Source: a virus
IMG/VR virus record: IMGVR_UViG_3300011115_000650
Reading direction: 5' to 3' (one strand)
Length of the DNA stretch: 64,000 bases
Within the stretch, counting starts at the first letter, position 1; each line of letters begins with the position of its first letter. This document shows, one piece after another, positions 1 through 64,000 of this stretch. The notes beneath the pieces were generated by a model. The model did not search any database. It was not told the origin of the DNA and worked only from the letters and a program-made list of their open reading frames with translations. Made by a program: the position numbers and the translations under genes.

Positions 1-9
1 ATAAATAGT

Positions 10-1659
10 TTAGAATCCCATGTCCATTCCTAGATCTGGTTGTTGTTCTGTTTTCTTGTCTTCTTTCTTAGTAAAGATTACTGACTCGGTAGTTAGGATA
101 GTGCCTGCTACTGATGCTGCATTCTCTAGAGCGATCCTGGTCACTTTAGCTGGATCTAATAAACCCGTCTCATATGCATCCACTACCTTACCTAATTTAG
201 CGTCATAGGTAGCGTTTGTAATATCAGCAGTTTGAATATCATGTAAGATTGCATACCAATCTTCGATACCGGCATTACTTAAGATCTTCCTAAACGGTGC
301 TTGACAGGCTTGATGTATAATCCTTACACCCTTTCTTTCATTCTCTGACCATTCCGTAGTCTTACTAACCGCTTGATTAAAGGCATTGATCAGAGCTACT
401 CCACCTCCAGGTACTATACCTTCAGCTAGAGCGGCCTTGGTAGCAAATAATGCATCCTCTACCCTATCCTTCTTCTCTCTCATCTCTACTTCTGAATTAC
501 CTCCTACTGTAATAATGGCTACACCTCCAATTAACTTACCTAATCTCTCCTGTAACTTCTCTTTCTCGTAAGGTGATACTCCAGGTCTATCTAATTGATC
601 TTTGATCTCTTGAGCTCTTAACTTAATTGCTTCTTCGGTTCCTTTACCGTCGATGATAGTTGTCTTCTCCTTATCTACAGCCACTGTCCTAGCTTTGCCT
701 AGCATAGTCTCTAACTGCATAGCATTGAGTTTCTCCAACTTTAAGCCCTTGTCCTTACTTATCACCTGTCCTCCGGTTAGAATAGCGATATCCTCAAGCA
801 ATAGGGTTCTACGCTCACCAAAGTCTGGTGCCTTAACTGCGCAAACCTTTACAATACCTCTCATCTTGTTAACGATTAGAGTAGCTAGAGCTTCATCACC
901 GAAGTCTTCTGCAATCAATAACAAAGACTTATTCTCGGCATTTGCCTTAGATAGGACCTGTACCATCTCTTGAGCAGTATTAACTCTACCGTCATAGATC
1001 AAGATATAAGGATCATCTAATACACTCTGCATGGTGGTGTTGTTGGTAACGAAGTAAGGTGATTTATAACCTCTATCAAACTGCATACCCTCGACTACTT
1101 CTAAAAAAGTCTCTCCGGTCTTAGATTCTTCAATCGATACCAAACCCTCTCTACCTACCTTCTCTAAAGAGGTTGCGATTAGGTTTCCTACCTCTTCATC
1201 ACCATTACCTGAAATCATAGCCACTTGCTTGATCTGAGCTTCGGTAGAGATGTCTTGAGCTTGTAGCTTTAATTCCTCTACCACTAACTTTACTACCTTG
1301 TCTATACCCTTCTTAACTTCAACCGGGTTAGTTCCTTGGTCGATTAGCTTTAAACCATCTTCAACGATCGTAGTCGCTAATATGGTTGAGGTTGTAGTAC
1401 CATCACCTGCTTCATTAGCAGATTTGATTGAGACTTGCTTAACTAGTTGAGCTCCGATATTCTCTACCTCGTCTTTTAGTTCCGTAAAAGCTTTGGCAAC
1501 AGCAACACCATCTTTGGTTACCCTAATGCCATTTACTTTGTCTTCAATTAAGACCGTTCTACCACCAGGTCCTAGGGTCGAAGAAACTGCTAGGTTTAGT
1601 TTCTTAATGCCCTGGGCTAGTTTTGTTTTTAGTTCTGTGCCTGTTATGTTTTCTATCAT
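10..1659 (-). CDS. groEL: Chaperonin GroEL (Cpn60)
   Basis: [38 protein letters not shown] and GIVPGGG motifs; 549 aa. Confidence 0.97.
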
Positions 1660-1662
1660 ATG

Positions 1663-2067
1663 TTATAGTGTTGAATTTAATGCGGTTAGAGGTGTTTCAA
1701 TATCATTCTCCGGTAATACTGGTGTCTCTATTAATAGTTGTTTAAGCGTCTCTTGTCTAGCTACGGGAGTGTCTACGATTCTAGATAAGATTTCGGTTAC
1801 TTTAGTGATGTAGTATTCTTGGTTATCAATACTTATACGCTGGCTACTCATCTTTGGTACTATAACCTTTACTCCTGGATAGAGTTTGGGTTCAGATACT
1901 AATTGACCGGTGTGCCAGTTAAAGGTACTGTCTACTGCTACTACTTCAGCTATCTCAGGTCTTTCCTTACCCATATCCGGGATTATGATATTACCTGCCA
2001 TCTGTTCTTGTTCTTCGATGGGTTTTAAGATTACATGTCCATTTAATGGATCTAGTGTTGATGTCAT
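1663..2067 (-). CDS. groES: Co-chaperonin GroES with C-terminal extension
   Basis: PLNGHVILKP...GNIIIPD...AEVVAV pattern; directly upstream of groEL. Confidence 0.9.
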   Translation of the reverse strand: MTSTLDPLNGHVILKPIEEQEQMAGNIIIPDMGKERPEIAEVVAVDSTFNWHTGQLVSEPKLYPGVKVIVPKMSSQRISIDNQEYYITKVTEILSRIVDTPVARQETLKQLLIETPVLPENDIETPLTALNSTL

Positions 2068-2315
2068 ATACTTGATTCTTGTTTTAATTCTTCTTTGGGT
2101 GATTCTTCGATAAGAGGTTGGACAGTTTGGTCATCTTCAATAACTTCGGCTTCAGGAACTAATTCAACAAAGTACAATACGCCATCTTTCTTCAAGACTT
2201 TGTCTGCACCTAGTTGCTCTTTCCAGGATTCGATGTTAGGTCGATATTCTTCTTTTAACTTACGTTTTAGGACATAGAGGCTGTCCTCATGCTTGATAAA
2301 CTCTGTACGAAACAT
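2064..2315 (-). CDS. Hypothetical protein (first gene of groES/groEL operon)
   Basis: 83-aa ORF overlapping the groES start by 4 nt; preceded by a host-type promoter. Confidence 0.7.
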   Translation of the reverse strand: MFRTEFIKHEDSLYVLKRKLKEEYRPNIESWKEQLGADKVLKKDGVLYFVELVPEAEVIEDDQTVQPLIEESPKEELKQESSI

Positions 2316-2318
2316 ATT

Positions 2319-2349
2319 TTAATATAACTAATTTATTTTATAAAACCAA
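2319..2349 (-). promoter_or_regulatory. Bacteroidota sigmaA-type (-33/-7) promoter
   Basis: TTG-N20-TATATTAA; same spacing at 7 other sites. Confidence 0.65.
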
Positions 2350-2356
2350 CTTTCTT

Positions 2357-2965
2357 TTAATGTTTTTTCATCTTACACATAATATCTTTTATGTATAACG
2401 TTTTTAGATGTATTAGATCTAATTCCTCTTCGGTTAAATTTATATCCTCGTGAATCCACATCGCATATACTGTACCGTATTTAATATGATCTCCAATTCT
2501 AAACATGTATGATGTCTCAATACCGTGATAACGATTTATGTCTACTACTGCCGGTCTTGGATAATCTTTACCCACTCTTACAAATCCTCCTTCTGAGTTA
2601 TGTAGTTCTAGTAGGGTCTCGCATACCGGGCTGATCGGTACTTTTTGATAATCTAACATCATCTCCCTAGTCGTTACATCAGCTTTTTCATAGGTCATTG
2701 ATGCATAGTTAAACGGTAGTCCATTTATGGCTGCATTACCGTTGTGGTACTCTACTACTGCTACTCGATTGGCTCCTAATAGAGTTCTAATCTCAACTAA
2801 TACTTCATTGATTAGTGCACGATGTTCGGTGTTGTGTAAAAAATCTTTAGCTTCATCAACAGGTTTACTAAATTTCTTCTTTACCCAGGTCACTATATAG
2901 GGAGCAACTGCTGCCAGTATACCACCCACTATCATTCCTACTGTCTTTAGTATGTCTTCGTTCAT
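2357..2965 (-). CDS. Putative holin (single N-terminal TM helix + GAF-like soluble domain)
   Basis: Hydrophobic residues 9-28 then KKK; A.RV...EYHNG...F...SMTYE pattern; architecture like T4 holin T; own late motif. Confidence 0.5.
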   Translation of the reverse strand: MNEDILKTVGMIVGGILAAVAPYIVTWVKKKFSKPVDEAKDFLHNTEHRALINEVLVEIRTLLGANRVAVVEYHNGNAAINGLPFNYASMTYEKADVTTREMMLDYQKVPISPVCETLLELHNSEGGFVRVGKDYPRPAVVDINRYHGIETSYMFRIGDHIKYGTVYAMWIHEDINLTEEELDLIHLKTLYIKDIMCKMKKH

Positions 2966-2982
2966 TTAAGCTAATTACTCTA

Positions 2983-2989
2983 ATAAATA
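2983..2989 (-). promoter_or_regulatory. Putative late promoter TATTTAT (representative of ~21 copies)
   Basis: Coding-strand TATTTAT(A/T/G) just upstream of starts; + strand ATAAATA at 1, 2983, 3740, 13327, 17751, 20959, 23346, 28254, 30808, 39560, 40623, 41213, 43770, 44325, 51572, 54721, 57213, 59094, 61055, 62671, 63187. Confidence 0.75.
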
Positions 2990-3016
2990 GTCTAACATCT
3001 CCGAAAAGTTTAGTGT

Positions 3017-3727
3017 TTATACAGCATTTTTTAACTTCCAAACATACCCTTTGTGTGTTTTAATATGCCCGTGAACACACCTACTTATTCCCGATACATT
3101 AAATCCATCTTTAATAGCATCCTCCATCTTATCGTAGTCCTGCACTTCTTCTAAAGTGTCTTTGTCGAGACAGATTACAGCTTTATTAAAACCAGGCCTA
3201 CCAATCTGCCATCCGGGGTATTTAACTAGGTCAGTTTTATTTATAAACTTAACCTCTCCGTTTTTATGTATATGTATATTACCGGTAGCTAATGCTCTCC
3301 CTTTTCGTCCTGCAGATAAATAACATTCACGATTGCAATAATTAGCTACAGGTCGTACATGTGAATTAATTCTAGAGTTTTCTTTACCGCAACTACTACA
3401 TATAATAGTAGTTTGTCTCAGCTTTTCTTTTTGAACCTCTTGTTTTAGTCTCTGGTATACTCTACTGCTCGGGATATATCTTTTTTTAGTTTTATTTTGT
3501 TGACACATTGCGTAAGCAGCATAGAGTAATTTGCTATTTCCTCGATGTATTTCACATAGCAATAAATGAGCGATAAAGTGTTCTTTAGCTGTCAAAGCTA
3601 CTATGTTTTCCTTACTATTATCACCTCCTAAACATTTAGGTACTACGTGATGTTTTTCTACATACCCTTCTAATTGCCTACTCTTTGCTCTTGATATTAG
3701 ACTGTCGTACAATGTACTGTAGTTCAT
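3017..3727 (-). CDS. HNH homing endonuclease with C-terminal NUMOD1-like HTH (likely start 3727)
   Basis: EKHHVVPKCLGG...LTAKEHFIAHLLL HNH motif; Zn finger CxxC..YCNREC; ISRCVHG..KTHKGYVW tail; late motif at 3740-3746 lies inside the longer ORF, so M9 is the probable start. Confidence 0.88.
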   Translation of the reverse strand: MNYSTLYDSLISRAKSRQLEGYVEKHHVVPKCLGGDNSKENIVALTAKEHFIAHLLLCEIHRGNSKLLYAAYAMCQQNKTKKRYIPSSRVYQRLKQEVQKEKLRQTTIICSSCGKENSRINSHVRPVANYCNRECYLSAGRKGRALATGNIHIHKNGEVKFINKTDLVKYPGWQIGRPGFNKAVICLDKDTLEEVQDYDKMEDAIKDGFNVSGISRCVHGHIKTHKGYVWKLKNAV

Positions 3728-3762
3728 ACTGTCTTTATTATAAATAGGCAAACTATGTGGCT

Positions 3763-6072
3763 CTAGTGACCTTCTTTCATATTTTTTGCAACAGCTGGTT
3801 CTGCAATAAGTTTAACCCCGTCTAGCGGAGTTGTATTTTCCATACAGTCTTGAACTATAGGTACTGCTCTCTCTACATCCTCTCTCTTAACAGAACAGAC
3901 TAGTTGATCGTGTATCTGTGCTATAACTACTCCGTCGATACCTTCTTGTCTAAATCTCCTACTAATCTGAAGTGCTGCTCGATTTACAATAGAAGCTGCT
4001 AAACTTTGGATCTGGAAATTAAGTACATTATTTAGACCGTTTTTATAGTCTCTATATAAGCTAAGCACCTTTTCTTTACCGTAGATCCTTTCTAGATCTT
4101 TTCTAACCTTCCAATCAAGTATACCATCTTGTATCTTACCGTAGATTGCTTTTACTTTAGGTAGGTGTCTTATTCTACCTACTTTATTTTTAATATACCC
4201 GTGAGTTTTTACAAACTCTCTAGACTCCTCTCTCCACTTTTTAAGCTCTGGGAATCCGTTTAAATAACCTTCGACAAGTTTTTCTCCTTCTTTTTTATCT
4301 ATGTTTAGAGACATTGCGAGAGCGTAACCCGACATTCCATACGGCACTCCTAGAGAGTAGGCTTTAGCGGTCTGTCTTTTAACAGGATTTACCTTTTTTA
4401 AGTAGTTAGGTGCTTTTGTATGTGCACTCACTCCTTCTAGCTTTTCAGTTTGAATAGCAATATGCGAATAAAAATCTAGATCTTCTCTAAAGATACGTTT
4501 TAACTCATCGTCTCCTGCTACAGTTGCGAATACCCTAGGCTCTAAAGAAGCGTAATCTGTATCAATAAACATCCTACCTTCTTCGGCTACCAAGAACGCT
4601 CTCACTAGATTATTATAGTGTACGATTATAGGTGCTGCCTCTCCATCTTCTTTAGGCTTGGGTAACTGCTGTAGATCCGAACCGTATCGACCTGAAACTG
4701 TGCCGTGTTGTTTGAAGTAGAAGTAGTACCGGCCATCTTCGTGGTTGTCATGAAACCTATCTACGTAGGTGGATTTAATCTTGAGTAGTTTATTGTACAC
4801 CCTGATATTCTCTGCCCACTTTTCGGTCTTAGCTATCTGCTCAATAACATCATCGTCGAATTGAGGCTTACCACTCGCTGTCGTAGATAGAGGTTTTCTA
4901 CCCAAGACATTGAAAGCAATCTGCCCTAATTGGTCTTTGGACTGTATATTAAAGAACTTACCTTCGTTATCTTCTTTCCATAGTTTGAGGCTTACCTTTA
5001 ACACCTGCTCTGCAGGTAATAGCTTAACGTCTCCCGTTAATAAAAATTGTTTTAACTCACCCTCTGGTAATGTCAAAACAGTGGCTTTATTCAAGGTAAA
5101 TTTACCTGTCTTCTCCGATCTTGGTAATTCGATACCTGCTTGTTCGATCAACTCCTGAGCATAAGTACCCTTAGCAGAAGGTGGGTAGGCTTTGGTAGCC
5201 ATGTCTATGACCCATTGCTTGACCTTGGTCTCTTTTAATAGCTCTTCCATTACCAACCTAGCATGTTCGGCTAGATCTACTTCAATCTTCTCTTTAGTAT
5301 CCTTGATTAATTCCATATCTAATTCAACACCATACTCCTCCATCGGGATCGTAACCTCTCTATAAATCGGCATCACCTCTTCTTCAAAGAAAAACTTCTC
5401 TAGTTTCTCCTCCTCTAATTTAACGATGAAATGGTTATAGATACGTAGAGTTAGATCAGTATCAGCAGCACCATACTTAGCTAGTACATCCAGGTCAGCT
5501 TTATAGATCTCGTAATTATCCTTGGTCGTACTCCCACCATTCCTTTTAATACTCTCCTTCAACTCTATCTGTTCTTCGTTAGCATCCGATTCAACATCTA
5601 GTCCGATGTGCTGCTGGATTAGTTTAGCAATAGGTTTTAAACCAAATGCACTCCCCATTCCAAATGCTCCTTCTTCGTTTACTGTATGTACCAGTAACAT
5701 CGTATCAGCATGTAGATGAGGTATGAGATCTAGTTTGTAAAAGTTCTTAATAAACCTCAAATCGAAAGCAGCATTATGACAAACGATCTTTTTACCTATC
5801 AGTAGGTTTAGGACTTTAAGAGCTAACTCTTGACAGCTTCTACCGCTGATGGTCAATTCTTCGAGTTTACTATTCTGATAAGCCATCGTTGGCATATAAA
5901 AGCTCTCTCCTTCTTTACCGCAAATAGAAAAACCGATCACCTGACCCTTACGGGGATTAAGTGAATCGGTTTCTATGTCTAGAGTTAATAACTCGTAGGT
6001 ACGGATATGTTCGATTAAGGCTTTTAGAGTCTCTTGACTATCTACGGTTGTATATTTCTTTTGTATTAGCAT
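3763..6072 (-). CDS. polA: Family A DNA polymerase (3'-5' exonuclease + polymerase)
   Basis: ExoI LDIET, ExoII HNAAFD, ExoIII YGAADTD; motif A DYASLEPR, motif B RQTAKAYSLGVPYG, motif C IHDQ. Confidence 0.95.
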   Translation of the reverse strand: MLIQKKYTTVDSQETLKALIEHIRTYELLTLDIETDSLNPRKGQVIGFSICGKEGESFYMPTMAYQNSKLEELTISGRSCQELALKVLNLLIGKKIVCHNAAFDLRFIKNFYKLDLIPHLHADTMLLVHTVNEEGAFGMGSAFGLKPIAKLIQQHIGLDVESDANEEQIELKESIKRNGGSTTKDNYEIYKADLDVLAKYGAADTDLTLRIYNHFIVKLEEEKLEKFFFEEEVMPIYREVTIPMEEYGVELDMELIKDTKEKIEVDLAEHARLVMEELLKETKVKQWVIDMATKAYPPSAKGTYAQELIEQAGIELPRSEKTGKFTLNKATVLTLPEGELKQFLLTGDVKLLPAEQVLKVSLKLWKEDNEGKFFNIQSKDQLGQIAFNVLGRKPLSTTASGKPQFDDDVIEQIAKTEKWAENIRVYNKLLKIKSTYVDRFHDNHEDGRYYFYFKQHGTVSGRYGSDLQQLPKPKEDGEAAPIIVHYNNLVRAFLVAEEGRMFIDTDYASLEPRVFATVAGDDELKRIFREDLDFYSHIAIQTEKLEGVSAHTKAPNYLKKVNPVKRQTAKAYSLGVPYGMSGYALAMSLNIDKKEGEKLVEGYLNGFPELKKWREESREFVKTHGYIKNKVGRIRHLPKVKAIYGKIQDGILDWKVRKDLERIYGKEKVLSLYRDYKNGLNNVLNFQIQSLAASIVNRAALQISRRFRQEGIDGVVIAQIHDQLVCSVKREDVERAVPIVQDCMENTTPLDGVKLIAEPAVAKNMKEGH

Positions 6073-6078
6073 ATATAG

Positions 6079-6109
6079 TAAAGATATGAAATACTATTCA
6101 AACTAACAA
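6079..6109 (-). promoter_or_regulatory. Bacteroidota-type promoter for polA
   Basis: TTG-N20-TATCTTTA. Confidence 0.65.
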
Positions 6110-6640
6110 CTATTTTCTTTGCTTATCATGCATCCATTGACCATCGTAGAGTTCAGCGGGTTGACATTCGTGGAAATAAATCTGAGCCACTCTTGCGTTT
6201 TCTTCAATAAAAATTGTCTCGTGTACGTATAAAAGTGTACCCATGAACTGAGTTTCAAAGCCTGGATCAAATACCGGGCTATTAATTATCGAACCATTAC
6301 GGTATAGTGAGGAACGCTGCTTAATAAATGCTACTCTATTATCGGGTATCTTACATCCTTCGTTAAAGGTTATATCGTATACACCTGGATATAAGATCCA
6401 TCCTATTGTACTGTCTAGAGTGGTTAAGCTTTGAGGGGTATAGGTAGTGAGATGTGTTTTATCTTTTAGTACCTTGCCAATCTTTCTTACCACCACTTCA
6501 TGAGGGGTATTGATTTCGTTAGGCACACCTATTTTATTCACCTGTTTTAAGGTAAGGTCATAACCCACTTGAGCTGGTTTGCCTTGTGTGTGTTCTAATA
6601 GTAATAGACCTTCGTCTATGATTTGTTTTGAGTTTAACAT
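6110..6640 (-). CDS. dCTP deaminase / trimeric dUTPase family protein
   Basis: GYDLT, RSSLYRNG, DPGF and ARVAQI motifs. Confidence 0.85.
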   Translation of the reverse strand: MLNSKQIIDEGLLLLEHTQGKPAQVGYDLTLKQVNKIGVPNEINTPHEVVVRKIGKVLKDKTHLTTYTPQSLTTLDSTIGWILYPGVYDITFNEGCKIPDNRVAFIKQRSSLYRNGSIINSPVFDPGFETQFMGTLLYVHETIFIEENARVAQIYFHECQPAELYDGQWMHDKQRK

Positions 6641-6641
6641 T

Positions 6642-6998
6642 CTAGTTATGTATTAGTGTATTTGTTGTTAATAAGTCTCTCAATTCGTAGTATATGTCCA
6701 TGCTTGGATCGATATAAATTACCTCTCCTGCTTTATATAATACAGGTACTCCTTGACGGAGTATTCGGGCATCTTCTAAGAAAGTAAACTTACGGGTACC
6801 TGTAAAGACGAATAGGTCTTGAGATAGGTGTTTATAAGGGACTATATTGTTTAGTTTCCTTCGTCTTCTATCACAACCACAATCCTCCTTACCTCTCAAT
6901 CTGGCGATAAACGTAGCTAGTTTATCCAGGCCAAAAAACTTGGTAAACTTAGCTACACTATCTCCTAGTCCTACTGCTTTAGTACTTCTTACTTCCAT
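6642..6998 (-). CDS. Conserved phage hypothetical protein (GLGD...DCGCxxRRxxLN)
   Basis: 118-aa ORF in operon with recognisable Cys motif. Confidence 0.65.
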   Translation of the reverse strand: MEVRSTKAVGLGDSVAKFTKFFGLDKLATFIARLRGKEDCGCDRRRRKLNNIVPYKHLSQDLFVFTGTRKFTFLEDARILRQGVPVLYKAGEVIYIDPSMDIYYELRDLLTTNTLIHN

Positions 6999-7698
6999 TT
7001 GCTAGTTCTATGTTTTTGTAGAACTCCGCTCTTGCAGAATCTTCATTTAGAAAGCATCCTGTCAACTTAGCTGTTTGCATTGATGCACCTTGATGTTTAA
7101 CACCTCTACACGATACACAGTTATGTGTTGCATTAATCATTACAGCTACTCCTAGGTTATCCTCACAGATCGTATTTACTGCATTGTGAATAGCTACAGT
7201 TAACTGCTCTTGTATAGCTCCTCTTCTTCCGAAGTGCTCTACAATACGGTTTAACTTAGATAGTCCTACTACCCTGCCGTGTTCACTAGGTACGTACGCT
7301 ATCGATACTGTTCCTGAGATAGTTTCAAGGTGATGACTACATACACTAGTTACTGGTATATTACTTTCTTGGACAATCCCAGAATATCCATCGCTTGGAA
7401 AGCTAGTAATTTCGTCCATCAGCTTATACCTACCTGCAAATTTATCTTTGACGTAAGCCTTAGCCACTCTCTTAGGTGTATTAGAACTATTTGGATCATT
7501 CTTCCAATCCACTCCTAGAGCGGTTAGGAAATTACCAAAATGTAGAGCAGCTTCTTCGATGATAGCCTCTTTATCTCCTTCTGTTAATTCACTCTTTCCC
7601 TCTTTTAGGTTATGAGCTAATTGCAGAGAGATGCCATTAGCATGACCGGGTTGAGCTATTTCTAGCTCATCGATTTTTATTTCTGTGTGTTTATTCAT
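6979..7698 (-). CDS. folE: GTP cyclohydrolase I
   Basis: TPKRVAK, SVCSHH, GLSKLNRIVE, QEQLT and HNCVSCRGV motifs. Confidence 0.95.
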   Translation of the reverse strand: MNKHTEIKIDELEIAQPGHANGISLQLAHNLKEGKSELTEGDKEAIIEEAALHFGNFLTALGVDWKNDPNSSNTPKRVAKAYVKDKFAGRYKLMDEITSFPSDGYSGIVQESNIPVTSVCSHHLETISGTVSIAYVPSEHGRVVGLSKLNRIVEHFGRRGAIQEQLTVAIHNAVNTICEDNLGVAVMINATHNCVSCRGVKHQGASMQTAKLTGCFLNEDSARAEFYKNIELANGSKKY

Positions 7699-7703
7699 AA
7701 TCT

Positions 7704-7734
7704 ATAATATATGGACTTTATTGCTGTTCTCCAA
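7704..7734 (-). promoter_or_regulatory. Bacteroidota-type promoter for folE
   Basis: TTG-N20-TATATTAT. Confidence 0.6.
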
Positions 7735-7888
7735 CTGCTTGTAATTCTTCTTGAGAAGGTTCCCAATTAAACTGTGATTCAGGCGGTAGCCCGTTTTTCT
7801 TCTTTTTTGCTTTTTGTACTCCGTAAATTAAACTACCTATACAGGTAGCTATAATTAGTACCACGATTGTTAATACTGTTGTTGTCAT
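7718..7888 (-). CDS. Small membrane protein (56 aa, not in ORF track)
   Basis: MTTTVLTIVVLIIATCIGSLIYGVQKAKKKK...EQQ*; fills the gap between genes. Confidence 0.65.
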   Translation of the reverse strand: MTTTVLTIVVLIIATCIGSLIYGVQKAKKKKNGLPPESQFNWEPSQEELQAVGEQQ

Positions 7889-7891
7889 AGA

Positions 7892-8278
7892 TTAGAAACT
7901 TAAGGTGTAGATAATTCTGATTGAAATTGATTGGGGGTCGTATTTTGATATCTCAGCATCTTTAGCTACTTGAAAATCTAAAGAAGAACCGTTTTTGGTT
8001 TGTACCCATAGTTCTTTAATGAATTTGGTATCTGTAATTTCATTTTTCTCGTTACGGATTAATTCAAATACCGCTACTTTTGTTTGTGTTACTGTCATTT
8101 TGTTTGTGTTTAAATTTAATGTTGTTCCTGTTGTTACATATCCTTGAAAACTGCTAGTATCGAACCACTTTGTAGTCATGTCTAAGTATGTTACGACTGG
8201 TGTTGCTGTAAGAGTTCCACCGTTTGCTACATATGCACCTAGCGAAGTTAGAGCAGGTCCTGTTGTTGATGTATTCAT
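7892..8278 (-). CDS. Hypothetical protein
   Basis: 128-aa ORF tightly packed in operon; alternative start at MTVTQ. Confidence 0.6.
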   Translation of the reverse strand: MNTSTTGPALTSLGAYVANGGTLTATPVVTYLDMTTKWFDTSSFQGYVTTGTTLNLNTNKMTVTQTKVAVFELIRNEKNEITDTKFIKELWVQTKNGSSLDFQVAKDAEISKYDPQSISIRIIYTLSF

Positions 8279-8288
8279 TATTATTTAT

Positions 8289-8567
8289 TTAGTTATCTAA
8301 TAAATTTCTCCATCTCTTTTGAGTTTCCCATGGATTACTCACATACTCGTTTATTTCTTTCATAGCCGATTCTGTAGTTTCAAAAGCTATTGATTTACAT
8401 CCTACATTAACAGTACACCCTCTACTAAGGAATCTTACTGTAATTTCGTACTCCTGTAATACTTCTTGTTTACTTCGTCTATACTCTTTTTTATCTGGGT
8501 AGCATTCTTCTACCGGTATTGGCGGTATTTCAACGTCTAATGGTGCTAATTTGTCAAAGCTTGGCAT
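8289..8567 (-). CDS. Hypothetical protein
   Basis: 92 aa; FLSRGCTVNVGCKSIAF motif. Confidence 0.65.
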   Translation of the reverse strand: MPSFDKLAPLDVEIPPIPVEECYPDKKEYRRSKQEVLQEYEITVRFLSRGCTVNVGCKSIAFETTESAMKEINEYVSNPWETQKRWRNLLDN

Positions 8568-8597
8568 TTTACTTGTTTTTATGTTTGTTATTTAATT

Positions 8598-8699
8598 TTA
8601 TCCTAGTCCAAAGACTACATGTGCAAATAGTAAACCTAGTATACTACTTACTACTATTATACCTATTTCAAATAAGGTATCTTTTGTTTTCTGTGTCAT
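8598..8699 (-). CDS. Small membrane protein (33 aa, not in ORF track)
   Basis: MTQKTKDTLFEIGIIVVSSILGLLFAHVVFGLG*; ATG sits in the last cassette repeat. Confidence 0.55.
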   Translation of the reverse strand: MTQKTKDTLFEIGIIVVSSILGLLFAHVVFGLG

Positions 8700-8700
8700 G

Positions 8701-8895
8701 TTATGTATTTAATGTTTTACCGTACTTTTTTAGAATGTATTGTAGTTTAGACATTCCTTTGCTTAATCCTTCTACTGTAGGTACTTCTTCATCATACATG
8801 GTTAGTCCTTCTACAATTACGGACTCTGCTTCTACACAATCAAAGCAAAATCCCATTCTTAGCTCTTTTTCTCTATTGCAGCATTTACATTTCAT
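8701..8895 (-). CDS. Small Zn-finger-like cassette protein
   Basis: CKCC...FCFDC; ends KTLNT* inside the repeat. Confidence 0.65.
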   Translation of the reverse strand: MKCKCCNREKELRMGFCFDCVEAESVIVEGLTMYDEEVPTVEGLSKGMSKLQYILKKYGKTLNT

Positions 8896-8898
8896 AAT

Positions 8899-9105
8899 TT
8901 ATACGTTTAATGTTTTATTCCATATTGTACTAAATACAAATGTGTTTCCCTCTTGTCCCTTTCCCGAAATATTCATTCTTTTATTGGTATTTTCACATAC
9001 AACATATTCGATGCCCTTTGAGTCTAGTTTACCAGTGTAGTTTTGATGTGTTTTTCCGCATCTACCGCAGTTATCTGTTTTCCACTTATTACTAGTCTTT
9101 TTCAT
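8899..9105 (-). CDS. Small Cys-containing cassette protein
   Basis: CGRCGKTH...VVC; ends WNKTLNV* inside the repeat. Confidence 0.65.
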   Translation of the reverse strand: MKKTSNKWKTDNCGRCGKTHQNYTGKLDSKGIEYVVCENTNKRMNISGKGQEGNTFVFSTIWNKTLNV

Positions 9106-9114
9106 ATTATGCGT

Positions 9115-9309
9115 TTAGTGTTTTATTAATAGATCTAATTCAATAATTTCTGGGTAGCCGTAGTAAGATTTTTTCTCTAGTATTTCTTTAACATATGATT
9201 CAGCATCTGCTTTATTAAAGAATACTTTAGCGTATTCAAAGTCATGCGGTTCGTACTCCATCTCTCCACATACTAAATAGCATTTCGGTTTAGGGATATC
9301 TAGTTCCAT
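9115..9309 (-). CDS. Small cassette protein
   Basis: 64 aa; YLV......KVF..K.DAE.Y pattern typical of small phage proteins. Confidence 0.65.
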   Translation of the reverse strand: MELDIPKPKCYLVCGEMEYEPHDFEYAKVFFNKADAESYVKEILEKKSYYGYPEIIELDLLIKH

Positions 9310-9326
9310 ATTATACGTTTAATGTT

Positions 9327-9587
9327 TTATACTTTTTCGTACGTTGCTTCGAATATGTCTGGTTTACATGGGTAGTACTCTCCTTTTATGCCTCTGATTA
9401 TATAATCGCCTATTGAAGCAACCATCTCTCCTTCTAGGGTTGGTATCTTTATACATGATTTACCATTATCATCTCTTGAAACTTTAAAATGTGATACTTC
9501 ATTAATTGAAAATTCATCAAGACATCTGAAGTTTCCATCGTACTGTACCGCTTCAATTACTACTGGTTTTTTTCTGTATTGTGCCAT
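9327..9587 (-). CDS. Widespread small phage protein (YRKKPVVIEA / TLEG / GDYII / YPCKPDIF family); possible nucleotide-signal sponge
   Basis: Strong family motif; sponge function is a recollection-based inference only. Confidence 0.75.
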   Translation of the reverse strand: MAQYRKKPVVIEAVQYDGNFRCLDEFSINEVSHFKVSRDDNGKSCIKIPTLEGEMVASIGDYIIRGIKGEYYPCKPDIFEATYEKV

Positions 9588-9606
9588 ATTATACGTTTAG
9601 TGTTTT

Positions 9607-9702
9607 TTAACTAACTTTCTATTTTTTACTTCTATCGTGTATTGTTATTTCGATTCCTCCACAAAGAAATATGATTATTATTAATATTACGACTGCTACC
9701 AT
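9607..9702 (-). CDS. Small membrane cassette protein (31 aa, not in ORF track)
   Basis: MVAVVILIIIIFLCGGIEITIHDRSKNRKVS*; ATG 1 nt after the queE stop. Confidence 0.55.
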
Positions 9703-9703
9703 A

Positions 9704-10555
9704 TTATACGTTTAGTGTTTTATCCCAAGCGGATATATGTAATCTTGTTAAGCCTCTAAATCTATACTTCTTAGCCATCTCTAATACGAATTGAGTACGC
9801 TCATGGAAGTCAGTTTGACTATCTAGTCCCGGCATACAAACCACGTTGGTAAGAGGTATGCGATATGGTACGATAAAGTCACGGAATACTTCCTTAACAT
9901 CATCTTCAGTTGAAATAACGAACTTAAATTGATAGTTATCATGCTCCATAATACGTTTAATAGCGTCTGGATTGATACGTTGTTTCTCAGTCATACCTGA
10001 GTTGGATAGCTTTGGTGAGCAGTTGATTTGACTTAACCAACTAAATAACTCATCTTCAATTACTATAGTACCGTTAGTTTCTATTTCATGGTACGGTATA
10101 CATTCTTCAGTACTACCTGGTTGTTTTAATTCCCAATTACTCCAATACTCTAAAAAATTAACAATCGCCTCTTGATGTCCTTTAATTGTAGGTTCACCAC
10201 CAGTCCAAATAATGTGGATAGTACCATCTAGAATATCTTCATAGATACCTTGTTCCTTCCATTGATCAATCAGATATTGAAACTCCTTATCTTCACCTCT
10301 CCATAACCATTGTGATGTTGAATCACAGGTCCAGGTTGCTTTACCTTCAGCATGTAAATCACCGACGAATATCTCTCCGTCTTCTAGTTTTTCTTCTTTA
10401 GCTAATTGATTAGTAAACTTACGACTCATACCACAGGTTAGGTTGCATATACCTAATCTAACGAAATAAGACGGTACACCGCTACTTATTCCCTCTCCTT
10501 GGACTGAATAGAAGTCTGAGCTAATCAATAACTTGTTTGGATCTATTTTACTCAT
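9704..10555 (-). CDS. queE: 7-carboxy-7-deazaguanine synthase (radical SAM)
   Basis: FYSVQGEG..SGVPSYFVRLGICNLTC...CDS, TGGEP, IETNGT, CSPKL. Confidence 0.93.
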   Translation of the reverse strand: MSKIDPNKLLISSDFYSVQGEGISSGVPSYFVRLGICNLTCGMSRKFTNQLAKEEKLEDGEIFVGDLHAEGKATWTCDSTSQWLWRGEDKEFQYLIDQWKEQGIYEDILDGTIHIIWTGGEPTIKGHQEAIVNFLEYWSNWELKQPGSTEECIPYHEIETNGTIVIEDELFSWLSQINCSPKLSNSGMTEKQRINPDAIKRIMEHDNYQFKFVISTEDDVKEVFRDFIVPYRIPLTNVVCMPGLDSQTDFHERTQFVLEMAKKYRFRGLTRLHISAWDKTLNV

Positions 10556-10838
10556 TTGGATAATATTTATTTAATAATTTGTTTTCTTTTTCTAAGCAAG
10601 GATAACAAACATATCCTCTACTTACAGTGTTTAATGCTTGATCGTAGGACGATAATTGGTCTAATTCCTGAGATTCTTCTTCTGTTAGATCGTTACGTTC
10701 TAAATTTTTCCACCACTCTTCTCCCCATTTTTCTTTCTTTTTTTCTATCTCAGGAACAGGCATTGTCATTGCCTGGAATCCATAGTATAATTCTTCAGGT
10801 TTAAATTCATTTCCACAGAATTGACATTTGTTACTCAT
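10548..10838 (-). CDS. Hypothetical Zn-binding protein
   Basis: CQFC...CYPC; overlaps the queE start. Confidence 0.6.
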   Translation of the reverse strand: MSNKCQFCGNEFKPEELYYGFQAMTMPVPEIEKKKEKWGEEWWKNLERNDLTEEESQELDQLSSYDQALNTVSRGYVCYPCLEKENKLLNKYYPNE

Positions 10839-10841
10839 AGG

Positions 10842-10991
10842 TTATTTTTTTACTACTTCTTTAGCAGGATTTGTGGCTGCTTTCCATTCAGATTTAGATA
10901 CGTACTCCCACTGAGTACCTATCATTTGATGGGCTTGTTGGTCAGATACTCTGACGATGTTTGATGTTTTTCTGTTCTTTAGACACTTCAT
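10842..10991 (-). CDS. Small conserved phage protein (49 aa, not in ORF track)
   Basis: MKCLKNRKTSNIVRVSDQQAHQMIGTQWEYVSKSEWKAA...; GGAGGT 6 nt upstream. Confidence 0.7.
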   Translation of the reverse strand: MKCLKNRKTSNIVRVSDQQAHQMIGTQWEYVSKSEWKAATNPAKEVVKK

Positions 10992-11031
10992 AGTTTTACC
11001 TCCATGTTTTTATTGTTAGTTAATATAAGGA

Positions 11032-11466
11032 CTATTTGTTGAATAACCTACGTACTTTATTTCTAATAGGTAGGTACCAATTTTCGTAGAAGAAAGTTTT
11101 TAATTTAAACGAGGTACTAACATCTTTAGTAAATTCATTTAAGTACCCCATTAACTCCATCATCTCTTGTTCGGTATAAGCTACCCCCGGTAACTCTTTT
11201 TCTTCATAGATCCATTTACCATCTACAATGTCTACTAACATATCTCTTTTGATAGGCTGTAGGAAATAGGTCTTTACCTGATCTAGGATCGTTCCTATAT
11301 CTTTTGTCATTAAATCTCCATACGTAACCTGGTAGTCAGGTATACCGCAGATTTCAAAAGCTTGACTGTATCTCAGCTTCTTGGTTGGTAATCTAAATCT
11401 ACAACTTGGACTGCTTGACGACCAGTAGGTATACCACGTACTAGTGCTCCATCTTGAATATGACAT
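11032..11466 (-). CDS. Hypothetical protein (MSYSRW family)
   Basis: 144-aa ORF in operon. Confidence 0.6.
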   Translation of the reverse strand: MSYSRWSTSTWYTYWSSSSPSCRFRLPTKKLRYSQAFEICGIPDYQVTYGDLMTKDIGTILDQVKTYFLQPIKRDMLVDIVDGKWIYEEKELPGVAYTEQEMMELMGYLNEFTKDVSTSFKLKTFFYENWYLPIRNKVRRLFNK

Positions 11467-11469
11467 ATC

Positions 11470-11604
11470 TTAATTTAAAATTGATTTAATGTAATTTAAA
11501 CAATACTGTAGGGTTGGGTATTCGTTTAATACTCCTAAGAAGGTAAGGTGCTGTTCTCCGCATAAACCCAACCCATGCTGTAATGTGTGTAGTAATTCGT
11601 GCAT
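11470..11604 (-). CDS. Small hypothetical protein (44 aa, GLCGExH motif; not in ORF track)
   Basis: MHELLHTLQHGLGLCGEQHLTFLG...; fills the gap between genes. Confidence 0.55.
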   Translation of the reverse strand: MHELLHTLQHGLGLCGEQHLTFLGVLNEYPTLQYCLNYIKSILN

Positions 11605-11622
11605 AACTTTTTATTTGCTGTT

Positions 11623-12108
11623 TTAAGCTTTAGGGTCTTGATATTCTATATAACTCTTTGAATCTGCATAGCTCTTAAGAGGTGTGTAGTTTACCGATAA
11701 CCAGTTCTGTGCTTGTTGAGGTGTGATAGATTCCTTGGTACAGGTAGCAAAGCCAGCTTCTGATTCATAAGCAGTCACTAGATGTATCTGTAGAGCTGGA
11801 TTGGATTCAAATATAACTGCCATAGCTAAGAAAATCTCTTTAGTTATATGTTGTATCGTAGGTTCACAGTCTTGATCCTTACCGTTTAAAGACATATTCC
11901 ATACCTTTTGATCTTCTTGTACAGGTAGTATCGGACTCTGTATCACTGTATCTCCTCCAAGTGTTTCCTCTACCCAGCCAATTCCTATTCTCTTAACTTC
12001 AGCCTCTGCTACTTCATAGTCACCGGGTTGATTTCCGGTGTAGTCAAAAATAAGTTCGTAGTTATAGGTCTTAAATACTCCTCTAGATGTAATGTTATTT
12101 TTTTGCAT
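11623..12108 (-). CDS. QueD-like T-fold paralog lacking catalytic residues
   Basis: TYNYELIF, EVKRIGIGWVEETL, EPTIQHITKEIF and VTAYES resemble QueD segments; the CxxxHGH and DH motifs are absent. Confidence 0.55.
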   Translation of the reverse strand: MQKNNITSRGVFKTYNYELIFDYTGNQPGDYEVAEAEVKRIGIGWVEETLGGDTVIQSPILPVQEDQKVWNMSLNGKDQDCEPTIQHITKEIFLAMAVIFESNPALQIHLVTAYESEAGFATCTKESITPQQAQNWLSVNYTPLKSYADSKSYIEYQDPKA

Positions 12109-12121
12109 ATTTGATTATGGT

Positions 12122-12592
12122 TTATAGATTGCTGTATATAGCAGAGTTTTTTGAATTTTCAAAAAATTCTACCCTCACAACTTTTACTCTTCCTTCTGTC
12201 TCCTCTTGTATAAACCGGTTAACTTTGTTATATATGTACTCCGCAAATCGTTCTGCTCCTACTGGACCTTCCAGTACTCTTAACTGTATTACTCCTTTCT
12301 TGTCTAATTCTCTAAACAACTCTAACTCAGGATCGTCAGGTGCTAAGACAGTTGTATGGTCAAACATATAGTCCATCCACACTTTTGCATTCATGCCGTC
12401 AATTTGAGTTTTAGCTCTTTTTAAAATTCCAAAATCAGCTACCCAGCTTCTATGATCTAAATCTCCTTCGAAGGTAATATCGAAGTATACAGCATAGCCA
12501 TGTAATTTTGAACAATGCGTATCAACAGCCTTCCATTGACGAAATACTGTACTAAAGCCTTCGTACCTTTTTCTACTATTAAATTTTTCCAT
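12122..12592 (-). CDS. queD: 6-carboxy-5,6,7,8-tetrahydropterin synthase
   Basis: HCSKLHGY, WVADFG, FDHT, GAERFA, VEFFE. Confidence 0.92.
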   Translation of the reverse strand: MEKFNSRKRYEGFSTVFRQWKAVDTHCSKLHGYAVYFDITFEGDLDHRSWVADFGILKRAKTQIDGMNAKVWMDYMFDHTTVLAPDDPELELFRELDKKGVIQLRVLEGPVGAERFAEYIYNKVNRFIQEETEGRVKVVRVEFFENSKNSAIYSNL

Positions 12593-12593
12593 T

Positions 12594-13316
12594 TTATTTT
12601 TTTAATTTTAAAGTTTCTATATTCTCTATACTCCAATTAGATATCTCCGATATTGTATATACGGCGTAACCAGCTTCTTTAAAAGTCTTACCTATGTGTA
12701 GTCTATCATGTTCTTTTAATTTATGGCTAGTAGCTGCTACTGCTACCGGCGTTATTATTTTACTCGAATTCAAACACCTCTTACGTAACGTACTCATATC
12801 GATACCTATACTTTTATGTGCAGTTAGTAAAGATGAGAAATTTCCTATTGGGGTTATGTAAATGTATTTAGCTTTTCCCCCCACTCTTAAAGGGCTTTCT
12901 TGAAACTCTACTACAGTGCAAGAACCTCTAGATCCTGTTGCTAAATCTAAGTAACTTACCGTTCCTGCAGGAGAAGCTCTCTTGACCCTATTCCGTAGCT
13001 TAACTTTCAACTCTACTAACTGATCTGCTTCTAATCCTCTGTACGTATTTCCCCCTTCACCACCAGATGCTATGTTATAAAACTGAGAACTTTCTACTGC
13101 GTTTAACAGCTTTATCCACTTTATTTCGCCTTTTCGAGTATCCTCAACATTAATATACCTCTCCAGTATAATTCTAGTAAAGTTATCAGCACCATACTTT
13201 TCGATAGCTCTTTTTAGTAACTTACCTGAGCCTATGTAGTTATTTGATTCTGGACCTTCGTATTTTCCTATATAGCTCTTACCGTTAACTAAACATACTG
13301 TTAAATATACAAACAT
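12594..13316 (-). CDS. GIY-YIG homing endonuclease
   Basis: FVYLT...NGKSYIG...YIGSG..LKRAIEKYG..NF...E...FYNI (Seg-like). Confidence 0.88.
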   Translation of the reverse strand: MFVYLTVCLVNGKSYIGKYEGPESNNYIGSGKLLKRAIEKYGADNFTRIILERYINVEDTRKGEIKWIKLLNAVESSQFYNIASGGEGGNTYRGLEADQLVELKVKLRNRVKRASPAGTVSYLDLATGSRGSCTVVEFQESPLRVGGKAKYIYITPIGNFSSLLTAHKSIGIDMSTLRKRCLNSSKIITPVAVAATSHKLKEHDRLHIGKTFKEAGYAVYTISEISNWSIENIETLKLKK

Positions 13317-13379
13317 ATCTTTATTAATAAATAGTGCCGAAGTTAAAAAATAGTACTTCGGTAGTGCTTACCGTATATT

Positions 13380-13889
13380 TTATAAGTATTTTGATATCTG
13401 TTCTAGTCTTTGTTCAATAGTTCCTGTGATGGTAATAAGTTTTTCTGTCGGTACGTACTCTCTAATAAAGTCTACGAATAATCCATCTACTTTCTTCTGG
13501 AGTTCTTCGTTTAATCTTTCAGGGTCGTATACAAATCCGAATTCAATCGGTATATAGAAGAAGTTATCAACTTGATGTTTAGTTTCCTCAAATAACTCTA
13601 TCATCGGACTAACATCAATACTTGGATGCAAGATCCTGGTATAGATTATACAATCAATAATACTACGGGTAGATAACACGTTTTGATGTGTTAGGTAGTT
13701 TTGATATGCCCAGATAGAGAGTTCGTTGATAACGATCTGCTTTTCATGCTCAGAGAAGTCTAGCATCTTACTAATCTTATACACAGGTCTAGAAAACCCG
13801 TCTGTAATGTAGTAGTCTGGATATGTTCTCTGAACTTCTTTTAGTAGCGTGCTTTTGCCTACGCCATGGCTGCCTACAAGTATTTTCAT
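13380..13889 (-). CDS. P-loop nucleotide kinase (dNMP kinase / AAA_28-like)
   Basis: GSHGVGKST Walker A; TRSIID resembles the DRS motif of dNMP kinases. Confidence 0.75.
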   Translation of the reverse strand: MKILVGSHGVGKSTLLKEVQRTYPDYYITDGFSRPVYKISKMLDFSEHEKQIVINELSIWAYQNYLTHQNVLSTRSIIDCIIYTRILHPSIDVSPMIELFEETKHQVDNFFYIPIEFGFVYDPERLNEELQKKVDGLFVDFIREYVPTEKLITITGTIEQRLEQISKYL

Positions 13890-13895
13890 ATAGTC

Positions 13896-13926
13896 TTAAT
13901 ATAAGTTATTCTATTCAATCTTCCAA
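13896..13926 (-). promoter_or_regulatory. Bacteroidota-type promoter for the kinase
   Basis: TTG-N20-TATATTAA. Confidence 0.6.
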
Positions 13927-14484
13927 CTTAAAGATATTCTCTTTAAAAAATTTCTTCCAACTATCTAAAGAAGTTTCTCTTAACAGGTCATACATTTCGT
14001 CTAATGAGGTTGCGGTATTGTTAACAGCCGTAAACCTGACTACCTCACCTTCGTCCACTCCTTCGGTTACTTTATGGATTACCGAACCAACGGTAGGATA
14101 TTTACCCTCCCATGCTCTAATTTGAGGATCTTTACCCTTCAATTCCTCGTAGTAAGTTATCAATCCGGGGTGTCCGTTATAGATTGTCCGAGGACTATAA
14201 CTAGCAATGAATTGCCCTGGGAGGATTCGTAGATATCCGTGAAGTGTTATGATATTACTGTTTAGGATATCCTCTTGGAGATAATGTTCTAATAGGGGAT
14301 TAAACGGTATTGTTTTTAACTCACATCCCTCTGCTTTTAAGAATGTAGCTACTTTTTCGTTTAGCCTCTTAGGATTATTTGTGACTAGTATTTTAGGTAC
14401 GGCATTAAGGAGGTTACAAATGTCGTAGACCTCCTTTCCCGTTTGACTTACAAATACTGTCCAATCAAGTTTAGCAAATGCCAT
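13915..14484 (-). CDS. PurN-like formyltransferase (DpdN-type preQ1 formyltransferase)
   Basis: FVSQTG, LHGYLRIL, YNGHPGL, GSVIHKVTEGVDEG; embedded in the que cluster. Confidence 0.85.
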   Translation of the reverse strand: MAFAKLDWTVFVSQTGKEVYDICNLLNAVPKILVTNNPKRLNEKVATFLKAEGCELKTIPFNPLLEHYLQEDILNSNIITLHGYLRILPGQFIASYSPRTIYNGHPGLITYYEELKGKDPQIRAWEGKYPTVGSVIHKVTEGVDEGEVVRFTAVNNTATSLDEMYDLLRETSLDSWKKFFKENIFKLED

Positions 14485-14487
14485 ATC

Positions 14488-15420
14488 TTACTGTCCCATT
14501 GTTTTTGTGGTATAATAATATTTAGACTTTAAACCTATATTAACTAAAGATTCTTTAGTCGCTCTCACTGGACATATATCTAAAGATCCTCTTCTAGCAT
14601 ATAACAACATCACACTACATTCTTTCACCATTGGGTTCTTCATGATTTCGGTATATAGTTTTTCGGCACAAAACTCATGAAACTCGTTTACCTCTCTTAG
14701 AGAAATAACTAGTTTTAGTAGTTCTTGTTTATTAACTGTACCTCTATGTGTTACGATATTAAAGAATGCCGTACCGGTATCTTTTTGCTTGGTATGTCTA
14801 CATCTTGATCTTAAGACGTTTGTAAAGAATGAAAAGTCTCCAGGTAATGTAGATGTATCGTCGATGATACTATAGAATTCCTTAGCTTGATAGTCTGTGA
14901 TCTCTAATGCCTCTAATTCTTTATCGGTTAAACTCTCGTATAAATCTACATAACCTGTACCAGGATCGTAACTAAGTTTGCGATCATCTCCGGATCTAAA
15001 GAATTTAACTTCAACATTTGCACCAATACATTGACTGATATCTTTTTGAACTTGTGTTTCATAATTGTAAATAGCTTCATCTACAGTCTTACCCATCTTA
15101 CACATATCAAACGTGTTGAGGTATAGCTTAAATGATTTTGATTCTACCATAAATTCTGAGGTAGAAGGACAGATGATTTTGAGAGTACCTGCTAGCGGTA
15201 ATCCATTCTCTATAAGAAAAGTTGCTTCGTGACAATGCCAGACATCATATCCAACAAATTCATTACCGGTTATTCCCCAGTCTTGACGTGCTGCTGAACG
15301 TGGCATTGGATTTAACTGCGAAGGATCGAAGGTTTCTGTGTAGACAGCGTATGAGTTTGCGGAGCCTAGAGATCTAGCTGCTGCATCATTCATTGAAAGG
15401 TTACTAGTGTTTATTGACAT
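14488..15420 (-). CDS. queF: NADPH-dependent preQ0 reductase (two-domain)
   Basis: GYDVW...E, VESKSFKLYLN, LRSRCRHTKQKD, EFHEFCAE, YARRGSLDICP. Confidence 0.92.
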   Translation of the reverse strand: MSINTSNLSMNDAAARSLGSANSYAVYTETFDPSQLNPMPRSAARQDWGITGNEFVGYDVWHCHEATFLIENGLPLAGTLKIICPSTSEFMVESKSFKLYLNTFDMCKMGKTVDEAIYNYETQVQKDISQCIGANVEVKFFRSGDDRKLSYDPGTGYVDLYESLTDKELEALEITDYQAKEFYSIIDDTSTLPGDFSFFTNVLRSRCRHTKQKDTGTAFFNIVTHRGTVNKQELLKLVISLREVNEFHEFCAEKLYTEIMKNPMVKECSVMLLYARRGSLDICPVRATKESLVNIGLKSKYYYTTKTMGQ

Positions 15421-16192
15421 AGCTTTTAAAGGTTTTAACGTTTTTGAAGATTAGATCTATCTGCTCGGGTGTTAGCTCGATATCTAGGTTATCGGCTAGT
15501 TTTGCTTTGGGTTTAGGTTGTACTAGACCGTGTTCACCTAATTCATTACCTAACCATCCGTTGATGATTGGAGAGCTGGTATCGAGAGAATACAAGTGTT
15601 TGGTTAGATGCGGTTGATAGTACTTATATAACTGAAACTCTACCGGATCTTGACATCCAAGTAAATGGAACTTATACTTACCTTGATTTGCGTAGGTAAA
15701 CCTGTTGGCATACCACCAGTTTAAGAATCTAAATCGAACTGTTACGAAATCTGATTGAGGTATTAGGTCGAAAGGTAATGCTATGATATCTACTTTGTGT
15801 TCGGTGTAGAAATCAATACAGTTAGCGATCTGTTCGAAAGTCTCTCCCTGACATACTCCAATATACTCTAAGTCATCGGATTTAAAGTTGCTTAGATAGT
15901 TTTCAGCATTAGTCAAGGTCTGCATATAGTCATTAACCTTATCTGGTAATACTAGATGGGTTGGTTTGTATTCTTCTCCTAATTCATATAACTCCCCCAT
16001 GGGTATTGACTCTCCTAATTCAAAAGCTGAATTATCTAAGATAGAATAGGAAGCAGTCTTTAGCCTCTCTCTATAGTAGTCAGCATACTCTTTGTCTTGG
16101 TTTAATAAGTGACCTAAGACATAGGGGTAGTCCGAAATTAGATCATGGTAGGGAAATAACTGTTTAGGTATTTCGTGGGATATTTTCATCAT
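15404..16192 (-). CDS. dpdA: TGT-fold 7-deazaguanine transglycosylase, DpdA (DpdA3-like)
   Basis: ILDNSAFELG, LVLPD, GVCQG, FHLLG and SLDTSSP TGT-like motifs; between queC and queF. Confidence 0.75.
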   Translation of the reverse strand: MMKISHEIPKQLFPYHDLISDYPYVLGHLLNQDKEYADYYRERLKTASYSILDNSAFELGESIPMGELYELGEEYKPTHLVLPDKVNDYMQTLTNAENYLSNFKSDDLEYIGVCQGETFEQIANCIDFYTEHKVDIIALPFDLIPQSDFVTVRFRFLNWWYANRFTYANQGKYKFHLLGCQDPVEFQLYKYYQPHLTKHLYSLDTSSPIINGWLGNELGEHGLVQPKPKAKLADNLDIELTPEQIDLIFKNVKTFKSYVNKH

Positions 16193-16208
16193 GTTTGTTG
16201 TTTAATAA

Positions 16209-17090
16209 TTAATGAAATTCTGCTAATACTTGTTCTACTTGACTCTTTGCAAATTGCCAACTCACAGGCCCAATTTCATCAGCATATTCTACAGGATCTG
16301 GACGACCTAATTTAATAAATGCTTCAATACGTTCTACTGATGCTGCTGATTTGTAGTCAGAAAACCATACCATTTCAGCATCTTCAGAATTACCTATTAC
16401 GTGTTGGATTGGTTTATAAGATGTATTAGTACGCTTATATACCTCATCAAAATCTAATCTTAATTCTTCACAGCATTTCAAACCATCTTCCAATATACCA
16501 AATTTATCAATATCAAGATATGGAGTATAGAATGATACTAATTCAGAATCCCAATTACCGATTCTAAATGCTTCCATATCAGCATCTCTAAATTGTTGTC
16601 TACAGTCAGGGTATATAGCATGGTCTCCAGCATGTATTCCTAGAGCAATTGCTACTTGATGTTTATCACCGGTAGTAGCTAGAGATAGTGCAACTGCTTG
16701 TATAATAGAACTAAATATCTTATTACGATTAGGTACAACAGTTTCTTTCATGTTGTCTTGTTGGTAGTGTCCTTCGGGGACTTCGTTACCGCCTGTAACT
16801 AGAGCTGAATTTAATAGCTGAGCTAGACCATCTAGTTTGATTACTTGATGCTTTACTATAGGATACACTTCTCCCCAGCCTCCAGGAGCTCTATCTGCTG
16901 GATATACTCTAGTCGGTAATGTATTAATATACTTTACTAACGATTGTGCTCGTTCTAATTCTACTCTATGCTTTTGACCATAGTCGAATGATAGAGCGGT
17001 TACTTCATAGCCATTGGCAAGTAGATGAAGTAGTAATGTACTACTGTCTAACCCCCCGCTAAGGCTTAATACTGCTTGTTTTTTGTTCAT
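16209..17090 (-). CDS. queC: 7-cyano-7-deazaguanine synthase
   Basis: SLSGGLDSST PP-loop, FDYGQKH, VPNRN, HAGDHAIYPDCR. Confidence 0.95.
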   Translation of the reverse strand: MNKKQAVLSLSGGLDSSTLLLHLLANGYEVTALSFDYGQKHRVELERAQSLVKYINTLPTRVYPADRAPGGWGEVYPIVKHQVIKLDGLAQLLNSALVTGGNEVPEGHYQQDNMKETVVPNRNKIFSSIIQAVALSLATTGDKHQVAIALGIHAGDHAIYPDCRQQFRDADMEAFRIGNWDSELVSFYTPYLDIDKFGILEDGLKCCEELRLDFDEVYKRTNTSYKPIQHVIGNSEDAEMVWFSDYKSAASVERIEAFIKLGRPDPVEYADEIGPVSWQFAKSQVEQVLAEFH

Positions 17091-17110
17091 ATAAAAATTA
17101 AAATTATTAA

Positions 17111-17154
17111 TACAGGGTGTATTATTTTATGAATCGATTAACCCTATAACCGAT
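17111..17154 (-). promoter_or_regulatory. Candidate H-type pseudoknot in the queC leader
   Basis: ATCGGT/ATCGAT stem; loop TATAGGGT complementary to downstream ACCCTGTA; A-rich linker. Confidence 0.5.
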
Positions 17155-17163
17155 ATATTAAAT

Positions 17164-17739
17164 TTATGCTTTTTGTTTAAATCTTCCAATAAATCGACCG
17201 TGTATTTTTTCATGGCATTCTACACAAACTGCTTTACCGTTCTCAACACTAAAAGCTTTACTTAAATCTTCACTTATTGGAACTATGTGATGAGCATGTA
17301 AGTAACTTTTTGCACCACAGTCTTGACAGGTGTAATTATCTCTCTTAAAAACTTCCTGCCTCCACTCTTTCATTTTAGGGTCATTCCTCTTTTTTTGATT
17401 AGCACCCGTTTTACCTCCTTTCCAGTTATTATTTGCAGGACCTGTTTGATTACGTCCATATGCAGGATTGTCTTTTCCTTTCTTAAATTGAGTTTGTTTT
17501 GCTTTTTCCGATACTTTTAAAGCTTTTGAGAGATTTGCTTTATGTGATTCTGATTTAGGTTTTCCAGTTAATGCTAGAGATAGTTTCTCTCTCATTCCTG
17601 GAGTACATCTTTTCTCTACAGTGCTCTTATTAGCACACTTCTTACTACAGTATTCTCTTTTTAAATAATTCTCTTTTGATGTTCTAGTCGTATTTTCGAA
17701 TTCAGCTCCACACACTTTACACGTAGGTTTCATAGTCAC
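17164..17739 (-). CDS. HNH homing endonuclease (Zn finger + NUMOD3-like + C-terminal HNH)
   Basis: VFKRDNYTCQDCG...LHAHHI...NGKAVCVECHEKIH; KPKSESHKANLS; NNNWKGG. Confidence 0.9.
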   Translation of the reverse strand: MTMKPTCKVCGAEFENTTRTSKENYLKREYCSKKCANKSTVEKRCTPGMREKLSLALTGKPKSESHKANLSKALKVSEKAKQTQFKKGKDNPAYGRNQTGPANNNWKGGKTGANQKKRNDPKMKEWRQEVFKRDNYTCQDCGAKSYLHAHHIVPISEDLSKAFSVENGKAVCVECHEKIHGRFIGRFKQKA

Positions 17740-17741
17740 TC

Positions 17742-26904: not shown

Positions 26905-27720
26905 TTAGAAAGGAAGGTCGTCTTTAAATAAATCGTCGAATGCTTTATCAACGTCTTTTACTGGTTTAGCAGCTAGAGAATAATTTGATTTTGGTTTCTC
27001 TGCTACTGGTGCTGTAGGTACTACCGTATCATCTTCTGCTGCTGTTTCACTTGGATTCAACCACTCCAATAACGAATTCTTCATCTCTTCATAACCGTAC
27101 TTCTTGAATAGTGTTAAGGTTTCTGGTTGAGTTGTTAACCATAGTTTAACTTGTTCAGAATCTGAAGATAGTGGTGTGATCTTAGTTCTTACTCTTACCT
27201 TTGACTGATTATAGCCCGTACCATTGGTAGCAGCATCAGTTGTTTCGATAGTTAGATCTCTACCCTCTACTGGATCGGTATAATCTTGTACATCTTCGTC
27301 TTCAGCGATTGCTAATAACTCTATGTAGATCTGCTTACCAAACTCCCATAACCTTACACCCTTGTCTTCTTCACCTCTTACGATGATAGGTGCAAACACT
27401 CTCATCTTAGGTGCTAGCTTTTTAGCCATAGCCCAGTTGTCTTTGTCGCTAGTCTTTTTTAACTGATCTGCGAACTCAACGATAGGGTCCTTTTCACCGA
27501 AATTTAACAATGAGATCATTGTACGGTTTCCGATACCGTAATGAAAAAATACCTCTTTAAAAGGATTTGATTTGTCGTACGCCGACGGTACGATCCTTAC
27601 TGAATGTTTCCCCACAGACGGTTTCCAAATCACCTGTGATAGGTCCTTTTTTTGACCCCCTCCACTCTTTTGTTGAAGAGAAGTCAGCTTGTTTTTGATG
27701 GCTGATAAATCCATACCCAT
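26905..27720 (-). CDS. Single-stranded DNA-binding protein (T4 gp32-like)
   Basis: WKP..G...VRIVP, GVRLWEFGK, DPVEGRD; acidic tail DDLPF. Confidence 0.85.
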   Translation of the reverse strand: MGMDLSAIKNKLTSLQQKSGGGQKKDLSQVIWKPSVGKHSVRIVPSAYDKSNPFKEVFFHYGIGNRTMISLLNFGEKDPIVEFADQLKKTSDKDNWAMAKKLAPKMRVFAPIIVRGEEDKGVRLWEFGKQIYIELLAIAEDEDVQDYTDPVEGRDLTIETTDAATNGTGYNQSKVRVRTKITPLSSDSEQVKLWLTTQPETLTLFKKYGYEEMKNSLLEWLNPSETAAEDDTVVPTAPVAEKPKSNYSLAAKPVKDVDKAFDDLFKDDLPF

Positions 27721-27775
27721 GCTGTTTTGATTTTATTGTGAATAAATAATTAAAATAGTTAATACTATCATCTAT

Positions 27776-27806
27776 CAAAGATATGATAAATAATAATGCT
27801 TTCCAA
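27776..27806 (-). promoter_or_regulatory. Bacteroidota-type promoter for SSB (perfect -7 box)
   Basis: TTG-N20-TATCTTTG matches TAnnTTTG. Confidence 0.75.
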
Positions 27807-27818
27807 CTCTTTTTTTAA

Positions 27819-28235
27819 TTAAAGAGCTACGATGCGGTGAATTTTTGTTTTTAGTTGTCTTAGGTCTGGACCTTGAGTTAGTAGGACTGTATTTCTATAG
27901 TCTGTCCAGTTTACCCTGTATTGAGGGTCGATTACTCCATTATTCACCTGGCGAATTAGAGCATTCAAGCCATTGATGGTGTAGAGTGTATTGGTTTCTT
28001 TCTTTCTATGTAGTAGAATTGTACTCGGGAGTACGGAGTTGCTTGAGTTATGCGGGTCGATATTGTAGGTTAGTATAAATTCTTCTCCATCTACAATCTC
28101 TAATACAAATACTTTGCTGTACAGTATGCTGTAATGCGTCGTAACTGTAGCGAGTGTTTCTTCTAAGTTTAACTTAGGTGTAAATGTACAAAATAATTTA
28201 TTCCCCAATTCGTAAATATTTATCTGTTCTGTCAT
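27819..28235 (-). CDS. Conserved phage hypothetical protein (likely start MTEQ, 28235)
   Basis: NKLFCTF, LLHRKKETNTLYTINGLN; late motif at 28254 implies the shorter start. Confidence 0.7.
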   Translation of the reverse strand: MTEQINIYELGNKLFCTFTPKLNLEETLATVTTHYSILYSKVFVLEIVDGEEFILTYNIDPHNSSNSVLPSTILLHRKKETNTLYTINGLNALIRQVNNGVIDPQYRVNWTDYRNTVLLTQGPDLRQLKTKIHRIVAL

Positions 28236-28251
28236 AACTGTTTTTAATATA

Positions 28252-29574
28252 TTATAAATAGCTGGAAATCTGTAGAGAATCGTAATTCTTACCAACTTTT
28301 CCTCTTATCCTTAATCCTCTCTTGTTTACAATCTCTCTAATACCGGTTAGTACTTGTTTACCATCTTCTAGAGAATAATCTACCAGGAATGAATCATAGA
28401 CCACTAGTACTACTTGACTCTTCTTACCCTGTAGTACTTGATTTATCTCTTTTAGGATTTCTACGTTAGAATGGGTTTCTGCGTTTTGAATTACATAGTT
28501 AAATACTTTCTGTGGGTTTAAAGAGTTCTTTGGGAGATGCAAGGGTCTCCCTGTTCTAAGTATAGTCTTTCCGTTCTCTTGATACTCATTCCACAGGTTT
28601 TCTATGTATGCCTCTATTTTTTGGAAGAAAGGTATGGTTTTATACTCCTTCTGTACACTTCCATACATCTGTCTAAAGCTTATCGATTTAGCTTGTTGAT
28701 ACTCTTCCTCCGATAGTTCCTCTTTATCAAAATAGATTCTACCTAACTGAGTGTGTATGGATAGAGACGGGTCGAATGTATGACCGACCAAGTCAGCAAT
28801 CAAAGCTAGATGATAGGCTTCAAAATCATACTCCACAAATAAATCATTCTTAGGTATAAAAGATTGTCTCGAACCATCTTCCTTGTTTAGGGCCAGGAAG
28901 TTTATAGCATTGAAGGCATTAGTGGGCCGGGTGGTTAGGTTATATAGGTTATAGGACGTATAGATTACATTATCCTTAATTGAATAAGGTTCCCAGGTAG
29001 GATCATAGAATCTATTGAATCTATTCTTATCCAGGCCTATTCCATTTTGTTCTATTAGAAGGTATTGTTGGGTTAGTTCTTGGTAGAATTTATGGTCGGT
29101 CTCCTTTCCTATATAGTCTTTTAGATGTTCGTATAAATTCTCACATCTCTCGTAGTGTTTAGTTACCGGTATGATTTGATTTATGCTGGTATTATAGGTG
29201 TGGTCGGTGTAGAAGTTTTGATATACTTTTGGAGTGTAATCGAATATGATATGTTTATTCTCTTGATCTAATACAACCTGGTTTAGGTCTATAATGTTTT
29301 GATGTTTAATAAAACTTGTAGTTAGTTTTAGATCCGGGCAGTATAGAGTCTTGTAATTAGCTAGATGTGCTTGTATATCTTCTAGATCAAGACTAAAAGT
29401 CTCACTATGGTCAATAGGTAAGATATATCCCTTGTATTGATTTCTTAAGTATACTAAACAAACCTTATTTAAGTACGGGTGATAATTATCGTTCTGTAAA
29501 ACTACCTGTACATAACAACTCTCGTATACTAACAATCTCTGTAATTGCTCTTTAGTCTCAACTATGAAATACAT
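28252..29574 (-). CDS. Second, compact family A polymerase-like protein
   Basis: TTRPTN, motif A DFEAYH, motif B AKSISFRQMYG, NYVIQ, motif C VYDS; host-type promoter at 29592-29622. Confidence 0.8.
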   Translation of the reverse strand: MYFIVETKEQLQRLLVYESCYVQVVLQNDNYHPYLNKVCLVYLRNQYKGYILPIDHSETFSLDLEDIQAHLANYKTLYCPDLKLTTSFIKHQNIIDLNQVVLDQENKHIIFDYTPKVYQNFYTDHTYNTSINQIIPVTKHYERCENLYEHLKDYIGKETDHKFYQELTQQYLLIEQNGIGLDKNRFNRFYDPTWEPYSIKDNVIYTSYNLYNLTTRPTNAFNAINFLALNKEDGSRQSFIPKNDLFVEYDFEAYHLALIADLVGHTFDPSLSIHTQLGRIYFDKEELSEEEYQQAKSISFRQMYGSVQKEYKTIPFFQKIEAYIENLWNEYQENGKTILRTGRPLHLPKNSLNPQKVFNYVIQNAETHSNVEILKEINQVLQGKKSQVVLVVYDSFLVDYSLEDGKQVLTGIREIVNKRGLRIRGKVGKNYDSLQISSYL

Positions 29575-29635
29575 ACAACCTTTATTTAGTTTGAAGTTAT
29601 GAACTTATTTTTATACTTCCAAACCTTTTACACAT

Positions 29636-29672
29636 AAAAAAAACCGGTAAGTTTTATTTTACCGGCTTTCTT
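29636..29672. terminator. Intrinsic terminator (bidirectional-looking)
   Basis: A-run CCGGTAA-loop-TTACCGG followed by T-rich tract. Confidence 0.65.
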
Positions 29673-29721
29673 GTTATTTGTTCTACTATCCTCGAATTGT
29701 AATACGTTGTTAAGATCTTTA

Positions 29722-30786
29722 TTATTTTTGGATTAAGTAATGTTTTTCAAGCTTTTGCCTATTCATAACTCTAGAATCGTATCCATCATCATCCTTAATT
29801 TTATACTTATCTCCCTCTATTTTAGCTATTTCACCAAAAATACCTGTAAGACTAAGTACGTTCTTACCTACTATAACTTTTGTTGCTGGAGTTATACGTA
29901 CATAATCACCATCAGCTAAGGCCTTCTGAGCGGCGTATGATAAGTCTTCATTTAATTGTGCTCCACCATAATTACTGGGATCAGTAACTATTTCGATTGC
30001 TTTATCAATTGCTTGTTCGATACTCAACATTCCTGTGTGATAATCTTTGCTTAATTGAATTAACGATTGGTCCATCTTTTCATTGAACATTCCTGATGGT
30101 TTAAGTTCTTCTGGTATGTTGTCTGTGATAGTTTCCCCGTAAACGTCTGTTCCGTCTGCTACATGTTTTACACCCCAAGCTTTAATAGTCTTTCCTATTT
30201 GCGCTTTGTCTATAGTTTCTGAGCTATCCTCTGCATATCCCATATCCTCTTCTTTAAGAATACCTGCTAATTTTTGCATTCTTCTTACTTCGTTTAACTG
30301 TGTTTTCATTTCATTCATATTTGGTTTAGTGTAACTCCAAAATTGTTCTACATCTCCAACTGGAGTATCTCGGTACTTACTTCTTAGTATATATTGAATA
30401 GAGAATCCATCTGATGATGGTTTTTGATCGTAATATTTACGAATATTCGGTACTGTATCTTCTATATCAGAATCTAAATTAAGCCGTGTCGGTAACAATC
30501 CTTGAGACTGTCTTGCTTTTTCAGCTGCTGAACCAGCGGCTATTCTGTTATTTAACGATTTAACACTAGCCTCTGTATCTTTAACATTCTGTATTCTTGT
30601 GCTCTTAGCTTTCTCAGCTGCTGCTTTATAAGAATCTGGTGTTCTTTTTGAAACCTGGTGGGTACGTAAAGCTTTTTTTAAGTTGAAGGTTAGTGTATTA
30701 ATTTCATCGGTAGTTAATTCTCCGTTAGCTGCCATAGCTTCTAACTTCTTCATTAAATCCTCGTTGTACACTTCTTGTAAATTCAT
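29722..30786 (-). CDS. Modular putative internal head protein
   Basis: Late motif; internal MKTQLNEVRRMQKLAGILKE; several LxE sites; SH3/KOW-like last module. Confidence 0.6.
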   Translation of the reverse strand: MNLQEVYNEDLMKKLEAMAANGELTTDEINTLTFNLKKALRTHQVSKRTPDSYKAAAEKAKSTRIQNVKDTEASVKSLNNRIAAGSAAEKARQSQGLLPTRLNLDSDIEDTVPNIRKYYDQKPSSDGFSIQYILRSKYRDTPVGDVEQFWSYTKPNMNEMKTQLNEVRRMQKLAGILKEEDMGYAEDSSETIDKAQIGKTIKAWGVKHVADGTDVYGETITDNIPEELKPSGMFNEKMDQSLIQLSKDYHTGMLSIEQAIDKAIEIVTDPSNYGGAQLNEDLSYAAQKALADGDYVRITPATKVIVGKNVLSLTGIFGEIAKIEGDKYKIKDDDGYDSRVMNRQKLEKHYLIQK

Positions 30787-30845
30787 TTTGATGTTATCTG
30801 ATTTATAATAAATAGTCTGGTTTATGCAAAAAAAAAAGTTTTTAC

Positions 30846-31448
30846 TTACTTACTAAACTTATTATAGTCCTCACCAATAAAAGCAGTCAGGCCAGGGAAA
30901 GTAGGATCTTTCATCATAGTCAATCTACGGTTTGTATCAAGGATCCCGGATACTTTACCCCCATTTTGAATAGTATCGTATTGAGGACCGCTGATCTGCC
31001 AAAATAGACTCGTAGTTTCATACGTAATGTAATCGTATTCGCTATCTGATTTGAGTAGTGAGTCATGAGTTGACTTATCAACCTCGATAACATATCCTGA
31101 TTGTCCTCTCTTTTTAACGAAGTATCTTATTATAGATCCTCGTTTGTAGTCTGTAGACGTTGGTTTGGGGTAGTACGGTACAGGGATTTGAAAGGTAGGT
31201 TGACTGCCTGCACTAGCAGATCGGCCGGTTCGAAAGGCTTCCTGGCCATTAGTACTGGCATTAGAAGCTAGATCGGCAGGTTGTAGTATCTGAGAAGGTC
31301 CTTGTACGGGATCTTTTCCAGTAAAGACTTGACCGTTATAGGTCTTATAGTAGTAACCGGAATAGTTTGAACCGTTTAGTGTAAACTCTCCTCCATTTGT
31401 TTTCTGGTTGGTTAACACTCTATTTAATGGGTAATATCTTATTGACAT
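30846..31448 (-). CDS. Hypothetical baseplate-region protein
   Basis: YYP...TNGGEF...YSGYY; DYKRG.I.RYF; follows the hub gene. Confidence 0.55.
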   Translation of the reverse strand: MSIRYYPLNRVLTNQKTNGGEFTLNGSNYSGYYYKTYNGQVFTGKDPVQGPSQILQPADLASNASTNGQEAFRTGRSASAGSQPTFQIPVPYYPKPTSTDYKRGSIIRYFVKKRGQSGYVIEVDKSTHDSLLKSDSEYDYITYETTSLFWQISGPQYDTIQNGGKVSGILDTNRRLTMMKDPTFPGLTAFIGEDYNKFSK

Positions 31449-31451
31449 GGT

Positions 31452-34400
31452 TTATACAATATTGTTAATCTCACGTATAGTAGTATTTGCTGTAATCTGT
31501 ATATTTTGATTCTTGAAATAGTTTATAATGAAATTAGTGTAGTTTGTAGGATTATTTCCTGCAGGTGTACCATCATCGTTATAGACAGGGGCATACTTTG
31601 ATAAGTACTGAAATAGCGTATCTGTAGGTTTATATATAGCTGAAGTACCGGTTACTGCACCTTTTAGCACTGATTGCCACTGAGCTTGAATTCCCTGCTC
31701 TAACGTAGGGAATGTTTTTGTAGCTTTCCCAGTATTACCTACATTACCTGGATTTTTTGTTTTATACGATAGAGTATTTGGTTTAAATCCTTCGTTTACT
31801 GTCTGTGCTGTTAGTAAAAGTTTTGCACCTTTGCTTAATGTTGGTAGAGCTTTCTCTAACGCAGGTTTATATACATCTTTTACTATTTGAGTATCTCTTG
31901 CATTGAACTGTACGTAACCTCCATAGCTATTAGATATACCTTTAGGTATAAATGTTCTCGGTGTAGATTGTTTAATCACCTCTTCTACAGGAGTACCTTC
32001 CGGCAGGTTAATCATCAATGCTCTAATCGAAGTAGTCCATTGGTTATTTTGAATAGTATGACTGATACCTGCTATTGTAAATCCAACCAACGGCTTGGCA
32101 TCTTTCCCGGTAGGCGATACATACTGAATAGGTAGTCTATTACCAGGTATTGTAAATGCTTCAAATAGAGGTATACCGCTAATTCCGTCTAGAGTCATAT
32201 TAAGAGCTAGCGGTAAAATACCATTTGCTGTTATAGTTCCTTTAGCTAGTTGTTTACTGTTTTTTATTTTTAATAATACATCTGTATAGTAGTTTAAGAC
32301 CCCTGGTATGTTATCTTGATTAAGCTGGATTGAACCACGAGGTGCGTTACTAAATCCATACGTAGTGGTTAGTTGTTTATTAAATGCATTAGCTTGTATA
32401 TAATTTTGTTCCTCTACCTGTTGAGCAGCTGCTTGTTGCGGGGATGGTGGTGGTGTTGGGGTGGTAGCTAGTACTGGTATGTTTGCATTAAACGGTGTAA
32501 CAGTGCTTGCAAGGTAGGGTGGGTTTGGAGTAGGGAATGTGACAGACGGTACACTATTCACAGGATTAGGTGCTATAACTGTAACGTTTGAAGCAGGGGT
32601 AGAGTTTAGTGTGATTTTTGGTGTTGCATTAGGACTTGGATTTACTTTTAGTCTATCTCGAAGTCTGTTATTAATTGCAACAAACCCACTCCCATCTTTA
32701 TTTAGCCCCGAACTATTTAGATCTTTAGTGTCTGGGTTATACATAGCAGTAATAGCTAGAGTGCTTCCTAGAGCTGTACTAGCTTCAGTTTTTAAACTAA
32801 ACTCTCTAACTGTTGCGGTACCCAATCCAAATACCGGTATTATAGGTATAACTTCTTCTTTACTCGCTAAATTTTGTGTATCAAAGATTGTAATCACATC
32901 ACAACTCTGATCAGGTACTATATTAAAGATATTGATACCCCCGATTGCTTTAGAAATATCTGTTAGAATTTGCTTTAGGTATGAATTCAATAAGATATTC
33001 TTTGATTTATCGCTTGACATCAATCCTTCGTAGATCTTTAGTAAGTAGTCTACGTTAACAAAGATGTTCATAGTGTGTCCTCGGTAACGGTCGTTCTTAT
33101 CTTCAAACGACAAGCCGGTTACGCGTATCTTATCGTTTACCGTACATTCTGCTGTCAAAGGTCCAGGTGATACTATCTTACTTAAATCTGTGATACCTTT
33201 CTTTAGTAACAGGTCCTGTAATTCTTCTGTAGTTGCATTACATTCAATTAAACATACTGTCGGATCGACAGATACTTGTTGGGGTAGGTGCAGGCACAGA
33301 TTAGTATCTGGGTGAAAGTCTAGATAGACTATTTGCTTTCTAATATTATCCCCAGTGTAGATTAGACATGAATTATTGATATAGGCCAGTAACAGACTCA
33401 ACGGTATATAAGTTAGAACCGTAGTTGAGGTTGGTGAGGATGTCTTAGTAGTAGTCTCTACAGTAAGGGTAGTATATTTTACGAAGTCTGCTAGCTTTAA
33501 AGGTGCTACCTTGTTTGCTGTTGTACCTTTACTCCTATCTCTCATGTACCTCCTACTAAACCCGTGTTTAAAATTATCGTAGATATCACCGGGAGTTTTA
33601 CTCGAATCTATTAGGTTTAGATAATCTTTACCTGTTGAGAATACTTCTTTCATCTTAGCTTCAAAACCTGCTAAGTTAGGAGTTGTACTGTAAGCATTAG
33701 CGTTGGCAAAGTTCTTAACTTCGGTTAGGAAACCTTTTAAAGCTGAGTCTACTATTATCGGAGTGGTTTGATTGGTAGCAGTTCCGCCTTGTGAAGGCTG
33801 TGTAATTGCTGGCATATTCTCCTGACTATTAATCTTCAAAGATTCAGCTAATGAACCTAGACCGGTAACTTTAACTGTACAATCATAGCTTCCGTCTCTA
33901 TTCTGTACCCATTCGTAGTTTGTAATAAACCCAAGCATTGCATCATAGTTATATCCACTCTCTATTCTTTTCTTCTGTATTTCATCTTTGATGTCATCTG
34001 AAGTAATACCTTTTGCAAAAGCATCTATAGTCTGTACAATTGTAGTCTTGACATGCCCTTCGTTATCAACGTATGTACTATGTCCCCATTCAATCAAGCA
34101 GCTAAATCCTAGTCTAAAATATAACATATCTAAGATAGATAGCTGGTTTAGATTCCAGGCCTTAATCTTAACTGTTGCAGAATATACTGCTCCTACTGGT
34201 GGTAGAGATTCAACTGTCAGAGATACTATACCAGGCATAGGTCTATACCCCAACTCTCTAATACCTCCTGCTCCATATGCTCCACTATAAGGATCTTGTT
34301 TAGTTCCAATTCCAGACCTCATTGTAACAGGTTTATCAACACCATCTCCTGCAGTCGACGCTCCTCCTGATAGAGTCCAGTGCTTTGCTAATTCTACTCC

Positions 34401-34625
34401 ATTTTGAACAGGAACCTCTCCGTCCATTAACTTTTCAATAATATCTGCATCTTGCATTATTTCTGTAAAGGAGGACATTTTAATCCAACAGTTCTTGTTA
34501 CCTAGGTATAACAAATCTGTGTGAGTTCTTAACCCTGTTTGACTAAGTATATTTACTCTCTGTTCTAATTGATTTAAAATTCCTTGATCGAGTGCTCCTC
34601 CAATTACATTATCGGGTGTTAACAT
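31452..34625 (-). CDS. Baseplate hub-like protein with C-terminal lysozyme-like domain
   Basis: RPMPGI, GFSCLIEWG, NYDAMLG, LTLDGISG-type hub motifs; C-terminal EG...KNPGNV...FPTLEQG...KYAP. Confidence 0.65.
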   Translation of the reverse strand: MLTPDNVIGGALDQGILNQLEQRVNILSQTGLRTHTDLLYLGNKNCWIKMSSFTEIMQDADIIEKLMDGEVPVQNGVELAKHWTLSGGASTAGDGVDKPVTMRSGIGTKQDPYSGAYGAGGIRELGYRPMPGIVSLTVESLPPVGAVYSATVKIKAWNLNQLSILDMLYFRLGFSCLIEWGHSTYVDNEGHVKTTIVQTIDAFAKGITSDDIKDEIQKKRIESGYNYDAMLGFITNYEWVQNRDGSYDCTVKVTGLGSLAESLKINSQENMPAITQPSQGGTATNQTTPIIVDSALKGFLTEVKNFANANAYSTTPNLAGFEAKMKEVFSTGKDYLNLIDSSKTPGDIYDNFKHGFSRRYMRDRSKGTTANKVAPLKLADFVKYTTLTVETTTKTSSPTSTTVLTYIPLSLLLAYINNSCLIYTGDNIRKQIVYLDFHPDTNLCLHLPQQVSVDPTVCLIECNATTEELQDLLLKKGITDLSKIVSPGPLTAECTVNDKIRVTGLSFEDKNDRYRGHTMNIFVNVDYLLKIYEGLMSSDKSKNILLNSYLKQILTDISKAIGGINIFNIVPDQSCDVITIFDTQNLASKEEVIPIIPVFGLGTATVREFSLKTEASTALGSTLAITAMYNPDTKDLNSSGLNKDGSGFVAINNRLRDRLKVNPSPNATPKITLNSTPASNVTVIAPNPVNSVPSVTFPTPNPPYLASTVTPFNANIPVLATTPTPPPSPQQAAAQQVEEQNYIQANAFNKQLTTTYGFSNAPRGSIQLNQDNIPGVLNYYTDVLLKIKNSKQLAKGTITANGILPLALNMTLDGISGIPLFEAFTIPGNRLPIQYVSPTGKDAKPLVGFTIAGISHTIQNNQWTTSIRALMINLPEGTPVEEVIKQSTPRTFIPKGISNSYGGYVQFNARDTQIVKDVYKPALEKALPTLSKGAKLLLTAQTVNEGFKPNTLSYKTKNPGNVGNTGKATKTFPTLEQGIQAQWQSVLKGAVTGTSAIYKPTDTLFQYLSKYAPVYNDDGTPAGNNPTNYTNFIINYFKNQNIQITANTTIREINNIV

Positions 34626-34639
34626 ATAACTTTTTTATT

Positions 34640-34945
34640 TTATCTTAATGAATTAATTCGTGTATAGTTCGCTAGTACACTTTGTATATCCGCTGGTATT
34701 CTTAACTGCTTACCTAGGGGCGGTATCAAACTATCTCCAGGTAGAGCGTTAGCGGATGCTAGAACCCAGTACAAGCTACTATCTTTATAGTAGTTATACG
34801 CTAATAGGTCTAGTCTATCTCCTATAGTTGGTATAATATAAATATCACTTTCTGTCACAGGGATGTCTGGGTAAATATTATTTAAGTAGTATCTTTTACC
34901 CGATGGTGTTTTTGTTGCGGGTACGGCAAGGTATCTATTTGGCAT
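34640..34945 (-). CDS. LysM/gpX-like baseplate protein
   Basis: GDRLDLLAYNYYKDSSLYWVLASAN...QLRIP. Confidence 0.8.
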   Translation of the reverse strand: MPNRYLAVPATKTPSGKRYYLNNIYPDIPVTESDIYIIPTIGDRLDLLAYNYYKDSSLYWVLASANALPGDSLIPPLGKQLRIPADIQSVLANYTRINSLR

Positions 34946-34956
34946 ATCTTATGTAC

Positions 34957-37083
34957 TTATAGGTTTAGAGCTCTTGGTGTTTGATTCAAAAATCGATTTG
35001 CTACTTGTGGATTAACTGTTCCTGGTATGCTAGGCGGATTGCGTGGTAGGGCAACTGTCTGTCCAGGAGCTGGTTTAGGTCCGAATTGAGAATTTTTACC
35101 TACTCCAAATTTATTACCTTGTGATGAGTTGTCGGTTGGATTAGGAGTTATTAAAGGTGTTATGTTAGCATTATCAGGATTGTTTGACCTATTAGCACTT
35201 GGTATCCAAGATCTTCTTGCTAAGAAATCATGTATAGGTGTAAATTGACAAGATACTTCCAGGACGTGTGGTAGTTGGTACATATCCTCATCCTTACCGC
35301 CCTGACCGTCATCGGCAGTAATCTCCCAAGGTGAATCATCCGGTATAGTTATATTCATAGATGTAAAGAAGCCTGGCTGCCTTACGATGTAATCTCCTAT
35401 AGTTAATCTAGTTATGGGTGCTCTCATAAATCCACTTCCTAGATTGGTTCCATTTGTTCTAATAAAGCTTTGATAGTCTGGATATAATTGAGAAACTAAG
35501 TAGTTTAACTTTCTGTATAGAGGTCTCATCTCCTGTCTAGTCTGCGGAGCTATTTTAAATGAAAACGATAAGCTTCGTGTAAATCCATTGTAGGCATAAA
35601 AGTTTTCTCCTCTACCCACATACTTTACTGGTGAGTATTCTGCTGCATGATTATCTTGGATTGCAGTCAGGAAAGCTCTAAATACTAGTAAGCTAGCACC
35701 AGCCGCTCCTTCACCTGGCTGATCTGGACTATCTACTTCGATTGTTTCAATATTAAACTTGACTAAGTCTTTCGGTACTCTACCTGCATCTAGTGTATGA
35801 TCGTACTTTGGTATAATATCTTTATAGTTTACTTGATCTATTCCCTCATCATTTTGTTGACTGTAATCAACTCTTTTTAAGTTGGGTGAGCCAGGATCTC
35901 CTGTATTGTACTTGCTTGATAAGTTATTGTTTACATCGTATCCTTCAGTAGATGCTATCTGACCTTTGAACTGAAGTCTAAAATCTTCTTTTACAATAGA
36001 GTTTAGGTTAGGTCTATCTCCCGAAGCTGCTTTGAGTTGGTTGTAGTTTAATGCGTAAGCGAAATTACCAGCAGATATAGTCCCTAGAGTAGTTCCTGGT
36101 AGCTTTGAAGGAGTTGTTTTGTCTTCAGCCGGAGTACTTGCCCAGTAGTACATAGGTACGTCTACTAGTATACGTTCATCTAAACCTCTTTTATTATTGT
36201 CATACAGTTTAAGTATGCTCCCTGAAGTAGCTGTTAGAGTTCTACCTAGGAATAATCCGTCTCTGTGATTTATATTTGCTCTCTGTTGAGTCTCATTACT
36301 AGTAAGTGCGTAAAAAGCTCTAGTTCCCCATGTAGTGCCTGCTTTACCTTCTTCGGTTAGCGCCGTGTTAACTCTCCTATGAATAGTTGTTAGACCTATA
36401 CCCCCTATCGAAGTCGGCCCGCCGGCATATTGAATTAGTAGGTTAGGATTGCTTGATATCGCTAGCTTAGTCATTGCTTTTTTAGTAGCTGCATTACCAA
36501 TTAAACCTACGATCTTTGATTCATATAAAGTAACCAATCTCCTGGGATTAGGAGAATCTGTTCTCTCCTGGGCTACATATTCATACTTGGCCTGGAAAGG
36601 ATTTATTGGCACCGTTCCATGTCTATCAAAGTGAAACCCTGTACCCTGTACACCTACTTGGGCTAGTGTATTCAAACCTCCATTATAGATTCTAGTATTT
36701 TCAAGTATACCTATTGACGATAAATCCGAACCAAAACTAATACTATCTCCGGTCTGTATCTTAGGATTAGCTAACTGTAGAGCTTCTTGTTTGGCTATGA
36801 ATAAAGGTCCTCTAGACTTATCTTTGAAGAATTTACTGATACGTAATTGATCGTATTTAGCTGCTTGACTAGCATATGCACCTCCCTGGCTTAGATCAAA
36901 TCCAGCTCCAACGCCAGGAAAATCCAAACTATTCCTATTGTTCTGATAGTAGTTTAGTTCTTCTTGGGTAGCATTTTCGGGTAGATCAAACTGTATATAA
37001 GGTTGGCCGCTAGATCCATTACCTGGTCTATCGTTACCGTATTTTAAACTCTTTAGGTTTGTCTTTGATGTTATTAGTGGCAT
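34957..37083 (-). CDS. Baseplate / tail-tube initiator-like protein
   Basis: FRAFL...D...YVGRGENFYAYNGFTRSLSFSF...APITRLTIGD...PWEI; follows the tape measure gene. Confidence 0.65.
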   Translation of the reverse strand: MPLITSKTNLKSLKYGNDRPGNGSSGQPYIQFDLPENATQEELNYYQNNRNSLDFPGVGAGFDLSQGGAYASQAAKYDQLRISKFFKDKSRGPLFIAKQEALQLANPKIQTGDSISFGSDLSSIGILENTRIYNGGLNTLAQVGVQGTGFHFDRHGTVPINPFQAKYEYVAQERTDSPNPRRLVTLYESKIVGLIGNAATKKAMTKLAISSNPNLLIQYAGGPTSIGGIGLTTIHRRVNTALTEEGKAGTTWGTRAFYALTSNETQQRANINHRDGLFLGRTLTATSGSILKLYDNNKRGLDERILVDVPMYYWASTPAEDKTTPSKLPGTTLGTISAGNFAYALNYNQLKAASGDRPNLNSIVKEDFRLQFKGQIASTEGYDVNNNLSSKYNTGDPGSPNLKRVDYSQQNDEGIDQVNYKDIIPKYDHTLDAGRVPKDLVKFNIETIEVDSPDQPGEGAAGASLLVFRAFLTAIQDNHAAEYSPVKYVGRGENFYAYNGFTRSLSFSFKIAPQTRQEMRPLYRKLNYLVSQLYPDYQSFIRTNGTNLGSGFMRAPITRLTIGDYIVRQPGFFTSMNITIPDDSPWEITADDGQGGKDEDMYQLPHVLEVSCQFTPIHDFLARRSWIPSANRSNNPDNANITPLITPNPTDNSSQGNKFGVGKNSQFGPKPAPGQTVALPRNPPSIPGTVNPQVANRFLNQTPRALNL

Positions 37084-37087
37084 CTTG

Positions 37088-39541
37088 TTATGAATAATAT
37101 GTTGATGATCCTGGGTTTAATAAATTTCCATAACTCACCGGTACGTTTACACCTACGGTATTTGCTAGTGTTTGGCCATCTACTTTTATAGTAGTATCCT
37201 TGGCTAGGATAGCCATCAAAATACGATTCTGCTCTTTTAATTCGGCAACCATTTCATCTGTTCTTCCTAGCCTAGTTCCTCCCTGAACTGTAATGCCAGA
37301 ATTTCCTCCTGATGCAGTTATGGTATCTTCGGGGAGAGGATTTATGGTAAAGTCACCCATATCTGCTTTATAACTACGGCTACGTTTTTCTGATTGTATA
37401 GACTCTCTCTGAGTTTCTTGATCTCTTGCAACTCGTTCCTGTAAAATTTTATGAGCTGCATCAATTTCTGCTCTCTGTTCTGGAGTTAGTTTTTCATTAG
37501 ATACTCCTTGGTATTGAGTTAGTGTAGCACTAGCTTCTGTTTCCTCTCTACTAATTCGTTCCGTCTTCACTCCTCTTCCAAAAAATGTACTAAATCCACC
37601 ATGTTTAACTAGAGATTGCACTAAATCTGTGACTAAGTTTACTAGTTTATCTAATGTTCCTCCGTCTACTAGTTTCTCAAAAGCTTCTTTAGCTTTATCT
37701 AAAGCCTTAGCAAATTTATCTTGAGCTGATTCTTGAAGTAACGCTTTGTAGGCTTGTTCTCCTAAAGTTTCTGCTATCTCTTTCTGTGTTTTTCCACTCT
37801 TCTCTAGTAGTTCAAACTGCTCTAGTATGGATTTTTTATCATCGTAATTACCTAACCTACGTAATGCCCCAATTGCTTTTTGCTTCAATAACATATCTGC
37901 CATGTCATCTCTAGACATTCCTAGAGATTTTGCATAAGCTTCTTGGGTAAGACGGTTCATTTGAGAGTATTCGTTATAATCCCCCATATTCTTAGCCATT
38001 TCATCCATTAACTTATCTGTTTGATTAGTTAACGCATAATATCTAGCTGCGTTAAGGTTTATTTCCTTACCTGTTAACAACTCGGCCTCCATCTGAGCTT
38101 GAATCGATGATTCAAAGTTTAAAAGTGAGCTTGTAGTACTCTCTACTTTTTCCATTGTAGTTCCTAATTGTATTGCCTTAGTAACTGCAAGTGCAAGAGC
38201 TTCGTAACTTCCTTTAAAATTTAATTTAATACCTCCGGAAGCCTTTAATACACCTTCTAGAACTTTTTTCTCTTGGACGAAGATACCTGATGCTGCTTCA
38301 GCAGCTCTAGCTGTACCTAATATACTCTTCTCTACATCTTCAGCATCTTTACCTGTGGTGGCAAACGCTATTGACAGTCCCGTCATAGCTTCTTCTGAGA
38401 GTTGAATGATGGTTTTAGCTATAGTTAGTTGCTGTAGATTTTCTCTCTGCAATACTATACTTGTACCTAAAGCATCATTGAATGCAAATTGAGTAGCTAC
38501 AATATCTTTTTGTAGGAGTATAGTACCTTTTAAGGTAGTTGAGTAATCTTGAGCAGTGTCTGCAACTTCGTAAAAATAATCACGTACACCCGATGCTTCT
38601 TCTTTAGAAATTCCTAAGTTTCTAGCAATATCTGTAACCTGTTTATCGGCAGCAAACATCATCTCAACTAACATCTTAACTGCATCAACCGCTAATTGTA
38701 TTAGCGCAAGAGGGCCTAATGCTGCTGATAAAGATGATCCTACAGATTTAGCTCCAGCTCCTAGCGTCTGAAATAGGTTTCCACCTGAATCTGCAACTCC
38801 TTTCATTCGAGCTTCTGCTGCTTCTAAATCTAGTGTTTTACCGATGAACGGAATCTTTTTTAATCCACCGAGTATACTACTGGCTAATGCTAGTGTTTTT
38901 TCTGTTTTAGATACTACAGCATACTGTTTTTCGTACTCAGCAGTAATTTCATCTACACTTGATTTTTGTAAGTCTAACTGTCCACTAATATCCTTTAAAG
39001 CTAAAATCTCAGCCTGCAGGTCCTCTGCTTTATCTAAATTACCTCGTCTTCTTGCTGCTATTGCATCTTCTTCTAATTTAGCACTCTGGTTTTTAATATC
39101 TTTTAACCTTAGTTCAATAGCAGTAGATGTACTTAGTGCCTTACCTATATCTCTACTAATATCTCGGGAAGATATTTGACCCGTAACTATATCTCGTTGA
39201 TTATCAACAAGATTACCGGTCATTTTTTTAAGTGCATTGTATATTCCTGCTGTATCCCTAAGTAGACTTTTGTTTTCTTGTATATAGCCTTTTTGCGAAG
39301 AGATAGCGGCTCCTAGATCAGCTACTTTATTTGAAATACTTGAATAGGTATCTAGCTGGTCTTCTAAAATATTTTCAATACTTTTTAACTTTCTACCATA
39401 CTCTTCCACACTGCCTATCAACTCCCTAAAAGCCTTAGCGGTTATATCTCTAGTAATTTGACCGGTACGGGTTAGAGTCTCTTTTAAACTCTTCTCTGCC
39501 TGTGATAGGTCTGGTTGTATGTTATCGTCTGCGGTAGCCAT
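37088..39541 (-). CDS. Tape measure protein
   Basis: 817 aa, Ala/Leu-rich helical; LLNFESSIQAQMEAELLTGKEINL; after tube and chaperones. Confidence 0.8.
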   Translation of the reverse strand: MATADDNIQPDLSQAEKSLKETLTRTGQITRDITAKAFRELIGSVEEYGRKLKSIENILEDQLDTYSSISNKVADLGAAISSQKGYIQENKSLLRDTAGIYNALKKMTGNLVDNQRDIVTGQISSRDISRDIGKALSTSTAIELRLKDIKNQSAKLEEDAIAARRRGNLDKAEDLQAEILALKDISGQLDLQKSSVDEITAEYEKQYAVVSKTEKTLALASSILGGLKKIPFIGKTLDLEAAEARMKGVADSGGNLFQTLGAGAKSVGSSLSAALGPLALIQLAVDAVKMLVEMMFAADKQVTDIARNLGISKEEASGVRDYFYEVADTAQDYSTTLKGTILLQKDIVATQFAFNDALGTSIVLQRENLQQLTIAKTIIQLSEEAMTGLSIAFATTGKDAEDVEKSILGTARAAEAASGIFVQEKKVLEGVLKASGGIKLNFKGSYEALALAVTKAIQLGTTMEKVESTTSSLLNFESSIQAQMEAELLTGKEINLNAARYYALTNQTDKLMDEMAKNMGDYNEYSQMNRLTQEAYAKSLGMSRDDMADMLLKQKAIGALRRLGNYDDKKSILEQFELLEKSGKTQKEIAETLGEQAYKALLQESAQDKFAKALDKAKEAFEKLVDGGTLDKLVNLVTDLVQSLVKHGGFSTFFGRGVKTERISREETEASATLTQYQGVSNEKLTPEQRAEIDAAHKILQERVARDQETQRESIQSEKRSRSYKADMGDFTINPLPEDTITASGGNSGITVQGGTRLGRTDEMVAELKEQNRILMAILAKDTTIKVDGQTLANTVGVNVPVSYGNLLNPGSSTYYS

Positions 39542-39578
39542 ATTCTATACTTTGTACATATAAATAGGAAAAAGGCGA

Positions 39579-39833
39579 CTATTTCTTAGCCGCCGATTTA
39601 GTTTTTGTTACATAGTCTGCTGGAGGTTGTTGGATGTTGGGTTTAAATATCTGAGCTGGATCTTGAGGTTGTGTAGTATTACTAGCATTCTTCTTTTCGT
39701 AATACCCTTTCATTTTATTAAAGGTAAACTTCCTCAACCAAATCGGCATATTATATATCGTCTCCCAATCATATCCTCCCTGACCATGAAACACAATTTC
39801 GTGTATTTCTGAGAATAGACCTATTCTACTCAT
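39579..39833 (-). CDS. Tail assembly chaperone, downstream part (probably reached by frameshift)
   Basis: IHEIVFHG.GGYDWETIYNMPIWLRKF; frame opens at the T7 run in the upstream gene. Confidence 0.65.
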   Translation of the reverse strand: MSRIGLFSEIHEIVFHGQGGYDWETIYNMPIWLRKFTFNKMKGYYEKKNASNTTQPQDPAQIFKPNIQQPPADYVTKTKSAAKK

Positions 39834-40596
39834 CTGACCCTGGCCAAAAAAAGTCTAGCCCGATTGGGATATCAATGCCCTCCTCTGCATCGTCTGAGTA
39901 GTGTTTTAATTCTACGTCTGGAGATACTTTTTCGTAATAACTTCTCAATACTCTTGAATCTTTTGCAACCAAGTAATTATCGACAAATTCACGGATAGTT
40001 TTTTGATCTCTATCTCCATTCACTGATGTGATGATGTGTTTGAGTCTTGTGGTTCTATCAAAAGAACCTTTGGGTGATAGCTTTAGTAAGCCTTTAATCT
40101 CTGCATCGATCTTCTTGTCGTCTCCATGAGATAATAGCTTAAATGTAATAGTAGTACCGGTGGTAGGAAGATCAAGAGAAAACTCATTTAAACCCTGTTT
40201 AACAAGTGTTTCATCTAAGGGCTTATCTCTTAGTTTAGATAAGTCACAGGTCACCTTCTCTTTTTGACCATTTGAATTAACGGTTTCGAAAGTATAGTCT
40301 TTACCGTATCCTAATACACGGGCAGCAACCAAGATAGCATTCTTATCTCCGATCAATAACTCATCGTAGTTAACTTTGGTTACGATTAGAGCTTGTAGAA
40401 GTTTATCAATAACTGTACCATCTTTTAGGTAGTTACTGTTTGTGAGTATATCTTCCTCTTTTGCGGTCATGTACTTCATCTGTATTTCACCACTCGATAG
40501 AGGCGATTCTTTTGGATATAGTAATCCTTTTGACGGTAGTTCTACTGTTTCAGTAGGTAGGCTAAATTTTGAAGCCGATTGTGTTGGTGTTTGCAT
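39826..40596 (-). CDS. Tail/baseplate-hub assembly chaperone (T4 gp26-like)
   Basis: PTETVELPSKG..Y, MTAKEEDIL, ARVLGYG, C-terminal FFWP. Confidence 0.75.
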   Translation of the reverse strand: MQTPTQSASKFSLPTETVELPSKGLLYPKESPLSSGEIQMKYMTAKEEDILTNSNYLKDGTVIDKLLQALIVTKVNYDELLIGDKNAILVAARVLGYGKDYTFETVNSNGQKEKVTCDLSKLRDKPLDETLVKQGLNEFSLDLPTTGTTITFKLLSHGDDKKIDAEIKGLLKLSPKGSFDRTTRLKHIITSVNGDRDQKTIREFVDNYLVAKDSRVLRSYYEKVSPDVELKHYSDDAEEGIDIPIGLDFFWPGSDE

Positions 40597-40638
40597 AACG
40601 TTGTAAATGTTTTTATCTATATATAAATATCTACAAAC

Positions 40639-40670
40639 AAAAAAAATCCCCTATTTTCATAGAGGACTTT
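40639..40670 (-). terminator. Intrinsic terminator after the tail tube gene
   Basis: Imperfect TCCTCTAT/ATAGGGGA hairpin followed by a T-run on the minus strand. Confidence 0.55.
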
Positions 40671-40689
40671 AATTTTATTTTTTTCTTGA

Positions 40690-40709
40690 TTAGAAATTTA
40701 GAACACAGT
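40690..40709 (-). repeat. Synonymously recoded duplicate of the tail tube 3' end (CVLNF*)
   Basis: TGC GTC CTC AAC TTT TAG ac TGT GTT CTA AAT TTC TAA. Confidence 0.8.
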
Positions 40710-41195
40710 CTAAAAGTTGAGGACGCAATAATCACAAGCTAGTGTTACAGCTAGTTCGATTGCTGCATCTGCAGACCAATCATAATCACCAAATGTAGCA
40801 GTCTTAACGTAAGCACCTTTTATGATCCATTCTCCGATGATATCACCTACTGGTCCTAGAGAGTTTAGAGTGATGTCTTTTTTATAGAAATCAGAATAAC
40901 CATCTCTACCTGTTACAGATTCGTGTGCTAGACGAGCCCACTCCATCACCGATTGTGCTCCTGAAGGAGTGATTGGATTGTATAAAGCTAGTGTGATATC
41001 ATTCCATTCAATTTTACCTTTTACTTTACGGTAAACATTGATGTGGTCTAATTTAATTACACCTGCTTCAAAGCCTGGTGCTGACGCCTTTTTAACTAAG
41101 TAAGAAGGGATACCGTCGATATACATAATGAACCTGTTTTGTACCTGTGGTTCAAATGCTGTGAAAAATATTTCGTTTGGATCTAATACTGCCAT
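40710..41195 (-). CDS. Tail tube protein (gp19-like)
   Basis: FEP..QNRF, KGKIEWNDIT..LYNPI, YKKDI, W.IKGA. Confidence 0.88.
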   Translation of the reverse strand: MAVLDPNEIFFTAFEPQVQNRFIMYIDGIPSYLVKKASAPGFEAGVIKLDHINVYRKVKGKIEWNDITLALYNPITPSGAQSVMEWARLAHESVTGRDGYSDFYKKDITLNSLGPVGDIIGEWIIKGAYVKTATFGDYDWSADAAIELAVTLACDYCVLNF

Positions 41196-41252
41196 TGTCT
41201 TGTTTATTTAATATAAATATACTGGTTTACTAAAATTGTAACTTATTTTTGA

Positions 41253-41546
41253 TTAATCTGATGATTGACCACGTGATACGATTGCTATCCAGGTTGAACC
41301 TTTTTGATACATTTTTTTAAGTGTTGTACCATAGCCTTGAAAAGGAAATCTTTTTTCTATATCTGCTACCTCTTTCTCTACCTCTCCTTTATCATTTGAG
41401 GTGATGATGTATTCGATATGACCTCCTCTTTTTGGTTCCTGTCTTACTTTAGCTGCTTCGTCTTGAAGCTCTTCTTCTTTTAAGAATCCTTTCTTTTTAA
41501 AAGATTCATATAGTTTAGAAGGTATTCGTACTTTTATAGTTTGCAT
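41253..41546 (-). CDS. Small putative internal head protein
   Basis: 97 aa; LYES/FLKEE sites near the N-terminus. Confidence 0.5.
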   Translation of the reverse strand: MQTIKVRIPSKLYESFKKKGFLKEEELQDEAAKVRQEPKRGGHIEYIITSNDKGEVEKEVADIEKRFPFQGYGTTLKKMYQKGSTWIAIVSRGQSSD

Positions 41547-41566
41547 TCTTTAGTCTAGTTGTTTAA

Positions 41567-43747
41567 TTATACTCCAAATGTTGTACCGGTTGGTTGAACG
41601 TTGAAGTCGATCATAATAAATTCGGCAGTTCTAGTTGGCTGTAAGTAAATCGCACCTACTAATTGGTTTCTATCAATTACATCCGGTGTGTTATTTGAAT
41701 CATCCATCACTACTTTGAAAGCGTATAAACCTTGTTTTTGCTGTACATATTGTAAGTACGGGTTAACTTGGTTTAAGAAGTTATTACGTGTTGATTGTGT
41801 ATTTTGTTCGAATACTAATCCTTCTGCAATATTTCCAATGTAACGTTTTAAAGCGATTAATAGTCTTCTTACACCTACTCTGTCTAGAGCGGTTGGTTTA
41901 GCTTGTAGAGTCTTTTGACCGTAGATTACTGTACCTTGACCTGGGAAGATTGCGATTGGATTCACACTCGCTGCATATAAGATATCACGTTGACCTACTG
42001 TCAATCTTCTTTCTGGTTGAATAACTGTTGTTAAACCACCTCTAGTTAGACCTGCTGGAGCGAACCATTCTGCAGATATCTTATCACTGTATTCATATAC
42101 TGCAGGTACGATTGTAGATGCAGGGCAGAAAAATAATTTACCTGTTTCTTGAGATCTTAATTGAACCCAAGGCCAATATGTTGCACCGTAGCTTGAATCT
42201 AAGGTTTGAGCTTGTTGAGTAGCAGTTGTAATATTTTGTGCATATGAAGTCATATCTACCACTGAGATACTTGTACCTCTGGTCTGTGATAGACTCAATA
42301 AATCACTCACTTTTGAACTTGCATTCTGTGCTGTTAATCCAGGTGCAGAAATGGTTTTAAAATCGTATTGATCTTTATTACCTAGTAATCCGATTGCTAC
42401 TGAGTAATCACTCTTGAATACACCTTGAATATTTGTAGTTGGTGATGTTGCTACACTATCTGCTACTGGAATATTTTCGAATAGATTCATTCCAGCTGAT
42501 TGAATAGTATTACCTACCGCTCCACCGAATGCTCCATTTAGTGAACCAGATCCTACTACCGGCATATAGCTTAGGTACTGTGTCTGTGCTCGTCCTTGAT
42601 TGTCTAAGTAATTTGGCGTTGGATATGCTACTGATTTAACTCTAATATATCTACTTTGATTTGGATAAGATCCACTGTACTGTAAGTAGTATGCACCAGT
42701 TTCATCTTGTGCAGCTGTTGTATTTTGATCTCCGATTACATAGCTGATATAGTTAGCTTGATTTGGATCTAAAGATAAATTGTTCCAAGTCTCTAATACG
42801 TTCTTTTGTTGTTGGTAATCATCTCCTCTTCTTACTACTAGAGTAAATAAACCAGATCCAGTATCACAGAAACTTACCTCCCATCTAATGTTATTAGCTG
42901 AACCTGACTGTAATGAACTAGTAGCAGCTGAAGCTGAGAAATCGTTATTCATTAAAGTACCTTGAGAGATTGTCTCTAAAGTAAATGCTGTTGCTAAAGT
43001 AGATGAAGTTCCGCCTGCTAGAGTTCCAGAAGCTGCTGTAGAACCTGTAGGTGTACCTACGTATAAGCCTGTGTAGAATTTAGTTCCGTTTAGAGCTGTA
43101 CCTGCTGAAGAAGCACTTATAATTAATTTAGTACCTGAGCTTGATAATGTAAATAGGCTAGCTAATTCCGGTTGAGCAGCAACAAATGTAATTAAAGATC
43201 CTGTCCACTGGTCTTTTGTGTATCCGCTACCTGAGGTAGGACTAAAATACCCATAGTCTAGAGTCGGATAATAAACATTTACATTACTTCCAAATGCAGC
43301 ACCTGCTACATAACGGTAGTTATTATCTGGTGTTACGATTGTGAATGCTATACCTGATGCTGTATTAGCTGCAGTCCAGGTACTAGTCTCGATAGAAGCA
43401 TTAGCTGTTAGACCGGTTACTGATGCGATATTATTACCAACAGAAGCTGTAGCAGAACTATACGTACCTGATACTACTCTTGTTACTAATAATGTTTCAC
43501 CACCTTGGTTGAAGTAGTTTAAAGCTGCGATTGAGGTTAGGTACTCAAAGTTAGTCCCTCCACTAACGAAAGATGCTCCGAACTTCGCTTTGAAGTCAGA
43601 GTACGATCTTGCGACAGTTGGAATGTTTACAGGTCCATAGACGGTTGGTCCGATGATAGCTGCACCTACTGTGATAGGTCCTTGTTGGATTTGTGATTGG
43701 TCATTCTCTTGTAAGAATACACCCGGAGATATTAAAGTTTCTGCCAT
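41567..43747 (-). CDS. Tail sheath protein (gp18-like)
   Basis: SPGVFLQEND, WFAPAG..RG, GQKTLQ, DRVGVRRLL, FEQN, QPTRTAEFI. Confidence 0.95.
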   Translation of the reverse strand: MAETLISPGVFLQENDQSQIQQGPITVGAAIIGPTVYGPVNIPTVARSYSDFKAKFGASFVSGGTNFEYLTSIAALNYFNQGGETLLVTRVVSGTYSSATASVGNNIASVTGLTANASIETSTWTAANTASGIAFTIVTPDNNYRYVAGAAFGSNVNVYYPTLDYGYFSPTSGSGYTKDQWTGSLITFVAAQPELASLFTLSSSGTKLIISASSAGTALNGTKFYTGLYVGTPTGSTAASGTLAGGTSSTLATAFTLETISQGTLMNNDFSASAATSSLQSGSANNIRWEVSFCDTGSGLFTLVVRRGDDYQQQKNVLETWNNLSLDPNQANYISYVIGDQNTTAAQDETGAYYLQYSGSYPNQSRYIRVKSVAYPTPNYLDNQGRAQTQYLSYMPVVGSGSLNGAFGGAVGNTIQSAGMNLFENIPVADSVATSPTTNIQGVFKSDYSVAIGLLGNKDQYDFKTISAPGLTAQNASSKVSDLLSLSQTRGTSISVVDMTSYAQNITTATQQAQTLDSSYGATYWPWVQLRSQETGKLFFCPASTIVPAVYEYSDKISAEWFAPAGLTRGGLTTVIQPERRLTVGQRDILYAASVNPIAIFPGQGTVIYGQKTLQAKPTALDRVGVRRLLIALKRYIGNIAEGLVFEQNTQSTRNNFLNQVNPYLQYVQQKQGLYAFKVVMDDSNNTPDVIDRNQLVGAIYLQPTRTAEFIMIDFNVQPTGTTFGV

Positions 43748-43811
43748 GTTTATAAATTAGTTTCTAATAATAAATAGATACTTAAAAGGCAAAACCATTT
43801 TTTATTTCACA

Positions 43812-44057
43812 CTAATTGATAGTGCCGGTTTCTATATCGATAGAAACATTTCCGTATTTTGCAACTAATTTATCTGTAACTGATTTTTCTTCTAATTTTA
43901 GAGCAATGATACCTTCTTTGAGTTGATTCTCTTGAGCATCCAAGATAGTCTTTTGATAATGTATCTCTCCTAAGTGAATTATAAATTCATCCGATTTGTT
44001 TCTTAGACCTTTTAATTCCTGTAACTCTTCTTGAGTAACTGTTTTAACTTCTGTCAT
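43812..44057 (-). CDS. Small coiled-coil protein
   Basis: LGEI...KYGNVSIDIETG. Confidence 0.65.
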   Translation of the reverse strand: MTEVKTVTQEELQELKGLRNKSDEFIIHLGEIHYQKTILDAQENQLKEGIIALKLEEKSVTDKLVAKYGNVSIDIETGTIN

Positions 44058-44062
44058 AAAAT

Positions 44063-44305
44063 TTATTGTTTTTTACTTGATTTTTTCTTCTTTGGTTGCA
44101 CCGGTATTGAAGGTGGTGTAGTAGGTATAACTACAGGTTCTTGTATCGTTACTTCTTCTTCTTTAACGTAATCTTCACTTAAGACTTGGTCGTCTTCGGG
44201 CAAAGTCTGATTATCATTAATCTCTGCCGAATTTTTTACGATGTATATGTTAACCATTATCAGGGTTGATATTAGGATCGCTATCAATACACTAAACATA
44301 ATCAT
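44063..44305 (-). CDS. Small membrane protein
   Basis: N-terminal TM helix, acidic middle, basic tail; late motif at 44325. Confidence 0.6.
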   Translation of the reverse strand: MIMFSVLIAILISTLIMVNIYIVKNSAEINDNQTLPEDDQVLSEDYVKEEEVTIQEPVVIPTTPPSIPVQPKKKKSSKKQ

Positions 44306-44359
44306 ACTTTATAGTTTTATATATATAAATAGGCTGTAAATACACTAAACCTACCTTGA

Positions 44360-44842
44360 TTAACTACTTTTTTTAAGACTTAAAGTCATACAATGTGGTG
44401 CTGTACGATTGCCTCCAAAGTATGGATTACATCTTATAGTTAAATTCTTATCTAAGACATATGGTATGGCCTGTGCTTTAGTATTAGCTATTACAAGTGC
44501 CGTAGAATTTTGAAAATACATTGTTAGATTGAGTTTCTCGGTGGGTTTTACCGTGGTTAATAGTTTGTATTCAAACACATAATTCTTCTCAGAATACACG
44601 CCTATCTCTATTAGTTTAGTTTCTAGATTATACCTCCAAACAAATCTTAGACTATTGAGTCTAGGATTAAAATGTTGAGATATTCCAACTAGTTTATTCC
44701 AATCTAATTGGTCATCACTTTTTAAATCGTAGGCACAGTTTTCATTAAACACTACCTCCCATCGGTATACATTCTTTTTCCAGTATAATCTCGGTAGGCT
44801 CGGTAGGAAGTAATGTTGGTTCTTCAGGCAAAGATATTTCAT
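44360..44842 (-). CDS. Hypothetical beta-rich protein
   Basis: DQLDWNKLVG...NSLRFVWRY...PYFGGNRTAPH. Confidence 0.65.
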   Translation of the reverse strand: MKYLCLKNQHYFLPSLPRLYWKKNVYRWEVVFNENCAYDLKSDDQLDWNKLVGISQHFNPRLNSLRFVWRYNLETKLIEIGVYSEKNYVFEYKLLTTVKPTEKLNLTMYFQNSTALVIANTKAQAIPYVLDKNLTIRCNPYFGGNRTAPHCMTLSLKKSS

Positions 44843-45056
44843 TGTTATTTATATTAAGTTGACTTATTATATAATTTTCTATTACATTATCATCTGTTCC
44901 CCATATAGCTATTACTTCTTGGGGTATAGTTACATTACCTCTACTAACTATTTCTCCACTTTCGGTCTGTAGTTCATAGTAGCTTACTGTACTTTCTGGG
45001 TAGTTTAGCATATACCATCTTATCTTGGTTACTGTTTTTGTAATTGTTATTTCCAT
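44745..45056 (-). CDS. Tail-fibre-associated small protein
   Basis: YELQ...GNVTIP...WGTDD; immediately after the fibre gene. Confidence 0.6.
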   Translation of the reverse strand: MEITITKTVTKIRWYMLNYPESTVSYYELQTESGEIVSRGNVTIPQEVIAIWGTDDNVIENYIISQLNINNNEISLPEEPTLLPTEPTEIILEKECIPMGGSV

Positions 45057-45067
45057 ATTATTATTTT

Positions 45068-47926
45068 TTAGTTGATTATAAAGTATGCAAAGGTTGATGT
45101 ATCAGCTACGTTTGATGATGATACTGCAAATGAAGTACCGGCTGATTTAGCACCTATATATAATGCTCCTGGTGTTCCTCCTACTGTTTGAGTGGTTAGG
45201 TAAATTAATGAATTAGCTGTAACTGTTGTATTACTTACTGAAGTATTACCTGCTACTAAGGTTGCTGTACCTACTCTTGCAGCTGAACCTGTAGGCATTA
45301 GTAGAGAACCTGTTATTGTTATAGAGCTAGATACATTTAAACTACCCGATAGTCTAGTATTTCCTAGTACGTCTAGTTTAAATGTTGTAGTATTGTTTAG
45401 AGTAGGGTATCCTATGAAGGTACTTCCTGCCGATGTATTAAAAGCATTATTACCGTTAACATTTTCATAAGCAGTATGGTTATTAGCTGTGCCACCGCTA
45501 CCACTATAATAGTACCCCCATAGTCCATTTTGGTTAAATACTGGTATAACAGTCGGTGTGGCAGAAAAACACATTACCTGTTGTATATTTCGAACTCCTC
45601 TAATAGTAGGTGCACTAACTATATCTCTCCAATACCCATCAAGCAATCCTGCTCCTGACCCTGTTTGGATTGTTGGTGCTGAATATATGTTGGTATTATA
45701 AGTAGCTATTGCTGGACTTCCTAATACTTTATTTAACGTAGGTGTTATACTTAAAAATCTATTAATACTGTTATTACCAGCATTATTATCTGTAATTGTT
45801 CCTTCTAATGTTAATATACCCACAATATCACTGGAGGAAGTCATGCTAGCAGATACAAATATCCTAGCTCCATATTGAGCGTATGAACCTATTGCATCGC
45901 CGGGGAATACTCTATCAAATGTTGGGTTTACGTCTAAACCGTATACAGTACCCGCTGAACTTGATGGATGTAGAATAGGCTGTAACCAAACTCCTCTTAG
46001 AACTTCCTGTCCTGCAACTGGGCCTGAACCAGATATAGTTCCTAAGACATGTAAAGAAGCAGTAGGTGTAGTAGTACCTACACCAATCCTACTTAGTAGT
46101 GTAGTACCTAGTAGAGTATTACCGGTTGTTCTTGTTGTACCCTGTACATCTAATTTATATCCAGCAGACCCAGAGTTACCTAATACTAAAGAACCTGTTG
46201 CATCAAATGCACTATAAACTGTTCCTGAACTACTGACAAAATTTAATAAGTTACCTGTTTGTCCTTGTGTTGCGTTTATAGTTACCGGTACTACTTGGAC
46301 TTGGTTGTCTTTAGATTGGTTAAAGAAAGTAGCTCCATCACTATTTACTCTAATTCTTTCTAAAAATGGTGGACCACTTTGACCTGCTCCATTTACAAAT
46401 ATACTAAAATAACCTCTATCTGAAGTTCCGTCTTCTCTCCTTCCCGTTATAACTGCAAAATTTTGATTCAATTGTGCAGCATTTCCTCCTAATGCCAATA
46501 CTCCACCTGTACCCGAACCACTTGCCGCGGCATTATGTATTATTCTTAAAGCACCATTTGTTACAGTAGGTGTAGCAGAGGTTACATTCATGAGCGTATT
46601 ACCTGCTATCGTCGTACTACCTGTTATTGTTGTAGCTCCGTTAATTCTTGTTGTACCCTGTACGTCTAGTTTAAAACCAGCATCTACTGCTGTACCAATC
46701 TGAACGTTATTAGTTGAAGCAGTTACATTCAATGCTGTACCTACATTAAAAGAACCTACTATAGCAGCCGAACCAGTTATATTTAATGAACCAGTTACTC
46801 TATGTGTATCTGTTATAGCACTTCCTATAGTAACACCTGTACCTGTAACACTAAATTCAGTCATACTACCACTTAATACTGTAAATCCAGTTGGTGTAAC
46901 TGAAGCTGTAACTGAACCTGTTGCTATTCTTGTTATATCACCTATTATACCTGTTGAAGGTACTGTAGAAGCAAATGATGCACTCAATACCGACATTGAA
47001 CTAGTTTGGCTAGTCAAGACATATGGAGCTAACATTGAGCTAGTAACACTAGTTAAAACATAGTTAGGTGCGAAAGATGCTGTAGAAGCAAATGAAGCAG
47101 TACCGAATAGAGACCCTGTAAAATTTCCTGTAAATGAACCGCTAAAGGAGCCTGTATTCGATAGAAAAGTATCTACTCTTTGTGCTGTTAATATTAGCGA
47201 AGGAGTTCTTGGGTGAGTAGGATTTGTACCAGCTGCTATTGTTTCTAATGTAATATTGTTAGCAGTATCGGTATGCCAACAGAGTTGTATAAAATCATTA
47301 GCAGAAATATTTATATAATAATTCCAACTTGCTATATTCTGTCCATTTACTCCTCCTTTTTTAGCTGCAACTGTACATATTCCTGAAGAGTCTGGTATAT
47401 CGTTTACACTACCTATGTCATTTTTTCTTATCCAAACTACTACATCATGAGCTTGAGATGAATTAGCATTAGAAAATTGAGCTGAGAATTGTACATTGTA
47501 TACTCCAGCGTTTGTAAATTTTATTTTAGTATTATCTCCGTTTGAGCTACTAATGAATACCCCATTTGAAATATCCGTTGTACTTAAAGACATAGAATAT
47601 ATAGCGGTAGCAGATGCCGCTAATACTGAACCAGTATCGAAAAAACTACCATATGATCCAGTAGCTGTATTATATAAATTGGTACCAAATGAAGTAACAG
47701 TTACATCTCCTAAACCATTAACTGGTGATATGTTTACATTAGCTCCTGCTAGTATTTTTGTTACTCCTCCATTTGCTGCTACTGTAGCATACGAAGAAGT
47801 TGCAGCATAGGAAGCAGATATAGCGAATGAAGCAGAGGTAGCAAATGATGATGTTCCCTGTAAAGATCCACTAAATGAACCTGATAGGGGATATAATAAT
47901 TGATTGCTATGTATTAAATTTGGCAT
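45068..47926 (-). CDS. Tail fibre / receptor-binding protein
   Basis: 952 aa, S/T/G-rich; TASFA repeats; C1q/BclA-like domain; three (F/Y)KLDVxGxTR repeats; IGVGTTTP. Confidence 0.8.
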   Translation of the reverse strand: MPNLIHSNQLLYPLSGSFSGSLQGTSSFATSASFAISASYAATSSYATVAANGGVTKILAGANVNISPVNGLGDVTVTSFGTNLYNTATGSYGSFFDTGSVLAASATAIYSMSLSTTDISNGVFISSSNGDNTKIKFTNAGVYNVQFSAQFSNANSSQAHDVVVWIRKNDIGSVNDIPDSSGICTVAAKKGGVNGQNIASWNYYINISANDFIQLCWHTDTANNITLETIAAGTNPTHPRTPSLILTAQRVDTFLSNTGSFSGSFTGNFTGSLFGTASFASTASFAPNYVLTSVTSSMLAPYVLTSQTSSMSVLSASFASTVPSTGIIGDITRIATGSVTASVTPTGFTVLSGSMTEFSVTGTGVTIGSAITDTHRVTGSLNITGSAAIVGSFNVGTALNVTASTNNVQIGTAVDAGFKLDVQGTTRINGATTITGSTTIAGNTLMNVTSATPTVTNGALRIIHNAAASGSGTGGVLALGGNAAQLNQNFAVITGRREDGTSDRGYFSIFVNGAGQSGPPFLERIRVNSDGATFFNQSKDNQVQVVPVTINATQGQTGNLLNFVSSSGTVYSAFDATGSLVLGNSGSAGYKLDVQGTTRTTGNTLLGTTLLSRIGVGTTTPTASLHVLGTISGSGPVAGQEVLRGVWLQPILHPSSSAGTVYGLDVNPTFDRVFPGDAIGSYAQYGARIFVSASMTSSSDIVGILTLEGTITDNNAGNNSINRFLSITPTLNKVLGSPAIATYNTNIYSAPTIQTGSGAGLLDGYWRDIVSAPTIRGVRNIQQVMCFSATPTVIPVFNQNGLWGYYYSGSGGTANNHTAYENVNGNNAFNTSAGSTFIGYPTLNNTTTFKLDVLGNTRLSGSLNVSSSITITGSLLMPTGSAARVGTATLVAGNTSVSNTTVTANSLIYLTTQTVGGTPGALYIGAKSAGTSFAVSSSNVADTSTFAYFIIN

Positions 47927-47930
47927 GTTG

Positions 47931-49205
47931 TTATTGTAGTTTTCCTATTAATTCAAATGTATCTGATACTTCTAGATTATAACCTAATGTCGATGTATTA
48001 ACAGTTACCTCTATATTAGATCCTACTTGAATGATTGATGTAATGTACTCCTGTCCTACATACTGACCATTTCTATATAAAGCAAAATTAATTTTAGTAG
48101 TCGATGGTAGAGATGATCCTGCAGGTGGTTGAGTTATAGTGTAATTAGTAAATGTTATAACCGATGTAGTTGCACTATTTGATACTGCAGTATTGTTTGT
48201 ATTCAGATAAGTTAAATCACCTGTACTTCCTCCATTATTCACCGTTATATTATTAATAGTTACGTTGGTTGAATCACTTGAAACAATACCTGCTTGAGTT
48301 CTTCGTACAGGTTTTTTAAGATTGGCTGTAAATTGTTCACTAGATTCAGCAGTCTCTAAGCCAAATATAACTTGTGAGGTTGAGAAGATTCTATTTGAAC
48401 TCGCTATCTCTCTATTCAAACTATCTGGAATAATATATCCACTCATCACGATATTAAATGTACTCTTGACTGCTCTATCTTGACCGGCTTCTAAAGAAAC
48501 CTGAGTAGAATAAGAATCTATTCTTGCTCTAAACTGAAACTTACTTGGATCTCCCCAATATGAATCAGAGGCAAAGTTAATCATTTCAACTAGTTTATCC
48601 ATCTGTTCTACGAAGTCTGTGAAGATGATACAGCTATAGGTCAATGTTATATAATCAGGTGGAAATGCTACGATGTATTCTTTCTGAGGTACTCTATTGG
48701 TTAATAAAGAAAAGTTATCATAAATGTTCCTTCTATTGAATCTTCTCTGTACCAGTATCAAGTTGTTAACTTTATTACCATCTAGTTTATTACCTAAATC
48801 CCTGTTCCTATCTATACTATCTCTTTTAAACATAATGAGTGGGACCTGAATCTTACCTGCCGAATCTTTATAATAGCCATCGGCCTGTACTGATTTCCAT
48901 CTCTCTGGTGCACCGTAGATTATAGGTACTACATATCGTACGTTATTCTGTATAACTGTTGGTTTGATAACATTTTTAAAGTAGTACATCACCGCTTCAT
49001 CAATATCTTTAATACCGACAGATACGTTGATGTCTTTGTCCTTCTTTTCTGAAATTTCGTATGCTCTATTGAATTCTGGTTGACCAGGTCTAACTGTTTT
49101 TGAGTACACATCATTAGGATTACCTATGGTTTGATCATAGGGTTCAACGAGATTGTCCATCATCTCTCGTCTATTCTCCGGGCGTGGTTTAGATTGGTTT
49201 GCCAT
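47931..49205 (-). CDS. Tail terminator / sheath stabiliser (gp15-like) with C-terminal extension
   Basis: VPIIYGAPERW, PLIMFKR, PDYITLTY; position after the neck genes. Confidence 0.65.
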   Translation of the reverse strand: MANQSKPRPENRREMMDNLVEPYDQTIGNPNDVYSKTVRPGQPEFNRAYEISEKKDKDINVSVGIKDIDEAVMYYFKNVIKPTVIQNNVRYVVPIIYGAPERWKSVQADGYYKDSAGKIQVPLIMFKRDSIDRNRDLGNKLDGNKVNNLILVQRRFNRRNIYDNFSLLTNRVPQKEYIVAFPPDYITLTYSCIIFTDFVEQMDKLVEMINFASDSYWGDPSKFQFRARIDSYSTQVSLEAGQDRAVKSTFNIVMSGYIIPDSLNREIASSNRIFSTSQVIFGLETAESSEQFTANLKKPVRRTQAGIVSSDSTNVTINNITVNNGGSTGDLTYLNTNNTAVSNSATTSVITFTNYTITQPPAGSSLPSTTKINFALYRNGQYVGQEYITSIIQVGSNIEVTVNTSTLGYNLEVSDTFELIGKLQ

Positions 49206-49218
49206 ATTGGTTTATAGT

Positions 49219-49716
49219 TTAGCTTATAGGTATAACCGGTAGAATATTTAGTCTGTTTCCACGTGTTAGATGTGTATTTAGTACGATGGAGAAGTTATTA
49301 CCAAAGTTATCTAATCCATTTGAGTATGCGTATTGATTGTCTTTACCCAACACTAATTGGTTGTTGTTAACGTTATCTACTTCGTAGTATAGTTCATTAT
49401 ACATTATAATATCCCCTACTTCCGGTACAGTATTAGCATCTATCATATCATCTCTCAAGAATCTAAATGTAGCATCACGTGTTGTACTGACCCCAAAGTC
49501 ATCTGCTGGAGCATTAAAGTCTCCTCTTTCGATTAGGCAGTTAAATAATGTAGGACCTACGTAACTCTTCGATAGAGCCTCTCCATAAATATTTGCAACC
49601 GTGTCTTGGAGACTTAGTTTATAGTAACCTATTTGTTGAGTTACTACATCGTTTACTAACTCCTTTGAGATTATTTTGAATGTATCGATATCGTTTATGC
49701 TACCAAAGATTGCCAT
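49219..49716 (-). CDS. Neck / head-closure protein (gp14-like)
   Basis: NIYGEA, PEVGDII..YYEV; position. Confidence 0.7.
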   Translation of the reverse strand: MAIFGSINDIDTFKIISKELVNDVVTQQIGYYKLSLQDTVANIYGEALSKSYVGPTLFNCLIERGDFNAPADDFGVSTTRDATFRFLRDDMIDANTVPEVGDIIMYNELYYEVDNVNNNQLVLGKDNQYAYSNGLDNFGNNFSIVLNTHLTRGNRLNILPVIPIS

Positions 49717-49718
49717 AA

Positions 49719-50885
49719 TTATCCTATATATATTTGTAAAGGTATATTATCAAATGTAGACTTCATAGCTAAATTCTCTGCTTGCTTTCTTTCAAGTTGC
49801 TTTTGACGAGTGGTCTCATCTAAATCTCCTCTAAGTTTTTCAAGTAAAGCTGCTTTTTCTGCTCTAGCATCTGATAATAAATCCGATTGATTTAATGTTG
49901 TTTCAGCTCCCGGTATCTGTACTGTCGTATATTTTCCTCTGATATAGCCTAGCATCTCTTTGGCTAGGGCTGCCGTGTATTCAAAGATCCAGTATCTACC
50001 CGGTGCATTGATCTGTGTATAGGTTGGGTTACCGTAAGGTACATTACCCATATTTGAAACTAGGTTAGTTGATCCAGAGTATGGTCCATTGGCTGGATTA
50101 GCTCCTTCAGATCTCTTAGTGTACTGTATTGCAATATATCCTCCCATCGACCCCGGGGTAGGTAATATGGTTAGTTTATTATTAACTAATTCAAATGAGT
50201 ATTGAGATCTTCTAACGTAGTCAGACATTTCAATAGCTTGTATTCTTTCTAGATCCCAATATAAAGGGAACATCATATAAGAAACTGCCGGTGAATAAGA
50301 GCCCCATCCAAATGTTTCAAGTAGACCTTGATAGTTAAATCCTGAACCTAGATAAGGGTCAAAGTATCTTACTATCGCTGGACTCTGTTGATAGAATACT
50401 CTCCTTACAACGATTGAATCTCCAGGTTCTACTATACCTGAAGACGATGCCCAGGCCGTTAGATCGACTATAGATTGATTGGGTTCTAACTTAACCGAAC
50501 CTGTATACCAGGTCTCAAATCCTCCAGCCCCTATTTCTACTCCATACAAACTATCAGCTATAGTGACGATTGCGTTTAAGCTTGGGGTTATCACAGTATT
50601 ATTCAAATTTGAACCAGTCTTACTACCCTCAAGAGATAAGTAATTGTCCCTTATCTTAAAGAGGTATAGCTCATTACCGTAAGTCGTTACTGCGTCTTCA
50701 AAACAGGTATAGATATTCTGATCCTGTAGTTCGACATCCATAATAGGATAGCCTAGCTTACGGGCAACAAAATTTGCTACCTTTGGTCCATCTACCTGAT
50801 ACTGTGCATCTAGGTCATAGAATCCAAAAGGAGTTGAACCTGAGATAGGACCTGGTGATCCGTTATATATTGCTTTATTAGCCAT
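49719..50885 (-). CDS. Neck / head-tail adaptor (gp13-like)
   Basis: RKLGYPIMDVEL, YTAALAKEMLG.IRGKY, TLN..DL. Confidence 0.8.
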   Translation of the reverse strand: MANKAIYNGSPGPISGSTPFGFYDLDAQYQVDGPKVANFVARKLGYPIMDVELQDQNIYTCFEDAVTTYGNELYLFKIRDNYLSLEGSKTGSNLNNTVITPSLNAIVTIADSLYGVEIGAGGFETWYTGSVKLEPNQSIVDLTAWASSSGIVEPGDSIVVRRVFYQQSPAIVRYFDPYLGSGFNYQGLLETFGWGSYSPAVSYMMFPLYWDLERIQAIEMSDYVRRSQYSFELVNNKLTILPTPGSMGGYIAIQYTKRSEGANPANGPYSGSTNLVSNMGNVPYGNPTYTQINAPGRYWIFEYTAALAKEMLGYIRGKYTTVQIPGAETTLNQSDLLSDARAEKAALLEKLRGDLDETTRQKQLERKQAENLAMKSTFDNIPLQIYIG

Positions 50886-50888
50886 TTT

Positions 50889-51551
50889 TTAGTCTCTTAA
50901 TTGTTTGTATATGTTTAGAATCGGTTCGATGATTGGATGACGATGATTGGTCTTCAAATGCATCGAAGCCACTCCTTCTACCTGTCCTGCAATCGCTTTA
51001 TTGAAAAAGAATAAACCCGATTCTTTTTTGTTTTTTAGATCTATTTGAGATACATCTCCAGAGATTACCATTTTAGACCCTACACAAAGTCTTCCTATGA
51101 TTAATTCTAATTGACTATCGGTTATGTTCTGTGCTTCATCTAGGATAACAAAACTATCTGAAAAGTTTCTACCTCTCATAAAAGCAATCGGAACTACTTC
51201 TATAATACCTTCTGATATTAGTGTGTCAACTTTCTCTTTATTGTAGAGCCTATATAGGTTATCGAATACTGGAGCAATAAAAGGATCTAGTTTATCTTTC
51301 ATACTTCCGGGTAGAAAGCCTATTTCTTCTTTAGCTGTTACAACTGGTCTAGCTACTACAATCTTCTCAACCTCGCCTGTAAATAAAGCATCTAGGGCTG
51401 CTTGACAAGCTACTAAGGTTTTACCCGATCCTGCCTGTCCGGTTAGGATTGTGATTGTGTTGTTAACTATTAATGTCTTAGCTTCTTTTTGTTCTTCGTT
51501 TAAAGAAATTTGAAACTTGATAGGGTTCTTAGGTTTACGCTTTGTATTCAT
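50889..51551 (-). CDS. phoH: PhoH-family ATPase
   Basis: GQAGSGKT, RP.V...IGFLPG, AFMRGRNF, DEAQN, GDVSQIDL, HRHP. Confidence 0.95.
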   Translation of the reverse strand: MNTKRKPKNPIKFQISLNEEQKEAKTLIVNNTITILTGQAGSGKTLVACQAALDALFTGEVEKIVVARPVVTAKEEIGFLPGSMKDKLDPFIAPVFDNLYRLYNKEKVDTLISEGIIEVVPIAFMRGRNFSDSFVILDEAQNITDSQLELIIGRLCVGSKMVISGDVSQIDLKNKKESGLFFFNKAIAGQVEGVASMHLKTNHRHPIIEPILNIYKQLRD

Positions 51552-51602
51552 ACAACACTCTATGATTTATTATAAATAGTTTAGATCTTAAGTATATAAC
51601 AT

Positions 51603-51639
51603 AAAAAAGCCGGCTGTTAAAGGCCGGCTCTTTATTTTT
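51603..51639. terminator. Intrinsic terminator after the major capsid gene
   Basis: AAAAAAGCCGGC-TGTTAAAG-GCCGGCTCTTT. Confidence 0.8.
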
Positions 51640-51657
51640 ATTTACTTTCCTCAATTA

Positions 51658-53361
51658 TTAAACTACTTGAAGATCTGCTACCCAAACCTTACCGTAGTAT
51701 TCTGGTCTGATCATTTTCTTAGCATATCTTGTCATAATCCCTTTTCTTGGAGTAAATGTGTTCGGATCGTACACTAATGGAGTCATGATTAATGGAATGT
51801 AAGGGGCATAAACAGCACCACACTCTAAGAATTGATTACCTCTGAAGCCCATTAAGATAGTGTTCTCAATCATATAAGGGTTCTTATATACTTTGTAACG
51901 GCTATTTAATTGACCTACTTTCTGTACACCGAATGCATACTTCATTGTATCTGCTGCACCGTCTGTATCAGCTGCAAATCCTGGAATAGATTCTAAGATT
52001 GTAGCTACAGTTGGAGAAACAACCATAAAGTTAGCACCACCTCTCAAAGTTCTTTGGTGGATTAAGTTAGATATCTTTTGTAATTTGATACCTAAAGTTT
52101 GGAACCAAGTCATTTGTGTGTAGTAAACACCTGCTGTATTACTTGTGAAAGCAGTACCTGCAGCGTTTAATTGATTACCAACCTGAGCTGACCAAGCAGT
52201 TGTGTTAGAAGTTGGAACGTTCTCAATTAACATATCTAAGATCTCTAAGTCAATCTCTAAAGAGATATACTCTGATAACATAGAAGTTAATTCAGCTTCC
52301 GCATCTAATGAATGGTAAGCATTCAAATCTTGTGCAAATTCTGGAGTCCATTGTGCTTTCAACTTACGAGTCTTAGCAGCAATAGCTTCTGATCTCATCT
52401 GAACGTTAACCTCTGGTATAGAGATTGTAGTTGCTGATTGAGCGTTTGGTATAGAGAATGCACTAGTTGCACCTTGTGGATCTTCAAAATCACCACGTGT
52501 AGCAAATCCAGTTGCTTTTTCAAAGAAGATTGTGTAAGAACCTGAAGTAGCAATCTGTGCTGATGAAGCAGAGATGAAGAAGTTAATTGTTGTACCGTTA
52601 GTAGTTGTTAACTCTTGGATATTAGTAGCTGTTGTAACGTTAGAACCTGAAGTTACAACGAAAGCACGTACGTTATTAGCATCAAAGCTTGAAAGTAAAG
52701 TACTAGCATTAGTAACAACTAATTTCTTAATCTCACCTGCTGTTTGTGAAGCAGAATATGCAGCACTGTAGTTAACATCAGAGAATGAAGCTGTAGCTAC
52801 ATAATTACCTGTAGTACCGCTACCTGAGATGTTAGTTGAAGCAGAGAATTGGTTGATTGAGTAACCGAATCTACCGGCACCGTATAAACCTTGTGCAGCA
52901 GCGTTACCAAATCCTGAATCACCTTGGATTGATTGCTGACCGAATAAAGATCCAGAAGCTGAACCAGTTTGGAAAGGTTGTACACCGTTAGTTCCATATT
53001 GGAAATCTAAGTAGAATACTAAACCAGCAGGTAAGTTCATTGGTTGAACTGAAACGAACTCTTTTGAAGAGATTTGACCGAAGATCTTACGAACTAACGG
53101 TAAAGCTACTCCAGCCCATTGCTCACCAGTACCTGTAGTAAAGTTAGCACCTGAAGTTGTTCCACCGCCTGTAAGTGAAGATTCAACTACTAATTGTTTT
53201 GCTTGGTTTTCAAGCATCATAGACATGTTCTTTCTATGATATCCGTCTAGACCTTCAAGTAAGCCTGATTTAGCCCACTTTCTGCTTAGTCTTTCGGCAT
53301 CTGATTGCACTGATTGGTACGGGTTCGCCGACTCTAACAGTGATTGAATTGTGTTTGCCAT
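51658..53361 (-). CDS. Major capsid protein (T4 gp23-like)
   Basis: LPLVRK, VQPMNLPAGLVFYL, AKTRKLKAQWTPEFAQDL, EIDLEI, YAPYIPL, PRKGIMTRYA. Confidence 0.95.
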   Translation of the reverse strand: MANTIQSLLESANPYQSVQSDAERLSRKWAKSGLLEGLDGYHRKNMSMMLENQAKQLVVESSLTGGGTTSGANFTTGTGEQWAGVALPLVRKIFGQISSKEFVSVQPMNLPAGLVFYLDFQYGTNGVQPFQTGSASGSLFGQQSIQGDSGFGNAAAQGLYGAGRFGYSINQFSASTNISGSGTTGNYVATASFSDVNYSAAYSASQTAGEIKKLVVTNASTLLSSFDANNVRAFVVTSGSNVTTATNIQELTTTNGTTINFFISASSAQIATSGSYTIFFEKATGFATRGDFEDPQGATSAFSIPNAQSATTISIPEVNVQMRSEAIAAKTRKLKAQWTPEFAQDLNAYHSLDAEAELTSMLSEYISLEIDLEILDMLIENVPTSNTTAWSAQVGNQLNAAGTAFTSNTAGVYYTQMTWFQTLGIKLQKISNLIHQRTLRGGANFMVVSPTVATILESIPGFAADTDGAADTMKYAFGVQKVGQLNSRYKVYKNPYMIENTILMGFRGNQFLECGAVYAPYIPLIMTPLVYDPNTFTPRKGIMTRYAKKMIRPEYYGKVWVADLQVV

Positions 53362-53385
53362 TTTTTAATTTGGGTTTTTGTTTTT

Positions 53386-54615
53386 TTAAATATTTGGTTT
53401 TTTGATACCAGCTAATTGCTGCATACGGTAAACATATGAATCAGCTTCTACGATTGGTCTAGCTGGAGCTGAACCAATTGGTTTTGATGCAAAGCCTAGA
53501 GACTCTTTAAGTTGTCCTTTTGTTACAGGAGCATTAACTTGTAAAGAATCTTTTAATGTTGCGTAAATGTTTTTTGCTTCGTTGATAGTTGTTGCTCTAT
53601 CAAAAGCAGCTAGAACTTTTACTTTCTGACCTTCATTTAGGTTTTTTGCTTTATATAACTTATTAACGTAAAGTAATTTAGCGTTTAGAAGATTAAGTTC
53701 GTTTAATTGAGCTTTTAAAACGTGTATCGTCCTAATAGCCTCTTTTAAATCTTCTTTCTCTTTCTTTTCGTCTTCTTTCTTCTTGTCTTCTTTTTTCTTG
53801 TCGTCTTTCTTCATAACCATTTTCTTTTTGCCTTCCATAAGACCGATCTCTGCTAAGATTTCATCTAAAGAGATAGTTTCGTCGCCTTCTTCGTCAGCTG
53901 TTACTGTCATATCTTCGCCACCTTCTAGGTCTTCTTCACCACCTTCTTCAGGTTGTGTTTTACCGCCCATTACGTCTGCTACGATATCACGAACTAAGTT
54001 TTTAAACTCTTCAACTGATAATTCAGCTACTTCACCTTCTGCTTCTTCTGTTGCTTCTTCTGCATCATCTGCTTCTTCAGCATCTTTGTCATCGTCTTTT
54101 TTAGCTTCTGATTTAACAGCTTTACTATAGCCATGATCTCCACCTCTTGTCTTATCAGACTGAGGTTCTTTCTTGTCTATTTTTACAGCTGTATAACCTG
54201 CTACGTGACCTTCTTCAAGAGCATCTCCATCGTCTAAGTCGTCTACTGCATCCTCGTAATCATCTTCAAGACCTTCCTCTAATTCTAGCTCAGCTAGGAT
54301 TTCGTCTAGAGTCATTTCTTCTAAATCTGTTCCGTCTGGATCAGTCATTTTGTCGCTATTAGACTGTTGAACGTCAACTGAAGGCTTTTGTTGACCCATT
54401 TCATAACCATGTTCATCTTCGATACCTTCTCTCTCCATATCTTCTTGCATGTCATCGTATCCTTCATCTTCCATCTCTGAAAGTTTAAGGCGGAACATCT
54501 CTTGAATCTTTGGAGCAAATGTTTCTTCGATTTGTTGTTTTGCGTTAGCTAAAGAAATTTCTTTCAGTGCTTTGGCATCGGCAATCGCTTGCTCGAATAA
54601 ATCTTTGTTTGCCAT
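53386..54615 (-). CDS. Prohead core / scaffold protein
   Basis: Acidic coiled coil; AIADAK, LNELNLLNAKLLY; C-terminal RMQQLAGI; between protease and capsid genes. Confidence 0.8.
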   Translation of the reverse strand: MANKDLFEQAIADAKALKEISLANAKQQIEETFAPKIQEMFRLKLSEMEDEGYDDMQEDMEREGIEDEHGYEMGQQKPSVDVQQSNSDKMTDPDGTDLEEMTLDEILAELELEEGLEDDYEDAVDDLDDGDALEEGHVAGYTAVKIDKKEPQSDKTRGGDHGYSKAVKSEAKKDDDKDAEEADDAEEATEEAEGEVAELSVEEFKNLVRDIVADVMGGKTQPEEGGEEDLEGGEDMTVTADEEGDETISLDEILAEIGLMEGKKKMVMKKDDKKKEDKKKEDEKKEKEDLKEAIRTIHVLKAQLNELNLLNAKLLYVNKLYKAKNLNEGQKVKVLAAFDRATTINEAKNIYATLKDSLQVNAPVTKGQLKESLGFASKPIGSAPARPIVEADSYVYRMQQLAGIKKPNI

Positions 54616-54642
54616 TTTTGTTAATTGTTTTTTGGACTTCTG

Positions 54643-54727
54643 ATTGCTTATTGGGGTTGGGGAAGCAATATAGTGAATTGTAAATTCGTTTAATACCGTA
54701 TTGGGACGGCATATATAATCATAAATA
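54643..54727 (-). promoter_or_regulatory. Late promoter plus structured 5' leader of the scaffold-capsid operon
   Basis: TATTTAT at 54721; hairpins GCCGT-CCCAAT-ACGGT, GAATT-TAC-AATTC, ATTGCTT-CCCCAACCCCAAT-AAGCAAT. Confidence 0.6.
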
Positions 54728-54748
54728 TGTCACTTCTTTTGTAAACAC

Positions 54749-54780
54749 AAAAAAAGTTCGTATTTTTTACGAACTCTTTC
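54749..54780. terminator. Intrinsic terminator after the prohead protease gene
   Basis: A-run GTTCGTA-TTTTT-TACGAAC T-rich. Confidence 0.7.
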
Positions 54781-54803
54781 TTTTATTGTATTGTGGTTTT
54801 GCT

Positions 54804-55427
54804 TTATTTTAGACAGCAGATACCTGTTTGAGTACAGATCAACTCTCCTATTATCTGATTGGCTTTCCTGTATGGTGATTCAAATACCGGGTTATAACCT
54901 TCGTTTAATCCTCCTACCGGTTTAACAAATGCTCCATAGGTTGAAGGTGTTGATACGAAATCCCAACATATTAATTCTAAGTCATCCTCTACCTGTACCA
55001 GGCCTTCTCCTAGTGGAGTAACCGATCCCATCGCTCTAGAACTTACACCAACATTGATGTTGTTCATAAATAATTCTTTTAGGATATTACCTGATGGTGT
55101 TGCTAGGATTTCGAATTCTCCATATAAGTCATCACCCTCCCACCATAACCTAGTCATATTATGACATACGTTCTTAAGATTGATAATACCCGTTTCAGGG
55201 TGATCTAACTCTCCTAAAGCTCTCTTCTCGGCCACCGGTCCTGATATATAGCTAGCTACCTCTCTTCTCAAAGAAGGTCCATAGACTCTCTTATTGGCAT
55301 TAGGTTTACCTTCAGACTGTATCTTTCCAGATACAATTAAATTCTTGCTTGGATTAAACCTTGCTTCATTTAATTGAGTGGGTTGAGGTTGGAAGGTTAG
55401 GTATTCTATTAAGACTTGTTTACTCAT
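54804..55427 (-). CDS. Prohead protease (T4 gp21-like)
   Basis: NANKRVY, ALGELDHP, GVSSRAMGS, WDFVSTPST. Confidence 0.93.
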   Translation of the reverse strand: MSKQVLIEYLTFQPQPTQLNEARFNPSKNLIVSGKIQSEGKPNANKRVYGPSLRREVASYISGPVAEKRALGELDHPETGIINLKNVCHNMTRLWWEGDDLYGEFEILATPSGNILKELFMNNINVGVSSRAMGSVTPLGEGLVQVEDDLELICWDFVSTPSTYGAFVKPVGGLNEGYNPVFESPYRKANQIIGELICTQTGICCLK

Positions 55428-57208
55428 TATGCTTTTTTAAATACTTGGTTAAACTTAGGGTCTCTTATTGTCTTTTGATCTGCTGGATCTGCTGGATTGA
55501 AAGACTGTACATTACCTGATTTGGTGTTCTTATATAAATCTTCTTTAATCTTCTTAGCTACAGTCTCTTTGATCTTTTTTAACTGTTTAGCTTTCTTGTC
55601 TTCCATCATCTGACCTTTGATAGGGAATTCATTTGATTTACCCATACCTAAGACATTATTAACAGCGTGTTGGATCGTTTTTTCGTTATACTTCTTAGAC
55701 ATTACAGTCGTTTTAACTGATTGTCCTTCTTCTGTATCTGTATCAATCTCAGCATCCGGTATTTGCTGTTTTAGTTTAGCTAATTCACCTGCTTTAAAGT
55801 GCCCGTTAAATGTATAATCACCACCTTCGTTTAAAGATTCTTTCATCAATTCAACACCTTTAGGTAGTTTATCATTAGACTTCATAGTCTTTATTCCACC
55901 CATTGATTTCTTTGATGGCTTCATCTCTTTTACGCCCTCTGGTCCACCTTTAGCTCTCTCTTTTTTACTTTGATTAGTTTGAGTATTAGATTTAGCATCT
56001 GTAAATCCTTTGATCTTTGTTAAAGCGTCCGGACCTACTTTTAGTTCTTTTGGATGTTGAAGTAAACCTGATTTCTTTTCGAACTCAGCTGAAATCATAT
56101 TTGTATAGTATGCAGGATCTTTTTCAAGATTCTTTAATACCTTTTTGGTAGCCTTAGCAAGTGTTTCAGGATTGAATTCAGGTGTGAAGTATTTAGGAAT
56201 TGGTTTGTACTGCATTCCCATCTCTATATTAACACCTCTTTTAAATTCATAAGGATTAACTCTATCGATTTCATCGAAAACAGAATATAGATCTTTACCT
56301 GTTACGTGTTTGTAGTAGCCTTCACTCTCTTCCTTAGCTTCATTTACTCTACCTCTCTTCTTTTTACCCTCATTTAAACTCTCTTCAGCATATACATCTC
56401 CAATTTCGTCTGGGTTACTAGTATGTATGATTGTCATGCTACTACCAATACCTTCGTATTCATTTTCAAAGTATTGTCTAGCTTCAGTTTCATCTTCAGC
56501 CATTGTACTATCTACAATCTCTCCGCTATCAGATACTAGGTAGAAAGGTTTCTTACCTCCCGTCGATACTTCATCTTCATTCATTTCACTTCTCCACTGT
56601 GCTTTATCACGGTTCATTTGACCTTTAGTCTCAGCATCCATAGCATCTTCTAGTTTCTTGTCTATCATCTGTAGAGTAACAGCCTTATCAGGGTGATTTG
56701 ATGTACTAACTAGCTCTCTAGCTTTCATTAGTTTCAATTCATTACCGTCAAAATCACCGTCAAAAACGTGTTCTATCGCTGAACTAACAGTCATACTGTC
56801 CTCTTCGTTTAATTCTGTATCTTCAGACATTTCCTTGTACCACTGTGCTTTATCATAGTCTATTTGACCTTTAGTTTCGGCATCTGACCAGCCATTTTTC
56901 CACAATTCTGATCTATGACTATCAGTGAAAGGACAATCTCTTAGAGACTTACCATCTTCATTATCCCTAACACCCATTTTAAAGGGATCTATATGCCCTA
57001 ATTCGTTATAAACATCGCTTATTCTATTATTTTCTCTAATATCTGCTTCACTCAAGATTCTCTTATTCTTTAAAATGCTTACAGCATCTTGATAACTATT
57101 TACAGATGAGATCCAATCAGGAAATTGACGTCTAACGTTAGTCATAAAGTTAGCTTTCGACATCTTACCTTCGTTCAGATCACGGTATTGTTGTACTATT
57201 GATTTCAT
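55427..57208 (-). CDS. Modular internal head protein / polyprotein containing an RMF-like module
   Basis: About 10 (L/I/M/V)xE sites; G...E...KNL.KDP.YY domain; GKS...CPF...W..GW..A; internal 45-bp duplication. Confidence 0.65.
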   Translation of the reverse strand: MKSIVQQYRDLNEGKMSKANFMTNVRRQFPDWISSVNSYQDAVSILKNKRILSEADIRENNRISDVYNELGHIDPFKMGVRDNEDGKSLRDCPFTDSHRSELWKNGWSDAETKGQIDYDKAQWYKEMSEDTELNEEDSMTVSSAIEHVFDGDFDGNELKLMKARELVSTSNHPDKAVTLQMIDKKLEDAMDAETKGQMNRDKAQWRSEMNEDEVSTGGKKPFYLVSDSGEIVDSTMAEDETEARQYFENEYEGIGSSMTIIHTSNPDEIGDVYAEESLNEGKKKRGRVNEAKEESEGYYKHVTGKDLYSVFDEIDRVNPYEFKRGVNIEMGMQYKPIPKYFTPEFNPETLAKATKKVLKNLEKDPAYYTNMISAEFEKKSGLLQHPKELKVGPDALTKIKGFTDAKSNTQTNQSKKERAKGGPEGVKEMKPSKKSMGGIKTMKSNDKLPKGVELMKESLNEGGDYTFNGHFKAGELAKLKQQIPDAEIDTDTEEGQSVKTTVMSKKYNEKTIQHAVNNVLGMGKSNEFPIKGQMMEDKKAKQLKKIKETVAKKIKEDLYKNTKSGNVQSFNPADPADQKTIRDPKFNQVFKKA

Positions 57209-57224
57209 ATTAATAAATATAGGG

Positions 57225-57350
57225 TTATTTCCCTTGCCCTTTATAGGCTTTAGGTCTTGGGTTGTGTTTGTTATAAGATTTTTTAGCAGAACCTTGTTTA
57301 CGCTTACCGAAAGAAACCTTATTTGCCCCGGTTGTTGATGCTTTTGCCAT
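57225..57350 (-). CDS. Tiny basic protein (41 aa) ending YKGQGK (not in ORF track)
   Basis: MAKASTTGANKVSFGKRKQGSAKKSYNKHNPRPKAYKGQGK*. Confidence 0.7.
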   Translation of the reverse strand: MAKASTTGANKVSFGKRKQGSAKKSYNKHNPRPKAYKGQGK

Positions 57351-57357
57351 GTCTTAC

Positions 57358-57663
57358 TTAGTAATTTTGGTCGTCTAGTAATTTAATTCTCTCGATAATA
57401 TATTCGTAGATATCTTCTTCATCGAAGCCTTCTTCTTTTAGGTCACGTATAATCTTTCCTGCTGCTGCGATTAATCGTTTAACAGAATCGATCGGTGCTA
57501 ATCCATCCATTCTCTCCATAGCTTCTAAAGAAGTCTCAGTTACTTGGTTGGCGGCTGTTTCTTCATCAGATGGTGCTGGTGGTAGATCGTTACCTTCGGT
57601 TCTAATGTAAGGGCCTACTCTGTTTTCAGATATAAACTTCCTTAGGTCAAAATTGTCTGACAT
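57358..57663 (-). CDS. Putative internal head protein
   Basis: N-terminal FDLRKFISE; head module location. Confidence 0.6.
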   Translation of the reverse strand: MSDNFDLRKFISENRVGPYIRTEGNDLPPAPSDEETAANQVTETSLEAMERMDGLAPIDSVKRLIAAAGKIIRDLKEEGFDEEDIYEYIIERIKLLDDQNY

Positions 57664-57664
57664 A

Positions 57665-58207
57665 TTATTTTAGTTTTTTCGTTTTTATGTATGTGTGTTT
57701 AATCATTTCCTGGATCTGTTCTAAAGCTCTCTCGGTATGTTTCATATACTTGAAGTCTTCTGAACTCTCTGTAATCTCTGATCTCAATCTCTGAGTATAT
57801 TCTAATAATCTATCCAGTTCTACGATTTTTTGTTTGATTGTCTTGACTGCTTTATGTAACTGCTCGGGTGCATTCCTTTTAGAAGTCTCCGTTCTAAACT
57901 TACCGTAATTCTCTACTATAGGATCTTCTTCAAATAACTGCTTGTAGTCGATTGCCTTTGAAGCACGGTTAGGTTTATGAGGTACGGGAGTGAATCCAAA
58001 ATGAGAAACAGCATAATTGTCTTTGACCTTACCTGCTGCTAACTTAGGTTCTACATCCTTCTCCTCTTTCTTGGGTTTCTTAACCCTAACAGGTGTAAAG
58101 GTCTGTTCTCCAGTACCGCCTTGAGTATTAGCACCAGTCGTTACTCCTCCACCTGTTCCAGATGTTTCTTTATATAGAGTCTCTAGTATAGTATCTATCT
58201 CACTCAT
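57665..58207 (-). CDS. Putative head-assembly / internal protein
   Basis: 180 aa; LYKET, LFEE, IVEN; C-terminal coiled coil. Confidence 0.6.
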   Translation of the reverse strand: MSEIDTILETLYKETSGTGGGVTTGANTQGGTGEQTFTPVRVKKPKKEEKDVEPKLAAGKVKDNYAVSHFGFTPVPHKPNRASKAIDYKQLFEEDPIVENYGKFRTETSKRNAPEQLHKAVKTIKQKIVELDRLLEYTQRLRSEITESSEDFKYMKHTERALEQIQEMIKHTYIKTKKLK

Positions 58208-58210
58208 ATG

Positions 58211-59071
58211 TTATTTAACTGGATTTAGTTCTTTATATAATTCAAAGTATTGAAGTAATGATACTAGATGCTCATCCTTAATAGATTGACGCTCTGTAAT
58301 AGGTTTAGCTAAATTGATTACTTCTTTTAACTTGATTGTTACTACTTGATCTTTTACAGTGGGAAGTAATGCAGTTAGTTTTTGTCTAACCTCTACTATC
58401 TTCTTATTCAAATAGGTTTTTAATTGTGTAGTATCTGAGATATTAGCAATATACTCTTTTAAGATATCTTTTTGATCGTCAGATAATTCTTTGTAAGTTT
58501 CGTTATACTTCTCTACAATTAATCTGTAGGCTAATATTCTAATATCTTTATCCTCTTTTAAGAATTCTTGGACTGCTTTCTTCTCAACTTTTGCCGGTGT
58601 GCTAAACGCTTGAGAGATGTGTTCTAAGAGGGTAATTTTATTTGTGATAAGATGTTTAGTGCTTACAAGATCCTTTGATCTCCCCGCTTCAAACAACGTA
58701 TAGATAGCTGCTGAGGTCTTATAGTTGTCTATCTTAGCTTTAAAGAAATTTTCTACATCATAGTACTTTTTAATCTCTTTAATTAAGTTATATTTTTCTC
58801 TATTTAATACGTCCTTATCTAATTTCTTACTCTCTTCTAGTACAGTATTAATCAAACTCTCTGCCTTCGTTTCAGTTAGTTTTGGTGCTTTAGTTAGAGC
58901 ATTATAAAGATTGAATTCCTTCAATAGCTCAGTGTTAGTAAAGAATTTCTTTATAATCTTAACTGCTCTTGAGTCTTGATTAGACACCATATCTGCTGTT
59001 ACCTGTCTAACAAGTAGTTCAAACAGTATTCCGGTGTTCTTATATTTTGAATGTTTCTTTATATTATTCAT
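58211..59071 (-). CDS. Conserved head-module protein downstream of portal
   Basis: KHSKYKNTGILFELLVRQ; late motif at 59094. Confidence 0.7.
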   Translation of the reverse strand: MNNIKKHSKYKNTGILFELLVRQVTADMVSNQDSRAVKIIKKFFTNTELLKEFNLYNALTKAPKLTETKAESLINTVLEESKKLDKDVLNREKYNLIKEIKKYYDVENFFKAKIDNYKTSAAIYTLFEAGRSKDLVSTKHLITNKITLLEHISQAFSTPAKVEKKAVQEFLKEDKDIRILAYRLIVEKYNETYKELSDDQKDILKEYIANISDTTQLKTYLNKKIVEVRQKLTALLPTVKDQVVTIKLKEVINLAKPITERQSIKDEHLVSLLQYFELYKELNPVK

Positions 59072-59108
59072 AAAGTTTAGTATGATACTACTAATAAATA
59101 GTTAATAG

Positions 59109-61043
59109 TTATTGAATCTCCTCTATTATATTGGCTTCGTCTAAAAGAGTTGGTTCTTCGAATAAAGTAACTTTTCGGTTAAGACCTATCTGATCAAGGC
59201 TTGACTTCAAATTATTATAAACTACCCTAGTATGTATACCCTCTAATGATAGTGCTGAACCACCCTGGTATTTAACTCTCATAGCTCCATCTTCACCTCC
59301 AGCAGGTTTTGCTTTCAGATCGTATGTACCCATCCTATCTCTACCTAAAGGATCGTTAGCGGTACCAATGAATGAATTCTTTTCTTGAGGTCTTCCCGGT
59401 ACTTTTGTTGGTTCTAAAGGATTTTTTTCATTATAACCTACCGGTACATCTGCTGCTGCTGTATAATTGGCGTTACCACCGTATAAGCTAGCGATTTGGT
59501 GCGGTGTACCAAAGGCTTGACCTGATTCTAGAGGATCATTACCCTCAGCTTCAATCTGATCGTATCTAAACTTACGTTTCTTATCTTCTAATACCTGAGC
59601 TTTAACATCATCTAATTGATCATCGCTTAATTGGAAGATCTTATCATAGATCCAATCAGTTGGGAATAGGTTACTATCCATCATCTGTGTTGCTAGATCT
59701 ACTTTTTCTTTCATCAATGCAATCCTTTCTTGGTCGTAGATGATTGACGGTGTGGTTAGGTTTAATTCAAAGTTTACCATCGTCTCATCTCTATACCCTT
59801 GTGTGTATAGGTGTACTAATGCTATCTTAGTTAATTCAGATAGTACAATACGTTGGATACGTTCGATAGTTCTAGCAAAACGAATATCTTCTGCTGCTAG
59901 AGTAGCTTTGCCGGTTAGATCTTTCTCATAACCCATAAATGCTTTAGGTATTTTTAGAGCAGCAAATAACTTATCTCTTAAATACTGTACGTCTTCAATA
60001 CCGTTATACTGTAGACCGGGTACAGTCTCGATACGGGTTGCAGTATCATTACCTCTTACTGGAATAAAATAATCTTCTAGTAAGTTCTGCATGTTATACT
60101 TTAGATTATATTGACCGGTTTGTGGATCAATATACGGTATCTTCTTCATTTTAGAGATCATTCTCTGCATATAAGTCTCAACCTCATTAGGAGGTATCGC
60201 ACCTACGTTAACAAAGTAAGCTCTCTTATCCGGGGCACGTACTATACGATGTATCATCATCGCATCCTCCATTAAGACCATTTGTTTGAATATCTTTCTA
60301 CCTGGTTCTAAGTAAGATCTACCATAAGGCAGGTAATTAACGTCTCCTAGTAGTCTAAAGTGTGCCATTTCATAGTTCTCAAAGTACATTGAGTCTGTTT
60401 GACCTAGTAGGTTAGCATAAGCTCCCACATAACCACTAGCACCAGATGATACTGCGGTAGGGTCGTACTTGAATCTTACATAGGAAGGGTTTCTTAGATC
60501 TGTACCCTCTTCTCTTACTATGGTATAGGCTGAGAAAGGTATTACGTTATATACACCTACCTTCTCTGCAATCTCTAATTTTAGATAGAAATCACCAAAT
60601 TTAGTCATATTTCTTATCCACGACCATAGATTGAATTCTATGTTGAGTACATCGTAGAATAGGTTGTATAGTATCTTTTGAACGTTTTCATCTGAAGATC
60701 TAATCTGTAGGACCTCTTGGGCTTCATTCTTTAGAGTACATTCATCTGAGATGATATCTAGAGCTGATGCAATGATAGCATCTGTGTCCATAGCTTCGTA
60801 ATCGGCATAGAGCTGAATACGCATAGCTTGGTAGTTCTGTGTTGTATTTAGGTTGTAGGCGTAAGAGTTTGAAGTGGTGTATACCCTATTAAACCTATCA
60901 ATGAGTGCATTTGTCTGCAATACACCGTTGGTCTGAATACGGTCTGTATCCATTACCTTGATCTCATTACCGCCAATGTTACGAATGATTACATCAGTGG
61001 AAAAGAGTCTCTTAAGACTACTAAATAAATTGTTTTCTGCCAT
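59109..61043 (-). CDS. Portal protein (T4 gp20-like)
   Basis: YGRSYLE, LMEDAMMIHRIVRAPDKR, EDYFIPVRG, ALKIPKAF, EDIRFARTI. Confidence 0.95.
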   Translation of the reverse strand: MAENNLFSSLKRLFSTDVIIRNIGGNEIKVMDTDRIQTNGVLQTNALIDRFNRVYTTSNSYAYNLNTTQNYQAMRIQLYADYEAMDTDAIIASALDIISDECTLKNEAQEVLQIRSSDENVQKILYNLFYDVLNIEFNLWSWIRNMTKFGDFYLKLEIAEKVGVYNVIPFSAYTIVREEGTDLRNPSYVRFKYDPTAVSSGASGYVGAYANLLGQTDSMYFENYEMAHFRLLGDVNYLPYGRSYLEPGRKIFKQMVLMEDAMMIHRIVRAPDKRAYFVNVGAIPPNEVETYMQRMISKMKKIPYIDPQTGQYNLKYNMQNLLEDYFIPVRGNDTATRIETVPGLQYNGIEDVQYLRDKLFAALKIPKAFMGYEKDLTGKATLAAEDIRFARTIERIQRIVLSELTKIALVHLYTQGYRDETMVNFELNLTTPSIIYDQERIALMKEKVDLATQMMDSNLFPTDWIYDKIFQLSDDQLDDVKAQVLEDKKRKFRYDQIEAEGNDPLESGQAFGTPHQIASLYGGNANYTAAADVPVGYNEKNPLEPTKVPGRPQEKNSFIGTANDPLGRDRMGTYDLKAKPAGGEDGAMRVKYQGGSALSLEGIHTRVVYNNLKSSLDQIGLNRKVTLFEEPTLLDEANIIEEIQ

Positions 61044-61070
61044 ATGTTGTATTTATAAATATTTAAGTGT

Positions 61071-62657
61071 TTACAGGACCCATCTAATATCTTCTTGCTG
61101 GCCGTAAGGATTCGGCATCTCCCAAGGATTTTGTCCGGTTGAGGTTGTGGGTTGGTAGATTTGATACCCGTAGTTTGATTTTGACATACCTCCAAGAGTA
61201 GCTCTGGATAGGTCTTGGCCTACTTGTTGGAATCTTAATGTAGTATCTCTCAGGAATAGACCGATCGCCCATGCCATTACTAGGTCATCATTATAACCTT
61301 CCTGGGCTTGTGCTTTGCCATGCTTCCATACAAAGGTTCTTAATTCTTCTAAGAGTCTTTTAGATTGTATGGTACAAGATTTCTCTTGCATATATGATTT
61401 CATCTTAGCTATCACTAAAGGTCTTGAACGTTGCGTGGTTGAGAAGCCTGGTACCATACCATCTCCTTTATCGAATTTAGAGATATAGACTTCGATATCA
61501 GTCATAGCTGCATCAGATTTAGGAGAGTAGTATAGGTTTCTATATTCTCTATGTACTGCCGTCTGCACGACATCCCATCCAATACCTGTGTTCTCTATTA
61601 CTAGTAATGCATCATTGTATTGAGTGGCAATACCTACTAACATATTACCGAAATCTCTGGTATCTAGCTGTCCTTTATATTCTCCGACCTGCTTGGCTGA
61701 TTCAATATCCAGTATGTGAAATGATGAATAATCTCGACCATCACCTCTGGCTACGTCGGCTATTACTGCATAAGTTCTACTATAGTCTGGCATCTCCCAT
61801 AACCATATATTACTGTCTATACCCGTTCTCTGCATAGGATCCTGAGCACAAGTGGCATCATACCAATTTAGTAATTCTGGTTCTAAGACGGTAGCACCTG
61901 AGGTCATAAAGTCACAGTCGCACTCTTGGGCTGCTTCTCTAACTCCTAAGGTCTTATCCTGTTCGTTTCTCCAGGTCTGATCTCTTTCCGGGTGAACTGT
62001 CCAAGGTAAAGAAATGGGTGTAAATTTATTTTCCTTAATCTGTGCCCTTGAATAGGTTTTATGGAACCAATTCGATGTACCGTTGGGAGTTGATACTGCA
62101 AAGCATTGTCCTCCCGTGGCTAGGGTTTGTTGAGCGGCAGTAAAGATTGTATCTATGTTATCGATGAATGCAGCCTCATCTAAGATTAGTAGTGATACTG
62201 CTTCCGAACGTCCTGCATCCGGTGATGCTGCTACTGCTTTTACCTGTGAACCATTTGCTAGTCTAAGACTTAATCTATTATCTTCTACTGATTTTACTTT
62301 CAACCAGGCCGGTAATTGATCATAGGCAAACCTTATTTTAGTTACCATGTTCTTGGCTGTCTCCTGCTTGGTTGCAATAACTAGTATATTCTTATCCTTC
62401 TGGAATATCATCAACCATAATGCATATGCAGATACTAGGGTTGAGATACCTAACTGTCTTGATTTGTTGATGATGATATACTCGTCATTCTGTAATAGAT
62501 GTAGGACCTGTTCTTGGAATTGATATAAGTTAAATTGAATACGTCCACGTTGGGGGTGCTGTATCCAATAATATTTTTTCATGAAATAAACAGGATCGGT
62601 GGCACATTTAACAAATTCTTGTCTAATGATCTCTTTATAATTTACCTGTTGTGGCAT
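61071..62657 (-). CDS. Terminase large subunit (T4 gp17-like)
   Basis: KSRQLGIST, LILDEAAF, STPNG, ADVARGDGRDYS, DDLVMA. Confidence 0.95.
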   Translation of the reverse strand: MPQQVNYKEIIRQEFVKCATDPVYFMKKYYWIQHPQRGRIQFNLYQFQEQVLHLLQNDEYIIINKSRQLGISTLVSAYALWLMIFQKDKNILVIATKQETAKNMVTKIRFAYDQLPAWLKVKSVEDNRLSLRLANGSQVKAVAASPDAGRSEAVSLLILDEAAFIDNIDTIFTAAQQTLATGGQCFAVSTPNGTSNWFHKTYSRAQIKENKFTPISLPWTVHPERDQTWRNEQDKTLGVREAAQECDCDFMTSGATVLEPELLNWYDATCAQDPMQRTGIDSNIWLWEMPDYSRTYAVIADVARGDGRDYSSFHILDIESAKQVGEYKGQLDTRDFGNMLVGIATQYNDALLVIENTGIGWDVVQTAVHREYRNLYYSPKSDAAMTDIEVYISKFDKGDGMVPGFSTTQRSRPLVIAKMKSYMQEKSCTIQSKRLLEELRTFVWKHGKAQAQEGYNDDLVMAWAIGLFLRDTTLRFQQVGQDLSRATLGGMSKSNYGYQIYQPTTSTGQNPWEMPNPYGQQEDIRWVL

Positions 62658-62709
62658 TAGTCTATTTTATATAAATATATCAAAAGGACATCAAACCGTA
62701 TATTTATAT

Positions 62710-62737
62710 AAAAAAACTCAACCTTACGGGGTTGAGC
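62710..62737 (-). terminator. Intrinsic terminator
   Basis: Minus strand CTCAACC-CCGTAA-GGTTGAG followed by T-run. Confidence 0.75.
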
Positions 62738-62803
62738 TTAAAAATTGCACATTTGGTCTAGAAATGTTCAACGGTATGTTCCTAAGGTAACATCACTTAT
62801 TTT

Positions 62804-63169
62804 TTAATCTCCATGATAACCTGTTATAGAGTCACCTGGATCGGTTGGTGTGTATTTAAAGTTAGGAGATGATTGATCTATGTCTGGCATCTCTAAGTCT
62901 AAGGGTTCTCCATCAATCTCAACATTTTCCACATCTCCGATTTTAATCATTCCACCATTAGATGTCTTAAAACGACCTGCTAAAGGTACTACACTAATTA
63001 CTTCTTCACCGTTTACTTCAACTGTGCTTCCTTTAGCTAATGCTGCTTGTACTGCTTTTACTACGGTTTGGATAGCAGGACCTTCTTTTAAAGCTTGCTC
63101 TTCTTCAGCTTCTGTAATTAAACCGGCCAGGCGTCTCATTCTTATTACTTCGTTAATTTGTCTTTTCAT
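62804..63169 (-). CDS. Putative internal head (cargo) protein
   Basis: MKRQINEVIRMRRLAGLITE N-terminus; late motif at 63187. Confidence 0.6.
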   Translation of the reverse strand: MKRQINEVIRMRRLAGLITEAEEEQALKEGPAIQTVVKAVQAALAKGSTVEVNGEEVISVVPLAGRFKTSNGGMIKIGDVENVEIDGEPLDLEMPDIDQSSPNFKYTPTDPGDSITGYHGD

Positions 63170-63197
63170 TTTTAAAGTTTATATTAATAAATATATG

Positions 63198-63569
63198 TTA
63201 TTTTAATAAAGCAAAGATTGTTGTAAAGATAAAAAAACCTGCTACTACCTTTAGTTTAGTTTTACCACGTTCTAATTGAGTAACGTATTGACTCTGTAAT
63301 TCAAATTTCGTCTTCTCGTTCCTAAGGTTAGTATCGCAAACCATATACTTAGTCTGCCATTTAGCGATTAATGAATCCTTAATTACGACTTTCTTTTCGG
63401 TAGAATCTAATACTTCTTTGGTTAGTTTTAATTCTGCTTTAGCACTATCTCCGCTTATCAGATCATGAATAATTGATTTAGCTATAGGAGTAGGTATTTT
63501 AATTGTGTCTTGAGCTTGTAATATAGTTAGTGAACATAACAGCGTTAGTAATAGTAGTAATTTTTTCAT
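63198..63569 (-). CDS. Secreted coiled-coil protein with C-terminal TM (spanin-like)
   Basis: Signal peptide (LQA/QDT), coiled coil, C-terminal hydrophobic segment. Confidence 0.5.
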   Translation of the reverse strand: MKKLLLLLTLLCSLTILQAQDTIKIPTPIAKSIIHDLISGDSAKAELKLTKEVLDSTEKKVVIKDSLIAKWQTKYMVCDTNLRNEKTKFELQSQYVTQLERGKTKLKVVAGFFIFTTIFALLK

Positions 63570-63570
63570 A

Positions 63571-63918
63571 TTAATAGGTATATCTTGCTTTAAAAAATGA
63601 ATCTACTTGGGTTGGTGTGTATTTGTTAGCTGCTTGACTTATTTCGTGATAGTATTCACGAACGATTGTAATTTTTTCCTTTATATTACCTATCTTAGTA
63701 TCTAAATTCTTAACATATTCTTCATCGACATGTATGCTACTATCTAGTCTACGTTGCTGAATGATAAACTGTTTATCTAACTGAGATAATGAATCTATCT
63801 TAGCCTTTAGATCAATAGGGATATTTGATTGATTACTGGATATAATAAACCAAACAACCGCAGCTGTTAAGGCTACGGTTATTATAGTTGGTATTAGTTT
63901 TTTTAAGGTGTCTAGCAT
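63571..63918 (-). CDS. Membrane-anchored coiled-coil protein (i-spanin-like)
   Basis: N-terminal TM helix followed by coiled coil; paired with 63198 gene. Confidence 0.5.
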   Translation of the reverse strand: MLDTLKKLIPTIITVALTAAVVWFIISSNQSNIPIDLKAKIDSLSQLDKQFIIQQRRLDSSIHVDEEYVKNLDTKIGNIKEKITIVREYYHEISQAANKYTPTQVDSFFKARYTY

Positions 63919-63925
63919 TAATTTT

Positions 63926-64000
63926 TTATTTGTCTTTCAATCTCTTGAATACATTTAATAGTTTAGGATCATTAGTAATTTTATCCATTAATTTCTTTAA
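63926..64000 (-). CDS. 3' end of a gene running off the window
   Basis: ...LKKLMDKITNDPKLLNVFKRLKDK*. Confidence 0.5.
   Translation of the reverse strand, partial: LKKLMDKITNDPKLLNVFKRLKDK

What the first reader, a model, noticed from the sequence alone, without database searches (positions are those of the whole stretch)
8697..9723. Integron-like gene-cassette array built from copies of the queE stop/restart junction
Seen: the queE 3' end (AAA ACA CTA AAC GTA TAA T ATG = KTLNV*, then the next start) recurs six times, at 9700, 9585, 9307, 9103, 8893 and 8697. Each interval (115, 278, 204, 210, 196 bp) holds exactly one unrelated small ORF whose ATG is supplied by the repeat. Two ORFs end in the repeat's own KTLNV*/KTLNT*, one stops inside it in another frame, and two stop at its edge. 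The copy next to queE matches it over the 22-bp core; the most distal copy is the most degenerate. Inference: single-gene units are repeatedly inserted at the queE terminus, each regenerating the site and becoming translationally coupled, as in an integron or polarised array. No integrase is in the window, so the catalyst is elsewhere or is UvsX acting on microhomology.
Basis: partly seen in the sequence, partly recalled or inferred. Interest (0 to 1): 0.88.

Follow-up and report, generated by a model that had tools for sequence, protein, structure and literature searches.

The report
queE-tail linker joining swappable phage gene cassettes
An uncultured freshwater T4-like phage has copied the last 18-22 bases of its queE gene six times. 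Related phages gain, lose and swap single small genes exactly at these copies, and in some of them homing-endonuclease genes sit in the same slot, so this is recombination at a short linker and not an integron.

Summary
Six same-strand copies of AAAACAYTAAACGTATAA(T)ATG lie at window 9721-8697, starting with the queE stop. They occur nowhere else in the 64 kb, and each supplies the ATG of one small unrelated ORF.

Across about 130 IMG/VR loci of relatives (QueE 75-85% identical), the queE-folE gap runs from 50 bp to 4.6 kb and holds 1-6 copies. Homology between genomes switches exactly at the motif. Two pairs differ by a clean 190-bp indel of one ORF plus one repeat. A 309-bp block beginning at copy 3 is 97.7% identical to a phage whose queE is only 75.6% identical.

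The integron reading fails. Five complete relatives have no tyrosine or serine recombinase, and the repeats form no hairpin.

Seven relatives carry a homing-endonuclease gene, from three families, in this slot. In each, queE has a recoded end; in five or six the old tail follows the endonuclease gene.

Best reading: the queE tail is a stop/restart linker and recombination landing pad. Breaks made by homing endonucleases probably stimulate exchange there, but that step is inferred.

It is a new variant of known phage boundary linkers (PeSL-like). This scan has reported similar junction linkers in other phages.

The parts
9704..10555 (-). queE (283 aa, QueE-like radical SAM). Its last six codons plus the stop (KTLNV*) are the master copy of the repeat.
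   Evidence: ORF; phrog_2076, E 2.7e-38; same queD-queE-small genes-folE order in Flavobacterium phage immuto.
9700..9721 (-). Repeat copy 1: the queE tail plus the ATG of cassette 1.
   Evidence: 0 mismatches.
9619..9702 (-). Cassette 1: 27-aa hydrophobic ORF. It stops 12 nt before copy 2.
   Evidence: unique among the 80 relatives.
9585..9606 (-). Repeat copy 2 (non-coding here).
   Evidence: 0 mismatches; it shares the rarer C variant with copy 1.
9327..9587 (-). Cassette 2: 86-aa ORF of a widespread phage family of unknown function.
   Evidence: phrog_419, E 1.7e-36; 69.9-78.9% nucleotide matches in Clostridium, Streptococcus, Acinetobacter, Erwinia, Bacillus and Staphylococcus phages.
9307..9328 (-). 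Repeat copy 3. It is the left breakpoint of a block 97.7% identical to L106.
9115..9309 (-). Cassette 3: 64-aa ORF, shared with L106 with 60 of 64 codons identical.
   Evidence: weak DUF7336 hit below the cut-off.
9103..9124 (-). Repeat copy 4. The stop of cassette 3 lies inside it, in another frame.
8899..9105 (-). Cassette 4: 68-aa ORF with a C-x2-C pair. It ends WNKTLNV*, so its repeat extends into the queE TGGAAT codons.
8893..8916 (-). Repeat copy 5 (18-nt core intact, TAAATTATG spacer).
8701..8895 (-). Cassette 5: 64-aa ORF with a CxxC...CxxC motif. A homologue is the second cassette in L090. It ends GKTLNT*.
8697..8718 (-). Repeat copy 6 (degenerate: AAAACATTAAATACATAACATG).
8598..8699 (-). 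33-aa hydrophobic ORF started by copy 6. It is the last unit of the array.
7718..8567 (-). Three further variable ORFs of the hyperplastic gap (92, 128 and 56 aa), without the repeat.
6979..7698 (-). folE (GTP cyclohydrolase I), the conserved far border of the variable gap.
25803..26876 (-). RecA/UvsX-like recombinase gene (357 aa), the likely strand-exchange enzyme for recombination at the linker.
   Evidence: PF00154 hits in five complete relatives; 74.5% aa identity to the G001 copy; ORF.

Best explanation
The repeat is the last 18 nt of queE (AAAACATTAAACGTATAA, sometimes extended 5' into AAT or TGGAAT) plus the coupled start (T)ATG.

**What it does (two roles).**
1. It ends one reading frame and starts the next. 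It does this in an A-rich, G-poor, unstructured context with no Shine-Dalgarno sequence, like every other gene start of this phage. Any gene placed behind it is therefore expressed as part of the queE operon.
2. It is a short patch of identity shared by many co-circulating phages. Recombination there adds, removes or exchanges units of exactly one ORF plus one repeat, and regenerates the site each time. The route is either strand exchange by the phage's UvsX-like protein or annealing of a newly copied strand to the repeat.

**Why this site (inferred).** The queE terminus is a homing site. In relatives, endonuclease genes of three families sit exactly 5' of the motif behind a recoded queE end, and in most of them the old tail follows the endonuclease gene. 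Breaks made there in mixed infections would explain why recombination concentrates at this junction, and how the first tail duplications arose.

**Shown:** the repeat, the breakpoints at the repeat, and endonuclease genes occupying the slot next to recoded tails.

**Inferred:** that these endonucleases cut at or near the motif, the repair route, and co-transcription and translational coupling of the cassettes.
For: **The repeat is real and local.**
- Six copies, against 0.01 expected by chance, on one strand only and at no other place in the window.
- In 80 related loci the core occurs 94 times on the queE strand and once on the other. Most copies are at the queE stop or within about 1.5 kb downstream; three of the 94 are weak 3-mismatch matches farther away.
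- In five complete 160-175 kb relatives it occurs only at queE, in 1-2 copies, apart from one extra 2-mismatch match in G005.

**The gap is highly variable.**
- It spans 50 bp to 4.6 kb, with shuffled ORF families and 1-6 repeat copies.

**Homology switches exactly at the motif.**
- 145 non-redundant contexts fall into 55 left-flank classes and 97 right-flank classes.
- Eight left classes other than queE have two right partners each.
- Fourteen right classes have 2-5 left partners.
- Clean 190-bp indels of one ORF plus one repeat separate L011 from L027 and L030 from L034. The flanks are near-identical, with only a few substitutions in about 130-160 aligned bases on each side.
- Window 9335-9027 is 97.7% identical to L106 from repeat copy 3 onward, while queE is only 75.6% identical.

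**Cassettes travel with the repeat to other sites.**
- L032 carries a cassette pair homologous to the first two cassettes after queE in L091, but in a different gene neighbourhood with no queE in the locus; by my reckoning that is about 12 kb from queE.
- L046 carries L129-type cassettes in a non-queE context.

**Homing-endonuclease genes in the slot.**
- phrog_559 HNH/homing endonuclease (E 1e-49 to 2e-64) in L057, L081, L100 and L126, with a related gene in L141.
- phrog_12324 intron-like/HNH endonuclease in L098.
- phrog_1035 endonuclease VII-like in L054.
- All seven loci whose upstream sequence is known have recoded queE tails: DRVINV*, NQVLNK*, DRTLDV*, or synonymous recoding.
- Six of the 15 loci whose tail has 4 or more mismatches carry such a gene, against none found among the 66 with 3 or fewer. 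That count rests on a PHROG or Pfam screen of only part of the downstream ORFs.
- Pairs with and without the gene (L126 vs L079, L054 vs L066) place the insertion exactly 5' of the motif.

**Recombination machinery and start context.**
- A RecA/UvsX-like gene is present in the window and in relatives.
- None of 70 window genes has a Shine-Dalgarno-like sequence. Positions -20 to -2 are mostly 45-60% A, and position -1 is T in 61%.
- The repeats are no more structured than shuffled sequence.

**Precedents.**
- PeSL shuffling in T4-type phages (PMC2839356, PMC4122927).
- SegB-dependent, UvsX/UvsY-dependent segmental amplification in phage T6 (PMC13096335).
Against: - The window itself has no endonuclease gene at queE and no homologue of the three families.
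- No cleavage site is known for any of them.
- One endonuclease-bearing contig (L142) keeps two perfect motif copies downstream. The 18-mer alone is therefore probably not the whole target.
- Most relatives have many gap ORFs but only the one repeat at queE. Much of the gap's variability does not use the linker.
- 18-22 bp is short for efficient RecA-type exchange.
- Synonymous sites of the queE tail are only mildly more conserved than the gene average. There is no strong sign of selection on the DNA sequence itself.
- No reads could be examined for circles or deletion variants.
Confidence: 0.7

Rival explanations
1. Passive scars only. Each repeat is a stranded old queE end, left when a mobile element (an endonuclease gene or its decayed remnant) inserted with its own replacement gene end. 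The copies play no later part in recombination or expression.
For: Endonuclease elements create exactly this tail/gene/tail architecture. L109-L112 and L097 show a recoded tail followed by a stranded old tail with no gene between them. Other first-stage notes on this genome describe similar stranded gene ends at thyA and queC (I did not test them).
Against: The same small cassette, with identical boundaries, sits behind different left partners, and the reverse also holds. One-cassette indels are precise. Most internal copies match the consensus at 0-1 positions even between genomes whose queE is about 24% diverged. None of the window's cassette ORFs matches an endonuclease family in PHROGs or Pfam.
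Confidence: 0.15
2. A true integron-like system. A dedicated site-specific recombinase, encoded elsewhere, recognises the 22-mer as an attI/attC-type site and inserts circular cassettes at the queE-proximal copy.
For: Single-gene, same-orientation units with no predicted promoter. The site is regenerated at each insertion. The distal copy is the most degenerate in the two longest arrays.
Against: Five complete relatives have no PF00589 or PF00239 recombinase, while the control genomes were detected. The repeats have no inverted-repeat or hairpin structure. An insertion occurs at an internal copy, and cassette rank varies between genomes. The site is 18-22 nt long and lies inside coding sequence.
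Confidence: 0.03
3. A purely translational or regulatory signal. The motif recurs because it is a favoured stop/restart initiation region, selected independently in front of each small gene, and it has no role in gene movement.
For: It fits the phage's A-rich, G-poor start context with T at -1 and no Shine-Dalgarno sequence. It is unstructured. It always lies directly before an ATG on the coding strand.
Against: None of the roughly 64 other predicted gene starts in the window carries it, and it is essentially absent from the rest of five complete genomes. Convergence on 18 identical bases is implausible. Some copies extend into the queE codons TGGAAT. Homology breakpoints coincide with it.
Confidence: 0.05
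4. An artefact: metagenome mis-assembly at a short repeat, or chance similarity in AT-rich DNA.
For: The window and its relatives are metagenome-assembled contigs. By my own rough estimate, the exact 22-mer would give about ten chance hits across the whole collection.
Against: The repeat is shorter than typical assembly k-mers. Identical junctions recur in contigs from different samples (L011/L030/L048; window and L002). Chance expectation in the window is 0.01. 41 of the 49 exact hits in IMG/VR lie next to a queE gene.
Confidence: 0.02

Closest known systems
PeSL (promoter-early stem-loop) mobile regulatory cassettes of T4-type phages (Arbiol et al. 2010, PMC2839356; Comeau et al. 2014, PMC4122927)
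   Same: A short conserved motif flanks small ORFs of unknown function in the hyperplastic region of a T4-like genome. Indels and replacements between relatives have their ends in the motif. Recombination between motifs is the proposed mechanism, and it regenerates the site.
   Different: A PeSL spans about 100 bp. It carries a sigma-70 -35/-10 promoter, a G+C stem-loop terminator and a Shine-Dalgarno sequence, and about 50 copies are spread over each genome. Here the motif is 18-22 nt with no -35 box, stem-loop or Shine-Dalgarno sequence. It occurs at one locus only and is the 3' end of a conserved coding gene. It joins genes by stop/restart within one operon instead of making separate transcription units.
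Short conserved boundary ('linker') sequences of the modular theory of phage evolution. PMC3029335 describes the mycobacteriophage Island3 case, where gene 68 shares about 50 bp of its 3' end with the upstream gene 67.
   Same: Homologous recombination at a short sequence shared by otherwise unrelated genes. In the Island3 case, as here, the inserted gene carries the same C-terminal codons as the gene upstream.
   Different: The Island3 case is a single two-copy example. Here there is a six-copy array, dozens of cassette families, and many separate junction contexts across about 130 loci.
Free-standing homing endonucleases of T4-like phages (intronless homing, reviewed in PMC2988022), nuclease genes at boundaries of exchange (PMC10055350), and SegB-driven segmental amplification in T6 (PMC13096335)
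   Same: Endonuclease genes sit beside a conserved gene, and the endonuclease-bearing allele has a recoded target. A double-strand break followed by UvsX/UvsY recombination can build tandem repeats at the locus.
   Different: The window's array has no endonuclease gene. The units are unrelated single genes, not amplified copies of one segment. Cleavage at the queE tail is inferred, not shown.
Integrons (IntI, attI, attC cassettes), including those reported in phage genomes (PMC9892861, abstract only read)
   Same: An array of single-gene cassettes in one orientation, with no promoters predicted, behind a fixed anchor. The junction site is regenerated at each insertion.
   Different: There is no integrase, no attC hairpin and no strict insertion at the proximal site. 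The site is a coding-gene terminus of 18-22 nt.

Membership tests
Integron | Tyrosine recombinase (IntI) encoded with the array | tested here: not met
   PF00589 is absent from five complete relatives while all 14 control genomes were detected. PF00239 is also absent. The window's own ORFs were not all scanned.
Integron | attC site: imperfect inverted repeats that fold into a hairpin on one strand | tested here: not met
   61-nt stretches around all six copies fold no better than shuffled sequence (z from -0.12 to +1.21). The repeat is only 18-22 nt.
Integron | Promoterless single-gene cassettes, one orientation, expressed from an upstream promoter | tested here: inconclusive
   All ORFs are on the queE strand with stop/start junctions. 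No sigma-70-type promoter or terminator is predicted inside 8600-9720 on that strand. That scan does not cover Bacteroidota or phage promoters, and no RNA data were available.
Integron | Cassette gain and loss exactly at the recombination site | tested here: met
PeSL cassettes | Sigma-70-like -35/-10 early promoter inside the motif | tested here: not met
   No promoter-like site at any copy. Only a TATAAT-like hexamer ending one base before the ATG, with no -35 box.
PeSL cassettes | Stable stem-loop (terminator/attenuator) in the motif | tested here: not met
   no terminator-like site in the array on the coding strand.
PeSL cassettes | Tens of copies spread over the hyperplastic regions of the genome | tested here: not met
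   One locus only in the 64-kb window. Five complete relatives have 1-2 copies each, all at queE, apart from one extra 2-mismatch match in G005.
PeSL cassettes | Indels and replacements between relatives bounded by the motif | tested here: met
PeSL cassettes | Excised mini-circles carrying one motif | not testable with these tools
Conserved boundary/linker sequences (modular theory) | A short sequence shared at junctions of otherwise unrelated genes, with recombinant breakpoints inside it | tested here: met
   Sharp 18-nt identity with unrelated flanks; one-to-many partner relations on both sides; precise indels.
Free-standing homing endonuclease site (intronless homing) | Endonuclease gene inserted next to a conserved gene in some genomes and absent from the same site in close relatives | tested here: met
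   L126 vs L079 and L054 vs L066; family assignments. This holds in relatives only; there is none in the window.
Free-standing homing endonuclease site (intronless homing) | Target sequence altered in the endonuclease-bearing allele | tested here: met
   All seven endonuclease-bearing loci with known upstream sequence have recoded queE tails (4-10 mismatches of 18 for the six scored; L141 ends DRTLDV*). No such gene was found among the 66 loci with 3 or fewer mismatches, on a partial screen of their downstream ORFs.
Free-standing homing endonuclease site (intronless homing) | Site-specific cleavage of the endonuclease-free allele | not testable with these tools
   This needs an in vitro cleavage assay or a cross.

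The most novel reading that the evidence does not exclude
The queE terminus is a landing pad serviced by homing endonucleases, working as an integrase-free analogue of attI/attC. [quoted passage not shown] The break is repaired by copying from a co-infecting genome. The newly made strand re-anneals on the 18-nt tail on the far side of the break. Whatever promoterless gene lies between two tails in the donor is therefore captured next to queE, the site is regenerated, and older cassettes are pushed distally. Small accessory genes would thus spread at the endonuclease's expense.
Probability: 0.3. Interest if true: 0.8.

Novelty: new variant of a known kind. Interest (0 to 1): 0.6.

Why it matters
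Whether phage mosaicism arises from recombination at short shared linkers or from random illegitimate joining followed by selection is an old open question. Clear linker cases are few.

This is a clean natural case. It has one anchor gene, an 18-nt linker, dozens of cassette families and precise one-cassette indels. There is also evidence of recent transfer between phages whose core genes are about 24% diverged.

The linker is the coding end of a conserved DNA-modification gene, and homing-endonuclease genes use the same slot. That connects two lines of work usually treated separately, boundary linkers and endonuclease-driven exchange. It also gives a directly testable model for how small accessory genes, possibly anti-defence genes, spread among lytic phages of Bacteroidota.

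Tried and rejected

- No whole genome is held for this window, so I used complete relatives instead.

**Analyses that were weak or uninformative.**
- ORF-level neighbour discordance was noisy. Even junctions without the repeat were 43-78% discordant, because spurious small ORFs inflate the counts. In the bin with 90% or higher identity it pointed the expected way, 88-89% against 43-49%. I rely on the nucleotide-level flank classes and alignments instead.
- Synonymous-site entropy of the last six queE codons is only mildly below the gene average, and AAC/AAT is about 50:50. I dropped the idea of strong selection on the tail's DNA sequence.
- The sequence CCATATATTTATA found upstream of the endonuclease genes is not enriched in the window. 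I make no promoter claim.
- Distant relatives of the phrog_559 endonuclease lie in unrelated contexts without the motif.
- The 86-aa cassette has no relative among solved structures. Pfam gave only sub-threshold hits for the cassettes.

**Ideas rejected.**
- A CRISPR-like reading (repeat duplicated on insertion, degenerate distal repeat). The 'spacers' are whole ORFs of 115-278 bp with homologues in other phages.
- Tandem duplication followed by divergence. The cassette ORFs are unrelated to one another.

**Negative comparison.** Flavobacterium phage immuto has the same gene order, but its queE ends QREV* without the motif.
Full report
**1. The observation**

Read on the minus strand, queE (window 9704-10555, 283 aa; phrog_2076 QueE-like radical SAM, E 2.7e-38) ends AAA ACA CTA AAC GTA TAA T ATG.

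- The 22-mer recurs at 9585-9606 with 0 mismatches, and at 9307-9328 and 9103-9124 with 1 mismatch each. Degenerate copies lie at about 8893-8916 and 8697-8718.
- Shuffled sequence gives 0.01 matches. No other copy exists on either strand of the 64 kb. It is the only dispersed short-repeat array of this kind among the repeat families listed for the window.
- Each copy supplies the ATG of one small ORF: 27, 86, 64, 68, 64 and 33 aa.
- The upstream ORFs end in three ways: in the repeat's own frame (WNKTLNV*, GKTLNT*), inside it in another frame, or at or just before its edge.

**2. Context**

- The queD-queE-small genes-folE order is the same as in Flavobacterium phage vB_FspM_immuto, whose folE is 71% identical at nucleotide level. 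The immuto queE, however, ends QREV* without the motif.
- 69 of 70 predicted genes in the window lie on one strand, and none has a Shine-Dalgarno-like sequence. Positions -20 to -2 are mostly 45-60% A and poor in G, and position -1 is T in 61%. From general knowledge, this start context is typical of Bacteroidota and their phages.
- The repeat fits it: A-rich, T at -1, and no more structured than shuffled sequence.
- No sigma-70-type promoter or terminator is predicted inside the array on the coding strand. Co-transcription with queE is plausible but not shown.

**3. Relatives**

IMG/VR holds 236 loci encoding a QueE 75-85% identical to the window's. 80 were fetched, and 49 more loci carry the exact 22-mer.

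- In the 80 loci, the 18-nt core occurs 94 times on the queE strand and once on the other. Most copies are at the queE stop or within about 1.5 kb downstream; three are weak 3-mismatch matches farther away.
- Five complete genomes of 160-175 kb carry it only at queE, in one or two copies, apart from one extra 2-mismatch match. It is therefore not a genome-wide signal.
- The queE-folE gap runs from 50 bp with no ORF to 4.6 kb. It holds shuffled combinations of recurring small ORF families.
- Most loci have one repeat copy, about eight have two, four have three, L090 has five, and the window has six, the most seen.
- Cassette content in relatives includes an SmpB homologue and a phosphoribosyltransferase.
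- The window's 86-aa cassette belongs to a widespread phage family of unknown function (phrog_419, E 1.7e-36).

**4. Recombination happens at the repeat**

- Internal copies have a sharp 18-nt identity (AAAACATTAAACGTATAA, then TATG) with unrelated flanks. Some extend into the preceding queE codons AAT or TGGAAT, which shows they derive from the queE end.
- The 145 non-redundant contexts contain 55 left-flank classes and 97 right-flank classes. Apart from queE, which has 56 right partners, eight left classes have two right partners each. Fourteen right classes have 2-5 left partners.
- The queE count alone only shows that a conserved gene borders a variable region. The internal copies are the informative ones.
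- Two pairs differ by a clean 190-bp indel of one ORF plus one repeat: L011 vs L027, at an internal copy, and L030 vs L034, at the queE copy. Their flanks differ by only a few substitutions in about 130-160 aligned bases on each side.
- Window 9335-9027 is 97.7% identical to L106, while queE of the same two phages is 75.6% identical. The block covers copy 3, cassette 3, copy 4 and the start of cassette 4, and the similarity begins at copy 3. This points to recent lateral exchange with a breakpoint at the repeat.
- Cassettes also travel with the repeat to other sites. L032 has a cassette pair homologous to the first two cassettes after queE in L091, between other genes and with no queE in the locus; by my reckoning that is about 12 kb from queE. 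L046 has L129-type cassettes in a non-queE context.
- Of the 49 exact 22-mer hits in the whole collection, 41 are next to queE.

**5. It is not an integron**

- Five complete relatives have no tyrosine or serine recombinase, while the same searches detected them in control genomes.
- The repeats have no hairpin.
- Insertion is not confined to the proximal copy.
- A RecA/UvsX-like gene is present in all five relatives and in the window at 25803-26876.

**6. Homing endonucleases use the same slot**

*Which genes.*
- In L057, L081, L100 and L126, the gene after queE belongs to phrog_559 (HNH/homing endonuclease, E 1e-49 to 2e-64). It has DUF723 and treble-clef zinc-finger repeats. L141 carries a related gene.
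- L098 carries an intron-like/HNH endonuclease (phrog_12324, E 4e-26).
- L054 carries an endonuclease VII-like gene (phrog_1035, E 3e-13).

*Recoded tails.*
- In every one of these loci the queE end is recoded. It reads DRVINV*, NQVLNK* or DRTLDV*, or keeps the protein but changes 4-5 of 18 bases.
- In L057, L081, L100, L126 and L054, the old tail follows the endonuclease gene directly and leads into the next gene's ATG. L141 keeps only a degenerate remnant of it, and L098 has no recognisable copy.
- Six of the 15 loci with 4 or more tail mismatches carry such a gene. None was found among the 66 with 3 or fewer. This rests on a family screen of only part of the downstream ORFs.

*Position of the insertion.*
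- Pairs with and without the gene (L126 vs L079, L054 vs L066) place the insertion exactly 5' of AAAACATT. The insertion consists of the recoded tail, a spacer and the endonuclease gene.
- In L126 the stranded tail is also mutated, at 5 of 12 positions, amid nearly identical flanks.
- L109-L112 and L097 have a recoded tail followed by an old tail with nothing between. They look like footprints of lost elements.

*Limits.*
- The window has no homologue of these endonucleases.
- L142 keeps two perfect motif copies behind its endonuclease gene. Any target must therefore include queE sequence to the left of the motif.

**7. Mechanism**

*Shown:* the repeat is a copy of the queE end, units of one ORF plus one repeat are gained, lost and exchanged at it, and endonuclease elements build the same tail/gene/tail architecture at the same point.

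*Inferred:*
- In mixed infections the endonucleases break the queE/tail junction.
- Repair copies from a co-infecting genome. The new strand re-anneals on the 18-nt tail to the right of the break, so a donor cassette lying between two tails is captured and the site is regenerated.
- Once several tails exist, UvsX-type exchange or single-strand annealing among them deletes and shuffles cassettes.
- The tail also gives each cassette a working stop/restart initiation region.

*Precedents:* recombination between PeSL motifs in T4-type phages (PMC2839356, PMC4122927), and SegB-dependent, UvsX/UvsY-dependent segmental amplification in T6 (PMC13096335).

*Weaknesses:*
- No cleavage data exist.
- 18-22 bp is short for strand exchange.
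- Most gap variability in relatives does not involve the repeat.
- Synonymous sites of the tail are only mildly constrained.
- Reads could not be examined.

**8. Comparison and novelty**

The locus works like PeSL cassettes and like the boundary linkers of the modular theory. It fails the defining PeSL features of promoter, stem-loop and many genome-wide copies, and the defining integron features of integrase and attC.

The mycobacteriophage Island3 gene 68 case (PMC3029335) is the nearest single example. There, the inserted gene shares its 3' end with the upstream gene.

This scan has already reported stop/start junction linkers in other phages (e1-5666460, e1-5265734, e1-3447725, e1-3410815). 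The general phenomenon is therefore not new to it.

New here:
- the linker is the coding terminus of a conserved DNA-modification gene, which acts as a fixed anchor;
- it lacks a Shine-Dalgarno sequence;
- homing-endonuclease genes of three families occupy the same junction, next to recoded alleles.

Verdict: new variant of a known kind, interest about 0.6.

Noticed in passing
window 9327-9587 (-): The 86-aa cassette (phrog_419/1810/4502, unknown function) has 69.9-78.9% nucleotide-level matches in phages of Clostridium, Streptococcus, Acinetobacter, Erwinia, Bacillus and Staphylococcus. That is an unusually wide spread for such a small gene. It has no relative among solved structures.
   Followed up: partly
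L096:6810-7271; L109-L112 around 6874-7305: An SmpB homologue (PF01668, E 6.6e-49), the trans-translation factor. In L109-L112 it follows a stranded queE-tail copy; in L096 it overlaps the queE end.
   Followed up: no
L087:6833-6928, L117:6836-6931, L124:7025-7120 and others: A 31-aa hydrophobic ORF (MEELIIWGYV...RQINKLK*) recurs behind five different left partners. Downstream sequences also diverge right after its own stop/TATG, so it may act as a second portable junction.
   Followed up: partly
window 10881-10997: A 117-nt patch upstream of queE is 95.7% identical to L106, although queE itself is only 75.6% identical. This is another small mosaic piece.
   Followed up: no
L057, L081, L100, L126, L141, just upstream of the endonuclease ATG: A conserved sequence, CCATAT(AT)TTATA, precedes each phrog_559-type endonuclease gene and may be its promoter. 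It is not enriched in the window.
   Followed up: partly
window 17739-17759, 30796-30816, 51560-51580: Three copies of a 21-nt motif (reference copy CTCTTATTTATTATAAATAGT on the + strand; the other two are 86-90% identical to it). It may be a promoter-type signal.
   Followed up: no
window 18573-20949: Two genes built from 60-nt tandem units (15 overlapping copies detected). Other readers noted them as leucine-rich-repeat genes.
   Followed up: no
L036:2369-2390 (334-kb contig, 30% G+C); L049:1682-1703 (41% G+C): The exact 22-mer sits at a stop/start junction in two contigs with no detectable similarity to the window. In both, the upstream ORF ends ...KTLNV*. This could be chance or long-range transfer of the linker.
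   Followed up: partly
L053:6931-7137 and cluster members: A recurring 68-aa cassette has a weak Smr-domain match (E 4e-4, below the cut-off). Smr domains are nicking nucleases.
   Followed up: no

What the first reader, a model, noticed from the sequence alone, without database searches (positions are those of the whole stretch)
56879..56986. Ribosome-modulation-factor-like module hidden inside a head polyprotein
Seen: residues 79-110 of the 593-aa head-region protein read GVRDNEDGKSLRDCPFTDSHRSELWKNGWSDA. They align without gaps to the E. coli RMF core as I recall it (GYQAGIAGRSKEMCPYQTLNQRSQWLGGWREA), conserving G, G, S, CP(F/Y), W, GW and A. The module is bracketed by putative protease sites (ILSE/IRE/YNE before; MSE/LNE after). 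Established: RMF is a gammaproteobacterial ribosome hibernation factor, and the fold also occurs in small phage proteins. Inference: the prohead protease releases an RMF-fold peptide that is injected to act on host ribosomes or defence proteins.
Basis: partly seen in the sequence, partly recalled or inferred. Interest (0 to 1): 0.75.

Follow-up and report, generated by a model that had tools for sequence, protein, structure and literature searches.

The report
Acidic RMF-fold cassette in phage head protein
A T4-like phage of Flavobacterium-type hosts carries, inside a highly variable head-assembly protein, a swappable 80-residue module that really is related to the bacterial ribosome-silencing factor RMF. 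The module has the opposite electric charge, so it is more likely packaged head cargo of unknown target than a ribosome silencer.

Summary
Residues 75-110 of the 593-aa ORF (55427-57208, minus strand) carry the RMF signature G..G..CP[FY]..W..GW..A. The window sequence alone is below every curated cutoff (Pfam RMF 20 bits against 27.9). A profile of five orthologous phage modules finds only RMF among solved structures (2JRM, E=5.5e-6). In a 1.8-billion-protein library, 61 of 75 scanned hits are Pfam RMF and no other family matches. An AlphaFold model has RMF as its top Foldseek hits.

The gene lies just upstream of the S77 prohead protease in 80 of 80 related viral loci. It is a mosaic: a conserved N-domain, exchangeable cassettes and a conserved C-part. 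About 8% of members carry the RMF cassette. A relative with ~96% identical flanking DNA lacks it cleanly. L/I-x-E sites, the T4 protease motif, are position-conserved at domain borders.

The module is strongly acidic (pI 4.4) whereas RMF is basic, and it is embedded, not free-standing. It is therefore an Rmf/CrpP-fold member but not an RMF. Cleavage, packaging and injection are inferred, not shown, and action on ribosomes is unlikely.

The scan has noted acidic RMF-fold phage modules before on other DNA, some of them head-associated. Verdict: new variant of a known kind, moderate interest.

The parts
55427..57208 (-). 593-aa mosaic head 'carrier' gene (P0001): conserved N-domain, three cassettes, conserved C-part
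   Evidence: ORF. 76 homologues. Always directly upstream of the S77 protease in 80/80 viral loci. The full-length AF2 model shows folded beads joined by low-pLDDT linkers.
57047..57208 (-). Conserved N-domain (res 1-54), with L11-N-E13|G and L52-S-E54 sites; candidate capsid-targeting propeptide/domain
   Evidence: pLDDT 90-95. LxEG is present in 119/134 members and [LIV]xE after ILKxK in 134/134, with the middle residue free.
56804..57031 (-). Predicted released fragment, res 60-135 (76 aa), between IRE59 and LNE135, holding the Rmf-fold module and its tail helix
   Evidence: Site positions. Family-wide bracketing by [LI]xE gives fragments of 66-185 aa. RMF family hits on exactly this fragment.
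56879..56986 (-). Rmf/CrpP-fold core (res 75-110), the reported feature
   Evidence: Gapless HMMER alignments to RMF chains. AF2 core pLDDT 89-91. Foldseek top hits are 2JRM and 9IOT_y, the latter at rmsd 1.2 A over 42 columns.
56795..57046 (-). Whole exchangeable cassette (res 55-138), absent from the closest relatives
   Evidence: The DNA alignment with L001 shows a clean ~230-nt indel within ~96% identical flanks. P0003-P0007 (84-92% identical) lack it.
56812..56884 (-). Cassette tail/boundary repeat, copy 1 (DAETKGQ..DKAQW..EM.ED)
   Evidence: Direct repeat D1, 73 nt, 78% identical, spacing 246. The same tail follows Rmf modules in other carriers.
56566..56638 (-). Boundary repeat, copy 2, closing cassette 2 (res 136-212)
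   Evidence: The module HMM gives a second weak hit at res 190-212.
56369..56572 (-). Cassette 3 (res 213-280), a small alpha/beta domain ending at LNE280|G
   Evidence: pLDDT 90-94. The same cassette lies before, not after, the Rmf cassette in P0009/P0023.
55826..56368 (-). Conserved C-part of the carrier (res 281-461), ending at LNE461|G
   Evidence: Nearly invariant columns E290-M429 in A1. No Pfam or PHROG family.
54804..55427 (-). Prohead protease (Peptidase_S77, T4 gp21 type), with a GLNE|G site near its C-terminus
   Evidence: Pfam E=4.9e-20. PHROG 207 E=1.7e-42. LNEG site.
53386..54615 (-). Acidic scaffold protein with an NLNE|G site and the C-terminal RMQQLAGIK motif
59109..61043 (-). 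T4-type portal (gp20)
   Evidence: Pfam PF07230 E=2.2e-65.

Best explanation
The 593-aa gene encodes a prohead-core 'carrier' protein of a T4-like phage of Bacteroidota (Flavobacterium-type host). It has a conserved N-terminal domain, a conserved C-part and, between them, small folded cassettes that recombine in and out between near-identical phages. One cassette (res 55-138) is an acidic member of the Rmf/CrpP fold with a family-specific extra C-terminal helix.

Shown: homology and fold of the module; the cassette polymorphism; fixed synteny next to the S77 protease; position-conserved L/I-x-E motifs at domain borders.

Inferred, by analogy with T4 gp21 substrates and internal proteins: the carrier is built into the prohead core, and the protease cuts after Glu at the L/I-x-E sites, freeing a ~76-aa Rmf-fold peptide (res 60-135). 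That peptide either stays in the head and enters the host with the DNA as a variable host-interaction or counter-defence factor, or is expelled with the scaffold debris.

Because the fold's RNA-binding face is charge-inverted, it most likely binds a protein or mimics nucleic acid. It is unlikely to dock on 16S rRNA as RMF does.
For: Homology: the profile of 5 phage modules (A2) has RMF chains as its only hits with E<=0.004, namely 2JRM 5.5e-6, 4V8G 3.3e-3 and 6H4N 4e-3. It gives 92 hits in 1.8e9 proteins. Of the 75 scanned, 61 match Pfam RMF and no other family matches. NCBIfam Rmf_CrpP matches 46 and Rmf_like_phage 16. Five of 69 full-length homologues hit Pfam RMF, best E 1.7e-5.

Fold: AF2 pLDDT is 89-91 in the core. 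The top Foldseek hits are RMFs, with prob 0.93-0.97 and rmsd 1.2 A over 42 columns. VIA gives Z 5.0 for 4V8G, tied for top.

Cassette: present in ~12 of 149 members, with a clean indel against L001 and a different cassette order in P0009/P0023.

Head context: the order portal-p286-p180-carrier-protease-scaffold holds in 80/80 loci.

Protease sites: LxEG in 119/134 members, [LIV]xE in 134/134 and 53/53 at the three conserved borders, with a free middle residue. LNEG occurs 5 times in the window (0.45 expected), all in carrier, protease and scaffold, P~8e-7. The 135, 280 and 461 sites lie in or at the ends of linker segments with pLDDT<50.

Second carrier: the same Rmf cassette occurs in P0092, P0121 and P0166. 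These belong to a family encoded between protease and scaffold and ending in the scaffold's own C-terminal RWQxxAGIK motif.

T4 precedent: L/I-X-E cleavage, capsid targeting sequences and ejected, non-conserved internal proteins are described in PMC9026906.
Against: There is no proteomic or biochemical evidence that this protein is in virions, is cleaved, or that any fragment is retained or ejected. Overall L/I-x-E density in the carrier (1.3 per 100 aa) is not above the window average, so the case rests on positional conservation. T4's ejected internal proteins are basic whereas this module is acidic, like core debris that T4 mostly expels. There is no detectable homology to T4 IPs, gp67 or gp68, or to any PHROG or Pfam head family, outside the Rmf module. 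The window sequence alone fails every curated cutoff for RMF families. The Foldseek E-values (0.5-0.8) are not significant on their own, because the domain is tiny.
Confidence: 0.55

Rival explanations
1. One reading: the released peptide is a functional RMF analogue. It binds host ribosomes, near the anti-SD region of the 30S subunit, and modulates or silences translation after injection.
For: True homology to RMF and the same two-helix fold. The structural signature residues are conserved. The head-protein context is compatible with delivery.
Against: The module is acidic (net -11, pI 4.4; orthologues -11 to -16) whereas RMF is a small basic protein (PMC8778775). RMF's Arg/Lys/His positions align with Asp, Glu or neutral residues. 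It scores 17.7-22.7 bits against the 40-bit equivalog cutoff. rmf is carried mainly by Gammaproteobacteria (PMC8778775), while the nearest cultured relative infects Flavobacterium. The stand-alone proteins its profile recruits are also mostly acidic.
Confidence: 0.07
2. The carrier is only a prohead core or scaffold accessory, like T4 gp67/gp68. The cassettes are acidic filler that tunes core assembly, and they are degraded and expelled before DNA packaging. The Rmf fold is then just a convenient small stable domain with no role in the host.
For: It occupies the gp67/gp68 position between portal and protease. It is acidic, like the scaffold. T4 core proteins are cut into fragments that mostly leave the head (PMC9026906). 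The neighbouring p286, p180, p101 and scaffold genes are rich in L/I-x-E.
Against: Presence/absence and order of folded cassettes differ between phages with ~96% identical flanking DNA. The same cassettes are shared with a second carrier. That pattern is typical of accessory, diversifying functions rather than of an assembly part. The cassettes are well-folded domains, not disordered filler.
Confidence: 0.28
3. The protein is not processed. It acts as one long multi-domain protein, either a minor internal or portal-proximal head protein or a non-structural assembly chaperone, and the L/I-x-E motifs are coincidental.
For: L/I-x-E is short and expected about 1.3 times per 100 aa by chance. No cleavage data exist.
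Against: Three motif positions are kept in 89-100% of 134 members while the middle residue varies freely. All five LNEG tetrapeptides of the window fall in carrier, protease and scaffold. The sites coincide with predicted domain borders and low-confidence linkers.
Confidence: 0.1

Closest known systems
Ribosome modulation factor RMF (Pfam PF04957; NCBIfam NF011162; PDB 2JRM, 4V8G, 6H4N, 9IOT)
   Same: Homologous two-helix hairpin with the G..G..CP[YF]..W..GW..A signature. RMF chains are the only PDB hits with E<=0.004 for the module's profile, and they are the top structural matches.
   Different: The module is embedded in a 593-aa phage head protein and is acidic instead of basic. It has an extra ~25-residue C-terminal helix (AETxKQ..HD....). 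It falls below the equivalog cutoff, and the host is probably not gammaproteobacterial.
Rmf/CrpP-fold small proteins of mobile elements and phages (NCBIfam NF041886 Rmf_CrpP_fam, NF041887 Rmf_like_phage, NF033696 CrpP_fam)
   Same: Same fold superfamily, and mostly acidic. These are the proteins that the module's profile recruits from the 1.8-billion-protein library. Their function is unknown.
   Different: Those are free-standing genes of 46-115 aa. Here the domain is an internal, exchangeable cassette flanked by protease-type sites in a head-assembly carrier. The window module does not itself match NF041887.
T4 internal proteins IPI/IPII/IPIII and Alt (capsid targeting sequence, gp21 processing, ejection)
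   Same: Encoded with a gp21-type protease. There is a short N-terminal segment ending in L-x-E. The payload is highly variable between related phages. The logic of packaging small folded proteins that can pass the portal is the same (PMC9026906).
   Different: There is no sequence homology. T4 uses separate genes, each with its own targeting sequence, and basic proteins. Here several cassettes are strung on one carrier polypeptide and are acidic. Packaging and ejection are untested.
T4 prohead core proteins gp67/gp68
   Same: Same gene position, between portal (gp20) and protease (gp21). gp67 is cut into fragments, one of which stays in the head (PMC9026906 Table 1).
   Different: Those are much shorter and are not known to carry exchangeable folded cassettes. 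No detectable homology.

Membership tests
Rmf/CrpP fold superfamily (Pfam PF04957 / NCBIfam NF041886) | Single-sequence score above the curated cutoff | tested here: not met
   Pfam gives 20.0 bits against GA 27.9. NF041886 gives 17.7-18.8 bits against 28. Some orthologous cassettes do better: 5 of 69 homologues hit PF04957 at E<=0.01, best 1.7e-5, and P0023 and P0047 carry a precomputed PF04957 hit.
Rmf/CrpP fold superfamily (Pfam PF04957 / NCBIfam NF041886) | Profile-level, reciprocal homology to family members | tested here: met
   The A2 profile scores E=5.5e-6 against 2JRM, and RMF chains are the only PDB hits with E<=0.004. Of the 75 library hits scanned, 61 are PF04957 and no other family matches.
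Rmf/CrpP fold superfamily (Pfam PF04957 / NCBIfam NF041886) | Signature G-x-G...CP[YF]...W..GW..A on a helix-linker-helix fold | tested here: met
   The signature residues are invariant in A2. The AF2 model has helix 21-30, a linker and helix 43-80, with core pLDDT 89-91. Foldseek ranks 2JRM and 9IOT_y first, and 6H4N_v fourth at rmsd 1.5 A.
NCBIfam NF041887 Rmf_like_phage | Match to the model | tested here: not met
   Not listed for the window module even at E<=10. It matches 16 of the 75 library relatives.
RMF proper (ribosome hibernation factor, NF011162 equivalog) | Equivalog score cutoff (40 bits) | tested here: not met
   17.7-22.7 bits.
RMF proper (ribosome hibernation factor, NF011162 equivalog) | Small free-standing basic protein (~55 aa) | tested here: not met
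   The module is embedded at res 55-138 of 593 aa. Net charge is -11 and pI 4.4. RMF is described as a small basic 55-aa protein in PMC8778775.
RMF proper (ribosome hibernation factor, NF011162 equivalog) | Gammaproteobacterial setting with HPF partner | tested here: inconclusive
   The only cultured relative infects Flavobacterium. No host genome is held for this window, so the host's hibernation factors could not be examined.
RMF proper (ribosome hibernation factor, NF011162 equivalog) | Binds 30S near the anti-SD region and promotes 100S dimers | not testable with these tools
   Needs ribosome binding and sedimentation assays.
T4-type packaged/processed head-internal proteins (gp21 substrates) | Encoded in a head module with a gp21-family (S77) protease and a T4 portal | tested here: met
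   Synteny holds in 80/80 loci.
T4-type packaged/processed head-internal proteins (gp21 substrates) | N-terminal propeptide and internal sites of the form L/I-x-E | tested here: met
   L11-N-E13|G is kept in 119/134 members, [LIV]xE54 in 134/134 and the pre-C-domain site in 53/53. LNEG clustering has P~8e-7. This shows the motif only, not cleavage.
T4-type packaged/processed head-internal proteins (gp21 substrates) | Sequence homology to T4 IPs, Alt, gp67 or gp68 | tested here: not met
   Pfam and PHROGs give no head-protein family for the whole protein or for its parts.
T4-type packaged/processed head-internal proteins (gp21 substrates) | Found processed in virions and ejected into the host | not testable with these tools
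   Needs virion proteomics and infection assays.

The most novel reading that the evidence does not exclude
T4-like phages of Bacteroidota use one or two hypervariable head-core carrier proteins as a 'cassette rack'. Small folded effector domains are swapped between phages by recombination at shared boundary sequences, are cut free by the prohead protease and are injected with the DNA. On this reading the acidic Rmf-fold cassette is a nucleic-acid-mimicking or protein-binding counter-defence or take-over effector. This would give the large orphan family of acidic Rmf/CrpP-fold phage proteins its first functional setting.
Probability: 0.25. Interest if true: 0.75.

Novelty: new variant of a known kind. 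Interest (0 to 1): 0.5.

Why it matters
Acidic Rmf/CrpP-fold miniproteins are common in phages and mobile elements, and none has a known function. Finding the fold as an exchangeable, protease-bracketed cassette in two different head-core carriers suggests where it acts: inside the capsid, and possibly in the first moments of infection. The natural cassette-plus and cassette-minus phages form an experimental pair.

The carrier itself would extend the T4 idea of a capsid targeting sequence plus variable internal proteins to a polyprotein format in an ecologically abundant group of aquatic Bacteroidota phages. It might also be usable for delivering proteins in those hosts.

The finding also warns against annotating such modules as 'ribosome modulation factor', as one source already does for homologue P0042.

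Tried and rejected
The genomic contexts of P0023, P0042, P0047, P0092 and P0121 could therefore not be fetched. IMG/VR loci from the search for related loci were used instead.
- No whole genome is held for the window, so RMF and HPF could not be sought in a host or in the rest of the phage.
- A scan of cellular genomes with the module profile found no relative. The patterns were very strict, so this is not evidence of absence.
- A viral scan for the 249-aa N-terminal-Rmf protein P0083 found nothing.
- Foldseek of the full-length model against BFVD and PDB gave only uncharacterised phage proteins and non-significant KH-like matches for a small alpha/beta domain.
- The ESM Atlas on the conserved C-part gave nothing above 0.76.
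- Pfam and PHROG scans of the N-domain, cassettes 2 and 3 and the C-part gave no credible family.
- Literature searches found no functional study of phage Rmf/CrpP-fold proteins, no link of CrpP to counter-defence, and no virion proteomics for Immutovirus.
- I considered overall L/I-x-E enrichment in the carrier as evidence and rejected it. Its density equals the window average.
- I considered that the resemblance might be chance or compositional bias and rejected it, given the profile E-values and the reciprocal family recovery.
Full report
**What is at the coordinates.** The minus-strand ORF 55427-57208 encodes 593 aa. Coordinates 56879-56986 are residues 75-110 and contain the quoted string exactly. 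All neighbours are on the same strand. They are a T4-type portal (59109-61043, Pfam PF07230 E=2e-65), three unannotated genes of 286, 180 and 101 aa, the 593-aa gene, and a Peptidase_S77 prohead protease that overlaps its stop by one base (54804-55427; Pfam 4.9e-20, PHROG 207 1.7e-42). After these come a very acidic scaffold (53386-54615) and the major capsid gene. The only cultured relatives are the Flavobacterium phages vB_FspM_immuto (Immutovirus), which show the same gene order.

**Is the RMF likeness real?** Yes, but it is a superfamily-level likeness.
- Residues 60-135 alone give RMF as the best hit in Pfam (PF04957, E=7.5e-4, 20 bits against a 27.9 cutoff).
- NCBIfam gives NF011162 RMF at 6.8e-5, NF041886 Rmf_CrpP_fam at 8.9e-4 and NF041856 at 2e-3.
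- Among PDB sequences, 2JRM is the top hit at E=0.076, aligned without gaps.
- None of these passes a curated cutoff.

I then collected orthologous modules from related viral contigs (L006, L009, L010, L011) and aligned them with the window module (A2). The invariant columns include G, G, CP, LWK, GW, AET, Q and D. This profile hits RMF chains at 2JRM 5.5e-6, 4V8G 3.3e-3 and 6H4N 4e-3, and the only other row has E=6.4. Against 1.84 billion representative proteins it finds 92 proteins at E<=1e-3, most of them 46-115 aa long. Of the 75 I scanned, 61 match Pfam RMF and no other Pfam family appears. NCBIfam assigns them to RMF, Rmf_CrpP_fam, Rmf_like_phage, CrpP_rel and CrpP_fam.

An AlphaFold2 model of the cassette has pLDDT 89-91 over the core and shows helix, linker and a long helix. 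Foldseek ranks RMF first and second among 350,542 chains: 2JRM at prob 0.93, and 9IOT_y at prob 0.97 with rmsd 1.2 A over 42 columns. 6H4N_v follows at rmsd 1.5 A. The E-values of 0.5-3 are not significant, as expected for a 40-residue fold. VIA-align gives Z=5.0 for 4V8G, tied for top. Five of 69 full-length homologues hit Pfam RMF on their own (best 1.7e-5), and one source already names homologue P0042 'ribosome modulation factor'.

**Not an RMF.** RMF is a small basic 55-aa protein carried mainly by Gammaproteobacteria, and it binds the 30S subunit near the anti-SD region (PMC8778775). The window cassette has net charge -11 and pI 4.4; its orthologues range from -11 to -16 with pI 4.1-4.4. 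The small free-standing proteins recruited by its profile are also mostly acidic, with a median net charge of about -5. In the HMMER alignment, RMF's Arg/Lys/His positions face Asp, Glu or neutral residues, and only the structural core is kept. The equivalog cutoff is missed by a wide margin. The module also has a family-specific extra helix after GW (AETxKQ..HD..x..), which RMF lacks.

**What the gene is.** A protein search gave 76 homologues, and an IMG/VR scan gave 370 related stretches, of which 80 loci were kept. In all 80 the order is portal, p286, p180, (p101), this gene, protease, scaffold, and the gene usually abuts or overlaps the protease start. Its length ranges from about 290 to 915 aa.

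The alignment (A1) shows three regions:
- a nearly invariant N-terminal part of ~54 residues;
- a non-alignable middle;
- a conserved part from about residue 290 to 430.

The middle is made of cassettes. The Rmf cassette is present in about 12 of 149 non-identical members. The closest relatives (P0003-P0007, 84-92% identical) lack it: their sequence runs from ...KRILSE through an 8-residue linker straight into MTVSS.... At the DNA level, the window and L001 are about 96% identical on both sides of a clean ~230-nt indel. L001 in turn has a ~100-nt cassette after EMNED that the window lacks. In P0009 and P0023 the window's third cassette comes before the Rmf cassette rather than after it.

The tail of the Rmf cassette (DAETKGQ..DKAQW..EM.ED) recurs at the end of cassette 2. 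This is a 73-nt direct repeat, 78% identical.

The full-length AlphaFold model shows confident small domains:
- N-domain 1-55, pLDDT 90-95;
- 141-209, pLDDT 79-92;
- 220-276, pLDDT 90-94;
- 300-400;
- 463-520.

These are separated by segments with pLDDT below 50. The Rmf cassette itself is poorly modelled in that run because few rows of A1 contain it.

**Protease sites.** T4 gp21 cuts after Glu in L/I-X-E. Its substrates include core proteins, which are cut to pieces, and internal proteins, whose 10-19-residue N-terminal capsid targeting sequences are removed. [quoted passage not shown]

In the 593-aa protein, L/I-x-E occurs at E13, E54, E59, E135, E280, E461, E548 and E556. This density is not above the window's average, so counts alone prove nothing. 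The positions, however, are conserved:
- L-x-E-G at residues 11-14 in 119 of 134 members;
- [LIV]-x-E right after the ILKxK motif in 134 of 134;
- [LIV]-x-E within 12 residues before the conserved C-part in 53 of 53 members that have that motif.

In each case many different residues occupy the middle position, which is the behaviour expected of a P3/P1 recognition motif. The tetrapeptide LNEG occurs five times in the ~20,000 residues of the window (0.45 expected). All five are in the carrier (three), the protease C-terminus and the scaffold, which together make up 6% of the residues, giving P about 8e-7. Every Rmf cassette in the family is bracketed by [LI]xE, giving predicted fragments of 66-185 aa; for the window this is residues 60-135, 76 aa. 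The neighbouring genes p286, p180, p101, protease and scaffold carry 3.4-4.6 such motifs per 100 aa against about 1.3 elsewhere, as expected of core proteins that are degraded.

**A second carrier.** Three library proteins with the Rmf cassette (P0092, P0121, P0166; E 1.7e-6 to 8.8e-4 library-wide) share a different conserved N-terminus and end in ...RRWQHYAGIK. Relatives that are 83-90% identical over their conserved parts are encoded between the protease and the scaffold in another branch of the same phage group (L082-L087), where the first carrier is only ~172 aa long.

Their C-terminal motif is the scaffold's own conserved C-terminus: RWQxLAGIK or RMQxLAxIK in most of the 59 scaffolds seen, and RMQQLAGIK in the window. 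Pieces of this second carrier, and one of its cassettes, also occur as cassettes in the first carrier (L016, L046, L079, P0094). The Rmf cassette thus belongs to a pool shared by two different head-block carriers. This supports a role tied to the capsid interior.

**Most likely mechanism.**
- Shown: an acidic Rmf/CrpP-fold cassette; a mosaic carrier fixed next to the prohead protease; conserved T4-type site motifs at domain borders.
- Inferred: incorporation into the prohead core through the conserved N-domain (or, in the second carrier, through the scaffold-type C-terminus), followed by cleavage by the S77 protease into small folded pieces.
- More weakly inferred: retention and ejection of the Rmf-fold piece as a variable host-interaction or counter-defence factor.

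The cassette polymorphism between near-identical phages argues for an accessory, diversifying role. Acidity, and the T4 precedent that acidic core fragments mostly leave the head, argue for the rival 'core debris' reading. I put about 0.9 on Rmf-fold homology, about 0.7 on head-core location with processing, about 0.35 on ejection into the host, and under 0.1 on RMF-like ribosome action.

**Comparison and novelty.** Phage Rmf/CrpP-fold proteins are already catalogued (NF041887), and T4's targeting-sequence and internal-protein system is classic. What appears undescribed in the literature I could search is the fold as an internal, exchangeable, protease-bracketed cassette of head-core carrier polyproteins in Bacteroidota T4-like phages.

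Earlier notes of this scan on other genomes report acidic RMF-fold modules in phages. Two are in presumed head proteins (e1-5406462, e1-5335830) and one is a ten-gene array (e1-5979871). They agree with my reading but were not tested here and are not independent evidence.

Verdict: observation confirmed, interpretation partly supported, new variant of a known kind, interest 0.5.

Noticed in passing
window 57665-58207 (p180) and its counterparts, e.g. L068:3609-5651 and L006:4282-5862: The gene two places upstream of the carrier also varies greatly in length across the 80 related loci, from about 158 aa to about 680 aa. It may be a second modular head gene.
   Followed up: no
window 53386-55427 and 57358-59071: L/I-x-E motifs are 3-4 times denser (3.4-4.6 per 100 aa) in p286, p180, p101, the protease and the scaffold than in the rest of the window (~1.3). 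This is consistent with their being protease-degraded core proteins.
   Followed up: partly
L086:8007-8999, L084:8007-8675, L082:3404-4021: A second mosaic carrier gene lies between protease and scaffold in a sister lineage. It has a conserved N-terminus, variable cassettes and a C-terminus (..RRWQHYAGIK) that copies the scaffold's conserved C-terminal motif. Library relatives P0092, P0121 and P0166 carry the Rmf cassette.
   Followed up: partly
window 53386-53430 (scaffold C-terminus) and the scaffolds of L001-L080: The scaffold C-terminal motif RWQxLAGIK / RMQxLAxIK is conserved in most of the 59 scaffolds examined. It is a candidate capsid-binding tag.
   Followed up: partly
L001:5839-7674 compared with window 55427-57208: L001 has a ~33-aa cassette after EMNED and a further basic insert before the conserved C-part. 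The window lacks both. Cassette gain and loss therefore runs in both directions between genomes about 96% identical in the flanks.
   Followed up: partly
proteins P0081, P0087, P0101, P0134 and P0115 (library hits): Other proteins carry 3-7 tandem Rmf-fold copies, among them a 3363-aa protein with 7 matched stretches. P0081's copies look less acidic. Their contexts are unknown.
   Followed up: no
L050:6001-6369 and 6389-7516: In this locus the carrier gene is split into two ORFs. This could be a frameshift, a pseudogene or a natural split.
   Followed up: no
homologue alignment A1: Single family members carry cassettes that hit GyrI-like/Cass2 (5e-4) and DUF5661 (6.7e-10). These hint at the breadth of the cassette pool.
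   Followed up: no
window 55430-55825 or 56369-56572 (small alpha/beta domains of the carrier): Foldseek on the full-length model gives weak, non-significant KH-domain-like matches (E 0.15-0.7, prob up to 0.96) for one small alpha/beta domain.
   Followed up: no
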